From Alphaproteobacteria bacterium (GTDB lineage Bacteria > Pseudomonadota > Alphaproteobacteria > UBA6615): DNA of 64,000 bases. The DNA lies in contig JAKUPN010000006.1 of the NCBI GenBank assembly GCA_022449545.1, positions 13 to 64,012 of the forward strand, given 5' to 3'. Position numbers and translations under genes: made by a program. The notes beneath the pieces were generated by a model that saw only the letters and a list, made by a program, of their open reading frames with translations, ran no database searches and was not told the DNA's origin. Shown one piece after another: positions 1 to 64,000 of this stretch (position 1 is its first letter; every line of letters starts with the position of its first letter).

Positions 1-2
1 TT

Positions 3-218
3 TACGGAGGTGAGCAGACTGACGAGGCACTTAGACTCTGGCATTTTTCTGAAGTTAATTTTGCTGAAATAGCTGAAAATATGGGCGGAATTGGAATACG
101 TGTTGAAAAACCGTCTGATCTTCCTTCAGCTCTACAAAAAGCTTTTGAGGCAAAAGGACCTGTTATAATTGATGTTGTAACGGATATTGATGCGTTGGCG
201 CCGCTTGCAGTTGTTTGA
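3..218 (+). CDS. 3' fragment (C-terminal ~71 aa) of a thiamine-pyrophosphate-dependent enzyme (acetolactate synthase / sulfoacetaldehyde acetyltransferase-like); the gene begins upstream of the window
   Basis: Frame 3 is open from the window edge to TGA at 216-218. The translation ...GGEQTDEALRLW...MGGIGIRVEKPSDLPSALQKAFEAKGPVIIDVVTD resembles the C-terminal TPP-binding domain of ALS-family enzymes. Confidence 0.45.
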   Translation, partial: YGGEQTDEALRLWHFSEVNFAEIAENMGGIGIRVEKPSDLPSALQKAFEAKGPVIIDVVTDIDALAPLAVV

Positions 219-242
219 TGTCAGGGGATAATCTAGATAATA

Positions 243-1916
243 TTAGTTTTTTTTACCCCAGGTGTCCCTCAATGGAACGGTTCTATTGAATATGGGGTTG
301 TCTTTGGTGCTATCTATGTCTGCACAAAAATATCCTAATCTTTCAAATTGAATAGTTGTATTTGGTTTACTGTCCAATATTGAGGGTTCTACAAAACAAT
401 TGGATAAACTCTCTACTGAGTTGTTATTTATGTCTTCGATCCAATTACCATTCGACCCTGGTATGGCTTCTGTAAAGAGCTCGTTATAAAGATTAATCGT
501 AGCTTTTTTAGAATAATTTGCAGAGACCCAATGTAAAGTTCCCTTAACCTTGCGACCGTCAGGTGCGTTACCTCCTCGACTCTCAGGATCATAATGACAT
601 CTTAGTTCAATTATGTTTCCCTCTTTATCTTTTATTAACTCTTTACAAGTTATTAAATAGGCATACCTCAACCTTACTTCTCCACCAGGAATTAATCGAA
701 AAAACTTTTTAGTTGGGTTTTCCATAAAATCATCATGTTCAATATATATCTCTCTAGAAAATAATAACTTTCGAATACCGTCATTTTCGTTATTGGGGTT
801 ATTAATTGCTTCAAGTTCATCTTTAAAATCTGGGTCTTCAGGATAGTTTTCAATGACTATCTTTATTGGGTTTAAAACTGCCATGCGTCTTTGGGCGGTA
901 AGATTTAAATGTTCACGAATAGTGTTTTCAAAATAAGACATTTCCACAATCCCATCAGACTTTGTAATGCCAAGTCGCCCTACAAAGTCTCTTATGGCTG
1001 TGGGGGGAACACCTCTTCTTCGAAGGCCTGCTAATGTAGGCATCCTAGGATCATTCCAGCCTGAAACATAACCATCCTCTATTAATTTAAAAAGACGTCT
1101 TTTTGAAAGGATCGTATGGCTCAGATTTAATCTAGAAAATTCATATTGTTTAGGTTTAGAAGGTATAGGTAAATTTTCTAAAAACCATTCATAGAGGGGT
1201 CGATGGTCTTCAAATTCTAATGTACATAATGAATGTGTCACGTGTTCAATTGCATCAGATTGTCCATGACCAAAATCATACATAGGATATATACACCAAT
1301 CATTTTTAGTTCGTGGGTGATTAGCACGTATAATTCGATAGATTACAGGATCTCTAAGGTTCAAATTACCTGACTGCATGTCTATTTTGGCGCGTAGGGA
1401 CTTTTCTCCTTCTTCGTATTCGCCATTCTTCATGCGCTCAAGTAGATCAAGATTTTCTGCTATTGATCTGTTTCTTGTGGGGCTATCTACACCAGGTTCT
1501 GTCAAGGTTCCACGGTAAGCTCGCATTTCTTCTGGAGAAAGATCATCAACATAGGCTAAGCCTTTATTTACTAGTTCTATCGCCCAATCATATAGTTGGC
1601 CGAAGTAATCTGACGTGTAACGAATGTTATTTTCTGTATTAAAACCTAGCCAGTCTACGTCAAATTTTATTGCATCAATGTATCTCTGATCTTCTTTTGT
1701 AGGATTTGTATCATCAAATCTAAGATTACAGAGGCCCTTAAACTCCTCTGCAACGCCAAAATTTAGGCAAATGGATTTAGCGTGACCTATATGTAGGTAC
1801 CCATTTGGTTCCGGGGGAAAACGAGTAACGATTTTTTCGTGTATATTTTCTGATATATCATCTCGGATTATTTCACGAATAAAGTCGTTTTTCTGAGATG
1901 GATTCTTTTCGTTCAT
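243..1916 (-). CDS. glnS: glutaminyl-tRNA synthetase
   Basis: 557 aa. The N-terminus RFPPEPNGYLHIGHAKSICLNFG (HIGH motif) and long stretches are near-identical to E. coli GlnRS (CNLRFDDTNP, CIYPMYDF, YEFSRLNL, GRKVKGTLHWVS). Confidence 0.95.
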   Translation of the reverse strand: MNEKNPSQKNDFIREIIRDDISENIHEKIVTRFPPEPNGYLHIGHAKSICLNFGVAEEFKGLCNLRFDDTNPTKEDQRYIDAIKFDVDWLGFNTENNIRYTSDYFGQLYDWAIELVNKGLAYVDDLSPEEMRAYRGTLTEPGVDSPTRNRSIAENLDLLERMKNGEYEEGEKSLRAKIDMQSGNLNLRDPVIYRIIRANHPRTKNDWCIYPMYDFGHGQSDAIEHVTHSLCTLEFEDHRPLYEWFLENLPIPSKPKQYEFSRLNLSHTILSKRRLFKLIEDGYVSGWNDPRMPTLAGLRRRGVPPTAIRDFVGRLGITKSDGIVEMSYFENTIREHLNLTAQRRMAVLNPIKIVIENYPEDPDFKDELEAINNPNNENDGIRKLLFSREIYIEHDDFMENPTKKFFRLIPGGEVRLRYAYLITCKELIKDKEGNIIELRCHYDPESRGGNAPDGRKVKGTLHWVSANYSKKATINLYNELFTEAIPGSNGNWIEDINNNSVESLSNCFVEPSILDSKPNTTIQFERLGYFCADIDSTKDNPIFNRTVPLRDTWGKKN

Positions 1917-1987
1917 TTTGTTGTATTAGTTTCGTACTTTATTGACTGGATGTCTTTTACACTAAGTGATTAAAAAAAGTATTTCTG

Positions 1988-2560
1988 TTATTCTTTTACG
2001 CGCATGACTTTTAATGCATTAGCCCATCTTGCTAGCTCGGGAAGCAAGATTTTTGCTGATTCAATATGTATTTCTTTTGGAAGGAAAACACCATCATTAA
2101 TGTGTTCTGATACCATTGGAATTGGAACAGCCTCAAAAATTGGAACAACTCTAAATGTAGTTAGTAAAAGTTTTTCCATTTGTACTCCCCTTAAACCTCC
2201 TGAAACACCCCCATAGCTAACAAATGCGGCAGGCTTATAATGCCACTCTGACGCTAAATAGGTCAAAGCATTAACAAATGATGGTGGGGGTCCATAATTA
2301 TATTCTGGGGTTACAAAAACATAAGCATCAGCAGCGTCTACGCTTTTGCTCCACACTTTAGTTTCTTCGTTTTCGTATTCGCCATACCTGGGATGTTTTG
2401 GTTCATTAAAAACAGGCAGGTTGAAGTCGAGAAGGTCAATATTTGTGACATCATAAACATGATCAAATTCATTTGATGCATAGTCAACAAACCATTTTGC
2501 TATTGCTGGTCCAATTCTTGTCGGCCGAGTGCTCACGGTTATGACATTTAACTTAAGCAT
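1988..2560 (-). CDS. NAD(P)H-dependent FMN reductase family protein (SsuE/ChrR/YieF-like flavodoxin fold)
   Basis: 190 aa. Family pattern LKLNVITVSTRP...YVFVTPEYNYGPPPSFVNALTYL...FVSYGGVSGG is typical of NADPH:FMN reductases. Confidence 0.8.
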   Translation of the reverse strand: MLKLNVITVSTRPTRIGPAIAKWFVDYASNEFDHVYDVTNIDLLDFNLPVFNEPKHPRYGEYENEETKVWSKSVDAADAYVFVTPEYNYGPPPSFVNALTYLASEWHYKPAAFVSYGGVSGGLRGVQMEKLLLTTFRVVPIFEAVPIPMVSEHINDGVFLPKEIHIESAKILLPELARWANALKVMRVKE

Positions 2561-2596
2561 TTAATCTAAACTCCCATCTATTTTGTAGCATTTGTC

Positions 2597-2630
2597 TAAA
2601 GAAAAGCCCGGCTTACTAGCCGGGCTTTTA
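2597..2630 (-). terminator. Rho-independent terminator for the VOC-dioxygenase gene (minus strand)
   Basis: Perfect 8-bp GC-rich stem AGCCCGGC/GCCGGGCT (2605-2612 / 2619-2626) with a 6-nt loop, followed on the minus strand by TTTTCTTT. It lies 15 nt after the stop at 2648. Confidence 0.6.
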
Positions 2631-2647
2631 GCTTATTAAGACTTCGG

Positions 2648-3607
2648 CTAAGGGCTTACATGCTCTATGAACCTCATGGGAGCTGGTTCACCCCATTGGG
2701 AACCAAATCCCTCCTCAGCTGAAACAAGTTTAGTTCCATAATCAGTATTTAATACATCTGTATCACACCAATGTTCGTGAACTCTATCCCACGGATCCAT
2801 CCAATAATCATAGATTTGGCTTCCCAATACATGTCTGCCTAACCCCCAGACGTGATCGTAGCCTTTTTCTTTGAGATGCTCGTGTCCCATGACAACGTCA
2901 TCAAAGTCTTGTACTTCGTAAGAAAGATGATTTAGTCCGGCTCTTTCATTGTGAACAAAGAGAAAAACGTGGTGATCTACAAATTCTGTTCCTGCGTCAA
3001 TTCGATTGAAACTTGCAATAACTTTATTTTTATCATCCTCAACATAAACTTCATCTGTGCCAACCAGACCAATATGGTGACGCATCCAAGATATTGATTC
3101 AGTTAGTTTTGGGGTGCCTATAACTCCGTGACCTATTCTTTTGGGTTGTGAAGGGCCTTTTGGTTTTCTCCAAAGTTCACCAGCGCGTGCCCGTTTATCT
3201 ACATTTCCAAGGTTATAAGCATGCCGTTCTACCTTGATTGGATCTAAGTCTTCAATACCCCAGACTACTTCTATTCCATATCCGTTTGGCTCTGTTAATA
3301 TAACTCTTTTACCGCCTCCGGGTTCGTCTATCTCATGCACGTCACTAGCGGTCTCTGCTTCAGCTGCCAGTTTATGAAGATCTTCTTCACAAGCGGCATT
3401 AAAAGCTAAACTCACAAAACCCGGATCACCTTTTTCTGTGACGTGAATATGATGATCAGGATCTGTACCACGCATATATAATGCATCATTAGTTCTTTCT
3501 GCGCGAACCATTCCGAAGTTAGTGAGAAACTCTTCCTGTAAGTCTAGATCAGGCGACTTAATTCTTCCCCAAGCTATGTCGGTCACCTTTATAATTGGCT
3601 CAGCCAT
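2648..3607 (-). CDS. two-domain VOC-superfamily protein, extradiol ring-cleavage dioxygenase-like (glyoxalase/bleomycin-resistance fold)
   Basis: 319 aa, about the length of type I extradiol dioxygenases. Conserved His/Glu-rich segments (HIHV, HHIGLVGTDE, HHVFLFVHNE, HLSYEV) are present. No more specific substrate call is possible. Confidence 0.65.
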   Translation of the reverse strand: MAEPIIKVTDIAWGRIKSPDLDLQEEFLTNFGMVRAERTNDALYMRGTDPDHHIHVTEKGDPGFVSLAFNAACEEDLHKLAAEAETASDVHEIDEPGGGKRVILTEPNGYGIEVVWGIEDLDPIKVERHAYNLGNVDKRARAGELWRKPKGPSQPKRIGHGVIGTPKLTESISWMRHHIGLVGTDEVYVEDDKNKVIASFNRIDAGTEFVDHHVFLFVHNERAGLNHLSYEVQDFDDVVMGHEHLKEKGYDHVWGLGRHVLGSQIYDYWMDPWDRVHEHWCDTDVLNTDYGTKLVSAEEGFGSQWGEPAPMRFIEHVSP

Positions 3608-3781
3608 TTTCTCACTCCATATTTCTTTTTTTATTCAGTTTTAAATATGTTAGTTTTTGTATTTATTAGTTATTGTTATAGTTAAGTTAAGAAAAGAATA
3701 AAATCAGTTTTACCAAAATAACCATTAAATTATAGAGATAATAACGCCAGTTGAGCACGAAGGCATTATAAATTTCAAATA

Positions 3782-4414
3782 TTGAGTATAAATATGTTTA
3801 TTGATCCTGCAATTAATATGAAGCCTGAGCCGTTATTGTATAATCCATTCAAGGCTTTAGTAGTGCCCCGGCCTATTGGTTGGATAAGCACTATTAGTTC
3901 AACAGGAGCCGTTAACCTTGCGCCATATAGCTTTTTTAATGGTGTGGCCGATGATCCGCCATGTGTTATGTATTGTCCCAATGGCTCACATCCAGAAGGC
4001 GGGCCAAAAGATAGTTTAAGAAATGTTGAGGAAACGGGGGAATTTGTTTTCAATCTTTGTAATTGGGATTTACATAAAAAGATGAATTTGACTGCTGAAC
4101 ATTTACCTAGAAATGTTGACGAGATGACAAAATCAGGCTTAGAGCCAATGAGTTGCAATAAAGTTAAACCTCCTCGTGTTGCTGTTGCCCCTGCTGCGTT
4201 TGAATGTAGATATTTAGAAACGGTTAAATTGCCAATTGGGCGCAGTGGAAGAGAAAACAATCTGGTGCTTGGAGAGGTGGTTGGAATACATATTGATGAA
4301 TCTGTTATAAATGATGGAATGGTTGATATTAGTTTGTTAAAACCAGTCGCAAGATTGGGCTATATGGATTATACAGTCGTGACTGAATCTTTTACTATGG
4401 AACGTCCTGACTAA
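3782..4414 (+). CDS. flavin reductase-like domain protein (FMN-binding split-barrel, NADH:flavin oxidoreductase component family)
   Basis: 210 aa. PFKALVVPRPIGWISTISSTGAVNLAPYSFFNGVADDPPCVMYCP matches the flavin_reduct domain signature. It is co-directional with, and 150 nt upstream of, the nitrile-hydratase-family operon. Confidence 0.75.
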   Translation: MSINMFIDPAINMKPEPLLYNPFKALVVPRPIGWISTISSTGAVNLAPYSFFNGVADDPPCVMYCPNGSHPEGGPKDSLRNVEETGEFVFNLCNWDLHKKMNLTAEHLPRNVDEMTKSGLEPMSCNKVKPPRVAVAPAAFECRYLETVKLPIGRSGRENNLVLGEVVGIHIDESVINDGMVDISLLKPVARLGYMDYTVVTESFTMERPD

Positions 4415-4428
4415 TTATTGCTATATAA

Positions 4429-4448
4429 ATTTTATTGAATTTTATTGA
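4429..4448. promoter_or_regulatory. perfect 10-bp tandem direct repeat (ATTTTATTGA x2) flanked by an imperfect inverted repeat (CTATATAAAT / ATAAATTATATAG), upstream of the NHase-family operon
   Basis: Seen directly at 4421-4465, in the 150-nt gap between the flavin-reductase-like gene and the first NHase-family gene. Candidate regulator-binding site, but AT-rich background lowers its significance. Confidence 0.25.
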
Positions 4449-4564
4449 GAATATAAATTATATAGTGATTTAGAGACAATTATTAATTCAGGATTGAAAA
4501 AACAGATAACTTTTATACCTCGACTTAATGTATTTTGCGAAGGTATCAGACCAGGAGAGATTAT

Positions 4565-4888
4565 ATGAGGGGACCACAAGATTATGGCGGATTGCCTGCA
4601 GGGCTGGTTGACCCTGTCAAGAATGAGCATGAGCCTACTCACTGGGAAAGACGTGTTGACGCAATTATGTTACTTCTTTTTGATCCCAAGAGAAGATTGG
4701 CGCGAGTGGATGAATCACGTCGTATGCAAGAAGCTCTGGGAGATGATTATCATAAATATCCTTATTATGAACGCTGGTTGCAAGCTATTACATGGCTGCT
4801 GCTTGAAAAAGGAGTTTTCTCACAAGAAGAGCTTGATAAAAAGAGAGAAGAAGTAAGAGCTAGACTAGAGGCTGAAAGAAATGGATAG
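4565..4888 (+). CDS. nitrile hydratase family beta subunit, N-terminal-half polypeptide (split beta; thiocyanate hydrolase beta / ToyK-ToyL-like arrangement)
   Basis: From the ATG at 4565 (GGAGAG 7 nt upstream): MRGPQDYGGLPAGLVDP...THWERRVDAIMLL...YYERWLQAI.... The N-terminus matches the NHase beta N-terminus (MNGVHDLGG / MDGIHDTGG) and the conserved Arg (WERR) is present. The product ends after the helix that precedes the beta-subunit linker. The open frame extends to 4535, but the earlier Met lacks an RBS. Confidence 0.8.
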   Translation: MRGPQDYGGLPAGLVDPVKNEHEPTHWERRVDAIMLLLFDPKRRLARVDESRRMQEALGDDYHKYPYYERWLQAITWLLLEKGVFSQEELDKKREEVRARLEAERNG

Positions 4889-5165
4889 TAAGTTTAGCCC
4901 AGGAGATAAAGTTCGAGTAATGGAGCGCAGTCAACCTGGGCATGTTAGAACACCTATGTATGTTCGTGGCAAATCGGGAGTGATAGAAAGGATAGTAGGT
5001 CCCCAACCTAATCCTGAGACATTGGCATATGGCCAGTCCGGACTTCCTTATAAAATGCTTTATAGAGTCAATTTTTCACAAAAAGTATTGTGGCCTGATT
5101 ATGAGGGTGAAGATAATGATTCTCTTGAAATTGAGATCTATGAGCATTGGCTAGAGCAGGTATAG
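4881..5165 (+). CDS. nitrile hydratase family beta subunit, C-terminal-half polypeptide
   Basis: 94 aa, FSPGDKVRVMERSQPGHVRTPMYVRGKSGVIERIV...PYKMLYRVNFSQKVLWPDYEG...EIEIYEHWLE. It aligns to the C-terminal beta-barrel of NHase beta ([29 protein letters not shown]...LYTVAFSAQELWG...WEPYL). The start ATG overlaps the upstream stop by 8 nt (ATGGATAG), and GAGG lies 10 nt upstream. Confidence 0.8.
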   Translation: MDSKFSPGDKVRVMERSQPGHVRTPMYVRGKSGVIERIVGPQPNPETLAYGQSGLPYKMLYRVNFSQKVLWPDYEGEDNDSLEIEIYEHWLEQV

Positions 5166-5198
5166 TTTAATAAATTTATATAATATGAGAGAAAAAAA

Positions 5199-5849
5199 AT
5201 GAGCGAACATCATCACGATCATCTAAATGCTACGCACACTCATGATGGTAAACCGATCCAGAACGATGAGCCACCTTCTATTGAGGCAGAATCTCTTGAA
5301 ACTGCTGTAAGAGAATTGTTGATGGAAAAGGGTGTGATAACTGCTGATGAATTACGTGGCGCTATTGAAACACAGGAACAAAGGAGACCCGAGCTTGGTG
5401 CGAAAATCATTGCACGTGCATGGGTTGATGAAGACTTCAAACAAAAATTATTGAGTCATGGAGATATGGCTGTTCGTTCCTTTGGTGTAGACATGAAGCC
5501 CACTGAACTATGTGTCGTAGAAAACACAGAGGAGGTTCATAACTTGGTTGTTTGCACTTTATGTTCTTGTTATCCGAGAGCTATTTTAGGGATTCCTCCG
5601 GCGTGGTACAAACGCAGGGATTATAGGTCCAGAGCCGTGCGTGAGCCAAGATCTGTTTTATCTGAGTTCGGTACAATTATTTCAGAAGATAGACAGGTAA
5701 GAGTGCATGATAGTAATGCCGATTTGCGTTACTTGGTGCTTCCGAGGCGTCCCCCTGGAACCGATGATTGGAGCGAAGAAGACTTGACCGAGTTAATTAC
5801 CAGAGACAGCATGATAGGTGTGTCTGAGGCGATTACTCCCGGTGAGTGA
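5199..5849 (+). CDS. nitrile hydratase family alpha subunit, cobalt-type metal-binding motif (VCTLCSCY), with His-rich N-terminal extension
   Basis: 216 aa. AKIIARAWVDEDFKQ...VVCTLCSCYPRAILGIPPAWYKRRDYRSRAVREPRSVL...GTDDWSEEDLTELITRDSMIGV aligns nearly residue-for-residue to Co-type NHase alpha of Rhodococcus rhodochrous J1. The N-terminus is MSEHHHDHLNATHTHDG. Confidence 0.9.
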   Translation: MSEHHHDHLNATHTHDGKPIQNDEPPSIEAESLETAVRELLMEKGVITADELRGAIETQEQRRPELGAKIIARAWVDEDFKQKLLSHGDMAVRSFGVDMKPTELCVVENTEEVHNLVVCTLCSCYPRAILGIPPAWYKRRDYRSRAVREPRSVLSEFGTIISEDRQVRVHDSNADLRYLVLPRRPPGTDDWSEEDLTELITRDSMIGVSEAITPGE

Positions 5850-6045
5850 TTTGATGACTAATATCTTCATTGATTAATATCCCTAACATTTATATTGAAT
5901 CATCTAGTAATTAGTGATTCTATGTAGCCAAGAATCATACTTTATTTAATCTTCATTAAGGTTTGTGAAAGATTACTTGTTTAGTCAACTAACTAGTATG
6001 ATTAATTGAATATAATTAATAACCCTACAAAAGTTCTGTGATCTT

Positions 6046-7404
6046 ATGAAAAAGTTTTTCAGTACGAAAAATAGACTGATCGAATTGATTTCAACTCATT
6101 TAAGACTGATTTGTATGTCAGTGGTATTTGTGGGGTTTTTATTATGGGGGTATTTGATAACAGATATAAATCTGACTAATAAAAAAGAATTAGATCAACA
6201 GCAAACTAAAATAGCTGATAGCCTTAAGTCTATAAATAAAATTGAAAACGTAATATCTGGTCTCAATGATAGAGTGACAGAAACGAATAAGAAGAGAGCT
6301 GATGATATTGCTAATTTAAATAAATCTCTTTCAAGTAAATCTAATTTAGAAAAAGAAATTGTTCGTTTAAAAAAATTAGGTGAAAGAAAGGATTTTACAA
6401 TAGCTAAGGTTTTAAATGAACTAGACAAAACCAACATACGCGAAAAAGAAAATGTTAAACGTTTAGCGAGTTTCACTGAAATTAATTCTTTACTTATCAA
6501 AGAGAGGAACAAACTTCGTAAAGAAGTTGAAAATAAGAGTGTTCTGTTAGAAGAAACCAATAAGAGATTAAAGAAAACTGACGATAACAATAACACCTTA
6601 TTACAACGCTTGAAGAAATCCCGAAAGACAACATCTACATTATTGCTTCGAAAGTCTGATAAAACACACAACTCAAAACATGAAAGTGCTTTAATCGAAA
6701 AGTATAATAATCGTTACAGTTCCGCCGATATATCTAAAGAGGGGGTTTTATCAAGGCTATATCAAATTACTGATAAGACAGTTGAATCTTTAGAAAGGGC
6801 TTTGCAGGTATCAGGGTTAAATTCTAACTTGTTGATAAAAAGGGCGTTGTCTAAAGAAGATTATTTTATTAGTGGTCGGGGTGGGCCATTCATTAAATTA
6901 AATGATAAATTTGACAAAAATTTAAAAATTACTTTTGTAGAACCTGAACATAAAGTAATTAGATTAATAGGGCTCCAAGAAGTAATGAAACGGATTCCAT
7001 TAGCCGCGCCGCTAGATGAGCTGCGTGTAAGTAGTGGTTTTGGAAAACGAATAGATCCATTCACAAACCAATTAGCAATGCATCCAGGTATAGATTTTGC
7101 CTCCAGAAACACAAGCACTATTTTTGTAACTGCACCAGGAGTTGTGACTTTTGTTGGGTGGAATGGCGGGTTTGGAAAAATGGTAGAAGTTGATCACGGA
7201 TTGGGAATTACTACTAGGTATGCGCATTTATCAAAAATATTCGTAAAACCTGGTCAGAAATTAAAATTTAGAGAAAGATTAGGACAGGTTGGCAATACAG
7301 GCAGAAGTACTGGATCTCATTTACATTATGAGATTTTATTTGATGGGAAAGAAATGGATCCTCAAAGATTCCTCAGAGCCGGCCAGTATCTTTTCAAGAC
7401 ATAG
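6046..7404 (+). CDS. M23 family metallopeptidase (EnvC/NlpD-like murein hydrolase factor) with N-terminal TM segment and a long coiled-coil region
   Basis: 452 aa. The C-terminal LytM/M23 domain reads HPGIDFA...GWNGGFGKMVEVDHGLGITTRYAHL...GNTGRSTGSHLHYEI. The middle 200 aa are K/E/L-rich coiled coil. Confidence 0.85.
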   Translation: MKKFFSTKNRLIELISTHLRLICMSVVFVGFLLWGYLITDINLTNKKELDQQQTKIADSLKSINKIENVISGLNDRVTETNKKRADDIANLNKSLSSKSNLEKEIVRLKKLGERKDFTIAKVLNELDKTNIREKENVKRLASFTEINSLLIKERNKLRKEVENKSVLLEETNKRLKKTDDNNNTLLQRLKKSRKTTSTLLLRKSDKTHNSKHESALIEKYNNRYSSADISKEGVLSRLYQITDKTVESLERALQVSGLNSNLLIKRALSKEDYFISGRGGPFIKLNDKFDKNLKITFVEPEHKVIRLIGLQEVMKRIPLAAPLDELRVSSGFGKRIDPFTNQLAMHPGIDFASRNTSTIFVTAPGVVTFVGWNGGFGKMVEVDHGLGITTRYAHLSKIFVKPGQKLKFRERLGQVGNTGRSTGSHLHYEILFDGKEMDPQRFLRAGQYLFKT

Positions 7405-7454
7405 AATTAGCGAAATAATATATTTAGATCTTGTCTAGCTATTAACTTAATAAA

Positions 7455-8456
7455 CTATTTTATAACTTTTGAATAAAACACAGGATCAACATTGGCTCCT
7501 GATAATATAACTACGCTAGTTAGTTTAGAGAAATGTTTTTTATGCTTTAGAATAGCAGCTAAGGCTACTGCACCACTTGGCTCAACGACAAGCTTAAGAT
7601 ATTTCCAGGAAAAAGACATCGCTTTTATTACGTCTTCATCTGTAACGGCAATGCCACCCGAAACTAATTCTTTGTTAATGGAAAAGGTTAGGTTACCTGG
7701 GCTCTGTGCCAGTAGAGCATCACAAATGGACTTTGTTTTAATCTTATTTTTTAATATTTTTCTTTCTTTGAGTGATCGAGTTGTATCATCATAACCAACT
7801 GGTTCTACAACAATAATCTCGGAAGCTGGGGATTTTTCACTGACAACTGTGGCTATGCCGGCAGTAAGTCCACCACCTCCGCAGCATATTAATATTCTGT
7901 TGGCATATAGGCCTATTCTATCTAGTTTATCTATTATTTCGGCACCTACAGTTCCTTGCCCGGATATTGTCCACGGGTGGTCGTAGGGAGGTATAATGGT
8001 GGAGCCTGTTTTTTTAGAAAAATTACTGGCTATCTCTTCACGGTTTTCTTTTTCTCGTTCGAAGGTTATTACTTCAGCACCTAGAATACGCGTTTGATTT
8101 AATTTTATGCTTGGTGCATCTGAAGGCATTATTATTGTAGACTTGATTTTTAGTAGCTTTGCGGCAGCAGCGACACCCTGAGCATGATTTCCTGATGAAT
8201 ATGCTACTACTCCATTTTTCTTATGACTTTCATTTAGTTGAGCTAGAAAATTATAGGCACCTCGAAATTTAAATGAACCAGTGTGTTGTAAAGTCTCCGC
8301 TTTGAGAAAAACTCTTCCGCCTACTAGTTCATTCAAATAGTTATTTTCAATTAATGGAGTTTTAACCGCAATATTATATAGGCGTTTTGATGCTGCTAAT
8401 ACGTCTTCATAACTGGGGCGGGCTTTAGATAAAGGATCCATCTTTAAATCACTCAA
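7455..8456 (-). CDS. PLP-dependent serine/threonine dehydratase family (threonine ammonia-lyase / serine racemase-like)
   Basis: 333 aa. PLP lysine motif ETLQHTGSFKFRGAYN, glycine-rich loop GGGGL, and SSGNHAQGVA. Confidence 0.75.
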   Translation of the reverse strand: MSDLKMDPLSKARPSYEDVLAASKRLYNIAVKTPLIENNYLNELVGGRVFLKAETLQHTGSFKFRGAYNFLAQLNESHKKNGVVAYSSGNHAQGVAAAAKLLKIKSTIIMPSDAPSIKLNQTRILGAEVITFEREKENREEIASNFSKKTGSTIIPPYDHPWTISGQGTVGAEIIDKLDRIGLYANRILICCGGGGLTAGIATVVSEKSPASEIIVVEPVGYDDTTRSLKERKILKNKIKTKSICDALLAQSPGNLTFSINKELVSGGIAVTDEDVIKAMSFSWKYLKLVVEPSGAVALAAILKHKKHFSKLTSVVILSGANVDPVFYSKVIK

Positions 8457-8462
8457 AATCTC

Positions 8463-9149
8463 TTAAGTTAGATCATCAAGAGAGTTTATTATCAAATCTG
8501 GTTGATAAGGTAATTTCTCAGAAATTAGTCTATTTCTATTAACCCAAACACTATAAAAGCCAAAACTTTTAGCTCCCGCCACGTCCCAATTATTAGCTGA
8601 AACAAAACAAACATCACTTTTATTAATTTTTAGTTTATCAATTACCAGTTGATAAACTAAAGGACTGGGTTTGTAGATCTCTATATCATCAATGGAAATA
8701 GTTAAGTCGATTAAGCTGTCCAAACCAGAGTTTTTAATCACTTCATTAAGCATTTGGTGTGTGCCGTTTGATAGTATGGCTATTTTACAGTCTTTTCTTC
8801 TTAAAGAGTTAAGGGAGTGATTTACTTCGTGAAATGTCTTCAATTTAAGGTATAGATTCATGAGTTGAGAATGCATTTTAGAGTTATTTATACCGACGGA
8901 TTCCATTGCATAATTTAACGCCTCTTTGGTGATTATCCAAAAGTCGGAATAGGAGCCCATCATACTATGAAGCCAAGTATATTGAATTTGTTTTTCTCTC
9001 CATATTTTAGAGAGCTCTTCTGATCTATCACCTATAATGTGATTGTATTCTCTTACAGCAGAGTGGAAATCAAACAATGTGCCGTAAGCATCAAAGACAT
9101 ATGCTTGATAACTAATTGTGTTATCAGAGTTTTCATGACTATATGACAC
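8463..9149 (-). CDS. HAD-superfamily hydrolase, haloacid dehalogenase type II-like
   Basis: 228 aa. HAD motif I YVFDAYGTLFD, ILSNG, and motif III/IV ...KPSP...FVSANNWDVAGAKSFGF as in (S)-2-haloacid dehalogenases. It sits 6 nt upstream of, and co-directional with, the dehydratase gene. Confidence 0.7.
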   Translation of the reverse strand: MSYSHENSDNTISYQAYVFDAYGTLFDFHSAVREYNHIIGDRSEELSKIWREKQIQYTWLHSMMGSYSDFWIITKEALNYAMESVGINNSKMHSQLMNLYLKLKTFHEVNHSLNSLRRKDCKIAILSNGTHQMLNEVIKNSGLDSLIDLTISIDDIEIYKPSPLVYQLVIDKLKINKSDVCFVSANNWDVAGAKSFGFYSVWVNRNRLISEKLPYQPDLIINSLDDLT

Positions 9150-9397
9150 AAGTAATACCTTTCTATAAAAAGAGTATTTTGACGATAATGTTAACTTTCT
9201 TTAGTGAATACTGGTAGTTGAATAAAGCATAGAATCAAGTAATTATTTGTCGTTTACAGGATTAAGTAGGTAAATTATTACTATAACTTGATTTCATAAT
9301 TTCATCTAACCCTTGTAGGGTGCTAATCTTCTGGGTATCGTCAAAGTATTATATTTCTGGCAATATAGGTTTAATGGCGAGACTCTAGGAGAAGAAT

Positions 9398-10276
9398 ATG
9401 TTTAAAGGATCAATCGTAGCTTTAGCCACACCGTTTCGTGATGGGGAGGTGGATGAAGTTTCTTATCAAGAAATAATTGAGTGGCAAATTTCTGAGGGAA
9501 CAGATGGCTTGGTTCCAGTAGGCACAACTGGCGAATCTCCGACATTGAGTCACGAGGAACATAAAAGAGTTGTCGAGTTGTGTATTGAGGCAGCCGATAG
9601 AAGAGTGCCAGTTATTGCTGGGGCGGGTTCAAATTCCACTGAAGAAGCAGTATTTCTTACACAGTTTGCAAAAGACGCGGGAGCTGATGGTGCTCTTATT
9701 GTTACTCCATACTACAATAAGCCATCTCAAGAAGGACTGTATTCTCATTTCAAAACGATAGCTGATACAGTAGATATTCCAATTATTATCTATAATATTC
9801 CTCCTCGGTCCGTTGTGGATATGTCAGTAGAAACTATGGCTAGGTTAGCGAGTGATTGCCCTAACATAGTAGGAGTGAAGGACGCCACACAGGATTTAGT
9901 TAGGCCACTAGATACGCGCGCTGTCATTGGAGATAAGTTCTGTCTTCTATCAGGGGAAGATGCAACTGTGCTTTCTTATTTAGTTAACGGTGGGGATGGA
10001 TGTATATCTGTTACAGCAAACGTAGCGCCCCGTGCTTGTGCACAGATGCATGACGCTTGGCAAAATGGGGATTTTAAGGAAGCAATGACAATTAACGAGC
10101 GTCTTTATCCTTTACATGATTCTCTTTTTGTAGAACCAAATCCTGTTCCATCAAAGTTTGGATTGTCTCTTTTGAATAAATCTACGATGGATGTTCGCTT
10201 GCCCTTAACCCCGGCAAATGAAAATACAAGAAAGACCGTTCAGGCAGCCATGATATCTGCAGGTATTCTTAACTAG
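9398..10276 (+). CDS. dapA: 4-hydroxy-tetrahydrodipicolinate synthase
   Basis: 292 aa. [10 protein letters not shown]...[22 protein letters not shown]...[18 protein letters not shown]...YNIP are canonical DapA motifs. Followed by smpB, as in many alphaproteobacteria. Confidence 0.9.
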
Positions 10277-10298
10277 TTAATCTTTAAGAAGAACTTTT

Positions 10299-10772
10299 AT
10301 GGCTAAAAAGTCTTTGACGGATAAAAAAATTGTGGCACAAAACCGCAAGGCTCGTCATGACTATTTCATAGAAGATAATATACAAGGAGGGCTTGTTTTA
10401 CATGGATCGGAGGTTAAGTCTCTTCGTTTAGGGCAAGGCAGTTTAGCGGATTGCTGGGCTGGTGAAAAAGACGGAGAAATTTGGATGTTCAGTTGTTACA
10501 TTCCTCAGTATTCATCTTCACATGAGCCAGATTATGTTTCTAGAAGACCCCGAAAAATACTACTTCATAAACGTGAGATGAACAGGTTACTGGGGGCAAT
10601 TCAAAAAGATGGAGTTACCTTGGTGCCCCTCTCAATATATTTTAATGATAGAGGAATTGCTAAAGTTGATATTGGTATTGCCCGTGGCAAGAGAAAGTAT
10701 GATAAACGAGAGACGCAAAAGAAACGTGATTGGGATAGACAGAAAGCGAGACTCTTGAGAGAAAAGAGGTAA
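10299..10772 (+). CDS. smpB: SsrA-binding protein
   Basis: 157 aa. IAQNRKARHDYFIED...AGLVLHGSEVKSLR...GIARGKRKYDKRETQKKRDW is diagnostic of SmpB. Confidence 0.95.
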   Translation: MAKKSLTDKKIVAQNRKARHDYFIEDNIQGGLVLHGSEVKSLRLGQGSLADCWAGEKDGEIWMFSCYIPQYSSSHEPDYVSRRPRKILLHKREMNRLLGAIQKDGVTLVPLSIYFNDRGIAKVDIGIARGKRKYDKRETQKKRDWDRQKARLLREKR

Positions 10773-10876
10773 ATGTCTTCTTGCAAGTCTTAGCAATCTC
10801 CCGTTTAAGAATTAGTATTTTTGATAAATAGAAAAAGTAACCAGTAAGTTATTTATATAAAAATAGGAATAGGGCT

Positions 10877-12049
10877 ATGATTCCAAATCAATTTCCTTCA
10901 CTAAACTTTGAGCTAGGTGAAACAGCAGATATGCTGCGTGATACAGTGAGAAGCTTTTCTGATGATCACATTGCTCCAAGAGCAGATGAAATTGATAGAA
11001 GCAATGAGTTTCCTCTAGATTTATGGCCCATAATGGGAGAGTTAGGGCTTCATGGGATTACAGTTGAGGAAGAATATGGAGGTTCGGGCTTAGGTTATTT
11101 AGAACATTGTATAGCCATGGAAGAGATAAGTAGGGCTTCAGCATCAGTTGGTCTTTCGTATGGGGCACATTCGAACTTATGCGTAAATCAGATAAGAAGA
11201 AATGGTACTGTTGATCAAAAGAAACGTTATCTACCTAAACTAATCAGTGGTGATCATGTTGGATCTTTGGCGATGAGCGAATCAGGAGCTGGTTCAGATG
11301 TTGTTGGAATGCGAACAAAAGCCGAGAAGAAAGGGGATCAGTACATTCTTAATGGGAGTAAAATGTGGATTACGAATGGCCCTGTTTCGAATACTTTTGT
11401 CATTTATGCCAAGACTGAACCGGATTCAGGCTCTAGAGGGATTACTGCATTTTTAGTTGAAAAAGGATTTAAAGGTTTTTCGGTTGCTCAAAAACTTGAT
11501 AAATTAGGCATGCGAGGTTCTGACACTTGTGAACTTATATTCGAAGATTGTGAGGTTCCTGAAGAAAACATTCTTGGGGAGTTGAATAAGGGTGTCAATG
11601 TTTTGATGAGTGGTCTTGATTATGAACGCGCAGTCTTAGCAGCTGGCCCACTTGGTATAATGCAATCTTGTATGGATGTAGTAGTTCCCTATGTTCACGA
11701 GCGAGAACAATTTGGGCAACCTATAGGCACCTTCCAGTTTATGCAGGGAAAGCTTGCTGATATGTATACAACCATGAATGCCTGCAAGGCCTATGTATAC
11801 GCAGTGAGTAAAGCATGTGATAGGGGAGAGACAACACGCAAGGATGCTGCTGGAGCAATTCTTTATGCGTCTGAAAAAGCTACATTAATGGCTTTAGACG
11901 CTATTCAAGCTCTTGGTGGTATGGGGTATGTAAATGAAAGCCCTACAGGACGCCTTCTACGTGATGCTAAACTTTATGAAATAGGAGCCGGCACTTCAGA
12001 GATTAGACGACTTTTAATCGGTCGGGAGTTATTTGAAGAGACGATGTAA
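10877..12049 (+). CDS. ivd: isovaleryl-CoA dehydrogenase
   Basis: 390 aa acyl-CoA dehydrogenase with the IVD-type pattern ([56 protein letters not shown]). It is followed by the methylcrotonyl-CoA carboxylase genes. Confidence 0.85.
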
Positions 12050-12088
12050 GAATAGTTTAAGTATATTAAGAGGGAGGTCTTGTGTTGA

Positions 12089-12745
12089 ATGCCTAATGTT
12101 ATAATTATTGGTGCAAATAGGGGGATAGGATTAGGTTTTGCCAAACTCTTTTCCAAGCATGGTGATTGGAAGGTTTATGCGACAACGAGAAATGTTCAAG
12201 ACCTAGGGGAGCTGGGGAATATTGACGAAAACATATCGATTTATCAATTAGATGTTGTCAAATCAGATGATGTTTTAAATCTTTCAAGAGAGTTCGAAAA
12301 TAAAAATATTGATCTAATAATTCATAATGCTGGTGTCTATGGTCATAATATGACTAGAGAGGAAGTTATGGAGGTAAATTCATTAGCTCCATTTAAAGTA
12401 ATTGACTCATTGATGCCGGCTTTACTCCGAGGTGATCATAAAAAAATAGCAATATTGACAAGCCAGATGGGTGCTCGAAATGGAGGAAAAACGCCAACTG
12501 GTGTTTATGGAGCATCAAAAGCCGCTCTTAATGATAAATTCCGTATTATTGAATCAGAGTGGCGTAAGAGAGGGATAAGTTCTCTCGTCTTTCATCCCGG
12601 TTGGGTAAAAACTGACATGGGAGGAAGTTCTGCACCAGTAGAAATTAAAGAGAGCGTGATGGGTATGTATGGCGTACTAGAAGAGCTCTGTCTTGAAAAT
12701 AGTGGTAGGTTTATGAACTGGAAGGGAATGGAATTGTCCTGGTGA
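12089..12745 (+). CDS. short-chain dehydrogenase/reductase (SDR) family oxidoreductase
   Basis: 218 aa. N-terminal Rossmann motif IIIGANRGIGLGFAKL, NAG, and the YGASKAALN catalytic tetrad region. GAGGGAGG RBS. Confidence 0.75.
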   Translation: MPNVIIIGANRGIGLGFAKLFSKHGDWKVYATTRNVQDLGELGNIDENISIYQLDVVKSDDVLNLSREFENKNIDLIIHNAGVYGHNMTREEVMEVNSLAPFKVIDSLMPALLRGDHKKIAILTSQMGARNGGKTPTGVYGASKAALNDKFRIIESEWRKRGISSLVFHPGWVKTDMGGSSAPVEIKESVMGMYGVLEELCLENSGRFMNWKGMELSW

Positions 12746-12785
12746 TGTTTATCGACAGGTTATTATATTCTAGGAGGTGTTTCGA

Positions 12786-13928
12786 GTGCTAAATCAAGAA
12801 CAAAAAATGATCCGAGACCTAGCTCGTGATTTTTCCGAAAATGAACTTTTTCCATATGCAGCAAAGTGGGATAGTGAGGTTATTTTTCCTGAAAAACAAA
12901 TTAAAATGATGGGTCAGTTAGGGTTACTAGGGGTCCAGGTTTCAGAGAAATGGGGTGGCTCAGGCCTCGGAAACACTGAACTTGCTCTTGTGATAGAAGA
13001 AATTGCTGCTGGTGATGGAGGGTGTTCGACTATTCTTGCTGTACAAAATTCTGTTGTATGTATGCCTATTGAAACTTTTGGATCAACTGATCAAAAACAG
13101 AAATATTTAAAAGATCTGGTAAAAGGTGAGGTTTTAGGTGCTTTCATGTTGACAGAACCGCATACTGGGTCTGATGCAGGTGCAATAAAGACTAGAGCCG
13201 AAAAAGTAGGGAATAAATATATTCTCAATGGGGCTAAGTCATTTATAAGTACAGGGAGTAGAGCAGGTTTAGCTATAACGTTTGCAGTAACCGATCCATC
13301 GAAAAATTCTCGTGGAATCAGCGCTTTTATTGTTCCAACGGACTCTCCTGGTTATACAGTTAATCGTATTGAAAAAAAACTTGGTCAACGGTCCTCAGAG
13401 ACCTGTTCCATTACACTAGATAATGTAGAAATTACTCCAGATTTAATGCTAGCCGAGGAAGGTGATGGTTACCGTATAGCCTTATCTAATTTAGAAGGTG
13501 GTCGCATCGGTGTTGCTGCCCAGTCTGTTGGCATGGCGCGTTCTGCTTACAATGAGGCTTTAAAATATGCTATAGAAAGAGAAAGTTTTGGACAGAAAAT
13601 AGCCAATCACCAAGCAATTGCTTTTAAATTAGCTGAAATGAAGACCAAAATCGAGGTTGCTCGCCAGATGTATTTACATGCCGCTGACCTCCGTGATAGT
13701 GGAGTTAAATGTGTAGAGGAAGCATCTATGGCAAAGTTATTTGCCTCTGAAATGGCTGAGGAGGTTTGTTCTGATGCCATTCAAATCCATGGTGGGTATG
13801 GTTATCTTCAGGATTTTCCTGTTGAAAGAATTTATAGAGATGTGAGAGTCACCCAAATATATGAGGGAACATCTGAAATACAAAAACTTGTTATATCTAG
13901 AGAAATTTTATCTGAAAATTATTCATAG
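12786..13928 (+). CDS. acyl-CoA dehydrogenase (short/branched-chain type)
   Basis: 380 aa. Second ACAD paralog in the cluster (GAFMLTEPHTGSDAGAIKTRAEK..., catalytic YEGTSEIQ). The likely start is the GTG at 12786, 9 nt after AGGAGG; the open frame begins at 12777. Confidence 0.8.
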   Translation: MLNQEQKMIRDLARDFSENELFPYAAKWDSEVIFPEKQIKMMGQLGLLGVQVSEKWGGSGLGNTELALVIEEIAAGDGGCSTILAVQNSVVCMPIETFGSTDQKQKYLKDLVKGEVLGAFMLTEPHTGSDAGAIKTRAEKVGNKYILNGAKSFISTGSRAGLAITFAVTDPSKNSRGISAFIVPTDSPGYTVNRIEKKLGQRSSETCSITLDNVEITPDLMLAEEGDGYRIALSNLEGGRIGVAAQSVGMARSAYNEALKYAIERESFGQKIANHQAIAFKLAEMKTKIEVARQMYLHAADLRDSGVKCVEEASMAKLFASEMAEEVCSDAIQIHGGYGYLQDFPVERIYRDVRVTQIYEGTSEIQKLVISREILSENYS

Positions 13929-13943
13929 TACTGGGGTAATGTA

Positions 13944-14549
13944 ATGACTGATTCGCCAATCGAGTTTTATTTTGATTTTAATAGTCCCTATGGTTATGTC
14001 GGTGCTCATCTGATTGATAATATAGCCGAAAGATATGATCGCAAAACGGACTGGTATCCTATTTCGTTAGGAGTGGCTTTTAAAATAACTGGAATGAAGC
14101 CTATGAGCGATATTCCATTGAAAGGTGAATATTTTGAAATTGATAGCGCTAGAGTGTGTAGGTATTACGGAGTTGATTATCTTAAACCGGACGTGGCTCC
14201 ATTTTCAGCGACAGCTGCATCGAGGGCATTTTACTGGATAAAGGATAAAGACCCTGGGCAGGCAAAAGGGTTTGCGATGGCAATATACGCAGCGGCACTA
14301 GCAAAAAATGAGGATGTATCAGCACCTTCTAGTGTTGTTAAGATTGCAGCTGGAGTTGGTATAGATCAAAAAGAACTTCTTGACGCTCTTCAAGAACCTG
14401 ACATTAAACAGAGATTGGTGGATGAAACAGATGGAGCTATTAAAAAAGGTGTTTTTGGATCACCATTTGTAATAGCTGATGGTGAGCCTTTCTTTGGGGT
14501 AGATCGTTTTGAGATACTGGATGAATGGTTAGTTACAGAAGGGTTCTGA
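13944..14549 (+). CDS. DsbA-like thioredoxin-fold protein, 2-hydroxychromene-2-carboxylate isomerase family
   Basis: 201 aa. IEFYFDFNSPYGYVG...GSPFVIADGEPFFGVDRFEILDEWL is typical of the HCCA-isomerase/DsbA family. Confidence 0.65.
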   Translation: MTDSPIEFYFDFNSPYGYVGAHLIDNIAERYDRKTDWYPISLGVAFKITGMKPMSDIPLKGEYFEIDSARVCRYYGVDYLKPDVAPFSATAASRAFYWIKDKDPGQAKGFAMAIYAAALAKNEDVSAPSSVVKIAAGVGIDQKELLDALQEPDIKQRLVDETDGAIKKGVFGSPFVIADGEPFFGVDRFEILDEWLVTEGF

Positions 14550-15509
14550 AGAATAACTTTCTTCTAAGATTTTATAGAACAATGAAAGATCAATATTTCC
14601 ACCAGAGAGGATCAATCCAACATTTCTGCCCTTGTATTTATTCTTTTCCTTCATGAACGCAGCGAGGGGTGCAGCCCCAGCTCCTTCAGCAATATTGTGT
14701 GTATCCGAAAAATAATGCCTAATTGCTGTCTTTATTTCTGACTCACTAACTTTAACAATGTGATCTACAGAATGATTAATTATCTGAAGTGCGTCTTTAT
14801 CAGGTGTTCTAACTGCTAATCCATCTGCGATGGTATCTGAGTTATTTGTAGATACAGCTTTACCTTGTGAGAAAGACAGCTCATAACAAGGGGCGTTCTC
14901 CGCGACCACACCTACTATTTCTGTAGTCAGATTTAATGCTTCTCTTGCTGCAATGCATCCACAAATGCCTGAGCCAAGACCTATTGGAACATAAATAACA
15001 TCTAGGTCTTTTACACTTTTAAAAAATTCATAAGCATAAGTTGATACCCCTGTAACAAGCTCTTTACTAAACGAGGGCACCAATATTAATTCTCTCTCTT
15101 TTGCCAGTAGAGAAGAATATTCATATGCCTCCTGAAAATCTGCTCCATATTCAATTAATTCCGCACCCAAGGCACTCATGCTCATATTTTTTTCGGAAGA
15201 ATTTCCTTTTGGAACTATAATTGTTGCTTTAATACCGTTCACTGCAGCAGCAAAAGCTATAGATTGTCCATGATTACCCCTAGTAGCAGCGATAACTCCA
15301 TTGATGTTTTGTTCACTATTTGTCAGGTACGACATGTAAACTAGTCCGCCACGGAGCTTGAAAGCTCCTATAGGTGTTTGGTTTTCGTGTTTAATCCAAA
15401 TATTTGCACCCCCTCTTTTGTTCAAAAGAGGCCAATTGTAGTGGTTTGTTGGCTGCATATGGCCATAAACAGTAGTTGCTGCCTTCTCTATTTCTGACTT
15501 AACTATCAT
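14529..15509 (-). CDS. PLP-dependent serine/threonine dehydratase family protein (second paralog)
   Basis: 326 aa. PLP lysine motif PIGAFKLRGG, GNHGQSIAFAA, and glycine loop LSGGNID. It is antisense within the liu cluster, and its 3' end overlaps the preceding gene convergently by 21 nt. Confidence 0.75.
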   Translation of the reverse strand: MIVKSEIEKAATTVYGHMQPTNHYNWPLLNKRGGANIWIKHENQTPIGAFKLRGGLVYMSYLTNSEQNINGVIAATRGNHGQSIAFAAAVNGIKATIIVPKGNSSEKNMSMSALGAELIEYGADFQEAYEYSSLLAKERELILVPSFSKELVTGVSTYAYEFFKSVKDLDVIYVPIGLGSGICGCIAAREALNLTTEIVGVVAENAPCYELSFSQGKAVSTNNSDTIADGLAVRTPDKDALQIINHSVDHIVKVSESEIKTAIRHYFSDTHNIAEGAGAAPLAAFMKEKNKYKGRNVGLILSGGNIDLSLFYKILEESYSSEPFCN

Positions 15510-15579
15510 TTTCGTGCTAACTTCCTAATCAGAGATATAAGTAATACAATAGAATGATCCTAATGAGGTACAGTGGCAA

Positions 15580-17187
15580 ATGAGTATTATAAAAACATCT
15601 GTGGACATTAATTCACAGGAGTATATTCAAAACTACAATAATATGAAGATTGTAGTGGATGATTTACGAGAAAAGATCTCAGTTATAGAAAATGGAGGAA
15701 GTCAGAGTGCCCGTGAACGTCACGAGGCGAGAGGTAAACTGTTACCGCGAGACAGAATTAGTAACCTCTTGGACTCAGGTTCTCCATTTTTGGAATTTTC
15801 TCAGTTGGCGGGATATGATCTTTATGACGATGATATCCCAGCAGGGGGAATTATAACAGGTATCGGGCGTATTTCTGGCCGTGAATGCTTAGTTGTTGTA
15901 AATGACGCTACAGTAAAAGGAGGAACGTATTACCCAGTAACCGTTAAAAAACATCTCCGTGCCCAAGAGATAGCAAAAGAAAACAATATTCCATGTATCT
16001 ATCTGGTCGATTCAGGGGGAGCTAATTTACCACAACAGGCTGGTATATTCCCTGATAAGGAACATTTCGGTCGTATATTTTTTAATCAGGCTAATATGTC
16101 ATCAAAAGGTATACCTCAAATTGCAGCAGTTATGGGCTCTTGTACAGCTGGCGGTGCTTATGTTCCTGCTATGGCAGATGAAAGTATTATTGTTAAAGAT
16201 CAGGGAACAATATTTTTAGCTGGTCCTCCATTGGTAAAAGCAGCCATAGGCGAAGAGGTTACTGCTGAGGAGCTTGGTGGATCGACTGTTCACACTCGAA
16301 CGAGTGGCTTAATTGATCATTTAGCAGTTGATGATACACATGCACTATCAATAATTAGAAAGATTGTTAGTAATCTTAATAAGACTGAGTCAAATTCTAT
16401 GACTGTAAAAGAGCCTATTGAGCCTCTTTATGACACTAAAGAAATTTATGGAGCAGTCTCTTCGGATAGCCGAAAACTCTATGATGTGAGAGAGGTGATC
16501 GCTCGGATAGTAGACGGAAGTAACTTTGATGAATTTAAAGAGCTTTATGGGGAGACATTAGTAACCGGATTTGCCCATATATATGGTTATCCTGTTGGAA
16601 TCATAGCGAATAATGGTGTTCTATTTTCAGAATCATCTCTTAAAGGTGCCCATTTTATTGAAATATGTTGTCAACGGGGTATACCACTTGTTTTTTTACA
16701 AAATATATCAGGTTTTATGGTCGGAAAAAAATACGAGGCAGGCGGTATTGCTAAAGATGGAGCTAAATTAGTTACAGCAGTTTCTTGCGCTAATGTTCCC
16801 AAGTTTACTGTTATAATTGGTGGGAGCTTTGGTGCAGGTAACTATGGAATGTGTGGGCGGGCTTATGGGCCTAGGTTTTTGTATATGTGGCCAAATGCAA
16901 GAATATCCGTTATGGGTGGTGAGCAGGCTTCTAACGTTTTGGCCACTATACGTCGGGATGGTATTGAGGCGAGAAATGAAACCTGGACAGAAGAAGAAGA
17001 AAATAACTTTAAGGCCCCAATCCTTGAGCAATATGAAAAAGAGGGCCATCCCTATTTTGCAAGTGCTAGGCTGTGGGATGATGGTATAATCGATCCATCT
17101 GAAACAAGGCGTGTTTTAGGGCTTAGTATATCGGCGACATTAAATTCACCTATAGAGTCAACTCGTTTTGGTATATTTAGGATGTAA
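15580..17187 (+). CDS. mccB: methylcrotonyl-CoA carboxylase carboxyltransferase (beta) subunit
   Basis: 535 aa with acyl-CoA carboxyltransferase N and C domains (LLPRDRI..., [55 protein letters not shown]). Confidence 0.9.
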
Positions 17188-17189
17188 GA

Positions 17190-17972
17190 TTGATGAGCAG
17201 TAATAAACTAAAACTCGAAGTTAATGATAAGGTTGCTAATTTGATCCTCGATCAGCCAGAAAAGCATAATGCTTTTGATGATATTATAATTAAAGAAATT
17301 AAAGATACGATTGATAATATTGGTCAAAATCCAGAAATACGTGTTCTAGTTCTTTCCGGGTCGGGTAAAAGCTTTTCTGCTGGTGCCGATCTTGGCTGGA
17401 TGAGGCGCATGTCTGAGTTTGATGAAGATGAAAACTTTTCAGATGCACGTTCGCTAGCAGATATGTTGAATACACTTAATTTATGTCCAAAGCCAACTAT
17501 AGCGAAAGTGCATGGTCCGGCCATAGGAGGTGGTGTTGGCCTTATTGCCTGTTGTGATATGGCTATAGCAGCCGACACAGCTATATTTAGCTTCTCTGAA
17601 TCACGTCTAGGGTTAACCCCTTCGACAATAGGTCCATACATCATCAAGTCAATCGGAAGTCGTAACGCGAGAAGATTCTTTTTGACTGCTGAGAGATTTG
17701 ACGCTTTAACAGCCTTAGAAATAGGTCTTGTTAATGTTGTTGTACCAGCTAACGACCTGGATCAGTACGTATCTGATTTAACTAAGACTTTATCGAAGAA
17801 TAGTCCAAATGCTATTAGGGAATGCAAAAAGTTAATTGATTATATAGATGGTCGAAATATAGATAGACCAGTGCTTGAATATACTGCAAAGCATATTGCA
17901 CGCGTACGCAGTTCTGATGAGGGGAAAGAGGGAATAACCGCATTCCTGGAAAAAAGGAAGCCAAATTGGTGA
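17190..17972 (+). CDS. liuC: methylglutaconyl-CoA hydratase (enoyl-CoA hydratase/crotonase family)
   Basis: 260 aa crotonase fold (LDQPEKHNAF..., SFSAGADLGWM, KVHGPAIGGGVGLIACCDMAIAA). Its position between mccB and mccA fits liuC. Confidence 0.8.
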   Translation: MMSSNKLKLEVNDKVANLILDQPEKHNAFDDIIIKEIKDTIDNIGQNPEIRVLVLSGSGKSFSAGADLGWMRRMSEFDEDENFSDARSLADMLNTLNLCPKPTIAKVHGPAIGGGVGLIACCDMAIAADTAIFSFSESRLGLTPSTIGPYIIKSIGSRNARRFFLTAERFDALTALEIGLVNVVVPANDLDQYVSDLTKTLSKNSPNAIRECKKLIDYIDGRNIDRPVLEYTAKHIARVRSSDEGKEGITAFLEKRKPNW

Positions 17973-18063
17973 TGGAAGACGTTATTTATTATAATATAAA
18001 CTCACTATAAAACGTCTATCAAAGAATTAAGCGAATTGTTGATAATATAAAACGAGGTAAAAT

Positions 18064-20034
18064 TTGTTGATCTCGAGTTTACTTATTGCGAATAGGGGTG
18101 AGATTGCAGTTAGAATAATAAAGACTGCAAAACAAATGGGTATACGTACCGTAGCAGTTTTTTCAGATGCTGATTCAGAATCCCTACATGTGACTGAAGC
18201 GGATGAGTGCATACATATTGGCCCTTCAAATGTGAGTGATAGTTATTTAAATATTGAATCCTTAATAAATGCAGCGACCCTTTGTAAAGTGGACGCTATT
18301 CATCCTGGTTATGGCTTTCTGTCCGAGAATTATATATTTGCACAGGCTTGCATAGATGCCGATATCCTATTTGTAGGGCCATCTCCAGAAACCATCAAAG
18401 TCATGGGAGATAAGTCAGCCGCTAAAAGTTTGATGCAAGATTCCGGAGTACCAATTATACCAGGTTATCATGGGGAAAAACAAACTCACGATTATTTATA
18501 TAAATCAGCGGAAAAAATCGGGTTTCCTCTCCTTATTAAGGCTTCAGCTGGGGGGGGTGGAAAGGGTATGAGAATAGTAAATTGTCTCACTGATTTTTCT
18601 GAATCTCTATCTGGAGCACAAAGAGAGGCAGATAACTCCTTTGGCGACAGCAAAGTTATACTTGAAAAGTACATCCAAAAACCTAAACATATTGAAGTCC
18701 AAATCTTCGGTGATGGAGACGGTGAAGTAGTTCATCTATTTGAACGAGATTGTTCAGTTCAAAGGCGTTATCAAAAGGTAATAGAAGAGGCACCGGCTCC
18801 TCAATTGCAGGTTGATTTAAAAAATAATATTTTATCGGCTGCTGTAAAGGCAGCTGAGTCAATTAAATATGAGGGAGCAGGTACAGTTGAATTCATAATG
18901 GATACTGAAGCTCCAGAACTTGATAAATCATTTTATTTTATGGAAATGAATACCCGTTTGCAGGTTGAACACCCGGTAACCGAAATGATTTCTGGTTATG
19001 ACCTAGTGGAATGGCAATTAAAAATCGCCTCTGGTGAGAATCTTCCCTTATCTCAGAATAAAATAATGCTTTCCGGACATGCTATTGAGGCACGTCTTTA
19101 TGCTGAGGATCCTATTAATGATTTTTTGCCTGTTGTAGGAAATATCAAAAAGTTACATGTGCCAGATGGTGAAAGAATTAGAGTCGATACAGGTGTATCT
19201 CAAGGTGATCTGGTTACCATCAATTATGATCCTCTATTAGCAAAAATTATTGTTCATGGAGAAGACCGAAATAACTCTATAAAGCTATTATATCAGGCCT
19301 TAACAGAATTAAGATGTATCGGAATTACCACGAATCAAGAATTTCTAATAGAGGTTTTAGGCCATTCTGTTTTTCATTCAGGTGATTACGACACAAACTT
19401 TATAAATGAATATAAATCGGATCTTATTTCTGAAAATCAAATAATAACTCATGAAGAAATTGTTTCTGCTGTTCATTTTCTATGTAACGAAAAGTTACGA
19501 ACAAGTCAGTCTGATGGCCTAGTAAACTCCCCATGGGCATTAAGTGATGGGTGGCGTCTGAATTTGCCTTCCCGACTTACATATCACTTCTTATTTGGAG
19601 CGGATAAGATAGATGTTGAAGTTTTTGATAACGACAATAAAGAATCCATAATTATTAACGGTGAATTGAGCCATTGTTCCTGGGATAATATTAGTGATGA
19701 TATTGAAATCTTCCGAAGTGAGGATAATATTTATATTGCTAACAACTATAGGCAAAAAAGATTAATCTATGTGGATCCAGAGGTTGAGTTTGAAATAGCT
19801 AAAGTGACGTCTGGGGGTCTTTCGGCGCCTATGCCTGGAAAATTAACAAAACTCTTTGCCAGGATTGGAGAAGCTGTAGAAGAGGGCGAAACATTACTGG
19901 TAATTGAAGCAATGAAGATGGAACATTCTGTTATTAGCCCTACTGATGGCTTTGTTGAAGATATATTCTATACCGAGGGTGAACAAGTAGAGGAAGGGGT
20001 CGACTTACTTAAGCTGAAAGTGGATAAAAAGTGA
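18064..20034 (+). CDS. mccA: methylcrotonyl-CoA carboxylase biotin-carboxylase / biotin-carboxyl-carrier (alpha) subunit
   Basis: 656 aa. Biotin carboxylase N-terminus IANRGEIAVRIIKTAKQMGIRTVAVFSD, ATP-grasp region, and a C-terminal biotinyl domain with EAMKMEH. TTG start after GAGGT. Confidence 0.9.
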   Translation: MLISSLLIANRGEIAVRIIKTAKQMGIRTVAVFSDADSESLHVTEADECIHIGPSNVSDSYLNIESLINAATLCKVDAIHPGYGFLSENYIFAQACIDADILFVGPSPETIKVMGDKSAAKSLMQDSGVPIIPGYHGEKQTHDYLYKSAEKIGFPLLIKASAGGGGKGMRIVNCLTDFSESLSGAQREADNSFGDSKVILEKYIQKPKHIEVQIFGDGDGEVVHLFERDCSVQRRYQKVIEEAPAPQLQVDLKNNILSAAVKAAESIKYEGAGTVEFIMDTEAPELDKSFYFMEMNTRLQVEHPVTEMISGYDLVEWQLKIASGENLPLSQNKIMLSGHAIEARLYAEDPINDFLPVVGNIKKLHVPDGERIRVDTGVSQGDLVTINYDPLLAKIIVHGEDRNNSIKLLYQALTELRCIGITTNQEFLIEVLGHSVFHSGDYDTNFINEYKSDLISENQIITHEEIVSAVHFLCNEKLRTSQSDGLVNSPWALSDGWRLNLPSRLTYHFLFGADKIDVEVFDNDNKESIIINGELSHCSWDNISDDIEIFRSEDNIYIANNYRQKRLIYVDPEVEFEIAKVTSGGLSAPMPGKLTKLFARIGEAVEEGETLLVIEAMKMEHSVISPTDGFVEDIFYTEGEQVEEGVDLLKLKVDKK

Positions 20035-20207
20035 TTATTTATCCTGAAGTATAGTTGGATATAAATAAGAAAGCTTTCTCGACATTCCTTTACTATGATT
20101 GGAAAAGGGCATACCAAAGAGCATTAAGGGTGGGGTATTTGTGTGTGAACTTTAAAATGAAAGTATGATAATATTTGTCGTTTTAACTCAATTTAAAAGG
20201 CCTGAAG

Positions 20208-20861
20208 ATGAATTATGTCCAGAAAACAACAGACAGCTCTGATAAATCTATAGATCAAATTTTAAATAATATGGCATGTCCAATTGACACCCGTATTCCT
20301 CCCATAGAACCCGGAAAAGAGTCACCGGAAGTGAATGAGCTTTATAATCTATGCCTGGATATGTACGGAATCGTGCCAAAATTTATTCAAGTCTTAGCTC
20401 ACGCACCCGGCGCAGCGAGAAGTTTTCTTGTATTCGATAGGGATATAAAAGTTGCTTCTCATAGGGAAGGAGATACAGAGCGGTCAAGAATGCAGGTGCT
20501 ATGCATATTAAAGCCCTCGCTAGATAATTCATGTCATAATTGTGCTCATCATAATGTAGCACTGGCAAGGCAGTTAGGATTTAATGAAAAACAGCTATCA
20601 TCAATATCTTCTAACTCTTGGAATCAGAATAATGACTTTACAGAAAAAGAAAAACTTATTCTTGATTGGGCAAATGCTGTGACTGATATGTCAGCGCGAG
20701 ATAAAAATACGCTTTTTACAAAAATGCTGAAGCATTTTTCACATTCAGAAATAGTAGAGTTTACATATACCACTGCTCTATGGAATTGCACTAATCGACT
20801 GGCTGAAGCAATGCATATAACGGCTGAATCGAATGATAAAGGTATAAATTGGGAAACATAA
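20208..20861 (+). CDS. carboxymuconolactone decarboxylase / AhpD-like family protein
   Basis: 217 aa. The CxxCxxHH core (SCHNCAHHNVALARQLG) is in the AhpD-like context. Assignment is by motif only. Confidence 0.5.
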   Translation: MNYVQKTTDSSDKSIDQILNNMACPIDTRIPPIEPGKESPEVNELYNLCLDMYGIVPKFIQVLAHAPGAARSFLVFDRDIKVASHREGDTERSRMQVLCILKPSLDNSCHNCAHHNVALARQLGFNEKQLSSISSNSWNQNNDFTEKEKLILDWANAVTDMSARDKNTLFTKMLKHFSHSEIVEFTYTTALWNCTNRLAEAMHITAESNDKGINWET

Positions 20862-20880
20862 AGAGATACTGGAGACAAAT

Positions 20881-21789
20881 ATGACAATGCCCAGTAAGGT
20901 TCGTATTTATGAGGTTGGGCCACGCGATGGATTACAGGCAGAAAAACAATCTGTTTCGACAGAAGAAAAGATAGAACTAATAGAAAGACTTGCGGAAGCC
21001 GGAATCAAATCGGTCGAATCAGGCGCATTTGTGTCTCCGAAATGGGTACCGCAAATGGCTGATAGTGTTAGTGTGTTGAGTAAAATTAAAAGAAAACAGG
21101 GGACTAGTTATCCTGTTTTGACACCGAATATGAAAGGGTTTTACGGTGCTCTAGAAGTTAAGGCTGATGAGATAGCTCTTTTCAGCGCAGCATCAGAAAC
21201 ATTTTCGAAAAAAAATACCAACTGCTCCATTAAAGATAGTTTGAAAAGAGCAGAAGAAGTAGCTGAAGCAGGCATATCGCATGGAATGCGCATTCGTGGA
21301 TACATTTCTTGTGCGTTAGGTTGTCCTTATGAAGGAGAAGTAAAAAAGGATAATATTGTGGAGTTGGCAAAAGCACTTCGAGAGATGGGGTGCTATGAAG
21401 TAAGCCTTGGGGACACAATTGGCGTAGGAACACCTCATAAAGCAAAAGAGATGTTAAGTGCAGTAGCTTCTGAGGTGCCAATCTCTGAGTTGGCTTTACA
21501 TTTTCACGATTCCTACGGGCAAGCATTAGCCAATATACTAGCTTGTCTTGAGTTAGGTGTTTCTACCATTGATACAGCAGTTTCAGGTCTTGGAGGATGT
21601 CCTTATGCACCTGGTGCATCGGGCAATGTTGCGACAGAAGATGTCCTTTATATGTTGGATGGGTTGGGTATAGAGACGGATATTAATTTTGATGAAGTCA
21701 TTAAAGCCGGTCAGTTTATATGTGAAGTCTTGGGACGAAAAACTACATCAAAAGTAGCACAAGCCTATGTCTCAAGAACAAATAATTAA
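20881..21789 (+). CDS. hmgL: hydroxymethylglutaryl-CoA lyase
   Basis: 302 aa. VRIYEVGPRDGLQ is the canonical DRE-TIM/HMG-CoA lyase start; also SLGDTIGVGTP, ALHFHDSYGQALAN, and a GLGGCPYAPGASGN cap. Confidence 0.9.
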   Translation: MTMPSKVRIYEVGPRDGLQAEKQSVSTEEKIELIERLAEAGIKSVESGAFVSPKWVPQMADSVSVLSKIKRKQGTSYPVLTPNMKGFYGALEVKADEIALFSAASETFSKKNTNCSIKDSLKRAEEVAEAGISHGMRIRGYISCALGCPYEGEVKKDNIVELAKALREMGCYEVSLGDTIGVGTPHKAKEMLSAVASEVPISELALHFHDSYGQALANILACLELGVSTIDTAVSGLGGCPYAPGASGNVATEDVLYMLDGLGIETDINFDEVIKAGQFICEVLGRKTTSKVAQAYVSRTNN

Positions 21790-21906
21790 CATTGTATAAA
21801 GTAAACCATCATTATTAGGTAATTTAAAAAGAGATCATGTATAATTCTGTAAAGTAATAGAATTATATAAATGGATCAGTAGAGCAGTCATGGAATATAT
21901 CATGTT

Positions 21907-22347
21907 ATGACATTACATTTGATAAAGCTTGCAGTAGGCGCTGAGTCTGTTCAGCATTTGAAAGATAGACAAACGCTTCGTTACAAAAGTTATAATACAA
22001 ATAATGGGAAATCGGATTTTCGTATATTAACCCGGAATATGCCCCGGCGTGGTGATGAAATTATAGATAAAGGTGGCTCTATTTTTTGGGTAGTAAAGGG
22101 ACAAATACTTGTAAGACAAAAAATAGTTTCAATTGAGTTATTAAAGAAAATGGTTAATGAAAGAAGATGTGCAATTTATCTCGATGTATCATTTATACCA
22201 GTCTACCCAAAAAGGTTTCGGCCATTTCAGGGCTGGCGATATTTAGAAGGAGAACTTGCACCGTCTGATTTACCGAAATCGAAAATGTTTGATAAGGAAC
22301 CTTCAGCTGAGATGGCAGCCGAACTTAGTGAACTAGGCTTGATATGA
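21907..22347 (+). CDS. conserved hypothetical protein (resembles alphaproteobacterial DUF1489 family)
   Basis: 146-aa ORF with balanced composition and no paralogous antisense ORF. The family call rests on memory of the pattern only. Confidence 0.45.
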   Translation: MTLHLIKLAVGAESVQHLKDRQTLRYKSYNTNNGKSDFRILTRNMPRRGDEIIDKGGSIFWVVKGQILVRQKIVSIELLKKMVNERRCAIYLDVSFIPVYPKRFRPFQGWRYLEGELAPSDLPKSKMFDKEPSAEMAAELSELGLI

Positions 22348-22421
22348 ATACTAATTGTTTCTCTCAAGAAGGTATGATTAATCTAATAAATAACATTTAT
22401 AATTACTCTTAACTAACTGTT

Positions 22422-22667
22422 ATGGAAAACAAAGATATTAAAAAAGAAACTTTCGAAACTTTGCTAAACACTATTTGGAATAAACCTGATGGAAGTGTCA
22501 TGGACTGTAATGAGTCCATAAAGGTTATTAGGCAGAATCTCGAAGAAATCCAGGAGGTATGTCAGGAGTCATTTGAAGATGCTATTCTAATGGAAGTTTC
22601 TGATGAACAATTTATCGAAGTTTTAGTGAAACTGGTTGAGGGTTTACATAACCCTTATAAAAAATAA
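22422..22667 (+). CDS. hypothetical small acidic protein
   Basis: 81-aa ORF in a 325-nt gap, Glu/Asp-rich, with no recognisable motif. Confidence 0.35.
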   Translation: MENKDIKKETFETLLNTIWNKPDGSVMDCNESIKVIRQNLEEIQEVCQESFEDAILMEVSDEQFIEVLVKLVEGLHNPYKK

Positions 22668-22671
22668 ATTA

Positions 22672-23682
22672 TCACGATTGGTTAATTATTTCATCAACCA
22701 GGATGTGTCGTTTTTCTTTTGCTGATTTTATGCCAGCTAAAACAACCGCAAGTGATTTAGTAGCACTTTCACCTCCGACTTCTACTTTGCTATTATTTAG
22801 AGCTGCATCTGCCCATTCGATTAACTGTTCAAGTAATGTGTCGACTTTGTCAACGGGGATTTTTTTCTGCTTTGTTTCATTTTGTCTAAGTGATCTAAGG
22901 CCATCAAATAAATTGTAGTAAGCAGACATCTTCTTTCCATATACATTCAGTAAATAATACTCAGAGGCAGAAGCGTAACTTGTGGAAAGTGAAGAAATGG
23001 CACCATTTTCGTGGTGCATTAAAAGGGTTCCAACGTCCGGGTTGTCACCAGGTAAAACTAGTTGCGAAGCCATTCCCGAGACGGATTTAATAGGGCCTAA
23101 CAACATTATTAAAACATCAACATAATGAAGACCTATTTGCAGCATAACGCCTCCTGGCATACCATCGGCTGTATACCGCCAATGGCCAAGCTCAAATTTT
23201 CCTTCTCTATCCCTACTTATATTAGCTTCTGCTTGAACTAACGTGCCAAATTCACCAGTATCAATTTGATTCTTAATCCATCTAAAATGACTCTCTCGTC
23301 TACGTTGGTATCCTATACTAAGAGTAATTCCGCTTTTCTTACATTCTTCAGTTATTTCTTTTGCTTCCCAAACGTTATTAGCAATAGGCTTATCCAGAAA
23401 AATGTGCTTACCAGAGTTTGCTGCCGCCTTTGTTGTTTCTAAATGGACATGATTGGGCGTTGTATTAATTATTCCATCTATATTTGGGTCATCTAAGATT
23501 TCTTGATAGCTGTTTGCGTTTGCGCATTTATATTTTTGACTGAATATTTCACGTTTGTCAGGTGAGCGCGTGTAACAGGAAACTATTTTCAACTGATTAG
23601 AAGATCTATTCACAGCGTCAGCTAGTACATCTGACCACCATCCTAAACCAATAGAAGCTATTCTGAATTGTTGTTTTGTCAT
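22672..23682 (-). CDS. Gfo/Idh/MocA family NAD(P)-dependent oxidoreductase
   Basis: 336 aa. N-terminal Rossmann IASIGLGWWSDV..., FLDKPIA, and the GYQRR motif. Confidence 0.85.
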   Translation of the reverse strand: MTKQQFRIASIGLGWWSDVLADAVNRSSNQLKIVSCYTRSPDKREIFSQKYKCANANSYQEILDDPNIDGIINTTPNHVHLETTKAAANSGKHIFLDKPIANNVWEAKEITEECKKSGITLSIGYQRRRESHFRWIKNQIDTGEFGTLVQAEANISRDREGKFELGHWRYTADGMPGGVMLQIGLHYVDVLIMLLGPIKSVSGMASQLVLPGDNPDVGTLLMHHENGAISSLSTSYASASEYYLLNVYGKKMSAYYNLFDGLRSLRQNETKQKKIPVDKVDTLLEQLIEWADAALNNSKVEVGGESATKSLAVVLAGIKSAKEKRHILVDEIINQS

Positions 23683-23697
23683 TATATATAACCGAGA

Positions 23698-25185
23698 CTA
23701 GTTAATTATTTGTTTGTATTTTCTATTGGATCTAAAAGACCAAACTACAGAAAAAATGGATAATATTATGAAGCTAAGACTTATTGGTGATGTAAAGAAA
23801 ATACTAATATCTCCTTGAGAACCTGTTAAGGCAACTCTTAGATTTTCTTCTAGTTGTCCCCCTAAGACCAATGCCAATAACAAGGGCACAACAGGCATGT
23901 CCAACCATTTCATGGAAATACCTATTAGCCCAAAGAAAAGCATTATATAAACGTCAAAAAAATTATTACGAAGCGCAAAGCTACCTACAACACAAAGTAC
24001 TGCCAAGGATGGCATTAATATTGAACGGGGAGTGTCTAAAACTTTAACAAGAATACGAAGAGATAATAGTGCAATTAAAAAATTAAATATATTTGCCCAA
24101 AAGAATGAAAATATTACACCATAAGCAAAATCGGCTCTCTCAAGAAACATTAGTGGTCCAGGGGCAAGACCATGAACAATTAAAGCGCCTATTAATATGG
24201 CTGTTACGGGATCACCAGGTATTCCCAAGGTCATCATAGGAATTAAGGCCCCACCCGTAACTGCATTATTAGCTGATTCAGGTGCAGCGACGCCCTCGAT
24301 TGTTCCACTACCAAATCTTTCAGGACGTTTTGATATTTTTTTTGCGTAGTCATAGCTAATGAAGGCTGCAATAGGGCCTCCTGCACCGGGCAATGTACCT
24401 AAGAAAGAACCAATCATTGAACCCAGTATTATAGGAGTTTTTACTATCTTAAGGTCTGAAACATTTGGAAGTATAGATTTTATTTTCGATTGGGTAACAG
24501 CGCCTAATTTTGTTTGATCGGATATGTGGCTTATTAACTGTGGGATAGCAAATAATCCAATAAGGGCAGTCAAGAAATGTACACCCGCCATTAGATTTAC
24601 TTCTCCAAATGTAAACCTTTGAGTACCCATGACGGGATCTTGTCCAATTGTAACTATTGCTAAGCCTATGGCGGCGGATAAGAGTCCCTTAATTAAGGAT
24701 CCGGCAGAAAAACTACAGATGATTGTCATGCCAAATAATATAATTGAGAACATATCTTCCGTTCGAAAATTTAATGCGAATTCTGCTAAAATAGGTGCTA
24801 CTAAAAATAAGAAAAGAAAACTCACTATTCCACCTATAAAACTTGCTGTTATTGCTATGCCCAATGCTCTACCGGCGTTACCACTTGAGGCCATAGGATA
24901 ACCATCTATGGCCGTTGCTGAAGCTGAAGGTGTGCCCGGTATATTCAATAATACAGCCGAAAAACTTCCTCCCGTCATGCCTCCTACATAAAGGCCAAGA
25001 AGGAGTGCGATTGAAACATCTGGTGGAAGAACAAACGTTATGGGCAAAAATACAATTATACCCGTGCTTATCGTCAGTCCTGGTATCATTCCCACTATTA
25101 AGCCAATTAGTACACCTATAGATGTGCTCAATAACACCATGAGACCGATCGATTGGTTCAAGCCAATTAATATTTCAGGATTCAT
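23698..25185 (-). CDS. tctA: tripartite tricarboxylate transporter large permease
   Basis: 495 aa polytopic membrane protein. The G-rich motifs (GLIVGMIPGLT, PGAGGPIAAF, GIPGDPVTA) are typical of TctA. Confidence 0.85.
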   Translation of the reverse strand: MNPEILIGLNQSIGLMVLLSTSIGVLIGLIVGMIPGLTISTGIIVFLPITFVLPPDVSIALLLGLYVGGMTGGSFSAVLLNIPGTPSASATAIDGYPMASSGNAGRALGIAITASFIGGIVSFLFLFLVAPILAEFALNFRTEDMFSIILFGMTIICSFSAGSLIKGLLSAAIGLAIVTIGQDPVMGTQRFTFGEVNLMAGVHFLTALIGLFAIPQLISHISDQTKLGAVTQSKIKSILPNVSDLKIVKTPIILGSMIGSFLGTLPGAGGPIAAFISYDYAKKISKRPERFGSGTIEGVAAPESANNAVTGGALIPMMTLGIPGDPVTAILIGALIVHGLAPGPLMFLERADFAYGVIFSFFWANIFNFLIALLSLRILVKVLDTPRSILMPSLAVLCVVGSFALRNNFFDVYIMLFFGLIGISMKWLDMPVVPLLLALVLGGQLEENLRVALTGSQGDISIFFTSPISLSFIILSIFSVVWSFRSNRKYKQIIN

Positions 25186-25670
25186 AGTATTACCTTGAGT
25201 ACTGCGTCATGTAATGCGCCCTGAGGTAAAAAAATATTGAATCCATAGCGGAATACAAAATAGAAAAGGAATGTCAGTCCAACTGAACTACTTAGTATGT
25301 AAAGTGGCCTTTTTTCTGAAAACATAACCATTAAAAATGAAAAAAAAGGGATTGTAGTAAAAAGAAAACCAAAACTTGGTAGAGTAACCAGATAGACAGC
25401 AAAACCTATTAGAGCAAATAAAGCCCTGAGATTGTGGTTGCTTTGCGTTTCTTCTTGTTTGAATTCTAGGTTAAAGTTTTTTGTAGAAAAAACTGAACTT
25501 AGTAGTAGCACAACGCTTAAAAATAAAATAATTACTACATTAATCCATGGAAAAAATGTAGGCCCTGGAGTGTCAGGAAGACTGCGCGTTGGGAGTTGCA
25601 GAGTCATAAGGCCATAAATTATTGTAATCACAATTATGACCATGGCGGCTATTATGTTTTTCCGGCGCAT
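25182..25670 (-). CDS. tctB: tripartite tricarboxylate transporter small subunit
   Basis: 162-aa four-TM protein. It overlaps the tctA start by 4 nt, giving a tctC-tctB-tctA order. Confidence 0.65.
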   Translation of the reverse strand: MRRKNIIAAMVIIVITIIYGLMTLQLPTRSLPDTPGPTFFPWINVVIILFLSVVLLLSSVFSTKNFNLEFKQEETQSNHNLRALFALIGFAVYLVTLPSFGFLFTTIPFFSFLMVMFSEKRPLYILSSSVGLTFLFYFVFRYGFNIFLPQGALHDAVLKVIL

Positions 25671-25747
25671 AGGAAATATTGATTCTATCTATTATCGAAA
25701 AAAAATGTACTTTTGTTGACTGTACTTAATAATGAGCGGGTCAGAAA

Positions 25748-25781
25748 AATTGGGCTGCTCATTATAATGAACAGCCCAATT
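25748..25781 (-). terminator. 34-bp near-perfect palindrome between tctC and tctBA: intra-operon attenuator/terminator hairpin or operator
   Basis: AATTGGGCTGCTCATTA|TAATGAACAGCCCAATT has one mismatch. On the minus-strand RNA the hairpin is followed by UUUUUCUGA. Confidence 0.5.
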
Positions 25782-25785
25782 TGGT

Positions 25786-26760
25786 TTATTTAGACTTTAA
25801 CAGTCCTGCGCTAGCAAAAATATTCTTTACCTTAGCGTTCTCTCTTTTGAGAAGTGCGCTAAAGTCCTTGTGTCCTAGAGGGGATACTTTAAATCCTTTC
25901 TTTTTCGCTAATGCAAGAAATGCTTCTGAGTTTGCAGCTTTTGTCATGGCATCAGCCAGGATTGTTTTAATATTTTCTGGTGTATTAGGTGGAACTGATA
26001 AACCACGGAAAAGATCTAATGAAGCATTATACCCCAATTCTTTAGCAGTTGGAACATTAGGAAATATTTCGTTTCGATTATCTGTTGGCATAACTAAAAG
26101 ACGTATTTTACCGGCTTTAGTAAGGTTAACTGCACCCGTTAGGGGGGCAATCATGGCATCCGCTTCTCCGTTTAGAACAGATTTATTTCTTCCCTTTATT
26201 CCTTTAGGTAAATGTATAACTTTACAGCCAACAGCATTCATTAGTGCTATTGCAGCTGTGTGGGTAGCACTGCCAGTCCCTGAGTTTGCGACTTTTAATG
26301 TCCCAGGAGACGATTTGCAATCGGTAACAAAGTCTGAAAACTTTTTCCATTTTGCATTAGCTTTTACCGCAAATGGTTGTGGCTGAAATTCAACACGCCC
26401 AACGTGATCCATGGCATCATATGAAAAATCAGTGTTACCCAAGTTAGTGGTTGTAAGAACAGATGTGGAATTCCAAGCAATAGTATATCCGTCCGGCTTT
26501 GAATTTTTGGTGTGGGTGTAAGCTATTGCGCCACCGCCACCTTTTCTGTTCACAGGTGTTAAAGGCACTCCAAGAACTTTTGACATTTCTTTAGCCAAAA
26601 GCCGACCTTCAATGTCTGCTCCACCACCAGCACCAAACGGAATAACAAATTCTATTGGTTTGTCGGGAAATGCTAATGCTGGAGTAGCTCCCACTATAAA
26701 TACGAAACTCAACAAATATTTACTAAAATGGTTCATAAATTTCATAATAACCTCTCCCAA
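25786..26760 (-). CDS. tctC: tripartite tricarboxylate transporter substrate-binding protein (Bug family)
   Basis: 324 aa with signal peptide. Bug/TctC pattern: IEFVIPFGAGGGADIEGRLLA, TPVNRKGGGGAIAY, WNSTSVLTT. Confidence 0.85.
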   Translation of the reverse strand: MGEVIMKFMNHFSKYLLSFVFIVGATPALAFPDKPIEFVIPFGAGGGADIEGRLLAKEMSKVLGVPLTPVNRKGGGGAIAYTHTKNSKPDGYTIAWNSTSVLTTTNLGNTDFSYDAMDHVGRVEFQPQPFAVKANAKWKKFSDFVTDCKSSPGTLKVANSGTGSATHTAAIALMNAVGCKVIHLPKGIKGRNKSVLNGEADAMIAPLTGAVNLTKAGKIRLLVMPTDNRNEIFPNVPTAKELGYNASLDLFRGLSVPPNTPENIKTILADAMTKAANSEAFLALAKKKGFKVSPLGHKDFSALLKRENAKVKNIFASAGLLKSK

Positions 26761-26778
26761 GTTTATATATCGCTAACG

Positions 26779-27216
26779 TTAAATATCAGCACCAATTGAC
26801 TTAATGGCGGCTAGAGCGATGTCCTGGTCCTGTTGCCAGTCACCTCCACTAACTCCTATACCCCCAACACATTCACCTTCCACTAATATTGGAAAACCAC
26901 CTTCCATGGCTGTCCATCTATCTGAACCAGCTGCTAGAGCTAAACCAATAGCGTGAAGTGTGTCTAAATCTTGTCCTTGAGCACCCTTCTGCGTTGTTGG
27001 TCGTTTGTTAGATGCTGCTGTAACTGCTTTTGTTGTTGACGAGTGAACAGTGTGGAATCTACCTCCATCCATACGCTCCAAAACTAACAAATGTCCGCCT
27101 GCGTCTACAATCGCTACTGTTATTGAAATGCCGAACTCATCCGCCTTTTGTATAGCGGTATCAAGCATCATTTTGGCTCCCCCCGTTGTTAAACGAGGCG
27201 TTGTTACAAATGACAT
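26779..27216 (-). CDS. GlcG/HbpS-like haem-binding protein (DUF336)
   Basis: 145 aa. ISITVAIVDAGGHLLVLERMDGG...GGFPI...GGIGVSGG is the DUF336/GlcG signature. It is the first gene of the tct operon. Confidence 0.7.
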   Translation of the reverse strand: MSFVTTPRLTTGGAKMMLDTAIQKADEFGISITVAIVDAGGHLLVLERMDGGRFHTVHSSTTKAVTAASNKRPTTQKGAQGQDLDTLHAIGLALAAGSDRWTAMEGGFPILVEGECVGGIGVSGGDWQQDQDIALAAIKSIGADI

Positions 27217-27330
27217 ACTAGCTAACTTTCTGTTTAATAACTAATTACTAAATATATTAAATACCGGGTATAATGAGCTTTGCTTGTTATAATGTCCACA
27301 TGTGGTTTTAACCTATTAAAGAGATTAACG

Positions 27331-28365
27331 ATGAGCCAACGAATTGCTGTTTTAGGCACTGGAGCAAATGGTGCCTCAATTGCTGCAGATTTAATTATAG
27401 CAGGATTTGACGTTGTTCTAATTGAACAATGGCCAGAACACGTTCAAGAGATGAGAAGATCAGGTATTCGCATTGAAATGCCTGAAGAGGTCTTAGAGAC
27501 CCCTGTAGAAGTCTATCATTTATGTGAGGTGTGTAGCTTTGATTTCCAATTCGATGTCGTTCTTCTTGTTATGAAGGCATATGATACTATTTGGGGGTGT
27601 CAATTAATAAAGCCATATTTAAAGGATGATGGTGTTTTGGTTGGCGTTCAAAATGGTATGACTACTGATAATATAATAGAGGTTGTTGGAATTGATCGTA
27701 CCATGGGGTGTGTTATTGAGATTTCTTCCCAGATGTTTTTACCAGGAGTAGTAGAAAGACAGTCATCACATGACCATTCTTGGTTTGCAGTTGGAGGCTT
27801 ATCCAATCAGAGTAGGAAACGTGAGCTTGAAATTAAAAAGTTGCTATCTCATTCGGGAACTACTGTGATTTCATCAGATATTCAATCAGCAAAGTGGATG
27901 AAAATTATAAGCAATTGTACTACGTTAGGTACAACAGCTGTATTTGGGGTACCCATAGCTGAGGCTGCTTCAAATCCAGTCATGAGAGACATAATGATCA
28001 AATCAGGCTTAGAGGCATTAGATGCCGGTCTAGAAAAGGGATATCGACTTGAACCTATATTCGGTCTTTCCGAAAAGGAGGTCAGCGATTCCAACCAGCT
28101 AGTAGAATTGCTTCTTAATAAATTAACAAGCACTTACATATTACCCCAAACTATTACGACAGTTTTACAGGATCATATGAAAAATAGAAAAAGCGAGGTT
28201 GAGAACGTTAATGGTTGGGTTGTAGAGGAACGACATAGTGTAGGAAAAAAAGCACCGGTAAATATGGCAATTTTAAAAGTTTCAAAATTAATAAAGAATG
28301 GTGAGCTTGAACCTGATCCTTCAAATGTTGGTTTAATAAAGGATTTGGTTAAAGATGAGCAGTAA
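27331..28365 (+). CDS. 2-dehydropantoate 2-reductase (ketopantoate reductase, ApbA/PanE) family oxidoreductase
   Basis: From MSQRIAVLGTGANGASIAADL (Rossmann), with a C-terminal ApbA_C-like region. The open frame begins at 27280, but the N-terminal motif argues for the ATG at 27331. Confidence 0.7.
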   Translation: MSQRIAVLGTGANGASIAADLIIAGFDVVLIEQWPEHVQEMRRSGIRIEMPEEVLETPVEVYHLCEVCSFDFQFDVVLLVMKAYDTIWGCQLIKPYLKDDGVLVGVQNGMTTDNIIEVVGIDRTMGCVIEISSQMFLPGVVERQSSHDHSWFAVGGLSNQSRKRELEIKKLLSHSGTTVISSDIQSAKWMKIISNCTTLGTTAVFGVPIAEAASNPVMRDIMIKSGLEALDAGLEKGYRLEPIFGLSEKEVSDSNQLVELLLNKLTSTYILPQTITTVLQDHMKNRKSEVENVNGWVVEERHSVGKKAPVNMAILKVSKLIKNGELEPDPSNVGLIKDLVKDEQ

Positions 28366-28461
28366 AATTTAGTAATATAGGATAATAAAATGTTTTATAA
28401 TTTAATCCTTAAACAAGTAACAAACTGAATTAAGTTATGGCCGACATATTTTTTTAGTTAG

Positions 28462-29499
28462 TCAGTCCCAATTTTCGGCGTAACCAAAATTTCGAGCAGC
28501 ATACTCTGCGTGAAAGTCTTCAAATGTGATTGGTGGATATTTTTCAGGGTTACTCGCATCTTTGCAGGTTGGGAGGCACTTAAGAACAGTATCCACACTT
28601 GGGTAAAAGAAAAAGATATTAGAATAACGGCCCTCATTTGAGTCAGCTAATACTCTATGAGGGGTTGCTATGTATTTATCATTGATCCACCTGATAAGCG
28701 TGTTTCCTGTATTAACAAGAATTCCTTCAGGTATAACTGGTTGCTTAATCCAAGTGCCTGAAGGTGTCAAAATCTCTAACCCAGGTCGTGTGGCTGGAGG
28801 GATTAAAGAAAGAAATGATATGTCGGTATGGCCCGGTAGACTTATGTGGTTTTTCTCCTCTTTGATAGGAGGATAATAGGCAATTCGAGACATGGAACTC
28901 GATCTCTGAAAAAATGAGTTAAAATAGTTGGCAGGCATATCTAAGGATAATGCGAGAGGGGGTAGTAGTTTGTGAGCTAATGTTTCAAAAGCAATATGGA
29001 AATCCATAAATGAATTTCTAAGTCCTGGTGTAACTGATTCATCAGGCCATTTATTATGCCCCCTAAACCGTCTATTTTTACCAAAGTCGGGATCTGTCGA
29101 ATCTAAATCAAAAGTAAATTTATATGCTTCACTCAATTGAGGTTTGGTGGCAGTTTCTCTCTTCTCAAATGTGTCATTATGAACAGATACATTTGGCGGC
29201 ATATACCCACATTGATGTCTGTTCATTCTAACTTTTAGTTTTTCAGATTCAGGTAAATTAAAAAATTCCCTTGAGGAGATAAAAGTTCTTTCTACAATGG
29301 CGTTATCCATACCGTGATTTACAATAAACATAAACCCGATCTCAGTGCAGGCGTTATATATAGACTCAGCTACGATTGCTAGTTGACGATCATCTCCAGA
29401 GAGCATGGGGCCTATGTCTATAACAGGTATCTCCTGTTGGGTGTTATTATGTGATCTTCGTGAGTCTAATGACTGATCAGTATGTGATTGAATGCTCAT
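28462..29499 (-). CDS. 2-oxoglutarate/Fe(II)-dependent oxygenase (isopenicillin-N-synthase-like family)
   Basis: 345 aa. N-terminal DIOX_N (IPVIDIGPM...FMFIVNHG) and a C-terminal 2OG-FeII_Oxy region (HTDISFLSLI...PHRV). Confidence 0.8.
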   Translation of the reverse strand: MSIQSHTDQSLDSRRSHNNTQQEIPVIDIGPMLSGDDRQLAIVAESIYNACTEIGFMFIVNHGMDNAIVERTFISSREFFNLPESEKLKVRMNRHQCGYMPPNVSVHNDTFEKRETATKPQLSEAYKFTFDLDSTDPDFGKNRRFRGHNKWPDESVTPGLRNSFMDFHIAFETLAHKLLPPLALSLDMPANYFNSFFQRSSSMSRIAYYPPIKEEKNHISLPGHTDISFLSLIPPATRPGLEILTPSGTWIKQPVIPEGILVNTGNTLIRWINDKYIATPHRVLADSNEGRYSNIFFFYPSVDTVLKCLPTCKDASNPEKYPPITFEDFHAEYAARNFGYAENWD

Positions 29500-29755
29500 C
29501 TTTATTGTCCCCTAAAGAGCAACGTAAAACAGATTATATATAAATATTTAACTTCAGTGATCTTTCCTGCCTATAAATATGTATTATAAATATAAGATTT
29601 TATAAATAATAAACACAGTATTATCTAGAGAGATAAAACAATATAACATACAAATAAATTAGTACTTTATTTGTTAATGTATTTTAATCAATTGATTTTA
29701 TAATATATTAGTGTTTTTTTTTAATAGACGAATTTACTACTTATTAGTTAGTAAA

Positions 29756-30472
29756 ATGAATAAAAGTAATGATAAATTAGCACCTGTAGTATCAACGAAT
29801 GCTGAAGTAAAAGCTTTTCTGAATCAGGTGGCCAAGATTCCTAAGACTGGGAACGGTTCTCGGGGAAGATTGCTATTTGCCATAGACGCAACTCTGAGTC
29901 GAGAATCGACATGGGATTTAGCTTCTCAAATACAATCTGAAATGTTTATAGCTACCAAAGATCTTGGAGGACTAGAGGTGCAGTTAGCATTTTATAGAGG
30001 GTTTGGTGAAATGAAAGTTACAAAATGGCTTTCTGATCCTGATGAACTTGTAAAAAAAATGAATCTAGTTCGCTGTGTGGCTGGTCGAACACAAATTCGT
30101 AAGGTTCTTCGACATACTTTGAAAGAGACAAAACAGCAGAAAGTTAATGCTCTTGTATTTGTTGGAGATGTTATTGAAGAAGACATAGATGAGCTTGGTC
30201 ATTTATCTGGGCAGTTAGGGCTTATTGGAACTCCAGTGTTTATATTTCAGGATGGAGAGGAACCGATTTCAAAAAGAGGCTTTCAAGATATTGCTAGGCT
30301 ATCCAATGGTGCTTACAGTACTTTTAATGCTGATAGTGCGGCACAGCTAAGTGAATTATTACGCGCGGTTGCTGTTTTTTCTGCAGGAGGGGTTTCGGCT
30401 CTTACTAGTTATGGAAAAAAGATTGGGGGAAGGGCACTCCAAATTAGCAACCAGATGACGAAACAAAAATGA
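29756..30472 (+). CDS. hypothetical protein, possibly vWA-like fold
   Basis: About 238 aa from MNKSNDK; the open frame starts at 29711. LLFAIDATLSRES...ALVFVGDV resembles a degenerate vWA/MIDAS segment. Weak call. Confidence 0.45.
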   Translation: MNKSNDKLAPVVSTNAEVKAFLNQVAKIPKTGNGSRGRLLFAIDATLSRESTWDLASQIQSEMFIATKDLGGLEVQLAFYRGFGEMKVTKWLSDPDELVKKMNLVRCVAGRTQIRKVLRHTLKETKQQKVNALVFVGDVIEEDIDELGHLSGQLGLIGTPVFIFQDGEEPISKRGFQDIARLSNGAYSTFNADSAAQLSELLRAVAVFSAGGVSALTSYGKKIGGRALQISNQMTKQK

Positions 30473-30482
30473 AATTGACGTC

Positions 30483-31208
30483 ATGATTCCTGCCTTAATA
30501 TTAATTTTAGCCTTAATAATAGGGATTTATTTTATTGCTAAATGGTGGGTTCAAGCTGATCCTAAACAACTTATTTTGGCTCTTAGATGGGCAGGTATAT
30601 TACTAGCTGCTATTTTAGCAATAGCAATATTTTTATCTGGAAGATGGCATTGGTTGCCTGGTTTGTTCTTTTTCCTTTTGCCCTGGTTCTTAAGAGCAAG
30701 AACTTTTCAGACAATGAGAAAAAATGCTCGAGGTCCTACTGCAGGACAATCAAGCCACATTTCTACTAAATACCTGAATATGACACTTGATCATGATAGT
30801 GGTGAGATGACTGGTCAAATAGTAAATGGAATGTTTTCTGGAAAGAACGTTAGCGACTTAGACTTACCAAAATTGATTGATTTTTGGAGAGAGTGTGCCG
30901 AAGATGATGAGCAATCTCGTGTCGTTTTGGAGAATTATTTAGATAGGGATTTTCCTAATTGGCGTGAATTAGCTGGAATTGGCCCTCGTCATGAACAGTC
31001 ATATACTAGTTCTGATAGCCCATGGGCAGGCGCGTCAATGAGTTTGTCTGAGGCAAGAGAGATTCTTAACATTAATGATAATGCGTCAGAATCTGACATT
31101 GAAAAAGCTTATAGGAAAGCTATGAAAAGAGCTCATCCTGATCAAGGGGGCTCGGATTGGATGGCCGCAAAAGTAAACCAGGCAAAAGATATTTTGCTTA
31201 GTAAATAG
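30483..31208 (+). CDS. membrane-anchored J-domain protein (DjlA-like co-chaperone)
   Basis: 241 aa with two N-terminal TM helices and a C-terminal J domain carrying the HPD motif (EAREILNINDNASESDIEKAYRKAMKRAHPDQGG). Confidence 0.7.
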   Translation: MIPALILILALIIGIYFIAKWWVQADPKQLILALRWAGILLAAILAIAIFLSGRWHWLPGLFFFLLPWFLRARTFQTMRKNARGPTAGQSSHISTKYLNMTLDHDSGEMTGQIVNGMFSGKNVSDLDLPKLIDFWRECAEDDEQSRVVLENYLDRDFPNWRELAGIGPRHEQSYTSSDSPWAGASMSLSEAREILNINDNASESDIEKAYRKAMKRAHPDQGGSDWMAAKVNQAKDILLSK

Positions 31209-31321
31209 TAAAAATTCTATTTACTATTACTTGCGATTCCTCTTGCTGATATGGCAAAAGAAAAAGCTTATTTTAGTTTATATATAATTATCATTTGATT
31301 AACAGAAGTGGTGTTGTCTTT

Positions 31322-32191
31322 ATGACAGTAAAAGTTCGGAAAGCTATATTCCCTGTTGGGGGGTTGGGCACTCGCTTCCTTCCTGCAACTAAGGCGATGC
31401 CTAAAGAGATGCTACCAGTTGTTGATAAACCACTTATTGAATACGCGGTAGAGGAGGCACGTCAAGCAGGCATAGAGCAGTTTATATTTGTTACAGGAAG
31501 AGGTAAAGTTATCATAGAAGATCATTTCGATCATAGTTTTGAGCTGATTGAAGCTCTTAAAGGCAGGGATAAAAAAGTACAGCTAGATTCTCTTAGTTCG
31601 TCTAAGTTTGAACCAGGGCAAATTTCTTATGTTAGGCAACAGCAGCCTCTAGGATTGGGACACGCTGTATGGTGTGCCAGACATTTAATAAAAGATGAAC
31701 CTTTTGCTATTCTTTTAGCCGACGATTTAATTTTAAGTAAAGTGCCTTGTCTTAAACAACTAGTGCATGCATATGACGAAAATGGTGGTAACATTATTGC
31801 TGCTATGAACGTCCCTCCCGACCAAACATCAAGATATGGGATTATTGAAGCATCTAAATCAAAGGGGAACTTACACTACATAAAGAGTTTGGTTGAAAAG
31901 CCTGATCCTTCACATGCGCCTTCTAACTTAGCTGTCGTTGGAAGATATATTCTCAGTTCAGATATATTTAGTGAAATCAATAACGTAAAGCCTGGAATGG
32001 GAGGAGAGATACAACTTACAGATGCAATTTCACAGTTAATAGGTAGGCAAGATATATACGGGCTTACTTTCGAAGGAAAAAGGTTTGATTGTGGTGATAA
32101 ACTAGGGTTTTTAGAGGCTAATATTGCTTTTGCACTCGAACGAAGTGATCTAGGTGATTTTCGAACTGTACTTTCTAAATATGGAGGCTGA
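31322..32191 (+). CDS. galU: UTP--glucose-1-phosphate uridylyltransferase
   Basis: KVRKAIFPVGGLGTRFLPATKAMPKEMLPVVDKPLIEYAVEEA is the canonical GalU N-terminus. The open frame extends to the TTG at 31295. Confidence 0.9.
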   Translation: MTVKVRKAIFPVGGLGTRFLPATKAMPKEMLPVVDKPLIEYAVEEARQAGIEQFIFVTGRGKVIIEDHFDHSFELIEALKGRDKKVQLDSLSSSKFEPGQISYVRQQQPLGLGHAVWCARHLIKDEPFAILLADDLILSKVPCLKQLVHAYDENGGNIIAAMNVPPDQTSRYGIIEASKSKGNLHYIKSLVEKPDPSHAPSNLAVVGRYILSSDIFSEINNVKPGMGGEIQLTDAISQLIGRQDIYGLTFEGKRFDCGDKLGFLEANIAFALERSDLGDFRTVLSKYGG

Positions 32192-32194
32192 ACT

Positions 32195-33520
32195 TTGCGG
32201 ATAGTAATGGTAGGCGCAGGTTACGTCGGCTTAGTTTCTGGCGCTTGTTTTTCTGAGTTTGGATGGGATGTTGTCTGTGTTGATAATGATTCAACAAAAA
32301 TTGAGGCTCTTGTTCAAGGAAAATTACCTATTTATGAGCCAGGTTTAGATGATTTAGTAAAGCGAAGCGTGACAGAAGGAAGACTTAGTTTTTCCACTGA
32401 TCTAGCCTCTTCATTGATTGATGCCCAAATTATATTTATTGCAGTGGGAACTCCATCTCGAAGAGGTGATGGGCATGCAGATCTGTCTTATGTTTTTGAT
32501 GCCGTAAGTAATATTTCTATGTATGCAGAACCTAATGCATTGGTTGTAACTAAATCTACGGTGCCTGTTGGTACTGGTAGAGACATTCAAGAGCTACTTA
32601 ATAAAAAAAATCCTAATTCTAAGCTTCTAGTTGCAGCTAATCCAGAGTTTTTAAGAGAGGGCTCTGCCATTGAAGATTTTATGAGGCCAGACAGAATTAT
32701 TATTGGTGCTGAATGTGAAAAGTCTAAGAACCTAATGAAAGAGGTCTACAGACCATTGTTTTTGAAAGCTACACCAATTGTTTTTACATCTCTAGAGACA
32801 GCTGAAATGATAAAGTATGCATCTAATTCATTCTTAGCCACTAAGATTACTTTGATGAATGAATTTGCTGATTTATGTGAAAAAGTTGGAGCTAATATAC
32901 AAGATGTGGCGCGAGGGATTGGCCTTGATGGACGAATTGGAGGAAAATTTCTCAATGCAGGACCTGGCTATGGAGGATCCTGTTTTCCAAAAGACACTGC
33001 GGCAGTAGTTAAGACTGGCCAAGATATAAACTCACCTTTATCAATTGTGGAACAGGTTATTAAGGTAAATGAAAATAGAAAATTTTCTATGGTTCAAAAA
33101 ATTATTGATTCATTTGGTGGGTCTGTTTCAGGTAAGACTGTTGGTATTCTTGGGCTAACATTTAAGCCTAATACGGACGATATGCGAGATTCTCCTAGTT
33201 TGGTCATTATTCCAGAGTTAATTCGGGCCGGGGCAAATATAAAAGTTTTCGATCCGGAAGGTATGGAATCAGCCCACAATTATTTTACCAATTTAATTTG
33301 GTGTAACGACGCCTATGAAACAATGAAGGATTCTGATGCGCTAGTTATATTGACGGAGTGGAATCAGTTTCGTGCACTTGATTTGGAACGTATGAGATCA
33401 CTTTTAAGGACTCCGTTAGTCATAGATATGAGAAATATCTATAATCCTGAAGACATGAAAAGTGCTTTATTTGATTATATATCCATAGGACGCGAACCTG
33501 TTTATGGGTCTAAAGAGTAA
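32195..33520 (+). CDS. ugd: UDP-glucose 6-dehydrogenase
   Basis: 441 aa. MRIVMVGAGYVGLVSGACFSEFG, the GGSCFPKD catalytic Cys motif, and a C-terminal UDP-binding domain. TTG start. Confidence 0.9.
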   Translation: MRIVMVGAGYVGLVSGACFSEFGWDVVCVDNDSTKIEALVQGKLPIYEPGLDDLVKRSVTEGRLSFSTDLASSLIDAQIIFIAVGTPSRRGDGHADLSYVFDAVSNISMYAEPNALVVTKSTVPVGTGRDIQELLNKKNPNSKLLVAANPEFLREGSAIEDFMRPDRIIIGAECEKSKNLMKEVYRPLFLKATPIVFTSLETAEMIKYASNSFLATKITLMNEFADLCEKVGANIQDVARGIGLDGRIGGKFLNAGPGYGGSCFPKDTAAVVKTGQDINSPLSIVEQVIKVNENRKFSMVQKIIDSFGGSVSGKTVGILGLTFKPNTDDMRDSPSLVIIPELIRAGANIKVFDPEGMESAHNYFTNLIWCNDAYETMKDSDALVILTEWNQFRALDLERMRSLLRTPLVIDMRNIYNPEDMKSALFDYISIGREPVYGSKE

Positions 33521-33530
33521 GTGGTTGGCT

Positions 33531-34919
33531 ATGTCATTTCATTCCTTTAACCCCTCTATATTAAGAGAGTATGATATTAGGGGAATTGTTGGAGAAACAC
33601 TGTTTGATGATGATGCCCATATGTTGGGAATTACATTTGGGAGTTGTCTAATAAAAGCTGGAGGGAACAGTGTAAGTGTTGGATATGATGGAAGGTTAAC
33701 TAGCCCCAAACTCACTGAAGCCTTAATTGATGGTTTAATTTCATGTGGCCTTAAAGTATTCAATATCGGTCTGGGTCCCACACCTATGTTATCATTCTCT
33801 ACTCATCATCTTTCTTCAGATGCTGGCATAATGGTTACTGGGAGCCATAATCCAAAAACTTATAATGGTTTTAAACTTTCTTTGAAAGGCAAGCCTTTCT
33901 ATGGTTCTGATATCCTGTCTCTAGCTGCACTAGCCGAGTCTGGACATTTTATTTCTGGGAAAGGGGTGTTGGAAGAGGTAGACCTACAAGAAGACTATTT
34001 AAATCGATTAACAAGGGATTTTTCTAATCTTAGTTCTAGAGCTATAGCATGGGATCCAGGCAATGGTGCTACAGCTATTATTCTTAATAGGTTGTGTGAA
34101 ATTATTCCAGGTCATCACCATATTATTAATGGCTGCATCGATGGTAATTTTCCTAATCATCATCCAGATCCAACTATTCCAGAAAACTTAAACCAGCTGA
34201 TTGGATCTGTTCAAGATAACTCATGTGAACTAGGTTTTGGATTTGATGGTGATGGAGACAGAATAGGGGTGGTCGATTCCAAAGGAAGAATTATTTACGC
34301 GGATCAATTAATGATGTTTTTTGCTAGAGAAGTTCTAAATAGTCATCCTGGAGGTGCTATAATCGCTGATGTTAAGTCAAGCCAAGCTTTGTTTGATGAA
34401 ATAGAACGTTTAAATGGAACTCCAATTATGTGTGGCACAGGTCATTCCCGAATAAAGTCCAAAATGATTGAGATGTCATCGCCATTAGCAGGAGAAATGA
34501 GCGGCCATATATTTTTTAATGATAGATATTATGGTTTTGATGACGCTTTGTATGCTTCACTTCGTCTTCTCGCGTTTATGGACGTGACTGATACACCTCT
34601 TGACCAACTTTACGATGGATTACCTGTTTTGTTTAATACCCCTGAAATACGATTTCCTTGTCCCGAAGAAATAAAATTCAATGTGGTCGAACAATTGTCC
34701 AAAAACTTGGATGCAGCCACCATGGAGATATCTAGAATTGACGGTATAAGAGTAAAAACTAATGATGGCTGGTGGCTTTTAAGAGCATCAAATACACAAG
34801 ACGCTTTAGTTGCTAGATGCGAGAGTGATAACGAAATCGGACTTAAAAGGCTCAAAGAGGAATTAGTTATGAATCTTTCAGCTTTTGGCTTGTCGTTACC
34901 TAATAATATTACTGATTAG
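33531..34919 (+). CDS. phosphoglucomutase/phosphomannomutase (alpha-D-phosphohexomutase family)
   Basis: YDIRGIVGETL, the active-site Ser loop GIMVTGSHNPKTYNGFK, Mg loop FDGDGDRIG, and GEMSGHIFF. It overlaps the ugd stop if it starts at 33504; the ATG at 33531 is preferred. Confidence 0.85.
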   Translation: MSFHSFNPSILREYDIRGIVGETLFDDDAHMLGITFGSCLIKAGGNSVSVGYDGRLTSPKLTEALIDGLISCGLKVFNIGLGPTPMLSFSTHHLSSDAGIMVTGSHNPKTYNGFKLSLKGKPFYGSDILSLAALAESGHFISGKGVLEEVDLQEDYLNRLTRDFSNLSSRAIAWDPGNGATAIILNRLCEIIPGHHHIINGCIDGNFPNHHPDPTIPENLNQLIGSVQDNSCELGFGFDGDGDRIGVVDSKGRIIYADQLMMFFAREVLNSHPGGAIIADVKSSQALFDEIERLNGTPIMCGTGHSRIKSKMIEMSSPLAGEMSGHIFFNDRYYGFDDALYASLRLLAFMDVTDTPLDQLYDGLPVLFNTPEIRFPCPEEIKFNVVEQLSKNLDAATMEISRIDGIRVKTNDGWWLLRASNTQDALVARCESDNEIGLKRLKEELVMNLSAFGLSLPNNITD

Positions 34920-35009
34920 TAATTTTTATCGTATAATGAGTACTTTCCGACTCTATCCTGCTAAGGTATAGCTCTAATTATCTATTAACAACAGAAAGGA
35001 GGTGATCCG

Positions 35010-35096
35010 ATGTCTAACGGATTGGTGATGGCAAAAGCTAAATTACGAGGCACTGGTGATCCTCAACCGTTAGGTGGATATTTTTTAGACGCCTAG
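35010..35096 (+). CDS. candidate 28-codon small ORF (MSNGLVMAKAKLRGTGDPQPLGGYFLDA) preceded by a 14-nt perfect Shine-Dalgarno AAAGGAGGTGATCC
   Basis: The SD at 34995-35008 is fully complementary to the 16S 3' end, and the ATG lies 7 nt after GGAGG. The ORF sits in a 360-nt gene-free gap with a -10-like TATAAT at 34932 and a strong terminator at 35232. No known homolog, so the coding status is unproven. Confidence 0.25.
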   Translation: MSNGLVMAKAKLRGTGDPQPLGGYFLDA

Positions 35097-35231
35097 GTGT
35101 ATGAGGTTTACTGTAAAGGTGTATCGCATATTGGCACTGTGCACGAATAATTTCCAATTCATGCACTTGAAAGCCGTGGAAACTTTTTTTATATCAAAAA
35201 ATAATTCCTGATGATCACCTAACGTTTTCAA

Positions 35232-35268
35232 GTGTCGCCCTTACTTAATAGGGGCGGCACTTTTTTAT
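35232..35268 (+). terminator. Rho-independent terminator (plus strand)
   Basis: 9-bp stem GUGUCGCCC/GGGCGGCAC (one G-U pair), 11-nt loop, followed by TTTTTT. It terminates a plus-strand transcript that contains no annotated gene. Confidence 0.7.
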
Positions 35269-35280
35269 TATTGGAGTTAT

Positions 35281-35724
35281 TCATTTTCTTTTAACGAATA
35301 CAGAAGACTGGAGAGAAAATACGATCTCCTGATGCTGATTGGTTAAGTTTCCTGATGTAGTTACTATTCCTAGTTTTGGTCTACTATTAGAAGTTCTTTT
35401 ATTCACAATTACTAAACTCGCTCTTAGCGTGTCCCCTGATCTCACTGGATGGAGCCATTTTAGATGCTCAACACCAGGTGAACCCATGCTTTGTAAATCC
35501 AACAGAAGGCCATCACAAGCCAAACGCATCCAAATACTTGCTGTATACCAGCCACTAGCAATTATACCTTTGTATATTGAGTTTTTAGCGTGTATTTCAT
35601 CAATATGGATTGGCTGAGGGTCAAATCTCTCAGCGTAATTAATCATGGATTTATGATTTAAGGTATGGCTTCCTAAATCATATGTCTTTCCTATAATTAA
35701 ATCTTCATAAACTATAATTGACAT
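35281..35724 (-). CDS. MaoC-like (R)-specific enoyl-CoA hydratase / hotdog-fold dehydratase
   Basis: 147 aa. FDPQPIHIDEIHAKNSIYKGIIASGWYTASIWMRL matches the MaoC dehydratase motif. Confidence 0.75.
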   Translation of the reverse strand: MSIIVYEDLIIGKTYDLGSHTLNHKSMINYAERFDPQPIHIDEIHAKNSIYKGIIASGWYTASIWMRLACDGLLLDLQSMGSPGVEHLKWLHPVRSGDTLRASLVIVNKRTSNSRPKLGIVTTSGNLTNQHQEIVFSLQSSVFVKRK

Positions 35725-35785
35725 ACTCGTTATTTATACAAATTTAATAGTTAAATAAACTGGCCGAAAGAACTATTTTATTTGG

Positions 35786-36964
35786 CTATTCTGGAGTCAG
35801 TACAAAACACTTGCTTCCTTTAAAAAGAAGTTGTTTGCAAAGTGATCGTGCCGAACTCCCATCTAGGCCCATGAAGCGAACGCGAAATAGAGTCATTGAT
35901 TTATGGTTTTTAGGCTGAATTTTTAAAAAAGCATTCTCCGGAAGTCCCAAAAGTCGTTGAGCTGTATTACTGGCCGCAACATAGGCGTTATCGTATTTTT
36001 TAAAGGTGCCAATTTGTATGCCCCAATTCTTTTCATAATTATTACGATCAGTAATTTCTGTTTTTGATAACTTTATCGAATTGTTGAGTTTAGGTTTGCT
36101 TGATATCCATGGTTTAGGTATCGGATGAGCTGCCAGAGTGCTGAGGGCCTTTGCTTTATTCCAATTCCGATTAAAAAGCTTTCTCATGTGTCGATCTCGT
36201 CTGATAGAACTCTTCCCGCCAAAAACAACACCAATTAACCGAACTTTTCCTCTTATTGTAGAGGCAACCAAGTTAAAACCAGACGCACGGATGTATCCCG
36301 TTTTAATTCCATCAGTTCCCTTATAAGTTTTTAAAAGAGAGTTATGATTATGATACTTTTTACCCTTATAAACGAAAGATGGAGTAGAGAATAATTTATA
36401 ATATCGATCGTGTTTTGTTATTAAGGCTGTAGCTAGAATAGACATATCTTTTGCGGTAGTTTTTTGTCTTTTGTTATACAGTCCAGACGCATTTCTGAAT
36501 TCAGTTTTTTTCATACCTAATGAACGAGCTTTTTTCGTCATTTGTTTTGCAAAACGGATCTCGGTGCCACTTATCGATTCGGCGACAACAGTGGCTACGT
36601 CATTAGCAGATTTTATGGCTAGCGCATTTATAGCGTTTTTTACAGTGATGTATTCACCTGGTTTCAGTCCCAGTTTAGAAGCAGGTTGTCCTGCAGCTCT
36701 CTTTGAGACCCTTAATTGTTCATTTAACTTTAAGGAATTTTCCTCTAACGCATCAAAAACCATAAATAAAGTCATCATCTTAGTTAATGACGCGGGGTGC
36801 TTTAACTTATTAGCATTCCTAGAAAAAAGTGTTTTTCCACTATTAGCATCAACTATAATTGATGCGTACTTTGCAGAAGCAAGCGTTGGTATTGGGGCAG
36901 TAAGAACTACCGAAAGAAAAAATAATTTAAGATACGTTTTTATCTTTAAGTTATGAATTTTGAA
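35786..36964 (-). CDS. D-alanyl-D-alanine carboxypeptidase (S11, PBP5/6-like) with C-terminal SPOR domain; the signal-peptide region has no canonical start codon (possible ATA/ATT start or start-loss pseudogene)
   Basis: The open frame runs stop-to-stop 35786-36964. It encodes ...[25 protein letters not shown] (signal peptide) [39 protein letters not shown], which matches E. coli DacA ([28 protein letters not shown]). The first in-frame ATG/GTG/TTG is the MM after the catalytic SxxK, at 36778. The C-terminus [14 protein letters not shown]...FRVRFMGL is SPOR-like. Confidence 0.7.
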   Translation of the reverse strand, partial: [392 protein letters not shown]

Positions 36965-37080
36965 CTACCCCAATGAAAAAAATTTCAAAATCAATTACAT
37001 AAAGAGAATATTTACTACCGAATCAGATGGTGTCCACTTTTTGTATTAAAGACACTTAATTTTTTTCTTATTTAATTGAA

Positions 37081-38667
37081 TTAGTTGAATGTAGGAAATG
37101 TAAGAGAATTATTAATATTAATTTGATCCAATAAGTTAATTTCCCATTCAAGGTACTCAATCATGAATTTTTCTGCTTCTTCGGAATGATCATAGGGTTT
37201 GTACTGAACGTCTTTGGTGTCACATAAAAAGTTTGAATTTTTTGTTTCAGTTAAATATTTATTTTGTTCCCAGTGTTTAGTCCCTCCCTTCAAGAAAAAG
37301 ATATCTTTTTCTGTGAAATAATTCTCAAGATCTTTTACAGCTAAAGAAGCCAAAGTTCCATCATCCGATGTGATAACTACTTTATTATATTTGTTTATTT
37401 TACTAATTTCTTTCTTTAATGCAGAGCGTAATGACCAACAGGAACCTGGTATATGTCCCTCTCGATACTTAAGGCTTGTGCTTATATCAATAAGGAAGCA
37501 TTGATCTCTTTCAAGCAACGATTTTAATTGTCTAGGAGGTATAGAATTTGATGAAGGGTCGCCATAGATTTTTGGCTTAAAAGAAGATGAAGTTAAATCA
37601 GGGTTTCCTATCATTCCGTTTTTTAGGACATAAACATCAGTCCACCCCATTTGTATTAACCAAGACGCTGTCATGATAGAACGGGTTTCTGTATCATCAA
37701 CTAAAATAATCTTTGAATTTCGTACTCCAATATATTTATCAGTGGCTTGCACTAGTTGCCCGCCCGGCGCGTTACGTGACCCTCTTATATGAGTTTGAGA
37801 ATACTCTTTTGGGCTTCGTACATCTAAAAAATATAAATTCGATTTTTTATTAGTCTTCTTCATTTCTAAAAAAACATCATAATCTAAAAATTTGACATTA
37901 TACTTTTTAACTACTTTCTCGACTAAACGTCTTAGTCCTTTCTTTTCATTTATTGAGGGGCATCTAGCGTACTTGGCAGCCCCTCGTTCTAGTTGATATC
38001 CGGAAAGATGCCAGCCCATAGTACCATTTTCTAGTGCATATATTGGATTTGGTAATCCTATATTAATTAACGATTGCGCCCCTATTATGCTTCTAGTTCT
38101 TCCTGCACAATTAACAATAATCTGTGTGTCTGGATTTGTAATTAAATTACAGGCCCTGTTTACAATTTCTACACCTGGAGCATCAATCGCACCAGGTATT
38201 GACATTCTTTGATACTCATCATTAGGGCGTGCGTCAAAGATTAGAATGTCTTGTTTATCCTCTATAAGTTTTTTTAATTCTTCGGGCTTTAATGAGGGAG
38301 TTTTATATGTGTTTTCAACATATTCTCCAAAAGCCTTTGATGGAACGTTTACTCCGCTATATATTTCATGCCCAGTTTTTTTCCAATTTTCTAATCCACC
38401 TTTTAATATATCTATATTGTTGTAGTTCCATTTATTCAGTGATTTTTTCGCCAATTGAGGAATTATCTCATTACATGTATCCATCAATATTATTTTTGTT
38501 TGTTTATTAGGAACTAAACTATCAATTCGTAGTTCTAGTTGTGATATAGGCAAGGAGGTGGCCAGTAATATGTGTTCTTTTCCGAAGTCACCTTCTTCCC
38601 TTAGATCAATTAGAGCTATTTCCTGCGAACTATTTAAGAGTTTTTTTAATTTTAGCGGTGTAATCAT
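37081..38667 (-). CDS. multi-rhodanese-domain sulfurtransferase (four tandem rhodanese-like domains)
   Basis: 528 aa. Repeated rhodanese modules include one active-site loop, CAGRTRS. Domain boundaries fall at about 1-110, 120-230, 260-370 and 380-480. Confidence 0.75.
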   Translation of the reverse strand: MITPLKLKKLLNSSQEIALIDLREEGDFGKEHILLATSLPISQLELRIDSLVPNKQTKIILMDTCNEIIPQLAKKSLNKWNYNNIDILKGGLENWKKTGHEIYSGVNVPSKAFGEYVENTYKTPSLKPEELKKLIEDKQDILIFDARPNDEYQRMSIPGAIDAPGVEIVNRACNLITNPDTQIIVNCAGRTRSIIGAQSLINIGLPNPIYALENGTMGWHLSGYQLERGAAKYARCPSINEKKGLRRLVEKVVKKYNVKFLDYDVFLEMKKTNKKSNLYFLDVRSPKEYSQTHIRGSRNAPGGQLVQATDKYIGVRNSKIILVDDTETRSIMTASWLIQMGWTDVYVLKNGMIGNPDLTSSSFKPKIYGDPSSNSIPPRQLKSLLERDQCFLIDISTSLKYREGHIPGSCWSLRSALKKEISKINKYNKVVITSDDGTLASLAVKDLENYFTEKDIFFLKGGTKHWEQNKYLTETKNSNFLCDTKDVQYKPYDHSEEAEKFMIEYLEWEINLLDQININNSLTFPTFN

Positions 38668-39032
38668 AATTTTGTATAAATAGTTTAAGAAAATTAGAAT
38701 CCAAGTTACTACCTTTGTCTTTATAGGAACAGATTCAAAACATTCATTTTGGCCATGTTACCAATAAAGATAATAAGTTATATATATAACAATACTCTAT
38801 ACCGCTAATTTAATATATTACATTATTAATTAACTTTAACATTTTTTACTATATGTTTTTAAAAATTTAAAGTAGACGTTTTTTGATATCTAACAAATGA
38901 GTTTTTTTTAGTTATTAATAAAAGTGAGATTAATATAATTAAAAAATTTGTTTTTCAATATTTAGACATTGCTAGTGAGTATGGTGTTACCATAGATGAT
39001 GTAGACAATTTCTTATTTTATAGAGTACAAAA

Positions 39033-39386
39033 ATGCTAACCAGAATATATCTACCTAGAAATCAAAAAGATGACGGCTCGCCTGATGATAAGGTGCAGAC
39101 TGGAGTTGCAACAAAAACTCGCTCTAAAACTAAAAAGCCCGCAATGTATAAAGTGTTATTATTAAACGATGATTATACTCCAATGGAGTTTGTCGTTGAT
39201 ATACTCGAGAGGTTTTTTCGTAAGAGTGGAGAAGAAGCGGTTAAAATTATGCTCCACGTACATCAGAAGGGTGTAGGAGTTTGTGGTGTCTATACCTATG
39301 AAGTTGCTGAAACTAAAGTGACGCAGGTCGTTGACTATGCGAGAAAGAATCAGCACCCTTTGCAATGCACATTGGAAAAAGATTAA
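39033..39386 (+). CDS. clpS: ATP-dependent Clp protease adaptor
   Basis: 117 aa. [24 protein letters not shown]...[27 protein letters not shown] is the canonical ClpS core. It precedes clpA. Confidence 0.9.
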
Positions 39387-39439
39387 TTTATCTATCTATT
39401 TGAAATTTTTTATCTAGCTTTTAAAGGTTTAATTATAAA

Positions 39440-41764
39440 ATGTTATCAAATAATTTAGAACAGTCACTGCATAGGGCCCTTGGTCTAGCTAATGAGCGTC
39501 ATCATGAATATGCAACTCTCGAACACCTCTTGCTTTCTCTAACTGATGACCAAGATGCAGTTGCTGTTCTAAAAGCATGTGGGGTAGATATAGATGGATT
39601 AAGAAGAAATCTCTCTAACTACATCGATGAGGAATTATCAAGCTTAATAACAAATAGAACAGATGAGGCTAAACCAACAGCTGGTTTCCAACGAGTTCTT
39701 CAAAGGGCTGCTATACATGTACAGTCGTCCGGACGAGAAGAGGTAACTGGTGCCAATGTTTTAGTAGCTGTGTTTTCCGAGCGCGAAAGTAATGCTGTCT
39801 ATTTTCTTCAGGAGCAAGAAATGACTAGGCTTGATGCTGTGAACTATATATCACACGGTATAGCCAAAGTTCCCGGACACGATGACAGCGGTATTGTTTC
39901 CGGGATGGATGATCAGGAGGACGATGAATATACTGTAAAGAAAGGTAAAGAAGCGCTAAATGCTTATTGTATTGATCTAAATCAAAAAGCTAAAGAAGGG
40001 GCTATTGACCCCTTGATTGGTCGCGAACATGAGGTCGATAGAACAATTCAGATACTAGCTCGTAGACAAAAAAATAATCCTCTTTATGTTGGGGAACCTG
40101 GCGTTGGAAAGACTGCTATAGCAGAAGGATTGGCTAAAAGAATTGTTGAGGGAGATGTTCCAGAAGTTCTAATTGATGCGAATATATATACGTTGGATAT
40201 GGGGTCTTTACTTGCAGGGACCCGTTACAGAGGTGATTTCGAAGAACGTATGAAGGCAGTAATGGCTGAAATATCTTCAATCGACGGTGCTATTTTGTTT
40301 ATTGACGAGATTCATACAATAATTGGTGCTGGAGCAACTTCAGGAGGAGCAATGGATGCTTCTAATTTGTTGAAACCTGCACTAGCGGGTGGAAAATTAA
40401 GATGTATTGGCTCAACAACATACAAAGAGTATAGAAACTACTTTGAAAAAGATCGTGCTCTGACCAGACGTTTTCAAAAAATTGATGTAAATGAACCATC
40501 TGTAGAGGACGCAATCAAGATTCTTCGTGGATTGAAAACTTATTACGAAGAACACCATGATATTAGATATACTGATCAGTCAATTAGAACTGCGGTCGAA
40601 TTGGCATCACGTCACATCGGTGAAAGAAAACTTCCTGACAGTGCAATAGATGTAATTGATGAGGTTGGTGCTGCTCAATCACTGCTGGCTCCATCAAAAA
40701 GAAAAAAAACAGTGGGAGTTAAGGACATTGAGTCAGTTATCTCAAAGATTGCTCGTATTCCTGCTAAGTCTGTTAGTCGTGATGATTTATCAACACTACA
40801 AAACCTTAAACGAGATCTTAGGAGGATGGTATTTGGTCAAGATACTGCAATTGACGAATTGTCCAGCGCTATAAAATTATCCAGAGCAGGATTACGAGAT
40901 AAAGAAAAGCCTATAGGCAGTTATTTATTTTCTGGTCCAACGGGAGTTGGAAAAACTGAGGTGGCAAGGCAATTGGCAATTGTGTTGGGTGTAGAGCTTA
41001 CTCGTTTTGATATGTCAGAATATATGGAGCGTCATTCTGTTTCTCGTCTTATAGGTGCTCCCCCTGGATATGTTGGTTTTGATCAGGGGGGGTTACTCAC
41101 TGATTCAATAGACCAGCATCCACATAGCGTTGTTCTGCTTGATGAAATAGAAAAGGCTCATCCAGATTTATTTAACATATTATTACAAGTAATGGATCAT
41201 GGAAAAATTACTGACCACAATGGAAAAACTGTAGATTGTAGAAATATTATTTTGATTATGACTACAAATGCTGGAGCAGCAGACCTTGCTAAACCGATGA
41301 TGGGATTTGGTGGCGGCAAGAGAGAAGGGGATGATCAAGAAGCTATTAATAGGATGTTTTCTCCTGAATTTCGTAATCGACTTGATGCAACAATAGGATT
41401 TAAAAATTTAAGTCCTGTTATCATGAATAAAGTTGTAGGCAAGTTCATCATGGAGTTGGAAGCTCAATTAAGTGATAGGGATGTCTCCATTGAGATAGAT
41501 GATGAGTCTTGTCGTTGGTTGGCAAAGAAAGGTTATGATGACCAGTTTGGAGCACGGCCGTTGGCAAGGGTAATACAAGATCAAATAAAAAAGCCTTTGG
41601 CAGAAGAACTTCTTTTCGGCAAAATATCAAAAGGAGGAACAGTAAAAGTTAGTATAAAGGAAGGTAAGTTAAAATTTAGACTAACTCAAAATAGGCCGAA
41701 AAAGATATCAGGCTCCTCTAGCAAGAAATCAGAAATTAAAAAACCAGAACTGGTAAAAAAATAA
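39440..41764 (+). CDS. clpA: ATP-dependent Clp protease ATP-binding subunit ClpA
   Basis: 774 aa. N-domain, two AAA+ modules (GEPGVGKTAIAEGLA, GPTGVGKTEVARQLA), and no middle domain, so ClpA rather than ClpB. Confidence 0.95.
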   Translation: MLSNNLEQSLHRALGLANERHHEYATLEHLLLSLTDDQDAVAVLKACGVDIDGLRRNLSNYIDEELSSLITNRTDEAKPTAGFQRVLQRAAIHVQSSGREEVTGANVLVAVFSERESNAVYFLQEQEMTRLDAVNYISHGIAKVPGHDDSGIVSGMDDQEDDEYTVKKGKEALNAYCIDLNQKAKEGAIDPLIGREHEVDRTIQILARRQKNNPLYVGEPGVGKTAIAEGLAKRIVEGDVPEVLIDANIYTLDMGSLLAGTRYRGDFEERMKAVMAEISSIDGAILFIDEIHTIIGAGATSGGAMDASNLLKPALAGGKLRCIGSTTYKEYRNYFEKDRALTRRFQKIDVNEPSVEDAIKILRGLKTYYEEHHDIRYTDQSIRTAVELASRHIGERKLPDSAIDVIDEVGAAQSLLAPSKRKKTVGVKDIESVISKIARIPAKSVSRDDLSTLQNLKRDLRRMVFGQDTAIDELSSAIKLSRAGLRDKEKPIGSYLFSGPTGVGKTEVARQLAIVLGVELTRFDMSEYMERHSVSRLIGAPPGYVGFDQGGLLTDSIDQHPHSVVLLDEIEKAHPDLFNILLQVMDHGKITDHNGKTVDCRNIILIMTTNAGAADLAKPMMGFGGGKREGDDQEAINRMFSPEFRNRLDATIGFKNLSPVIMNKVVGKFIMELEAQLSDRDVSIEIDDESCRWLAKKGYDDQFGARPLARVIQDQIKKPLAEELLFGKISKGGTVKVSIKEGKLKFRLTQNRPKKISGSSSKKSEIKKPELVKK

Positions 41765-41768
41765 AAAA

Positions 41769-42929
41769 TTATTCTTTTATTTTGTATGGAGAAAAATCTG
41801 TGATCGCCTGAATTTCCCAGTCAATCTCACGCCTCTCTTCAGAACAAAAACGCTTTACGGCATCTTTAAATGAATCATTTGGGATATAGTGCCCACTGTA
41901 CGTTTCCACAGGTTCGTAACCTCTCTGTATTTTATGTGGTCCTTGCGTTCCAGCTTCAACAAATGAAATATTATTTTTTATGGCGAAGTCTATTGCCTGG
42001 TAATAGCAAGTTTCAAAATGTAGAAATTTGTATTCTTTTACGCAGCCCCAATTTCTACCAAATAAAGCGTTATCACTTCTTAGGTTTAGAGCACCAGCTA
42101 CTGGGGAGCTTTCATGTTCTGCCATCATTAATATAACTTTGTCACCAAGACTTTTTTGGATGAGTTCAAAAAAATCACGAGTCAAGTAGGGATAACCCCA
42201 CTTTCGGTCATAAGTGTCTACATAAAACTTATAAAAAGCATCCCAATGATCTATGGTAATTTCATCTCCTACTAATGGCTGTACTTTTAATCCTTGACTT
42301 ATAACGGAAAGCCTCTCTTTTCTTATTGTTTTACGTTTTCTACTAGTCAACTCTGATAAAAAATCATCAAAGCTATCATAATTCCGATTATGCCAATGAA
42401 ATTGTCTTCCAAGACGTTGAATCCATCCTGCTTTTCCCATTACTTCCCAGTCATTATGGTCGGAAAATGTTACGTGAACTGATGATATATTTAGTTTATC
42501 ACAAATATTTTCTAATGCTTTTAATAGTATTAATCTGTTTTTATTAGAATCTTTGCCAGAGCCAACCAGCAAACGTGGTCCGCTTACTGGTGAAAATGGT
42601 GATGATACTTGCATTTTTGGGTAGTAACTACCTCCAACTCGTTCCCAAGCATGCGCCCATCCGTGATCAAAAACATATTCACCTTGGGAATGACTCTTAA
42701 TATATAATGGGGCAGCAGCAATTATTTTGTTTTTTGAATTTTCAATTACTAAATGGTGAGGTAGCCAGCCTGTTTCGTTAGAGACACATCCTGTTTCTTC
42801 TAACGCGTTTAAGAAGGCATGACTAATGAACGGATTATCTGATCCCGTTAAATTATCCCAGACAGGTCCAGGTATATCAGATATACTTTCTATTACTCTT
42901 GCTTTTATATGAGTATTACTGTCAGTCAT
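41769..42929 (-). CDS. GNAT-fold FemAB-like protein (DUF482 / BioF2-like N-acyltransferase family)
   Basis: 386 aa. FLNALEETGCVSNETGW...PLYIKSHSQGEYVFDHGWA matches the conserved alphaproteobacterial FemAB-like family. Confidence 0.65.
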   Translation of the reverse strand: MTDSNTHIKARVIESISDIPGPVWDNLTGSDNPFISHAFLNALEETGCVSNETGWLPHHLVIENSKNKIIAAAPLYIKSHSQGEYVFDHGWAHAWERVGGSYYPKMQVSSPFSPVSGPRLLVGSGKDSNKNRLILLKALENICDKLNISSVHVTFSDHNDWEVMGKAGWIQRLGRQFHWHNRNYDSFDDFLSELTSRKRKTIRKERLSVISQGLKVQPLVGDEITIDHWDAFYKFYVDTYDRKWGYPYLTRDFFELIQKSLGDKVILMMAEHESSPVAGALNLRSDNALFGRNWGCVKEYKFLHFETCYYQAIDFAIKNNISFVEAGTQGPHKIQRGYEPVETYSGHYIPNDSFKDAVKRFCSEERREIDWEIQAITDFSPYKIKE

Positions 42930-42952
42930 TTATATACACTATAATATTAATT

Positions 42953-43429
42953 TTATTTTGTTTCGAATATTGCTTCTACCTCTACAGAAACGTTTAATGG
43001 TAAAGAAGAAACGCCTACCGCCGCTCGAGCGTGACGGCCGCTCTCTCTAAAAATCTCAACCATAAGATCTGATGCACCATTTATTACTTTAGGTTGATCT
43101 CCATAATCATCGGTAGATGCAACATAACCTACAAGTTTTACACAACGGACTATTAAATCTAAATTACCACCTAACGCTTGTTTAGCTATAGAGATAATAG
43201 ATAAACCGCATAGGCGAGCCGCCTTATTTCCATCATCGGTAGACACATTTTTACCTAATTTTCCTATGAAAGCTGGTTTCCCATCTATCATTGGTATTTG
43301 TCCTGATATGTATAAATAGTTTCCAGTAATTACATAGGGAACATAGTTTGCTAGAGGTAAATTTGCATCTGGTAATAATATTTTTAGTTCATTCAATCTA
43401 TCATCTATTAAATTTTTCAAAATGGTCAC
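42953..43429 (-). CDS. RidA/YjgF family reactive-intermediate deaminase
   Basis: 158 aa. YVPYVITGNYLYISGQIP...VKLVGYV...ARAAVGVSSLPLNVSVEVEAIF is the YjgF signature. Confidence 0.85.
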   Translation of the reverse strand: MTILKNLIDDRLNELKILLPDANLPLANYVPYVITGNYLYISGQIPMIDGKPAFIGKLGKNVSTDDGNKAARLCGLSIISIAKQALGGNLDLIVRCVKLVGYVASTDDYGDQPKVINGASDLMVEIFRESGRHARAAVGVSSLPLNVSVEVEAIFETK

Positions 43430-43463
43430 TCCTTATTACTCAATCAATTAATATCTATTGAAT

Positions 43464-43498
43464 TTAAAAAAATGGGATGTGCTGTTAAGCACATCCCA
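43464..43498 (-). terminator. Rho-independent terminator of nrdJ (minus strand)
   Basis: Perfect 10-bp stem GGGATGTGCT/AGCACATCCC with loop GTTA (43474-43497), followed on the minus strand by TTTTTTT. Confidence 0.7.
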
Positions 43499-43590
43499 AG
43501 TTCAGGGAGGAGAGAGACCCAACGCCTGGGAGAGAAATGGCGAGGGCCTCTGATTCGATCGAGCAAATATGATGCTCAGACCGAATTGCT

Positions 43591-46500
43591 TTAGCTACAC
43601 CCGCTTGTTGCTCCGCAGGTGTCGCATTTAAGACAAGTTCCGTTTCTAACCATTGTAAAATTTCCACATTCTGTACAAGAGTCTCCTTCATAACCCTTGA
43701 TACGTGCGTTACGAATTCTTTCTGTTCGTTCTTCTTGAACGATGTATTCGAGATCTAACTGTTTGCCTGTATTTGTAGGCATAGTGAGGATATCAGCTTT
43801 TGCATGGATGGAGTTATCTGTTCCTGTAGCTTTAGTCAGGTGAGCGGAGTCTTCTGTGTTCTGTATGCTTTCGTTGTTTTGTTTGCCTCCTTCTATGACA
43901 GAAAGATTACTTCTAATGTAGCCATTACTCACTGCAAGACCAACGGGAGGCAATTCTGGAATCAGTGTTTCATCAGATTTTCCTCTGCCCATAGTGTCTG
44001 GTTCAAGATCGTCTATTTCAACATGAGCTAAATCATGACGTCCCATGTAACTTATCGCTATTTCGCGAAAAATATAATCTAAAATAGAGCTAGACATTTT
44101 GATGGCGTCATTTCCTTCTACTGGTCCTGATGGTTCAAACCTAGTGAAGGTGTAAGCATCTACAAATTCCTCTAGGGGAACTCCATACTGAAGTCCAATC
44201 GATATAGCTATTGCAAAATTATTCATCAATGAGCGGAAGGCAGCACCTTCTTTATGCATGTCTAGAAAAATCTCTCCTAAAGATCCGTCATCATATTCGC
44301 CAGTTCGAATATAAACTTTGTGCCCACCTACTATGGCTTTTTGGGTATATCCTTTTCTACGATCAGGAAGTCGTTTCCGCTTAGCTTCTCTTTTGATAAC
44401 GTTCTCAACAATCTTCTCTGCAATTATATTCGTTTTATTCGTAGTCGAGGATTCATTATACTCGTCTAACATGTCCTCTGTTTCGCTAAAGCCAAAGAAA
44501 TTTGATTGTAATGGTTGGCTAAGTTTGGAACCATCACGGTATAAAGCATTTGCCTTTAGACCTAATTCCCAAGATAGAAAATACGCGTTTTCACAATCAT
44601 GTATTGATGCTTCATTTGGCATATTAATTGTCTTAGAAATAGCACCACTTATGAATGGTTGAGTACCAGCCATCATTTTTATATGGCTTTCAGTTGAAAG
44701 ATATCGTGTACCGGTTCGACCGCAAGGGTTGGCACAATCAAATACATTTAAGTGTTGTGTCTTAATATGAGGAGCACCTTCTATGGTCATAGCTCCACAG
44801 GCATAAACGTTGGCCGCTTCTATTTCCTGTTCAGAGAATCCAAGAAAATCTAGCATATTGAAGTCATATTGATTTAGTTCTTCATTATTTATACCAAGAA
44901 CCTCAGTGCAAAATGTTTCACCCAAGGTCCATTTATTGAAAACAAATTGTATATCAAATGAACTAGCAATAGCCTTTTCGATTGCATCAATTTGAACACT
45001 ACCAAAATTCATTTCTTTAAGTTTTGTATGATTTATATGAGGGGCATTGAGTAAAGAGCCATGCCCTATAGCAAAGTTAACTATTTCAGTCACTTCTATG
45101 GGGTTATAACCTAGGGATATTAGACCTTCAGTTACCATCTGATTAATAATCTTAAAGTATCCTCCACCAGCTAGTTTTTTAAACTTAACTATAGAAAAAT
45201 CTGGCTCAATACCCGTCGTATCACAGTCCATCACCAAACCTATTGTACCCGTAGGAGCGATGACTGTAGTTTGGGCATTTCGAAACCCATATTTTGAGCC
45301 TAGTTTTAAGGCTCTGTCCCATGCCTTTTTGGCGGCTTTAGTCACTTTCTTACTCTGGGGATCTTTCGGAGTTAGTGGAATAGGGTAAATTGAAAGTCCT
45401 TCATAATTCGTTTTTTCGCCAAAGGCTGCTCGTTTATGATTACGAATTACTTTTAACATTTCGTTAGAATTTATTTTGTAGCCAGGGAAAGCTCCCATCT
45501 CACCGGCAACTTCCGCAGAAGTTTCATACGCAATACCAGTCATTAGTGCAGATATTGAGGCACATAAGTTTCGACCTTCATCACTGTCATATCCTATTCC
45601 TGATGCCATCAGTAGACCGCCTAAGTTTGCGAAACCCAATCCTAATGTTCTGAAATCATAACTACGTTGGGCTATTTCCTTGGATGGAAATTGAGCCATC
45701 AAGACAGATATTTCCAGTGTTAAGGTCCAAAGCTTAACGGCGTGCTCAAAATTTTCAGTGTTGAAGGACTTATCATCATTACGAAACTTCAGAAGGTTTA
45801 GGGAGGCTAAGTTACAAGCTGTGTCATCCAGAAACATGTATTCAGAGCAAGGATTTGAAGCATTGATACGCCCAGAATTAGGGCAGGTATGCCATTCATT
45901 TATAGTAGTGTCGAACTGTACTCCTGGATCAGCGCTTGACCATGCAGCAGAACAAATCTTATCCCATAATTTTGTCGCTTCTATCGTGCTAGAAACCGAT
46001 CCATCTGTGCGGGCTCGTAATTCCCAGATATCATTAGCTTTAACGGCAGAAAGAAAACTATTTGTTATACGAACTGAGTTATTTGAATTTTGTCCAGACA
46101 CAGTGTTATAGGCTTCTGAATCCCAGTCTATGTCATACACAGAAAAACTAATTTCTTTGTAGCCTTGTTGTGCAAGTTGAATACATTTATGGATATAACT
46201 TTCTGGCACCATATCTTTGCGGGCCAGTAATATAGCTTTTTTTAAAGTAGGGTTTTCTGCGGGAAGAAATCTTTCATCACTATCACTGTCAAATTCATCT
46301 TGATGACATGCTTGAATGATAGAATTCAATCGTTTGAAGCAGATTTTTGAGCCAGTTACTATTGAGGCTACTTTTTGTTCCTCTATAACCTTCCAATCTA
46401 TAAACTCTTCAACGTCAGGATGGTCAATATCAACAACAACCATTTTCGCCGCTCTTCTTGTGGTTCCGCCAGATTTTATAGCCCCAGCAGAGCGATCGCC

Positions 46501-47280
46501 TATTCGCAGAAAGCTCATAAGTCCAGAAGATTTCCCTCCGCCTGAGAGTGATTCACCGCTAGACCGTATATTTGAAAAATTCGTACCAGAACCCGATCCG
46601 TATTTGAAAAGACGTGCTTCACGTGTCCATAGATCCATTATTCCCCCGTCTGTTACAAGATCATCTGAAACGGATTGAATAAAACAGGCATGAGGTTGTG
46701 GATGTTCATAGGCACTGGACGATTTAATTAACTTGCTAGTTTCGTAGTCTACGAAGTAGTGGCCCTGACCTGGGCTATCTATACCATAAGCCCAATGCAA
46801 GCCAGTATTAAACCATTGTGGGCTATTTGGAGCTGCCATCTGGTGGGCAAGGGTGTATCTTATTTCATCAAAATATATTTTTGCATCCTCTTCACTATCA
46901 AAATATCCTCCTTTCCAACCCCAATAAGCCCAAGTGCCAGCCATACGATTAAATACTTGTCTAGCGTCTGCTTCAGAAACATATTTTTGGTCATTTGATA
47001 GTTTCTCTAGTTCTTTTTTGTTTTCCGTGTGCTTCCACAAAAATTCTGGAACGTCATCTTCTGCTATAGCTATTAGTGCTGATGGTACTCCCGCTCTACG
47101 AAAATATTTTTGTGCGAGTATATCACATGCAACTTGGCTCCAGTGTTCAGGAACCATTATATCATCAGCAGAAAAAACAACCGATCCGTCAGGATTACGT
47201 ATCTCACTAGACGTTTTATGAAACGTTATGTTCTGATATGGGCTCTCGCTCCCATTAGTTAGGCGGCGCTCAATCCGCAT
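43591..47280 (-). CDS. nrdJ: adenosylcobalamin-dependent ribonucleoside-diphosphate reductase (class II RNR, long dimeric alphaproteobacterial form)
   Basis: 1229 aa. N-terminal ATP-cone-like region, RNR core motifs ([50 protein letters not shown]), and a Cys-rich C-terminal tail ([22 protein letters not shown]). Confidence 0.95.
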
Positions 47281-47427
47281 ATTTTAACTCCTACATACAC
47301 ACAGTTTTCGTTGTGGGCCTACAAAAACTATAAAACCAGGTTATCTGTGTAGGTTCTTGTTTTATCCCCTAACCGTTCACAGCTTTTTCGAGTCGTTTTA
47401 TAGATAGAATCATCTTATGTTCCTACG

Positions 47428-47443
47428 CTACAATATATTGTCA
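47428..47443 (-). promoter_or_regulatory. NrdR-box-like AT-rich palindrome (ACAATATATTGT core) in the nrdJ leader; possible degenerate partner at 47445-47452 and 47459-47474
   Basis: The 12-bp perfect palindrome at 47430-47441 matches the core of the NrdR-box consensus acaCwAtATaTwGtgt. It lies about 150 nt upstream of the nrdJ ATG, downstream of a TTGATA-N16-TATAGC promoter-like pair on the minus strand. Confidence 0.35.
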
Positions 47444-47661
47444 TATATGTAGGCTATACTACTACATATTTACGTATCAACTACATTTTGTGTTTTTTAA
47501 TTTATAAAAAGTATATATGGTGGCTAATAGTGGGAGAAACCCTTGCCAATTGAGATACGCAGATGGGTAGACGGTGAAGGGTAGATGGTGCCATATTTAT
47601 AGGATATTAAGAGACTCGGTTACAAAAAACATTTGTTATGAACAAAATAGGATAAACATGC

Positions 47662-48015
47662 ATGGCCACATTAGGGACATTACTTAAAACTTGGTTGAAA
47701 GGTATTAAGGTCGGCGAAGACTCGTTTGGAAATAAATACTATAGATCCAAGAATGCTGATAATTATGGTCGTGCTAAAAGATGGGTTGTTTATAATGGAC
47801 AACCTGAGGCGAGCAAAGTTCCTCCTGAATGGCATGCTTGGTTGCATTATATGGTTGAAGATCCTTTGCTGGATAATAATCGGTATGATTGGCAAAAGGA
47901 TCACTTACCAAATTTGACGGGCACGGTAGCGTCATATGCGCCTGATGGAAGTGTGCATAGCGGAGGAACACGACCAGCTAGTTTAGGTGATTATGAACCC
48001 TGGACCCCAAACTAA
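47662..48015 (+). CDS. NADH:ubiquinone oxidoreductase subunit NDUFA12-like protein
   Basis: 117 aa. GNKYYRS...WVVYNG...PEWHAWLHY...YDWQKDH...PN matches the NDUFA12 family found in alphaproteobacteria. Confidence 0.8.
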   Translation: MATLGTLLKTWLKGIKVGEDSFGNKYYRSKNADNYGRAKRWVVYNGQPEASKVPPEWHAWLHYMVEDPLLDNNRYDWQKDHLPNLTGTVASYAPDGSVHSGGTRPASLGDYEPWTPN

Positions 48016-48042
48016 ATATTTTCTTTTAAGACGTGCTGATGG

Positions 48043-48534
48043 TTGCTTATGGGCTTAATGAAATCTGAATACTATGAGATTGCCGTTGGCATAGGGTTCT
48101 CAGTTATTTTAATCATTCTTGTTTCTTTTGTATTTATGACAAAAGAAGATAAAAATAACACCATTATGGTAGTTGCAAAATTTAATAACGTTGATGGGTT
48201 AAAAGTCGGCGATCACGTTAGGGCAGCTGGTATATCAGTAGGAAAAATCGCGAAAATATCTATAGGTGAAGATTTTAAAGTAATCACCGTTTTAAGGATA
48301 ATTGACACATTATCATTGGATGAAGATACAACTGCCTCAATCGTAACTGACGGGCTTTTTGGAGAAAAGTCTATACAATTGAGTATTGGAGGCAGTGATA
48401 AAATAATAAATAATGGTGGTGAAATAAACTTTACAGAGGATTCTCTGATTTTGGATGACCTCCTTGAGTTAATTGTAAATCAGAAGGATCAATATTCTAA
48501 AGAAACTAACCAGCTTTTGAGGGGAGTAAAGTGA
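48043..48534 (+). CDS. MlaD-like MCE-domain protein (paralog 1)
   Basis: 163 aa, N-terminal TM plus MCE domain (FNNVDGLKVGDHVRAAGISVGKI..., TDGLFGEKSIQLS). Its stop overlaps the next start (GTGA). Confidence 0.7.
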   Translation: MLMGLMKSEYYEIAVGIGFSVILIILVSFVFMTKEDKNNTIMVVAKFNNVDGLKVGDHVRAAGISVGKIAKISIGEDFKVITVLRIIDTLSLDEDTTASIVTDGLFGEKSIQLSIGGSDKIINNGGEINFTEDSLILDDLLELIVNQKDQYSKETNQLLRGVK

Positions 48535-48980
48535 ACCGTTCAACATTAGAAACTTTTCTCGGGGTATTTGTTATATTAGTAACTCTTGGATTTTTAATAT
48601 TTATTCTACAACTATCTGATTTTACTTCCAAAGATAGAACTGTTTATGAGGCGCGATTTTTAAAAGTTGGCGGTTTGGAAAAAGGAAATGAGGTTAGAAT
48701 AGGCGGGGTAAAGGTCGGAACAATCATTGTTAGAGATCTTGATGCCGCAAATTTTGAAGCTATTATTAAATTCAATGTGGACTCGAGTATAAAATTACCT
48801 ATTGATACAAAGGCTATGGTAATAGGACAAGGGTTTTTGGGTGAGAAGTATTTACGACTTACACCAGGGAAATCGAAAGACCACATAAAGCCTGAGCGCC
48901 AAGTTATGAACACTGTTGACTATAAATCATTAGAGGACACTGTTTCTAAAATTATATTTATGGCAACGGAAGAAAAGTGA
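48531..48980 (+). CDS. MlaD-like MCE-domain protein (paralog 2; closer to canonical MlaD)
   Basis: 149 aa, TM plus MCE domain (YEARFLKVGGLEKGNEVRIGGVKVGTI..., GQGFLGEKYLRLTPG) resembling E. coli MlaD. Confidence 0.75.
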   Translation: MNRSTLETFLGVFVILVTLGFLIFILQLSDFTSKDRTVYEARFLKVGGLEKGNEVRIGGVKVGTIIVRDLDAANFEAIIKFNVDSSIKLPIDTKAMVIGQGFLGEKYLRLTPGKSKDHIKPERQVMNTVDYKSLEDTVSKIIFMATEEK

Positions 48981-48989
48981 GATTATTTT

Positions 48990-49448
48990 ATGTCTGTTAG
49001 ACGATGTTTAACGACTAAGATCTTGGTTTTTTTGGTATGCATTCTTTTAATTGTTGTTATTCCCTCAAGTAAAGGAGCCAATTCTCAGACAAATCTTCTA
49101 AATAGCTTTCCTTTTCTAGAAAATAATAAAATAGCGGTTTTGCAGGGACTTGATAAGGTTACGGCTAGAATATCGACATTATACGTATCAATAGATGAAA
49201 ATGTTCTCTTTGGTACTTTGTCAATTAATGTTCGAGCATGTTTTAAAACACCGCCTACTGAACCTCCAGAAAGTATCGCGTTTATAGAGATACATAAAAT
49301 TATTGACGGCAGACAAGTGGCTAATTTATTCACTGGTTGGATGTTTGCTTCTAGTCCGGCATTGTCTGCTTTAGAACATGCAGTTTATGACGTTTGGGTA
49401 GTTGATTGCACAAATAGTTCAAATTCTTCTAATACCAAATTTGAATGA
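48990..49448 (+). CDS. secreted hypothetical protein (DUF2155-like)
   Basis: 152 aa with a signal peptide. Its position after the NDUFA12-like and MlaD genes matches a conserved alphaproteobacterial neighbourhood. The family name is from memory. Confidence 0.5.
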   Translation: MSVRRCLTTKILVFLVCILLIVVIPSSKGANSQTNLLNSFPFLENNKIAVLQGLDKVTARISTLYVSIDENVLFGTLSINVRACFKTPPTEPPESIAFIEIHKIIDGRQVANLFTGWMFASSPALSALEHAVYDVWVVDCTNSSNSSNTKFE

Positions 49449-50035
49449 AAGATAGCTTTTGTTGATATGGCTTTAGACAGTAAAGATTTGTAACTATCTC
49501 TAGTTACTTCATAACATCCAAATTGGACTAAGTGATCAGTTAAGAATTGAGTATCAAGTAGCTTGAAGTTACCTTTATTAAGTCTCGCAACTAGGTGACA
49601 AAGGGCTACTTTACTTGCGTCTCTTTCCCTAGAAAACATGCTTTCGCCAAAAAATGCTCCTCCTATAGCTAAACCATATAAACCGCCGACCAGTTTACTA
49701 TTAAACCAGACTTCTACTGAGTGAGCGTATCCTAGTTCAAATAAGGATTTATAAAGTGTCTCTATTTTATTATTAATCCAAGTTTTAGGGCGATTTTTTG
49801 ATCGTTCATAACAACCTTTGATAACTCCATTAAAGTCTGAGTCAGCACTAACTTGATAACGACAATTTTTTAGAGTGCGTTTTAACCGTCTGGGTATGTG
49901 CATATTATTGATCGGAAGAATACCTCTAATTTCCGGTTCCACCCAGAAAAAATCAGGATCATTACGATTTTCTGCCATAGGAAAGATACCTTGGGCGTAT
50001 GCACTTAATAAAATATCAGCTGTTATTTCATGCAT
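49385..50035 (-). CDS. aat: leucyl/phenylalanyl-tRNA--protein transferase
   Basis: 216 aa. YAQGIFPM...FFWVEPEIRGILP...HSVEVWFNSKLVGGLYGLAIGGAFFGESMF is canonical Aat. Its 3' end overlaps the convergent upstream ORF by 64 nt. Confidence 0.9.
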   Translation of the reverse strand: MHEITADILLSAYAQGIFPMAENRNDPDFFWVEPEIRGILPINNMHIPRRLKRTLKNCRYQVSADSDFNGVIKGCYERSKNRPKTWINNKIETLYKSLFELGYAHSVEVWFNSKLVGGLYGLAIGGAFFGESMFSRERDASKVALCHLVARLNKGNFKLLDTQFLTDHLVQFGCYEVTRDSYKSLLSKAISTKAIFHSNLVLEEFELFVQSTTQTS

Positions 50036-50043
50036 AGCTTAAT

Positions 50044-51384
50044 TTAGTTTTCAGACATAAACTTTTCTAACCAGTGAATATTGTAATCACCAGAAATAAA
50101 ATCATCATTATCTATAACTCGTTTATGCAAAGGTATCGTTGTTTCTACACCCGAGATTACCATTTCGTCTAGGCAGCGTTTTAACCTTCTAATACAGCTA
50201 GTTCTGTCGTCCGAGTGAACAATTAGTTTAGCTATTAAACTATCGTAGTTAGGAGGAATTTTATATCCATTGTAGAGAGCCGAATCTACTCTTACTCCTA
50301 GGCCTCCTGGAGCGTGTAGCTCAGTTATTTGTCCAGGAGATGGAATAAAAGTATCAGGATTTTCAGCATTTATACGACATTCAATAGAATGACCCGAATA
50401 TTTTATATCTTTTTGAGAGAATGACAATTCTTTGTCTGCGGCTACATTAATCATTTCTTTTATTATGTCCACGCCGCATATCATTTCGGTGATCCCGTGT
50501 TCGACCTGTACTCGTGTATTCATTTCTATAAAATAAAATTCTCCATTTTCGTATAAAAATTCAAAAGTACCAGCACTAATATAATTAAAACTTTTGGCCG
50601 CTTCACAGCAAACCTCTACTAGCTTTTGTCTCGTAACTTTGTCTAAAGTGGGAGAAGGGGCCTCTTCAATTATTTTCTGATGATTGCGTTGAAGAGAGCA
50701 GTCACGTTCGTATAAGCTCACTACATTTCCAAATTTATCAGCTAGAATCTGTACTTCTATGTGTCTTGGTTTAGAAAGATATTTCTCTATATAAACCGAG
50801 GATTCCCCAAAATTTACTTTTGCTTCATTTTGTGCGGTTTTTAAACTATTTTCCATATTATCTTTGTGGGTAACTACTCTCATCCCTTTGCCACCTCCGC
50901 CGGCTGCTGCTTTTATTAGAACCGGAAAACCAATTTTTTCAGCTATCTCTATCGCGGACGAGACATTCTCAATTCTGCCATCCGTTCCTGGCACAACAGG
51001 AACATTTACTTTTTTCATCTCTGCTTTTGCTTGAACTTTATCGCCCATAATTTGAATATGTTCAGGGCTTGGTCCAATGAAGGTAAAACCATGTTCTTCA
51101 GTAATGCGGGCAAAGTTTGAGTTTTCTGAAAGAAAACCATAACCTGGATGGATAGCATTAGCGTTGGTCAATGTTGCTGCTGAAATAATGGCAGGAATAT
51201 TAAGATAGCTATCTATAGAGCTTGGGGGGCCAATACACACACTCTCATCTGCTAGTTTGACGTGCATTGCTTCCGAGTCAGCTGTAGAATGCACAGCAAC
51301 CGTGGAAATTCCCATTTCCTTACAGGCTCTGTGAATACGAAGTGCAATTTCACCTCGGTTAGCTATAAGAATTTTTTCAAACAT
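50044..51384 (-). CDS. accC: acetyl-CoA carboxylase biotin carboxylase subunit
   Basis: 446 aa. FEKILIANRGEIALRIHRACKEMGI and the ATP-grasp motifs. Immediately downstream of accB. Confidence 0.95.
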   Translation of the reverse strand: MFEKILIANRGEIALRIHRACKEMGISTVAVHSTADSEAMHVKLADESVCIGPPSSIDSYLNIPAIISAATLTNANAIHPGYGFLSENSNFARITEEHGFTFIGPSPEHIQIMGDKVQAKAEMKKVNVPVVPGTDGRIENVSSAIEIAEKIGFPVLIKAAAGGGGKGMRVVTHKDNMENSLKTAQNEAKVNFGESSVYIEKYLSKPRHIEVQILADKFGNVVSLYERDCSLQRNHQKIIEEAPSPTLDKVTRQKLVEVCCEAAKSFNYISAGTFEFLYENGEFYFIEMNTRVQVEHGITEMICGVDIIKEMINVAADKELSFSQKDIKYSGHSIECRINAENPDTFIPSPGQITELHAPGGLGVRVDSALYNGYKIPPNYDSLIAKLIVHSDDRTSCIRRLKRCLDEMVISGVETTIPLHKRVIDNDDFISGDYNIHWLEKFMSEN

Positions 51385-51401
51385 TATGGTTTAGCCTGAG
51401 T

Positions 51402-51842
51402 TTAGCTAATTAAGGCGAGTATTTCGCCATACTCGACAGGCTGTCCATCTTTAACAAGAATTTCAGATAAATTACCATCGCAGTGAGCTGATATTTCATT
51501 AAAAGTTTTCATGGCTTCAATAACGAGAATAGTTTGACCTTTTAAGACGGCATCTCCTACATTAACAAATGGCGGCTCTCCTGGTGCTGATGCCGTATAA
51601 ATAGTTCCTACCATGGGTGCAGTAACTGCGCCAATTGGGGGAGAATTGTCTACAACCCGATCGATGGTTATATTTGGTTTCTTTATATCTGTCGTCACAA
51701 TCGGTGAATTTTGATAGCTAGGTATAGTTACTCTTATTCGTATACCGGATTCTTCGTATTCAATTTCTCCAAGTCCAGTTTCAGAGAGCAATTCAGCTAA
51801 CTTGCGAACCAAATCAGAATCTACGTCAAATTTTTTGCTCAT
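51402..51842 (-). CDS. accB: acetyl-CoA carboxylase biotin carboxyl carrier protein
   Basis: 146 aa. C-terminal biotinyl domain with the EAMKTFNEI (AMK) motif. Confidence 0.9.
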   Translation of the reverse strand: MSKKFDVDSDLVRKLAELLSETGLGEIEYEESGIRIRVTIPSYQNSPIVTTDIKKPNITIDRVVDNSPPIGAVTAPMVGTIYTASAPGEPPFVNVGDAVLKGQTILVIEAMKTFNEISAHCDGNLSEILVKDGQPVEYGEILALIS

Positions 51843-51858
51843 TTTTTAGGTTTCAACA

Positions 51859-52305
51859 TTAGTTAGTAATTTTATTCGATATTGCATTAATTGACAGTAT
51901 GTAGCCATCACCTCCGAAACCACATATTAGACCCGAGGCAACAGAGCTTATATAAGAATGATGCCTAAATTCCTCTCTAGAGAAAATATTTGATAAATGC
52001 ACTTCAATTATGGGGATAGTTAAAAGTTTCAATGCATCGAGAACCGCAACGGAGGTATGGGTGTATGCTCCGGCATTGATTATAAGCCCAGCAGCCTCCT
52101 TTTTAGATTCTTGTATCCATGCAACTAACTCTCCTTCATGATTTGTTTGTTTGAATACAATCGAGAGGTTATGTTTATTTGCTTCTCTAACACAACGATC
52201 TTTAATCATATCTAGCGTTTCGTGACCATATTGATCAGGTTCGCGATCTCCTAGAAGATTTAGATTTGGACCATTAAGTATCCATAAGTTTGGATTATCA
52301 ACCAC
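51859..52305 (-). CDS. aroQ: 3-dehydroquinate dehydratase, type II
   Basis: 148 aa. ILNGPNLNLLGDREPDQYG...INAGAYTHTSVA...EVHLSNI is the type II DHQase signature. Forms an aroQ-accB-accC operon. Confidence 0.9.
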   Translation of the reverse strand: MVDNPNLWILNGPNLNLLGDREPDQYGHETLDMIKDRCVREANKHNLSIVFKQTNHEGELVAWIQESKKEAAGLIINAGAYTHTSVAVLDALKLLTIPIIEVHLSNIFSREEFRHHSYISSVASGLICGFGGDGYILSINAISNKITN

Positions 52306-52438
52306 AGTTCGAAACCTACAATGTTAATTTGTATTAGGCGTTATCATACAGGTCGATTCATCGCAACGATTTAGACAAGATTATTAATTACAAATTTTAT
52401 CTATTTTAATTCTCTATGCACGGATCAGTTTTTTCAAA

Positions 52439-53089
52439 TCATTCATTTGAGTTAAGTAATTTAGTGGTTAGTTCAAAAACGTTTTCAAACATCTGAACTG
52501 ATAGTCTTTTGGTGTTTATATTGTATCTGGAGCAATGGTAGCTATCTACTAGTTTAAACGATTGATTGCCGTTTGAAACTTTGTGTATAACAGAATGTTT
52601 GAAAGCATTATCTTTTAGGGAAAGTTTTAAACAGGCTAATAATGAGCTATGGGCTGTTACTCCCAACGCTATAATAACCTGCAGATTAGACATTGATTTT
52701 ATCTCAGAATTTAAAAAGGTTCTGCAAGATTTGATTTCTGAACCAATTGGTTTATTTTTTGGTGGAACGCACCTCACTGCATTAGTTATACGACAGTCAA
52801 TTAGTTTTAAGCTATCGTCTTTTGATTGGGCGTACGAACCATTTGCAAATCCATATTTAATCAAAGTTGAATATAATACGTCACCTGCATAGTCTCCAGT
52901 GAATGGACGACCAGTCTTGTTTGCGCCTTTTAGACCTGGCGCTAAACCCACTATTAAAAGACGAGAATCTATTCCACCAAAGCTATCTACTGGTGCATTA
53001 TGATAGTTTGTGAGCTTTTGTTGGTTTGCTTTTCGATAATCAACTAATCTTGGGCATAAATTACAATTGTATTTAGGCTTTAGTTCCAC
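52439..53089 (-). CDS. uracil-DNA glycosylase superfamily protein, Fe-S type (family 4/5; the GLAPG motif suggests UdgB-like)
   Basis: 216 aa. CNLCPRL, VGLAPGLKGANKTGRPFTGDYAG, and NAVRCVPP are motifs of thermostable-type UDGs. Leu in place of Glu in the GLAPG motif resembles family 5. Confidence 0.8.
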   Translation of the reverse strand: MELKPKYNCNLCPRLVDYRKANQQKLTNYHNAPVDSFGGIDSRLLIVGLAPGLKGANKTGRPFTGDYAGDVLYSTLIKYGFANGSYAQSKDDSLKLIDCRITNAVRCVPPKNKPIGSEIKSCRTFLNSEIKSMSNLQVIIALGVTAHSSLLACLKLSLKDNAFKHSVIHKVSNGNQSFKLVDSYHCSRYNINTKRLSVQMFENVFELTTKLLNSNE

Positions 53090-53331
53090 ATAATCTCCTT
53101 TTTGTTATATTTGATTTAAGTGATTACGAATGTACTAACCAGTTATTAATGTTTATATAAATAAATTATAGCGCACAGATTGGAATAAATTTTTTATACT
53201 ATTTATTTATTCAAATTACCCTTGATCAAATGTAACTCAATGACTTTTATGCATTGGGTTATATTGTGAGGCATTATTTAGATAACGCATTTATTAATCT
53301 TAAAACAGTAGTATTTTCAAAGAAACTTATT

Positions 53332-53838
53332 ATGAAAAATAGTAAAAGTATCTTTATCGGGCTGGGAGCAAATTTACCCAGTAAAGTTTATGGTGAACCT
53401 ATTAAAACATTGGAAGCTTCTTTAAGAGCTCTCAAAACGAGTGGTATAAAGATAGTTGGACAATCTCGTTGGTATTCTAGCCTTGCGTTTCCTGACCCCC
53501 ATCAGCCAAAATATTTGAATGGTGTAGTGTCAGTAAGGACTGATCTAACGCCTAAAAAATTACTAAATCTACTCAATAAAATTGAAGATCAATTCGGAAG
53601 AGTAAGAACTTTTAGGAATGCACCACGTGTTATAGATTTAGATCTACTTGCGTTTGGAGACACAATTCGAACAGATGAACCACCTCTTTTGCCTCATCCC
53701 CGTTTGGCAGAACGTATTTTTGTTCTTAAACCCTTAAGTGATATTGAACCAACATGGGTACATCCATTACTCGGGTTATCAACGAACGAACTTATTGAAA
53801 CCTTGCCAGAAAGTAATGATATTACTTTATACAATTAA
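53332..53838 (+). CDS. folK: 2-amino-4-hydroxy-6-hydroxymethyldihydropteridine pyrophosphokinase
   Basis: SIFIGLGANLPS...GQSRWYSS...PRVIDLDLLAFGD...PHPRL are the HPPK motifs. The open frame starts at 53254; the ATG at 53332 gives the canonical length of about 169 aa. Confidence 0.85.
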   Translation: MKNSKSIFIGLGANLPSKVYGEPIKTLEASLRALKTSGIKIVGQSRWYSSLAFPDPHQPKYLNGVVSVRTDLTPKKLLNLLNKIEDQFGRVRTFRNAPRVIDLDLLAFGDTIRTDEPPLLPHPRLAERIFVLKPLSDIEPTWVHPLLGLSTNELIETLPESNDITLYN

Positions 53839-53935
53839 AAATAATGATTAACGTTTTTTATATATTTGGTTGGCATTAAATATTTTTATGCTTATATAAT
53901 GGTTTTTACATAACATAAGTCTGGAGATAATTCAT

Positions 53936-54346
53936 ATGGCTCGGGTAACTGTAGAAGATTGTGTAGAAAAAGTATCAAGTCGATTTCAATTAGTGTTACT
54001 TGCAGCTCAAAGGTCACGGGAAATATTGGCTGGTTCACCAATAACTGTTGAGAAGGATAACGACAAAAACCCTGTTATAGCATTACGAGAGATTGCTGAT
54101 GAGACGCTCGATATTGATGAGCTAACTGATGCACTCGTAGCGAGTCAGCAGCGCCATGTCGATTTTGATATTCTTGAAGATGAGACAGAGGAGGATGAGG
54201 TTGTAGAGTTACTTGAATCCGAATCTAATGTTGAAGGGGTCAGTTTGGGTGATTCTGTTGATGAAAAAGTTAATCAAATTGAAATTCCATCAGATGCAAA
54301 GAAAATTCGTTTTGAGGACGTAGCCGGTTCTATGGATATTGATTGA
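53936..54346 (+). CDS. rpoZ: DNA-directed RNA polymerase subunit omega
   Basis: 136 aa. [30 protein letters not shown] is canonical omega, with an acidic C-terminal extension. Upstream of spoT, the conserved arrangement. Confidence 0.9.
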
Positions 54347-54466
54347 TCTATTTTAGAGATTTCGTCTGCCTTGAAAAAACGTTAAATTACTGAGCCAGGG
54401 GAATTATTTGTTTGATTAACTGAATTGTTCAAAATTAAGTTTTATTGGGACTGGATCTGAGAAGAA

Positions 54467-56644
54467 ATGGTTGGGCAATATGAGCTTGTAGATAGAGTTA
54501 AATCTTATGACCCTAAGTTTGATTCGTCGTTACTTAATTTGGCCTATGATTTTTCAGAAAAAGCGCATGGTGGACAAAGGCGTGATTCAGGAGATTCATA
54601 TTTTTCTCATCCACTAGAAGTAGCTGACATTCTCACAGATTATCGCCTCGATGGTGCATCGATTGTAACCGCGTTGCTGCATGACACGATCGAAGATACT
54701 GATACCTCTCAAGCTGAGATCAAAAAAATATTTGGTGATGAAATTTCACAGTTAGTAGATGGAGTTACAAAACTCACGCGTATTGAATTACAATCTAACA
54801 AGGCAAAGCAAGCTGAAAATTTTAGAAAATTTGTGTTAGCTAGTAGCCGTGATATTCGTGTTTTATTGATTAAATTGGCTGATCGATTGCACAATATGCG
54901 TACAATTCAGTATGTAGAATTGCCGGAAAGAAGGCATCGTATCGCTCAAGAAACTATGGATATTTACGCTCCGTTAGCAGCTCGAATTGGTATGAATGAC
55001 TTTAAGGATGAATTGGAGGACTTGGCTTTTTCTGAGCTCAATCGTGATGCAAGGGACTCTATTATCAGACGTTTGCAATTTTTAAGAGAAGAAGGCGGAA
55101 ATCTTATAGAAAGAGTGACTAAAGAGTTAAAGCAGGTTCTTCTTGATGATAATGTGACTGCTGTTGTTTCTGGTAGAGAAAAATCTCCTTATTCAATATG
55201 GAGAAAAATGTCCCGAAAACAAGTCGCTTTTGAGCAACTATCAGACATTATGGCTTTTAGAATATTAGTTAATGATTATTCAGACTGTTATCGTACACTT
55301 GGAATAATTCATGCAAATTATCGCGCAGTACCAGGTCGTTTTAGGGATTATTTGTCTACTCCAAAACCAAATGGTTATCAGTCACTCCACACTGGAGTTC
55401 TAGGGCCTGAAAAACATCGAATAGAAGTACAGATTCGTACTTCTAAAATGCATGAAATTGCTGAAAGAGGAGTTGCTGCACATTGGCGATATAGTCAACT
55501 CGGAGCTGGCCCGGTGTCAGTCTTTGGCTTATCTGACGATAGTCATTATAGATGGCTTCAGGAGTTGCTTGATATCCTAGACGATGCAGCCGGCCCAGAA
55601 GATTTTCTTGAGCATACGAAACTTGAAATGTTTTCAGATCAGGTTTTTGTTTTTTCACCAAAAGGTGAGGTTTATGCTTTGCCACAGTCCTCAACTCCAA
55701 TAGACTTTGCTTATGCAGTTCATACTGAAGTGGGGGATCATTGTGTGGGTGCAATGATTAATGGGAGAAATATGCCATTACAAACTCTATTACAGAATGG
55801 AGACCAAGTTGAAATTTTAACTTCGGAAAATCAAACTCCCTCGCCAAATTGGGAACAATTCGTAGTCACTGGCAAAGCTAGGGCTAGAATTCGGCGAGTT
55901 TTAAGATATCAGAAACAGTTAGAGTATGTTGAGCTTGGTAAAGGAATTATAGAACAAGCATTTTTAAGGCGGAGTGAAGAATTTAACGAAGGTAAATTAA
56001 TAGATGCCTTGAAAGAACTTCATGCAGAGTCTGTGCATGATCTTTATATTTTAGTTGGACAAGGGGTTCACACAGGTCGTGATGTTGTTCGTGTTTTATT
56101 TCCTGAAGAAAATATTCTGAGAAACAAACAGTCAAAAAATTCTCTGTTTTCTTTGCGTAGATCAAAACGTAAATCTCAAAAAGATGGAGAATTTTCAGTG
56201 CCTATTGATGGTTTAACACCGGGCATGGCTGTTCATTTGGCTAAGTGTTGTTATCCATTGCCTGGGGAACGAATTGTAGCAATTGCAACAACGGGTAAAG
56301 GGGTTACAGTTCATACTATAGACTGTATGACACTAGAATCCTTTTCTGATAGCCCAGAAAGATGGGTTGATGTCTCTTGGACTACTGACCCAGAGTCCAT
56401 CAAAAAACAACTCAGCCGGTTAAAAGTTACTTTAGTAAATGAACCAGGTAGTCTTGGAGAATTAGCTAATATAATTGCTCAGTCTGGAGGAAATATTTCT
56501 AACCTTCAATTTACAAATAGAAATCCTGATTTTTTCGATATGACTGTTGATATAGAGGTTGATGATAATAAACATCTAAGTAATGTTTTATCTGCTCTAA
56601 GGGCAGGTCGCTCTGTTAGCACAGTAGGTAGGTCTCGTGGCTAG
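54467..56644 (+). CDS. spoT: bifunctional (p)ppGpp synthetase/hydrolase (Rel/SpoT homolog)
   Basis: 725 aa. HD hydrolase domain (HPLEVA...HDTIEDT), synthetase domain (RxKS...GYQSLHT), and TGS and ACT domains. Confidence 0.95.
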   Translation: MVGQYELVDRVKSYDPKFDSSLLNLAYDFSEKAHGGQRRDSGDSYFSHPLEVADILTDYRLDGASIVTALLHDTIEDTDTSQAEIKKIFGDEISQLVDGVTKLTRIELQSNKAKQAENFRKFVLASSRDIRVLLIKLADRLHNMRTIQYVELPERRHRIAQETMDIYAPLAARIGMNDFKDELEDLAFSELNRDARDSIIRRLQFLREEGGNLIERVTKELKQVLLDDNVTAVVSGREKSPYSIWRKMSRKQVAFEQLSDIMAFRILVNDYSDCYRTLGIIHANYRAVPGRFRDYLSTPKPNGYQSLHTGVLGPEKHRIEVQIRTSKMHEIAERGVAAHWRYSQLGAGPVSVFGLSDDSHYRWLQELLDILDDAAGPEDFLEHTKLEMFSDQVFVFSPKGEVYALPQSSTPIDFAYAVHTEVGDHCVGAMINGRNMPLQTLLQNGDQVEILTSENQTPSPNWEQFVVTGKARARIRRVLRYQKQLEYVELGKGIIEQAFLRRSEEFNEGKLIDALKELHAESVHDLYILVGQGVHTGRDVVRVLFPEENILRNKQSKNSLFSLRRSKRKSQKDGEFSVPIDGLTPGMAVHLAKCCYPLPGERIVAIATTGKGVTVHTIDCMTLESFSDSPERWVDVSWTTDPESIKKQLSRLKVTLVNEPGSLGELANIIAQSGGNISNLQFTNRNPDFFDMTVDIEVDDNKHLSNVLSALRAGRSVSTVGRSRG

Positions 56645-56686
56645 AATGTTAGTTTGTTTTTTTTATCAGACATTGTAGAGGGATGC

Positions 56687-57436
56687 ATGATTGCAGATAA
56701 AATGCGCCTAGGTATAAACATTGACCATGTCGCAACGATAAGGAACGCAAGAGGAGGTGAACATCCTGATCCAGTGAAAGCGGCAAAGCTGGCTATTAAT
56801 GCTGGCGCTGACAGTATTGTTATTCATTTACGTGAAGATAGACGCCATATTTTAGATAATGATCTAATTCACTTAATGAAGGAGATTGATAAACCTATTA
56901 CTTTGGAAATGGCACCAACAAACGAAATGGTTAATATAGCTTGTAACAATTCTCCACAAAAAGTCTGTATTGTTCCTGAAAAAAGGGAAGAAAGAACCAC
57001 GGAAGGTGGGTTAGATGTATGCACTTCTTTTTACTCTTTGCAAAAATATATCTCGAAATTAAAAAGTAATAACATTGATGTTTCCTTGTTCATTGAGCCT
57101 GATATTAATCAGATTAATGCCGCAAAAGAATTAAATGCAACTGCTATTGAACTACACACTGGGGAGTATTGTGAGGCACTTATTAGACATAACGAATTAA
57201 AGATTCAAAATGAATTAATTAGGTTAGAGAAAGCATCTATTCATGGCTATAATCTAGGTCTAGAAATCAATGCGGGTCATGGCCTCAACTACGCATCTGT
57301 TGCTTCTATGAGTAAAATAAAAGAAATTACTGAACTTAATATTGGTCATTTTATAATTGGTGAATCATTATTTATTGGTATTGAGGAAGCTGTACGTGAA
57401 ATGCGCTCATTAATAGACGCAGCTAGACATAACTAG
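56687..57436 (+). CDS. pdxJ: pyridoxine 5'-phosphate synthase
   Basis: [19 protein letters not shown]...HLREDRRHI...GHGLNY are the PdxJ motifs. The open frame begins at 56654. Confidence 0.9.
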
Positions 57437-57450
57437 AATATGATAACTTT

Positions 57451-57849
57451 ATGATCATTGGTGTTGGTATAGACTTAATTAATATCACGCGAATAGAGCG
57501 TACTTTGAGTAGGTTTGGTGATCGTTTTACAGAACGCTGCTTCACCTCTCTAGAGCGGAAACGATCTAATTCACGCAATAATCGAGTGGACAGTTATGCC
57601 AAAAGGTACGCTGCTAAAGAAGCTTGTTCAAAGGCGTTAGGCACAGGATTCCGTCAAGGGGTTTATTGGCGTGACATAGGTGTTATAAATCTACCATCCG
57701 GAAAGCCGAGTATCGAATTATCTGGTGGCGCGGCTAGACGTCTTATAGAAATTACTCCAACTGGTTTCCAAGCAGTGATAGATTTATCGATAACGGATGA
57801 AAGGCCAATTGCTCAAGCAATTGTGATTATCACTGCAATAAGAAGTTGA
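57451..57849 (+). CDS. acpS: holo-[acyl-carrier-protein] synthase
   Basis: 132 aa. [16 protein letters not shown]...FTSLERK...[13 protein letters not shown] is the AcpS signature. Confidence 0.9.
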
Positions 57850-57919
57850 TATAGATACCTTTAAGTTTGTCTACTTTGTTAATTTTTAATTATTTGTATT
57901 TTAGTAAGTGGAAAAGTAA

Positions 57920-58672
57920 ATGGAAAAGACCAGAGAGAATAATAAAAAGAGTAAAACGAGTTGGGGAGAAAATATTCGTGTAATAATTTATGCTCTTTTA
58001 ATAGCGTTCTTTATTCGAACTATAGCCTACCAACCTTTTAATATTCCTTCTGGATCAATGATCCCGACCTTACTTGTTGGTGATTATTTATTTGTTTCAA
58101 AATATTCTTATGGTTATAGCCGATATTCTTTACCATTCGGAATAAAGTTATTTGATGGGAGATTGTTTTCTAATCAACCAGAACGCGGAGATGTAGCGGT
58201 TTTTCGTCAGCCACCTTCAAACAGAGATGATTTCATTAAACGAATTGTTGGATTGCCAGGAGATAAAATACAAATGATCGATGGCCTTCTATATATTAAT
58301 GGATCTCCGACTAAAAAGAAAAGAATTGAAGATTCTATATACATTGATTTCAGGGGACGTGAAATTAGTATTCCACAATATGAAGAAACATTAGAAAATG
58401 GTGTTAGTTATGTTGTTAGTGAATCGATGGGAAACAATGGAACAGTCGATAATACTCAAGAATTCTTAGTGCCGAAAAACCATTATTTTGCGATGGGAGA
58501 TAATCGTGACAATAGTAATGATAGTCGAAGTTGGCTTTATATACCTTCAGAGAACTTAGTTGGTCGAGCTGAAATAATCTTCTTTTCGACCGATGGATCG
58601 TCGGGATGGCTAAAACCTTGGTTATGGTTTGATTCAACACGATTTAAACGAATTTTTAATTCAATAGATTAG
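57920..58672 (+). CDS. lepB: signal peptidase I
   Basis: 250 aa. TM helix, catalytic IPSGSMIPTL (Ser) and KRIVGLPGD (Lys) boxes, and GDNRDNSNDSR. Confidence 0.9.
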   Translation: MEKTRENNKKSKTSWGENIRVIIYALLIAFFIRTIAYQPFNIPSGSMIPTLLVGDYLFVSKYSYGYSRYSLPFGIKLFDGRLFSNQPERGDVAVFRQPPSNRDDFIKRIVGLPGDKIQMIDGLLYINGSPTKKKRIEDSIYIDFRGREISIPQYEETLENGVSYVVSESMGNNGTVDNTQEFLVPKNHYFAMGDNRDNSNDSRSWLYIPSENLVGRAEIIFFSTDGSSGWLKPWLWFDSTRFKRIFNSID

Positions 58673-58675
58673 GCT

Positions 58676-59341
58676 ATGAACCAGAATTTATACAACGACT
58701 TCATGGAATTCATAATAGAGTATAGGTTCAATGATGTAAAACTTTTGAATCAGGCAATGCAACATGTTAGCACAGGTGTAATAAATAATGAGCGATTAGA
58801 GTTTTTGGGTGATAGGATACTTGGTTTAGTTATAGCTGAGCTCCTTCTCGAGAAGTTTCCTCATGAAAATGAAGGTGATATTGGAAAACGCTATGCAAGT
58901 CTTGTGCAGCGCGAAACACTTGCCTTGATAGGTAACCATCTTGATTTGAAGAAGTACCTTCATGCTATTGGAACAGAAGTCAATGACAGCATTGTGGGGG
59001 ATGCAACAGAAGCTTTGATTGCGGCTATTTATTTGGATGGTGGATATTCTGTCTCGGCTGATTTTATAAAGAAATTCTGGAATCCTTTGATTAAGTTAGC
59101 AGATATGCCCCCACAAGATTCAAAAACTAGACTACAAGAAATGAGTCAATCACTGGGGTTGGGACTACCAATCTATCGAAATGTGTCTAGAGATGGACCT
59201 GATCATAATCCTATATTTCAGGTTGAAGTTTCAGTAGTAAAATTAGGAAAATTTGTTGGCAGAGGAAGTAGTAAGAAAGTTGCAGAACAAGAGGCAGCTA
59301 GACAATTGTTACAAAAGGTAAAAAGTAAAAGTGATACCTGA
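58676..59341 (+). CDS. rnc: ribonuclease III
   Basis: 221 aa. RNase III signature ERLEFLGDRILG plus a C-terminal dsRBD. Its end overlaps the era start. Confidence 0.95.
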   Translation: MNQNLYNDFMEFIIEYRFNDVKLLNQAMQHVSTGVINNERLEFLGDRILGLVIAELLLEKFPHENEGDIGKRYASLVQRETLALIGNHLDLKKYLHAIGTEVNDSIVGDATEALIAAIYLDGGYSVSADFIKKFWNPLIKLADMPPQDSKTRLQEMSQSLGLGLPIYRNVSRDGPDHNPIFQVEVSVVKLGKFVGRGSSKKVAEQEAARQLLQKVKSKSDT

Positions 59342-60233
59342 TAATACTAAATGTGGGTTAGTTTCTATTGTTGGATTACCTAACGCTGGTAAATCCACTC
59401 TTTTGAATAACTTTGTTGGTGAAAAAATATCTATTGTTACTCATAAGGTTCAAACCACACGTTCACGTGTTCGGGGGGTGTCCATGGTTGGTGACACGCA
59501 GATTGTTTACATCGATACACCGGGAATTTTTAAAGCAAAAAGACGATTAGAAAGGTCTATGGTAGATGCTGCTTGGTCTAGTGTTAAAGATTCAGATGTT
59601 GTTGTAATTGTTATAGACGCATATAGAGGGGTGGACGATAAAGTAAAAAGATTATTACTGGAGGTAAATGAGCGTAATTGTAAAACTATATTAGCACTCA
59701 ATAAAGTCGATAAAGTAAAACGTGAATTGCTACTTTCGTTAACAGCTGAACTAAGTAGTATTTCTGAGTATGGAGAGGTGTTTATGGTGTCAGCCTCCAA
59801 AGGGGATGGAATAGAAGATTTACAAGATTATATAGCGACACTTATGCTTCCGGGCCCCTGGTTATATCCTAGAGATCAGTTGTCTGATCTTCCCGAGAGA
59901 CTCATCGCTTCTGAAACTACTAGAGAAAAAGCATATTTATTCTTACATCAAGAACTACCCTATTCGCTCTCGGTTTTTACCGAAGAGTGGAAGGTGTTAA
60001 GAGATACGAGTATACGTTTGAGACAAGTTATATATGTAGAAAGAGATACACAAAAAGCGATTGTTTTAGGAAAATCTGGCCAAACAATTAAAAAAATACG
60101 GATCTCCTCTCAGAAAGAAATGAGTAATCTATTTGAAACATTTGTTCATCTATTTATTGAAGTTAAAGTCCGAAGGAATTGGGTCGATGATCCAAAGAGT
60201 TATGATGAATGGGGTTTAAAATATGATATTTGA
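59331..60233 (+). CDS. era: GTPase Era
   Basis: 300 aa. G1 GLPNAGKST, G3 DTPG, G4 NKVD, and a C-terminal KH domain. Confidence 0.95.
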   Translation: MIPDNTKCGLVSIVGLPNAGKSTLLNNFVGEKISIVTHKVQTTRSRVRGVSMVGDTQIVYIDTPGIFKAKRRLERSMVDAAWSSVKDSDVVVIVIDAYRGVDDKVKRLLLEVNERNCKTILALNKVDKVKRELLLSLTAELSSISEYGEVFMVSASKGDGIEDLQDYIATLMLPGPWLYPRDQLSDLPERLIASETTREKAYLFLHQELPYSLSVFTEEWKVLRDTSIRLRQVIYVERDTQKAIVLGKSGQTIKKIRISSQKEMSNLFETFVHLFIEVKVRRNWVDDPKSYDEWGLKYDI

Positions 60234-60260
60234 ACGACCCACTAAAGTTGGATTAGCTAA

Positions 60261-61001
60261 ATGGAATGGACCGACGATGCGATCATAATTGGTTCTAGAA
60301 GACATGGAGAAAAATCTTCAATAATCCAGATGTTAACGAAGAATCACGGGAAACACGCAGGGTTGTTGTCTGGTGGTAGTACTTCTTCTAAAAGGCATCT
60401 TGTAGAACCAGGTAATTACGTAAGTGCCAATTGGCGTGGAAGGTTACCCGAGCATCTTGGCAGAGTTAATTTAGAGCTAGAGCGATCGTTTGGGGCTGTC
60501 ATCTTTGATGAGCCAAAAAAGCTAGCTGCATTAAACTCTATTTGCGAGATTATATTATTAGTATTACCTGAAAGAGAATCACATAATGAAATATTTACAG
60601 CTACACTCTTTCTTTTACAAAATATGGTAAATGAACATGATGATATCTGGTTAGCCCTTTATGTTAGATGGGAGTTGGGCTTGTTGGGTGCATTAGGATT
60701 TGGGTTACAGTTATCTAAATGTGCAGTTACGGGAGAAACAAGTGATTTAGCATATGTTAGCCCTAAAACTGGCCGAGCTGTGTCTATGGAGGTCGGATTA
60801 CCTTACAAACAACAATTATTTGTGTTGCCTAATTTTTTATCTAATAGAGAGCACACTACGAGTAGTGCGAGTAGTGAGGACATAATCAATGGTGTCAAAT
60901 TGACGGGCTATTTTTTAGAAAAATTCGTATTTGCATCTTTTAATAAGACTCTTCCTCCAATGCGAAATAGGTTTAGTGATCTAGTCAATAAAGAAATTTA
61001 A
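60261..61001 (+). CDS. recO: DNA repair protein RecO
   Basis: 246 aa. The N-terminal OB-fold start MEWTDDAIIIGSRRHGEKSSII is typical of RecO. The position after era is conserved. Confidence 0.8.
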   Translation: MEWTDDAIIIGSRRHGEKSSIIQMLTKNHGKHAGLLSGGSTSSKRHLVEPGNYVSANWRGRLPEHLGRVNLELERSFGAVIFDEPKKLAALNSICEIILLVLPERESHNEIFTATLFLLQNMVNEHDDIWLALYVRWELGLLGALGFGLQLSKCAVTGETSDLAYVSPKTGRAVSMEVGLPYKQQLFVLPNFLSNREHTTSSASSEDIINGVKLTGYFLEKFVFASFNKTLPPMRNRFSDLVNKEI

Positions 61002-61080
61002 TAAAAAACTAGTATAGCAAAAATCAACAAGTTGATTTAAAACACCTATGCAATACTAGATATAGGGCAGTATTTATAAA

Positions 61081-63306
61081 ATGTCATTAAATGGCGGTAA
61101 TGGAAATATTCGTGAAGAAAGTTTTAAAGATGCTCTTAGTGAGAGATATCTAAACTATGCCGTCTCTACTATTATGTCGCGTTCTTTACCAGATGTTCGA
61201 GACGGGTTAAAACCCGTCCATAGAAGGCTCTTATACGCAATGCTGCAGTTACGTTTAAATCCAGAACAAGGATTTAAAAAGTGTGCTCGAATAGTTGGTG
61301 ATGTGATGGGTAAGTATCATCCTCATGGAGATCAAGCTATTTATGATGCATTGGTCAGATTGGCACAACAATTTTCTGTTAGGTATCCATTAATTGATGG
61401 TCAAGGAAATTTTGGAAATATAGACGGCGATAATGCTGCGGCAATGAGGTATACAGAATCCCGATTAACTGAAACTGCTATATCATTGCTTGATGGTATA
61501 GACCAGGATTCTGTTGATTTTCGAGGTACTTATGATGGTGACGGTTCGGAGCCAGTAGTTTTACCGGCCAATTTTCCAAATTTATTGGCTAATGGTGCTA
61601 GTGGTATTGCTGTTGGCATGGCATCAAGCATACCACCACATAATGTTAATGAAATTTATGATGCAGCTTTGCATCTTTTGAAAACTCCTAATGCAACAAT
61701 TTCTAAATTAGTTAGTTTTATTTCTGGACCAGATTTTCCTACAGGTGGAGTTTTGGTTGAAGAAAAGAAGGCAGTGGTTGAAGCTTATAGTCAAGGGAAA
61801 GGAAGTTTTCGTATTCGTTCGAAATGGGAAGTTGAAAATCTTGCCCATGGACAATATCAAGTAATCATAACTGAGATACCTTACTTGGTTCAAAAGTCTC
61901 GACTAATTGAAAAAATAGCTGATCTTTTACAACAAAAGAAATTGATTCTGTTATCAGATATAAGAGATGAGTCTGCTGATGACATCCGACTTGTGCTGGA
62001 ACCAAAAAATAGAAACGTTGATCCCGAGGTTCTTATGGAGAGTTTGTTTCGTGCAACTGATTTGGAATCACGGTTTAGCTTAAACATGAACGTTATTGAT
62101 TCAAATCAGAATCCTCGAGTTATGTCGTTGAGAGAAGTACTTCAGGCATTTATTGATCACCGACATCAAATACTTATAAGAAGTAGTAAATATAAACTTA
62201 ATAATATAATACGGCGTTTAGAGATTCTAAATGGTTATATGATTGTTTATTTACATCTGAATCAAATAATACAGATTATAAGAGAGGAAGAAGATCCAAA
62301 ATCAGTATTTAAAATTAAATGGGGTTTGAGTGACGCTCAATCTGATGCAATTTTAAACATGAGATTACGATCCCTTCGTCGTCTTGAAGAAATTTCGATT
62401 AAAAAAGAGATAACGAATCTAAACTCCGAAAAAAAGTTAATCAAACAATTATTAGATAATAAGAAAAAGCGTTTAGAACGAATAAGTGATGAATTTAAAA
62501 CGGTAAAAAAACAGTATAATGATAAGACGCTTATCGGAAAAAGGAGGACTATAATTGGCCTCCCCCCCAAAGAGATGGACATGTCTGCTGAGTTTGTAGT
62601 CGAAAAAGAAGAGGTCACGGTTGTCTGTTCGCAGAAAGGTTGGGTCCGTACAATTAAGGGACATGGATTAAAAAATAATGAATTAAAATATAAAGAAGGA
62701 GACAAAGAAAGATTCATTATTAAGGCGCTAACTACAGACAAATTAATCTTATTTGTTAGTGATGGTAGATTTTTTACATTGGGAGTAAATAATTTACCTG
62801 GTGGTAGAGGGCATGGAGAGCCAATTAGTCTTATGATTGATCTTGGAAATGATAGCGAAATAGTTAATGTTTTAACGCATGATCCAAACAGAAAACTCAT
62901 TATTTCCTCTGATAATGGGAGGGGTTTTATAGTTCCAGAAAAGGATGTTGTTGCTATGACAAAAGCTGGAAAAAAAGTCTTATTTTTGGATGAAGGCGCG
63001 GAATCCAGTATATGTACTCCTATTAACGGTGATCATATAGCTTTAATTGGAACGAACAGGAAGTTGCTAATTTTTCCCATCAGTGAGTTGCCTACTATGT
63101 CTAAAGGAAAGGGAGTAAGGCTGCAGAATTATACAAACAGCGCGTTGGGTGATTTAACGACTTTTTTTCTGGAACAAGGGTTAATGGTTCGAACAGGAAA
63201 CCGAAATAGAACTTTCAGTTCAAAAGAAATCGTTCAGTGGTGTGGTAAAAGGGCACAAACCGGAAAGTTACCTCCTGCAGGTTTTCCTCGCTCTAATGTT
63301 TTTTAG
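61081..63306 (+). CDS. parC: DNA topoisomerase IV subunit A
   Basis: 741 aa. GyrA/ParC N-terminus ([27 protein letters not shown], active-site AAMRYTE). It is shorter than GyrA, lacks the GyrA-box, and follows recO. Confidence 0.85.
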
Positions 63307-63378
63307 AACGATTAACTTAAAAAGTTACTAATTAAAGGTTTTGTGAAATTTTGGATTATTTAGGAAGGATATAAAAAT

Positions 63379-63993
63379 ATGAACAAAACAGTAGCCCTGC
63401 AATCTACTATTGCTAGCTTAATTTGGCCAAACAGAAGTTCATCATTAGATATGCGTATTATACGGGGTGTTATACTAGCGATAATTGGAAGTTTTGTTGT
63501 TGCGGCCCTTGCTCAGATATCAGTCCCACTTTGGCCTGTGCCCATTACTGGACAAACTTTTGGTGTTTTAATCGTTGGGATGGCATTAGGTAGTAAACTT
63601 GGTATGTTATCGCTCACTCTTTATATGTTAGAAGGTATCTGCGGCTTACCCGTCTTCGCTAACTTTAGTTCTGGTCCTGGAGTTATAGTAGGGCCTACTG
63701 GTGGCTATATAATTGGCTTCATATTTGCCGCTGGAGCAATAGGCTATTTGGCAGAGAGAAAATGGGATCGTTCAATATTGTCTACTGCATTGGCAATGCT
63801 TATTGGAAATATAATACTTTATATCCCTGGATTAATATGGCTTGGTTTATTCTTTGCAGGACTTGGAAAACCAGATCCACTTGAGGCTTCAATTGTTGCT
63901 GGTTTATTTCCATTTCTTATAGGTGATGTATTAAAGCTGGCGTTGGCTGCATTGTTATTCCCAACAGCATGGAGGTATATTCTGACTAAGTAA
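63379..63993 (+). CDS. bioY: biotin transporter BioY (ECF-type S component)
   Basis: 204 aa polytopic. AQISVPLWPVPITGQTFGVLIVG is the BioY signature. Confidence 0.85.
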   Translation: MNKTVALQSTIASLIWPNRSSSLDMRIIRGVILAIIGSFVVAALAQISVPLWPVPITGQTFGVLIVGMALGSKLGMLSLTLYMLEGICGLPVFANFSSGPGVIVGPTGGYIIGFIFAAGAIGYLAERKWDRSILSTALAMLIGNIILYIPGLIWLGLFFAGLGKPDPLEASIVAGLFPFLIGDVLKLALAALLFPTAWRYILTK

Positions 63994-64000
63994 CATTAAA

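Follow-up and report, generated by a model that had tools for sequence, protein, structure and literature searches.

Our analysis indicates that the operon very probably encodes a cobalt-dependent nitrile hydratase (NHase) of the three-subunit AnhD-AnhE-AnhA type, in which the β subunit is divided over two small proteins and which probably assembles as (α·βN·βC)2. This sequence-based assignment is in line with the original prediction of a three-subunit Co-type member of the NHase family with a naturally split β subunit, as the domains, the metal-binding motif and the related loci all agree with it. The operon is a further member of a family already known; its layout has been described for characterized enzymes and occurs widely among public genomes, with 247 clusters of homologues of the N-terminal half of β at E<=1e-10, most of them standalone proteins.

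Gene organization and domain assignment

The three consecutive ORFs, taken from the ORF list and from reading of the sequence, lie on the + strand of a 64-kb window, which is the whole stretch of DNA analyzed (Table 1). As originally predicted, the first two overlap by 8 nt and the last two are separated by exactly 33 nt (5166-5198); the length of ORF1, given earlier as about 108 aa, is 107 aa. We placed the start of ORF1 at its ATG rather than at the upstream TTG (4535), because homologues begin with MRGPQD. An overlap of 8-11 nt with an ATG or GTG was present at the homologous βN/βC junction in 31 of 36 related loci, and the overlap seen here is consistent with translational coupling of the two β halves. 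A GAGG-type ribosome-binding site had been proposed for each gene. ORF2 has a GAGG (4868-4871) and ORF1 an AGGAG, whereas only GAGAGA (5187-5192) was seen upstream of ORF3. A promoter and terminator consensus scan gave sites no more numerous than in shuffled sequence and we claim no regulatory element. Downstream of the α gene, nothing is encoded in 5850-6045. The region 5' of the operon often holds a divergent gene in relatives.

Table 1. Features of the three-subunit NHase operon and its flanks (positions in the window).
Feature	Position	Strand	Basis
FMN_red gene	1988-2560	-	Pfam
Flavin_Reduct gene	3782-4414	+	Pfam
AT-rich intergenic stretch 5' of the operon, 150 bp, presumed promoter region	4415..4564	.	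no more consensus sites than shuffled sequence
Shine-Dalgarno-like AGGAG, 7 nt 5' of the ORF1 ATG	4553..4557	+	sequence read
βN gene (ORF1; N-terminal half of NHase β; AnhD-like; 107 aa)	4565..4888	+	PF21006 5.7e-17; starts MRGPQD like homologues
βN key residues: Ser51 (4715-4717), Arg52 (4718-4720), Tyr67 (4763-4765), Trp71	within 4565..4888	+	
ORF1/ORF2 8-nt overlap ATGGATAG, ORF1 stop with ORF2 start	4881..4888	+	exact from sequence
βC gene (ORF2; C-terminal, SH3-like barrel half of NHase β; AnhE-like; 94 aa)	4881..5165	+	PF02211 4.3e-20
βC Arg23, second conserved active-site Arg	4947-4949	+	GH(V/T)R motif, aligned across clades
α gene (ORF3; Co-type NHase α; AnhA-like; 216 aa)	5199..5849	+	PF02979 1e-77
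Metal-binding claw Cys119-Thr-Leu-Cys122-Ser123-Cys124-Tyr-Pro-Arg127 (Arg127 codon 5577-5579)	5553..5579	+	

In a Pfam search, PF21006 (NHase_beta_N) matched only ORF1, PF02211 (NHase_beta_C) only ORF2, and PF02979 (NHase_alpha) identified ORF3. This bears out the earlier reading of ORF1 and ORF2 as the N- and C-terminal halves of β, as does the NCBIfam β model TIGR03888, on which ORF1 spans positions 1-99 and ORF2 positions 137-226, with about 37 linker positions absent. Individually the halves scored 51.2 and 66.2 bits against this model, below its curated cut-off of 152.2. Pfam itself has one model per β half.

Among solved structures, the best match of the N-half family profile was the β subunit of thiocyanate hydrolase (SCNase; 2dd4_B, 9.3e-20), and the best PDB matches of the C-half were SCNase α (2dd4_A, 1.3e-13) followed by the C-terminus of a Co-NHase β (3qxe_B, 7.8e-13). 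Both β halves are at least as similar to SCNase subunits as to classical β. Arg52 of βN, located in the motif VDESRR, and Tyr67 are invariant among the aligned N-half homologues, and Ser51 of this motif is invariant in the marine sequences aligned. Arg52 aligns with Arg56 of ReNHase β and with Arg52 of PtNHase β, and it is this residue that is the catalytic arginine, not the one in WERR that had been named as conserved, which varies among homologues.

The α subunit and the residue following the claw

The α subunit carries the Co-type motif V-C119-T-L-C122-S-C124-Y at residues 118-125. ORF3 had been called a Co-type α on the basis of this motif, and the call stands, with the CxLCSC cysteine spacing intact and Co-NHase α subunits matched at about 1e-55 in a PDB search. 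Even so, judged by its profile scores, it is not a textbook NHase α. Against the NHase α equivalog TIGR01323 it scored 244.1 bits, just under the cut-off of 249.85; members of the split-type clade range from 237 to 260 and straddle this value, and the classical α of locus L036 scored 315.6. In an NJ tree of α/γ subunits it grouped with other split-type enzymes, including those of Saccharopolyspora soli and Gaiellaceae, apart from both SCNase-type and classical NHases.

Arg127, in CSCYPR, sits where classical NHases have Trp, corresponding to residue 116 of PtNHase α and, as judged by ungapped coordinate mapping and by how far wild type and mutant differ in score, to residue 136 of SCNase γ. 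Over this stretch wild-type SCNase scored 3.7 bits above the point mutant 3vyg, paralleling the gain of PtNHase W116R (3vyh) over its wild type. Arg or Trp after CSCYP went with split or fused β, respectively, in every locus checked, and the switch may be a simple diagnostic of the two architectures. It may also be a shared derived trait that links SCNase with the three-subunit NHases.

The N-terminus of α is His-rich (MSEHHHDH..THTHD). We considered this as a hallmark of activator-less enzymes and rejected it, since fused-type and SCNase-type α subunits have it too; the locus sample is moreover biased, as MSEHHHDH was used as a search pattern.

Genomic neighborhood and partner genes in relatives

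The window has a GC content of 37.3%, which agrees with the AT-rich host inferred earlier, and Pfam recovered the flavin-reductase genes (FMN_red and Flavin_Reduct) that had been described as flanking the operon. The stretch had also been called accessory-looking, which does not hold. The gene neighborhood (glnS, dioxygenase, flavin reductase, NHase, M23 peptidase, PALP enzyme, HAD, dapA and smpB) shows conserved synteny across about 25-29 MAGs of marine Alphaproteobacteria, and the NHase genes, at 41-45% GC, fall in the range spanned by neighbors such as dapA. The closest of these MAGs, MarineAlpha12 (L031), has a DNA identity of 86%. In pelagic Alphaproteobacteria, the marine clade is inherited vertically as part of a core gene neighborhood.

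As stated in the original prediction, no linked activator or amidase was found: motif and phmmer scans of the 64-kb window gave no amidase-signature motif, no NiCoT motif and no further NHase- or activator-like ORF, and there was no second βN-like or accessory-like ORF at phmmer E<=10. Neither a nitrile-related regulator nor a cobalt transporter linked to the operon was found in the window, and therefore nothing local confirms a nitrile pathway. We also considered a functional link between the NHase and the flavin reductase, the extradiol dioxygenase or TetR. This was rejected, as the pairing is limited to marine-clade synteny, in many relatives the NHase is set off from these neighbors by a divergent gene of unknown function, and split-type NHases of other lineages are neighbored quite differently.

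In relatives, the partner genes fit cobalt-dependent nitrile catabolism. Directly 3' of its split-type NHase genes, S. soli encodes a Ni/Co transporter (NicO) and a MIP channel, an amidase (PF01425) adjoins such genes in L077, and CobW and an amidohydrolase are found near them in L078. An alcohol dehydrogenase was also seen among the neighbors of other clade members.

Proposed mechanism and substrate

In known NHases the claw binds non-corrin Co(III), and two of its cysteines are oxidized to a sulfinate and a sulfenate. The claw Cys119-Thr-Leu-Cys122-Ser-Cys124 would do likewise, with Cys122 becoming the sulfinate and Cys124 the sulfenate. The two β halves supply the pair of conserved arginines that hydrogen-bond such oxidized cysteines (Arg52 of βN and Arg23 of βC), and βN also provides the conserved Tyr67 and Trp71. 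The holoenzyme would convert R-CN and H2O to the amide. The gene overlap would couple the translation of βN and βC. A separate activator would not be needed and, by analogy with the Streptomyces canus enzyme ScNHase, the N-half would double as a self-subunit-swapping and metal chaperone.

Arg127 and Ser51 are predicted to make the pocket more polar and more cationic than in classical Co-NHases. With Arg127 as in SCNase and Ser51 both small and polar, it is conceivable, albeit improbable, that the enzyme hydrates an unrecognized polar or anionic marine nitrile or pseudohalide. If so, the operon would represent a widespread and overlooked open-ocean route for nitrogen scavenging or detoxification rather than generic nitrile catabolism.

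A polar pocket would also suit an NHase dedicated to a 7-cyano-7-deazapurine, be it toyocamycin, on which ToyJKL acts, or preQ0, from which queuosine is made, instead of one for general nitrile catabolism. ToyJKL, as cited in PMC7329996, is a known three-subunit NHase, and the lack of a linked amidase fits an amide as end product. We nevertheless regard such a specialization as very unlikely: no gene for deazapurine biosynthesis or salvage was present among those identified up to about 6 kb away on each side, the neighborhood is a housekeeping one kept by synteny and not by function, and the partners of other clade members (an amidase, an alcohol dehydrogenase or a MIP channel) point to small-molecule nitriles.

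Within the NHase family, SCNase (SCN- + 2 H2O -> COS + NH3 + OH-) is the other enzyme known to have three subunits encoded in the order N-half, C-half and α-like subunit, and the original prediction held that it could not be told from an NHase at this locus. Our results largely decide the question against SCNase. The gene order equals that of the SCNase-type locus L034, the N-half family profile gave 74 bits to SCNase β versus 55 or less to classical NHases, the best single PDB match of the C-half is SCNase α, and Arg127 aligns with residue 136 of SCNase γ. This residue and Arg90 of SCNase β are reportedly pocket residues that set selectivity (Yamanaka and co-workers, 2013). Arg127, however, occurs throughout the split-type clade, also in members that have an amidase partner, and is no SCNase marker, while the position of β Arg90, an Arg in every SCNase-type sequence checked (T. 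thioparus, L034, L063 and L065), is occupied here by Ser51. With the SCNase γ equivalog TIGR03887, α reached 207.4 bits against a cut-off of 291.45, compared with 338.5 for L034 and 371.1 for L063, and in the NJ tree it fell outside the SCNase clade. Furthermore, the N-terminal extensions of SCNase β and α (about 44 and 32 aa) are absent, the two proteins being 107 and 94 aa as compared to 157 and 126 aa. That the locus encodes an SCNase is therefore highly improbable, and thiocyanate is unlikely to be the natural substrate of the NHase proposed here.

The split β subunit is conserved in related loci

Separate ORFs for βN, βC and α were present in 35 of 35 species-level loci with an α identity of at least 49%, and the same split was found in all eight further loci, which include S. 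soli (L072), a Rhizobiaceae MAG (L078) and loci with Bacteroidota-like neighbors. A fused β in close relatives, which would have made the split a local event, was thus seen in 0/35 and 0/8 loci, and both the split and the order βN-βC-α are kept in 43/43. Of the best N-half clusters at 50% identity, 131 of 150 are standalone proteins of no more than 160 aa, and both halves are conserved as separate proteins even where identity falls to about 40-55%. On this comparative evidence the split is natural and not an artefact. A local frameshift, an assembly error or a pseudogenized β gene, for which the only hint is the out-of-frame overlap of the halves, an outcome that a frameshift would share, has a negligible probability and is already refuted by the comparison of sequences, since the split comes with its own junction start codon in every one of these independent loci from several phyla, the halves are conserved to the identities given above, and the linker is cleanly missing rather than disrupted.

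Taken together, our results show that NHases with three subunits and no activator form a large and ancient branch of the family and are not a rarity of Streptomyces and Thiobacillus. One sub-branch is stably inherited in marine Alphaproteobacteria, in which NHase genes have earlier been noted as ubiquitous, with substrates unknown (PMC2603476). The results also bear on annotation. Public records often label both small β proteins as 'hypothetical protein', and at this locus neither β half nor α reaches the curated NCBIfam cut-offs, although together the three make up one enzyme. Co-NHases that need no activator and have a polar pocket could be of use in biocatalysis. The current understanding of how the NHase family works is unchanged.

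Comparison with known systems

The closest characterized analogue, which was absent from the original prediction, is ScNHase of Streptomyces canus CGMCC 13662. It is a Co-type enzyme encoded by anhD-anhE-anhA in a genome without an activator gene (Guo et al. 2019/2020, PMC7329996); AnhD, the N-half of β, is its maturation chaperone, and it is active on acetamiprid and thiacloprid (PMC7329996). The operon described here has the same βN-βC-α order, is likewise Co-type and without an activator gene, and has a small N-half available as chaperone; the lack of an activator gene is accounted for by this analogy, with the AnhD-type N-half in the chaperone role. Another actinomycete, S. soli, shares the architecture and CSCYPR, and its α is 56% identical to the α here. 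Membership of the AnhDEA/ToyJKL subfamily is inferred via this actinobacterial proxy, ScNHase and ToyJKL being compared by description. The systems differ in host, the present one being an alphaproteobacterium that is marine and AT-rich, and the known substrates of ScNHase are synthetic neonicotinoids.

ToyJKL of Streptomyces rimosus (Nelp et al. 2014, as cited in PMC7329996) is also a Co-type NHase of three polypeptides, with β split into two small proteins and no activator, and is by description alike in all these respects. It belongs, however, to a nucleoside-antibiotic gene cluster with a dedicated substrate, and no such cluster is present here.

The SCNase of T. thioparus THI115 (2dd4) has three subunits in the same order, the CTLCSC claw and an Arg three residues past the last Cys, and its β and α subunits are the best solved matches of the two halves. 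It is set apart by the α score below the SCNase γ cut-off, Ser51 in place of β Arg90, the lack of N-terminal extensions and a separate clade. The SCNase locus includes an activator gene (PMC7193024).

Classical Co-NHases (Pseudonocardia thermophila, 1ire; Pseudomonas putida, 3qxe) have an α about 46% identical to the one here, the same claw and the same β residues (two Arg, Tyr and Trp), and the chemistry is presumably the same. In contrast, they have a single β of about 220-230 aa with a linker, Trp after CSCYP and the need for a separate activator, and the fused-type loci retrieved have the order α, β, accessory protein, unlike βN-βC-α.

Monosiga brevicollis and other eukaryotes have a fused β-α NHase without an activator, for which clustering with sequences from marine metagenomes, actinobacteria and proteobacteria has been reported (PMC2603476, PMC3323583). 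Compared by description, the Monosiga enzyme resembles the present one in that the β part precedes the α part, in having no activator and in the His-rich sequence ahead of the α part, but it is one fused polypeptide where the marine operon encodes three.

Structure of the nitrile hydratase-family operon

The operon consists of three co-directional genes of the nitrile hydratase (NHase) family, encoding the N-terminal half of a beta subunit (ORF1, N-half), its C-terminal half (ORF2, C-half) and an alpha subunit (ORF3). As the original prediction had it, ORF1 and ORF2 share exactly 8 nt (ATGGATAG) and ORF3 follows after 33 nt; the length then given for ORF1, about 108 aa, was one residue too long. 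In the full-length beta model of NCBI (TIGR03888), positions 1-99 were covered by ORF1 and 137-226 by ORF2, so the beta subunit is cleanly divided, with about 37 linker positions absent. ORF3 contains the cobalt-type claw V-C119-T-L-C122-S-C124-Y and matched solved Co-type alpha chains at ~1e-55, which bears out the Co-type signature proposed earlier, VCTLCSCY. The GAGG ribosome-binding site proposed upstream of ORF3 in fact reads GAGAGA. The alpha N-terminus of the marine clade (the window, L001-L032 and L070) has a strongly conserved motif beyond the general His-rich start, and this motif is absent in fused-type and thiocyanate hydrolase (SCNase)-type alphas.

Coordinates of features in the window and in related loci (L numbers), with Pfam families and E-values
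Locus	Position	Strand	Product	Feature
Window	4565..4888	+	107 aa	ORF1, NHase_beta_N PF21006, 5.7e-17
Window	4881..5165	+	94 aa	ORF2, NHase_beta_C PF02211, 4.3e-20
Window	5199..5849	+	216 aa	ORF3, NHase_alpha PF02979, 1e-77
Window	5199-5270			alpha N-terminal motif THTHDGKPIQ(N/E)D
Window	1988-2560	-		NADPH-dependent FMN reductase
L001	6001-7170	-	390 aa	conserved protein, no Pfam match
L001	4770-5336	+		TetR regulator
L007	1999-2379	-		AtzH-like gene, PF11533, 3.6e-51
L033 (Burkholderiales MAG)	2565-4128	-		complete split-type NHase operon
L033 (Burkholderiales MAG)	7280-8555	+		complete split-type NHase operon
L063 (Synechococcaceae MAG)	2450-3860			SCNase-type enzyme
L065 (Synechococcaceae MAG)	7610-9015			SCNase-type enzyme
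L072 (Saccharopolyspora soli)	6938-9348			split NHase operon, MIP-family channel, NicO Ni/Co transporter

Conservation of the split beta subunit

One genome was scanned for each species, giving 71 loci, in which ORFs were re-derived and matched to the three window proteins. A fused beta in close relatives, named in the original prediction as the sign of an artefact, was not seen: separate reading frames for N-half, C-half and alpha, arranged in this order, were found in 35 of 35 loci with an alpha at least 49% identical to that of the window (49-97%). These came from marine Alphaproteobacteria, 'Rhodospirillaceae' MAGs, Woeseia, a Burkholderiales MAG (two copies), Laribacter and a Gaiellaceae MAG. 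The same triad was present in 8 more loci found via C-half homologues, including Saccharopolyspora soli and a Rhizobiaceae MAG; Por_Secre_tail domains in the neighbours suggest that three of them are Bacteroidota. At about 50% alpha identity, loci of Bradyrhizobium, Tardiphaga and Ensifer had alpha followed by one fused beta. At the junction, 31 of 36 loci have an out-of-frame overlap of 8-11 nt between the stop of the upstream gene and an ATG or GTG start, and this recurrent arrangement points to translational coupling of the two halves. As both split and junction are conserved across related loci, both a frameshift and an assembly artefact are excluded.

An exhaustive N-half profile search gave 1,094 clusters at 50% identity with E<=1e-3, and 247 at the stricter E<=1e-10; among the best 150 clusters, 131 were standalone proteins of at most 160 aa. 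Other relatives were proteins in which the N-half is fused directly to alpha and a C-half domain is lacking (~283-334 aa; P0287, P0320, P0322, P0407), tandem N-half duplications (~190-210 aa; P0282, P0288, P0326, P0355) and one linker-less fusion of N-half and C-half (202 aa, P0402). From these unusual forms, the modules of the family appear to have been reshuffled often. The two operons of the Burkholderiales MAG lie ~3 kb apart.

Nitrile hydratase or thiocyanate hydrolase

The curated models for NHase alpha (TIGR01323, cut-off 249.85 bits) and SCNase gamma (TIGR03887, cut-off 291.45 bits) resolved a classical group, an SCNase-type group and the split clade, and a neighbour-joining tree of alpha subunits gave the same three groups. 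There the window alpha, which falls below both cut-offs, grouped with all other split-type NHases, actinobacterial ones included.

Bit scores of alpha-type subunits against the two curated models
Subunit	TIGR01323	TIGR03887
Classical alpha (L036)	315.6	186
SCNase-type, Laribacter (L034)	221	338.5
SCNase-type, Synechococcaceae (L063)	215	371.1
Window alpha	244.1	207.4
Other split-clade members tested	237-260	187-235

We consider the operon very likely to encode a three-subunit nitrile hydratase that depends on Co(III). The original prediction of a three-subunit Co-type NHase-family enzyme with split beta was right. A hydratase dedicated to deazapurine nitriles is conceivable, but unsupported and quite improbable. 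Some sequence features are shared with thiocyanate hydrolase. SCNase subunits are at least as near to both beta halves as classical beta is (C-half against PDB: SCNase alpha 1.3e-13, P. putida beta 7.8e-13; N-half family profile: SCNase beta 9.3e-20, 74 bits, vs at most 55 bits for any classical beta). Arg127 of the alpha (CSCYPR), three positions past the last claw cysteine, aligned without gaps to SCNase gamma residue 136 and to alpha residue 116 of the classical Co-type enzyme of Pseudonocardia thermophila (PtNHase). PDB entry 3vyh is a PtNHase chain with Arg at residue 116, and 3vyg is SCNase gamma carrying a point mutation; against the window alpha, wild-type SCNase and Arg-bearing PtNHase each scored ~3.6 bits above their partners. 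Yamanaka and colleagues are said to have shown in 2013 that SCNase selectivity is set by gamma Arg136 and beta Arg90.

The residue at the Arg127 position was Arg in every split-type alpha checked, except for Lys in Gaiellaceae, and Trp in every fused-type alpha checked, solved ones included. Because Arg and Trp track split and fused architecture, Arg127 is a hallmark of the whole split architecture and not of SCNase, a correlation of modest interest in itself. The position of beta Arg90 is occupied by Ser51 in the window N-half; it was Arg in all SCNase-type sequences checked, S, L, N or K in the split NHase clade and F, Y, V, S or G in classical enzymes, and among representative N-half clusters Leu was commonest and Arg rare. 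The choice between NHase and SCNase, held undecidable in the original prediction, is with Ser51, the separate tree group and the TIGR03887 score largely settled against SCNase, which we regard as very unlikely.

The Synechococcaceae SCNase-type enzymes have the gene order C-half, gamma, N-half-like ORF, and their gamma-like subunit has the metal motif CCLCSCYPR, with Cys replacing Thr. This suggests that picocyanobacteria may have thiocyanate hydrolase-like enzymes.

For the nitrile hydratase, the framework for catalysis is intact. The conserved N-half arginine, earlier placed in WERR, is Arg52 of VDESRR, aligned with ReNHase beta Arg56 and, like Tyr67, invariant in the family; Trp71 is present, as is Arg23 (GHVRTP) in the C-half. 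By family knowledge, the alpha would hold the metal via the cysteines at 119, 122 and 124 together with the Ser123 and Cys124 backbone amides, and Cys122 and Cys124 would be oxidised. The N-half contributes Arg52 and Tyr67, the C-half Arg23.

Genomic neighbourhood

The window order is glnS, an extradiol-dioxygenase-like gene, flavin reductase, the NHase operon, M23 peptidase, PLP-dependent enzyme, HAD hydrolase, dapA and smpB, and its individual genes recur in 20-29 marine alphaproteobacterial loci. The closest locus, L031 (MarineAlpha12_Bin1), is colinear with the window, and across 13.8 kb the two share 86% DNA identity. The NHase genes have a GC content of 41-45% (window 37.3%), like the nearby dapA and acyl-CoA dehydrogenase. 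The accessory-looking stretch of the original prediction is therefore no accessory island; synteny and colinearity show that the operon belongs to a core neighbourhood and has been inherited vertically. Such stable inheritance of split NHase in pelagic Alphaproteobacteria is of modest interest. The local neighbours offer no clue to function, their association with the operon being synteny in a single lineage.

In most relatives a TetR gene and the 390-aa gene adjoin the operon; both are missing in the window (the latter from 4415-4564) and L031. The 390-aa gene lies directly upstream on the opposite strand, with equivalents in ~20 marine loci. The TetR gene lies between dioxygenase and flavin reductase in 27 relatives, and the FMN reductase, shared with L031, between glnS and dioxygenase; apart from this minor exchange of genes, specific to the lineage, the neighbourhood is fixed. 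The AtzH-like gene beside glnS, absent in the window, has equivalents in ~7 loci; AtzH denotes 1,3-dicarboxyurea amidohydrolase, an enzyme of the cyanuric-acid pathway.

Neither an amidase signature nor a NiCoT motif nor a further NHase- or activator-like ORF turned up in motif and phmmer scans of the 64 kb, in agreement with the lack of a linked activator or amidase noted before. In S. soli the channel and transporter genes directly follow the NHase genes, with overlapping stop and start codons, which suggests a single uptake-plus-hydration operon. Other clade members have an amidase, or CobW and an amidohydrolase, as partners. All these partners fit cobalt-dependent nitrile catabolism.

Comparison with known systems

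Pfam already has separate families for the two beta halves. Foerstner et al. found NHases, substrates unknown, in every Global Ocean Sampling sample (PMC2603476), and the Roseobacter beta subunit that 'appeared truncated' to Marron et al. (PMC3323583) is probably the same split, unrecognised. Toyocamycin NHase, as far as it is cited in PMC7329996, is three-subunit and its alpha alone is active. In the Co-type ScNHase of Streptomyces canus (Guo et al., PMC7329996), studied with acetamiprid and thiacloprid, the gene order is anhD-anhE-anhA, where AnhD corresponds to the N-terminal and AnhE to the C-terminal part of beta; this is the order of the window. The original prediction did not cite this analogue. 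Its genome is without an activator gene, AnhA can take up cobalt without activator, and AnhD acts as a metal and self-subunit-swapping chaperone (PMC7329996). By analogy with AnhD, the window N-half probably doubles as maturation chaperone, which would account for the missing activator gene. The split-beta NHase architecture is thus an established, common kind with a characterised analogue in ScNHase.
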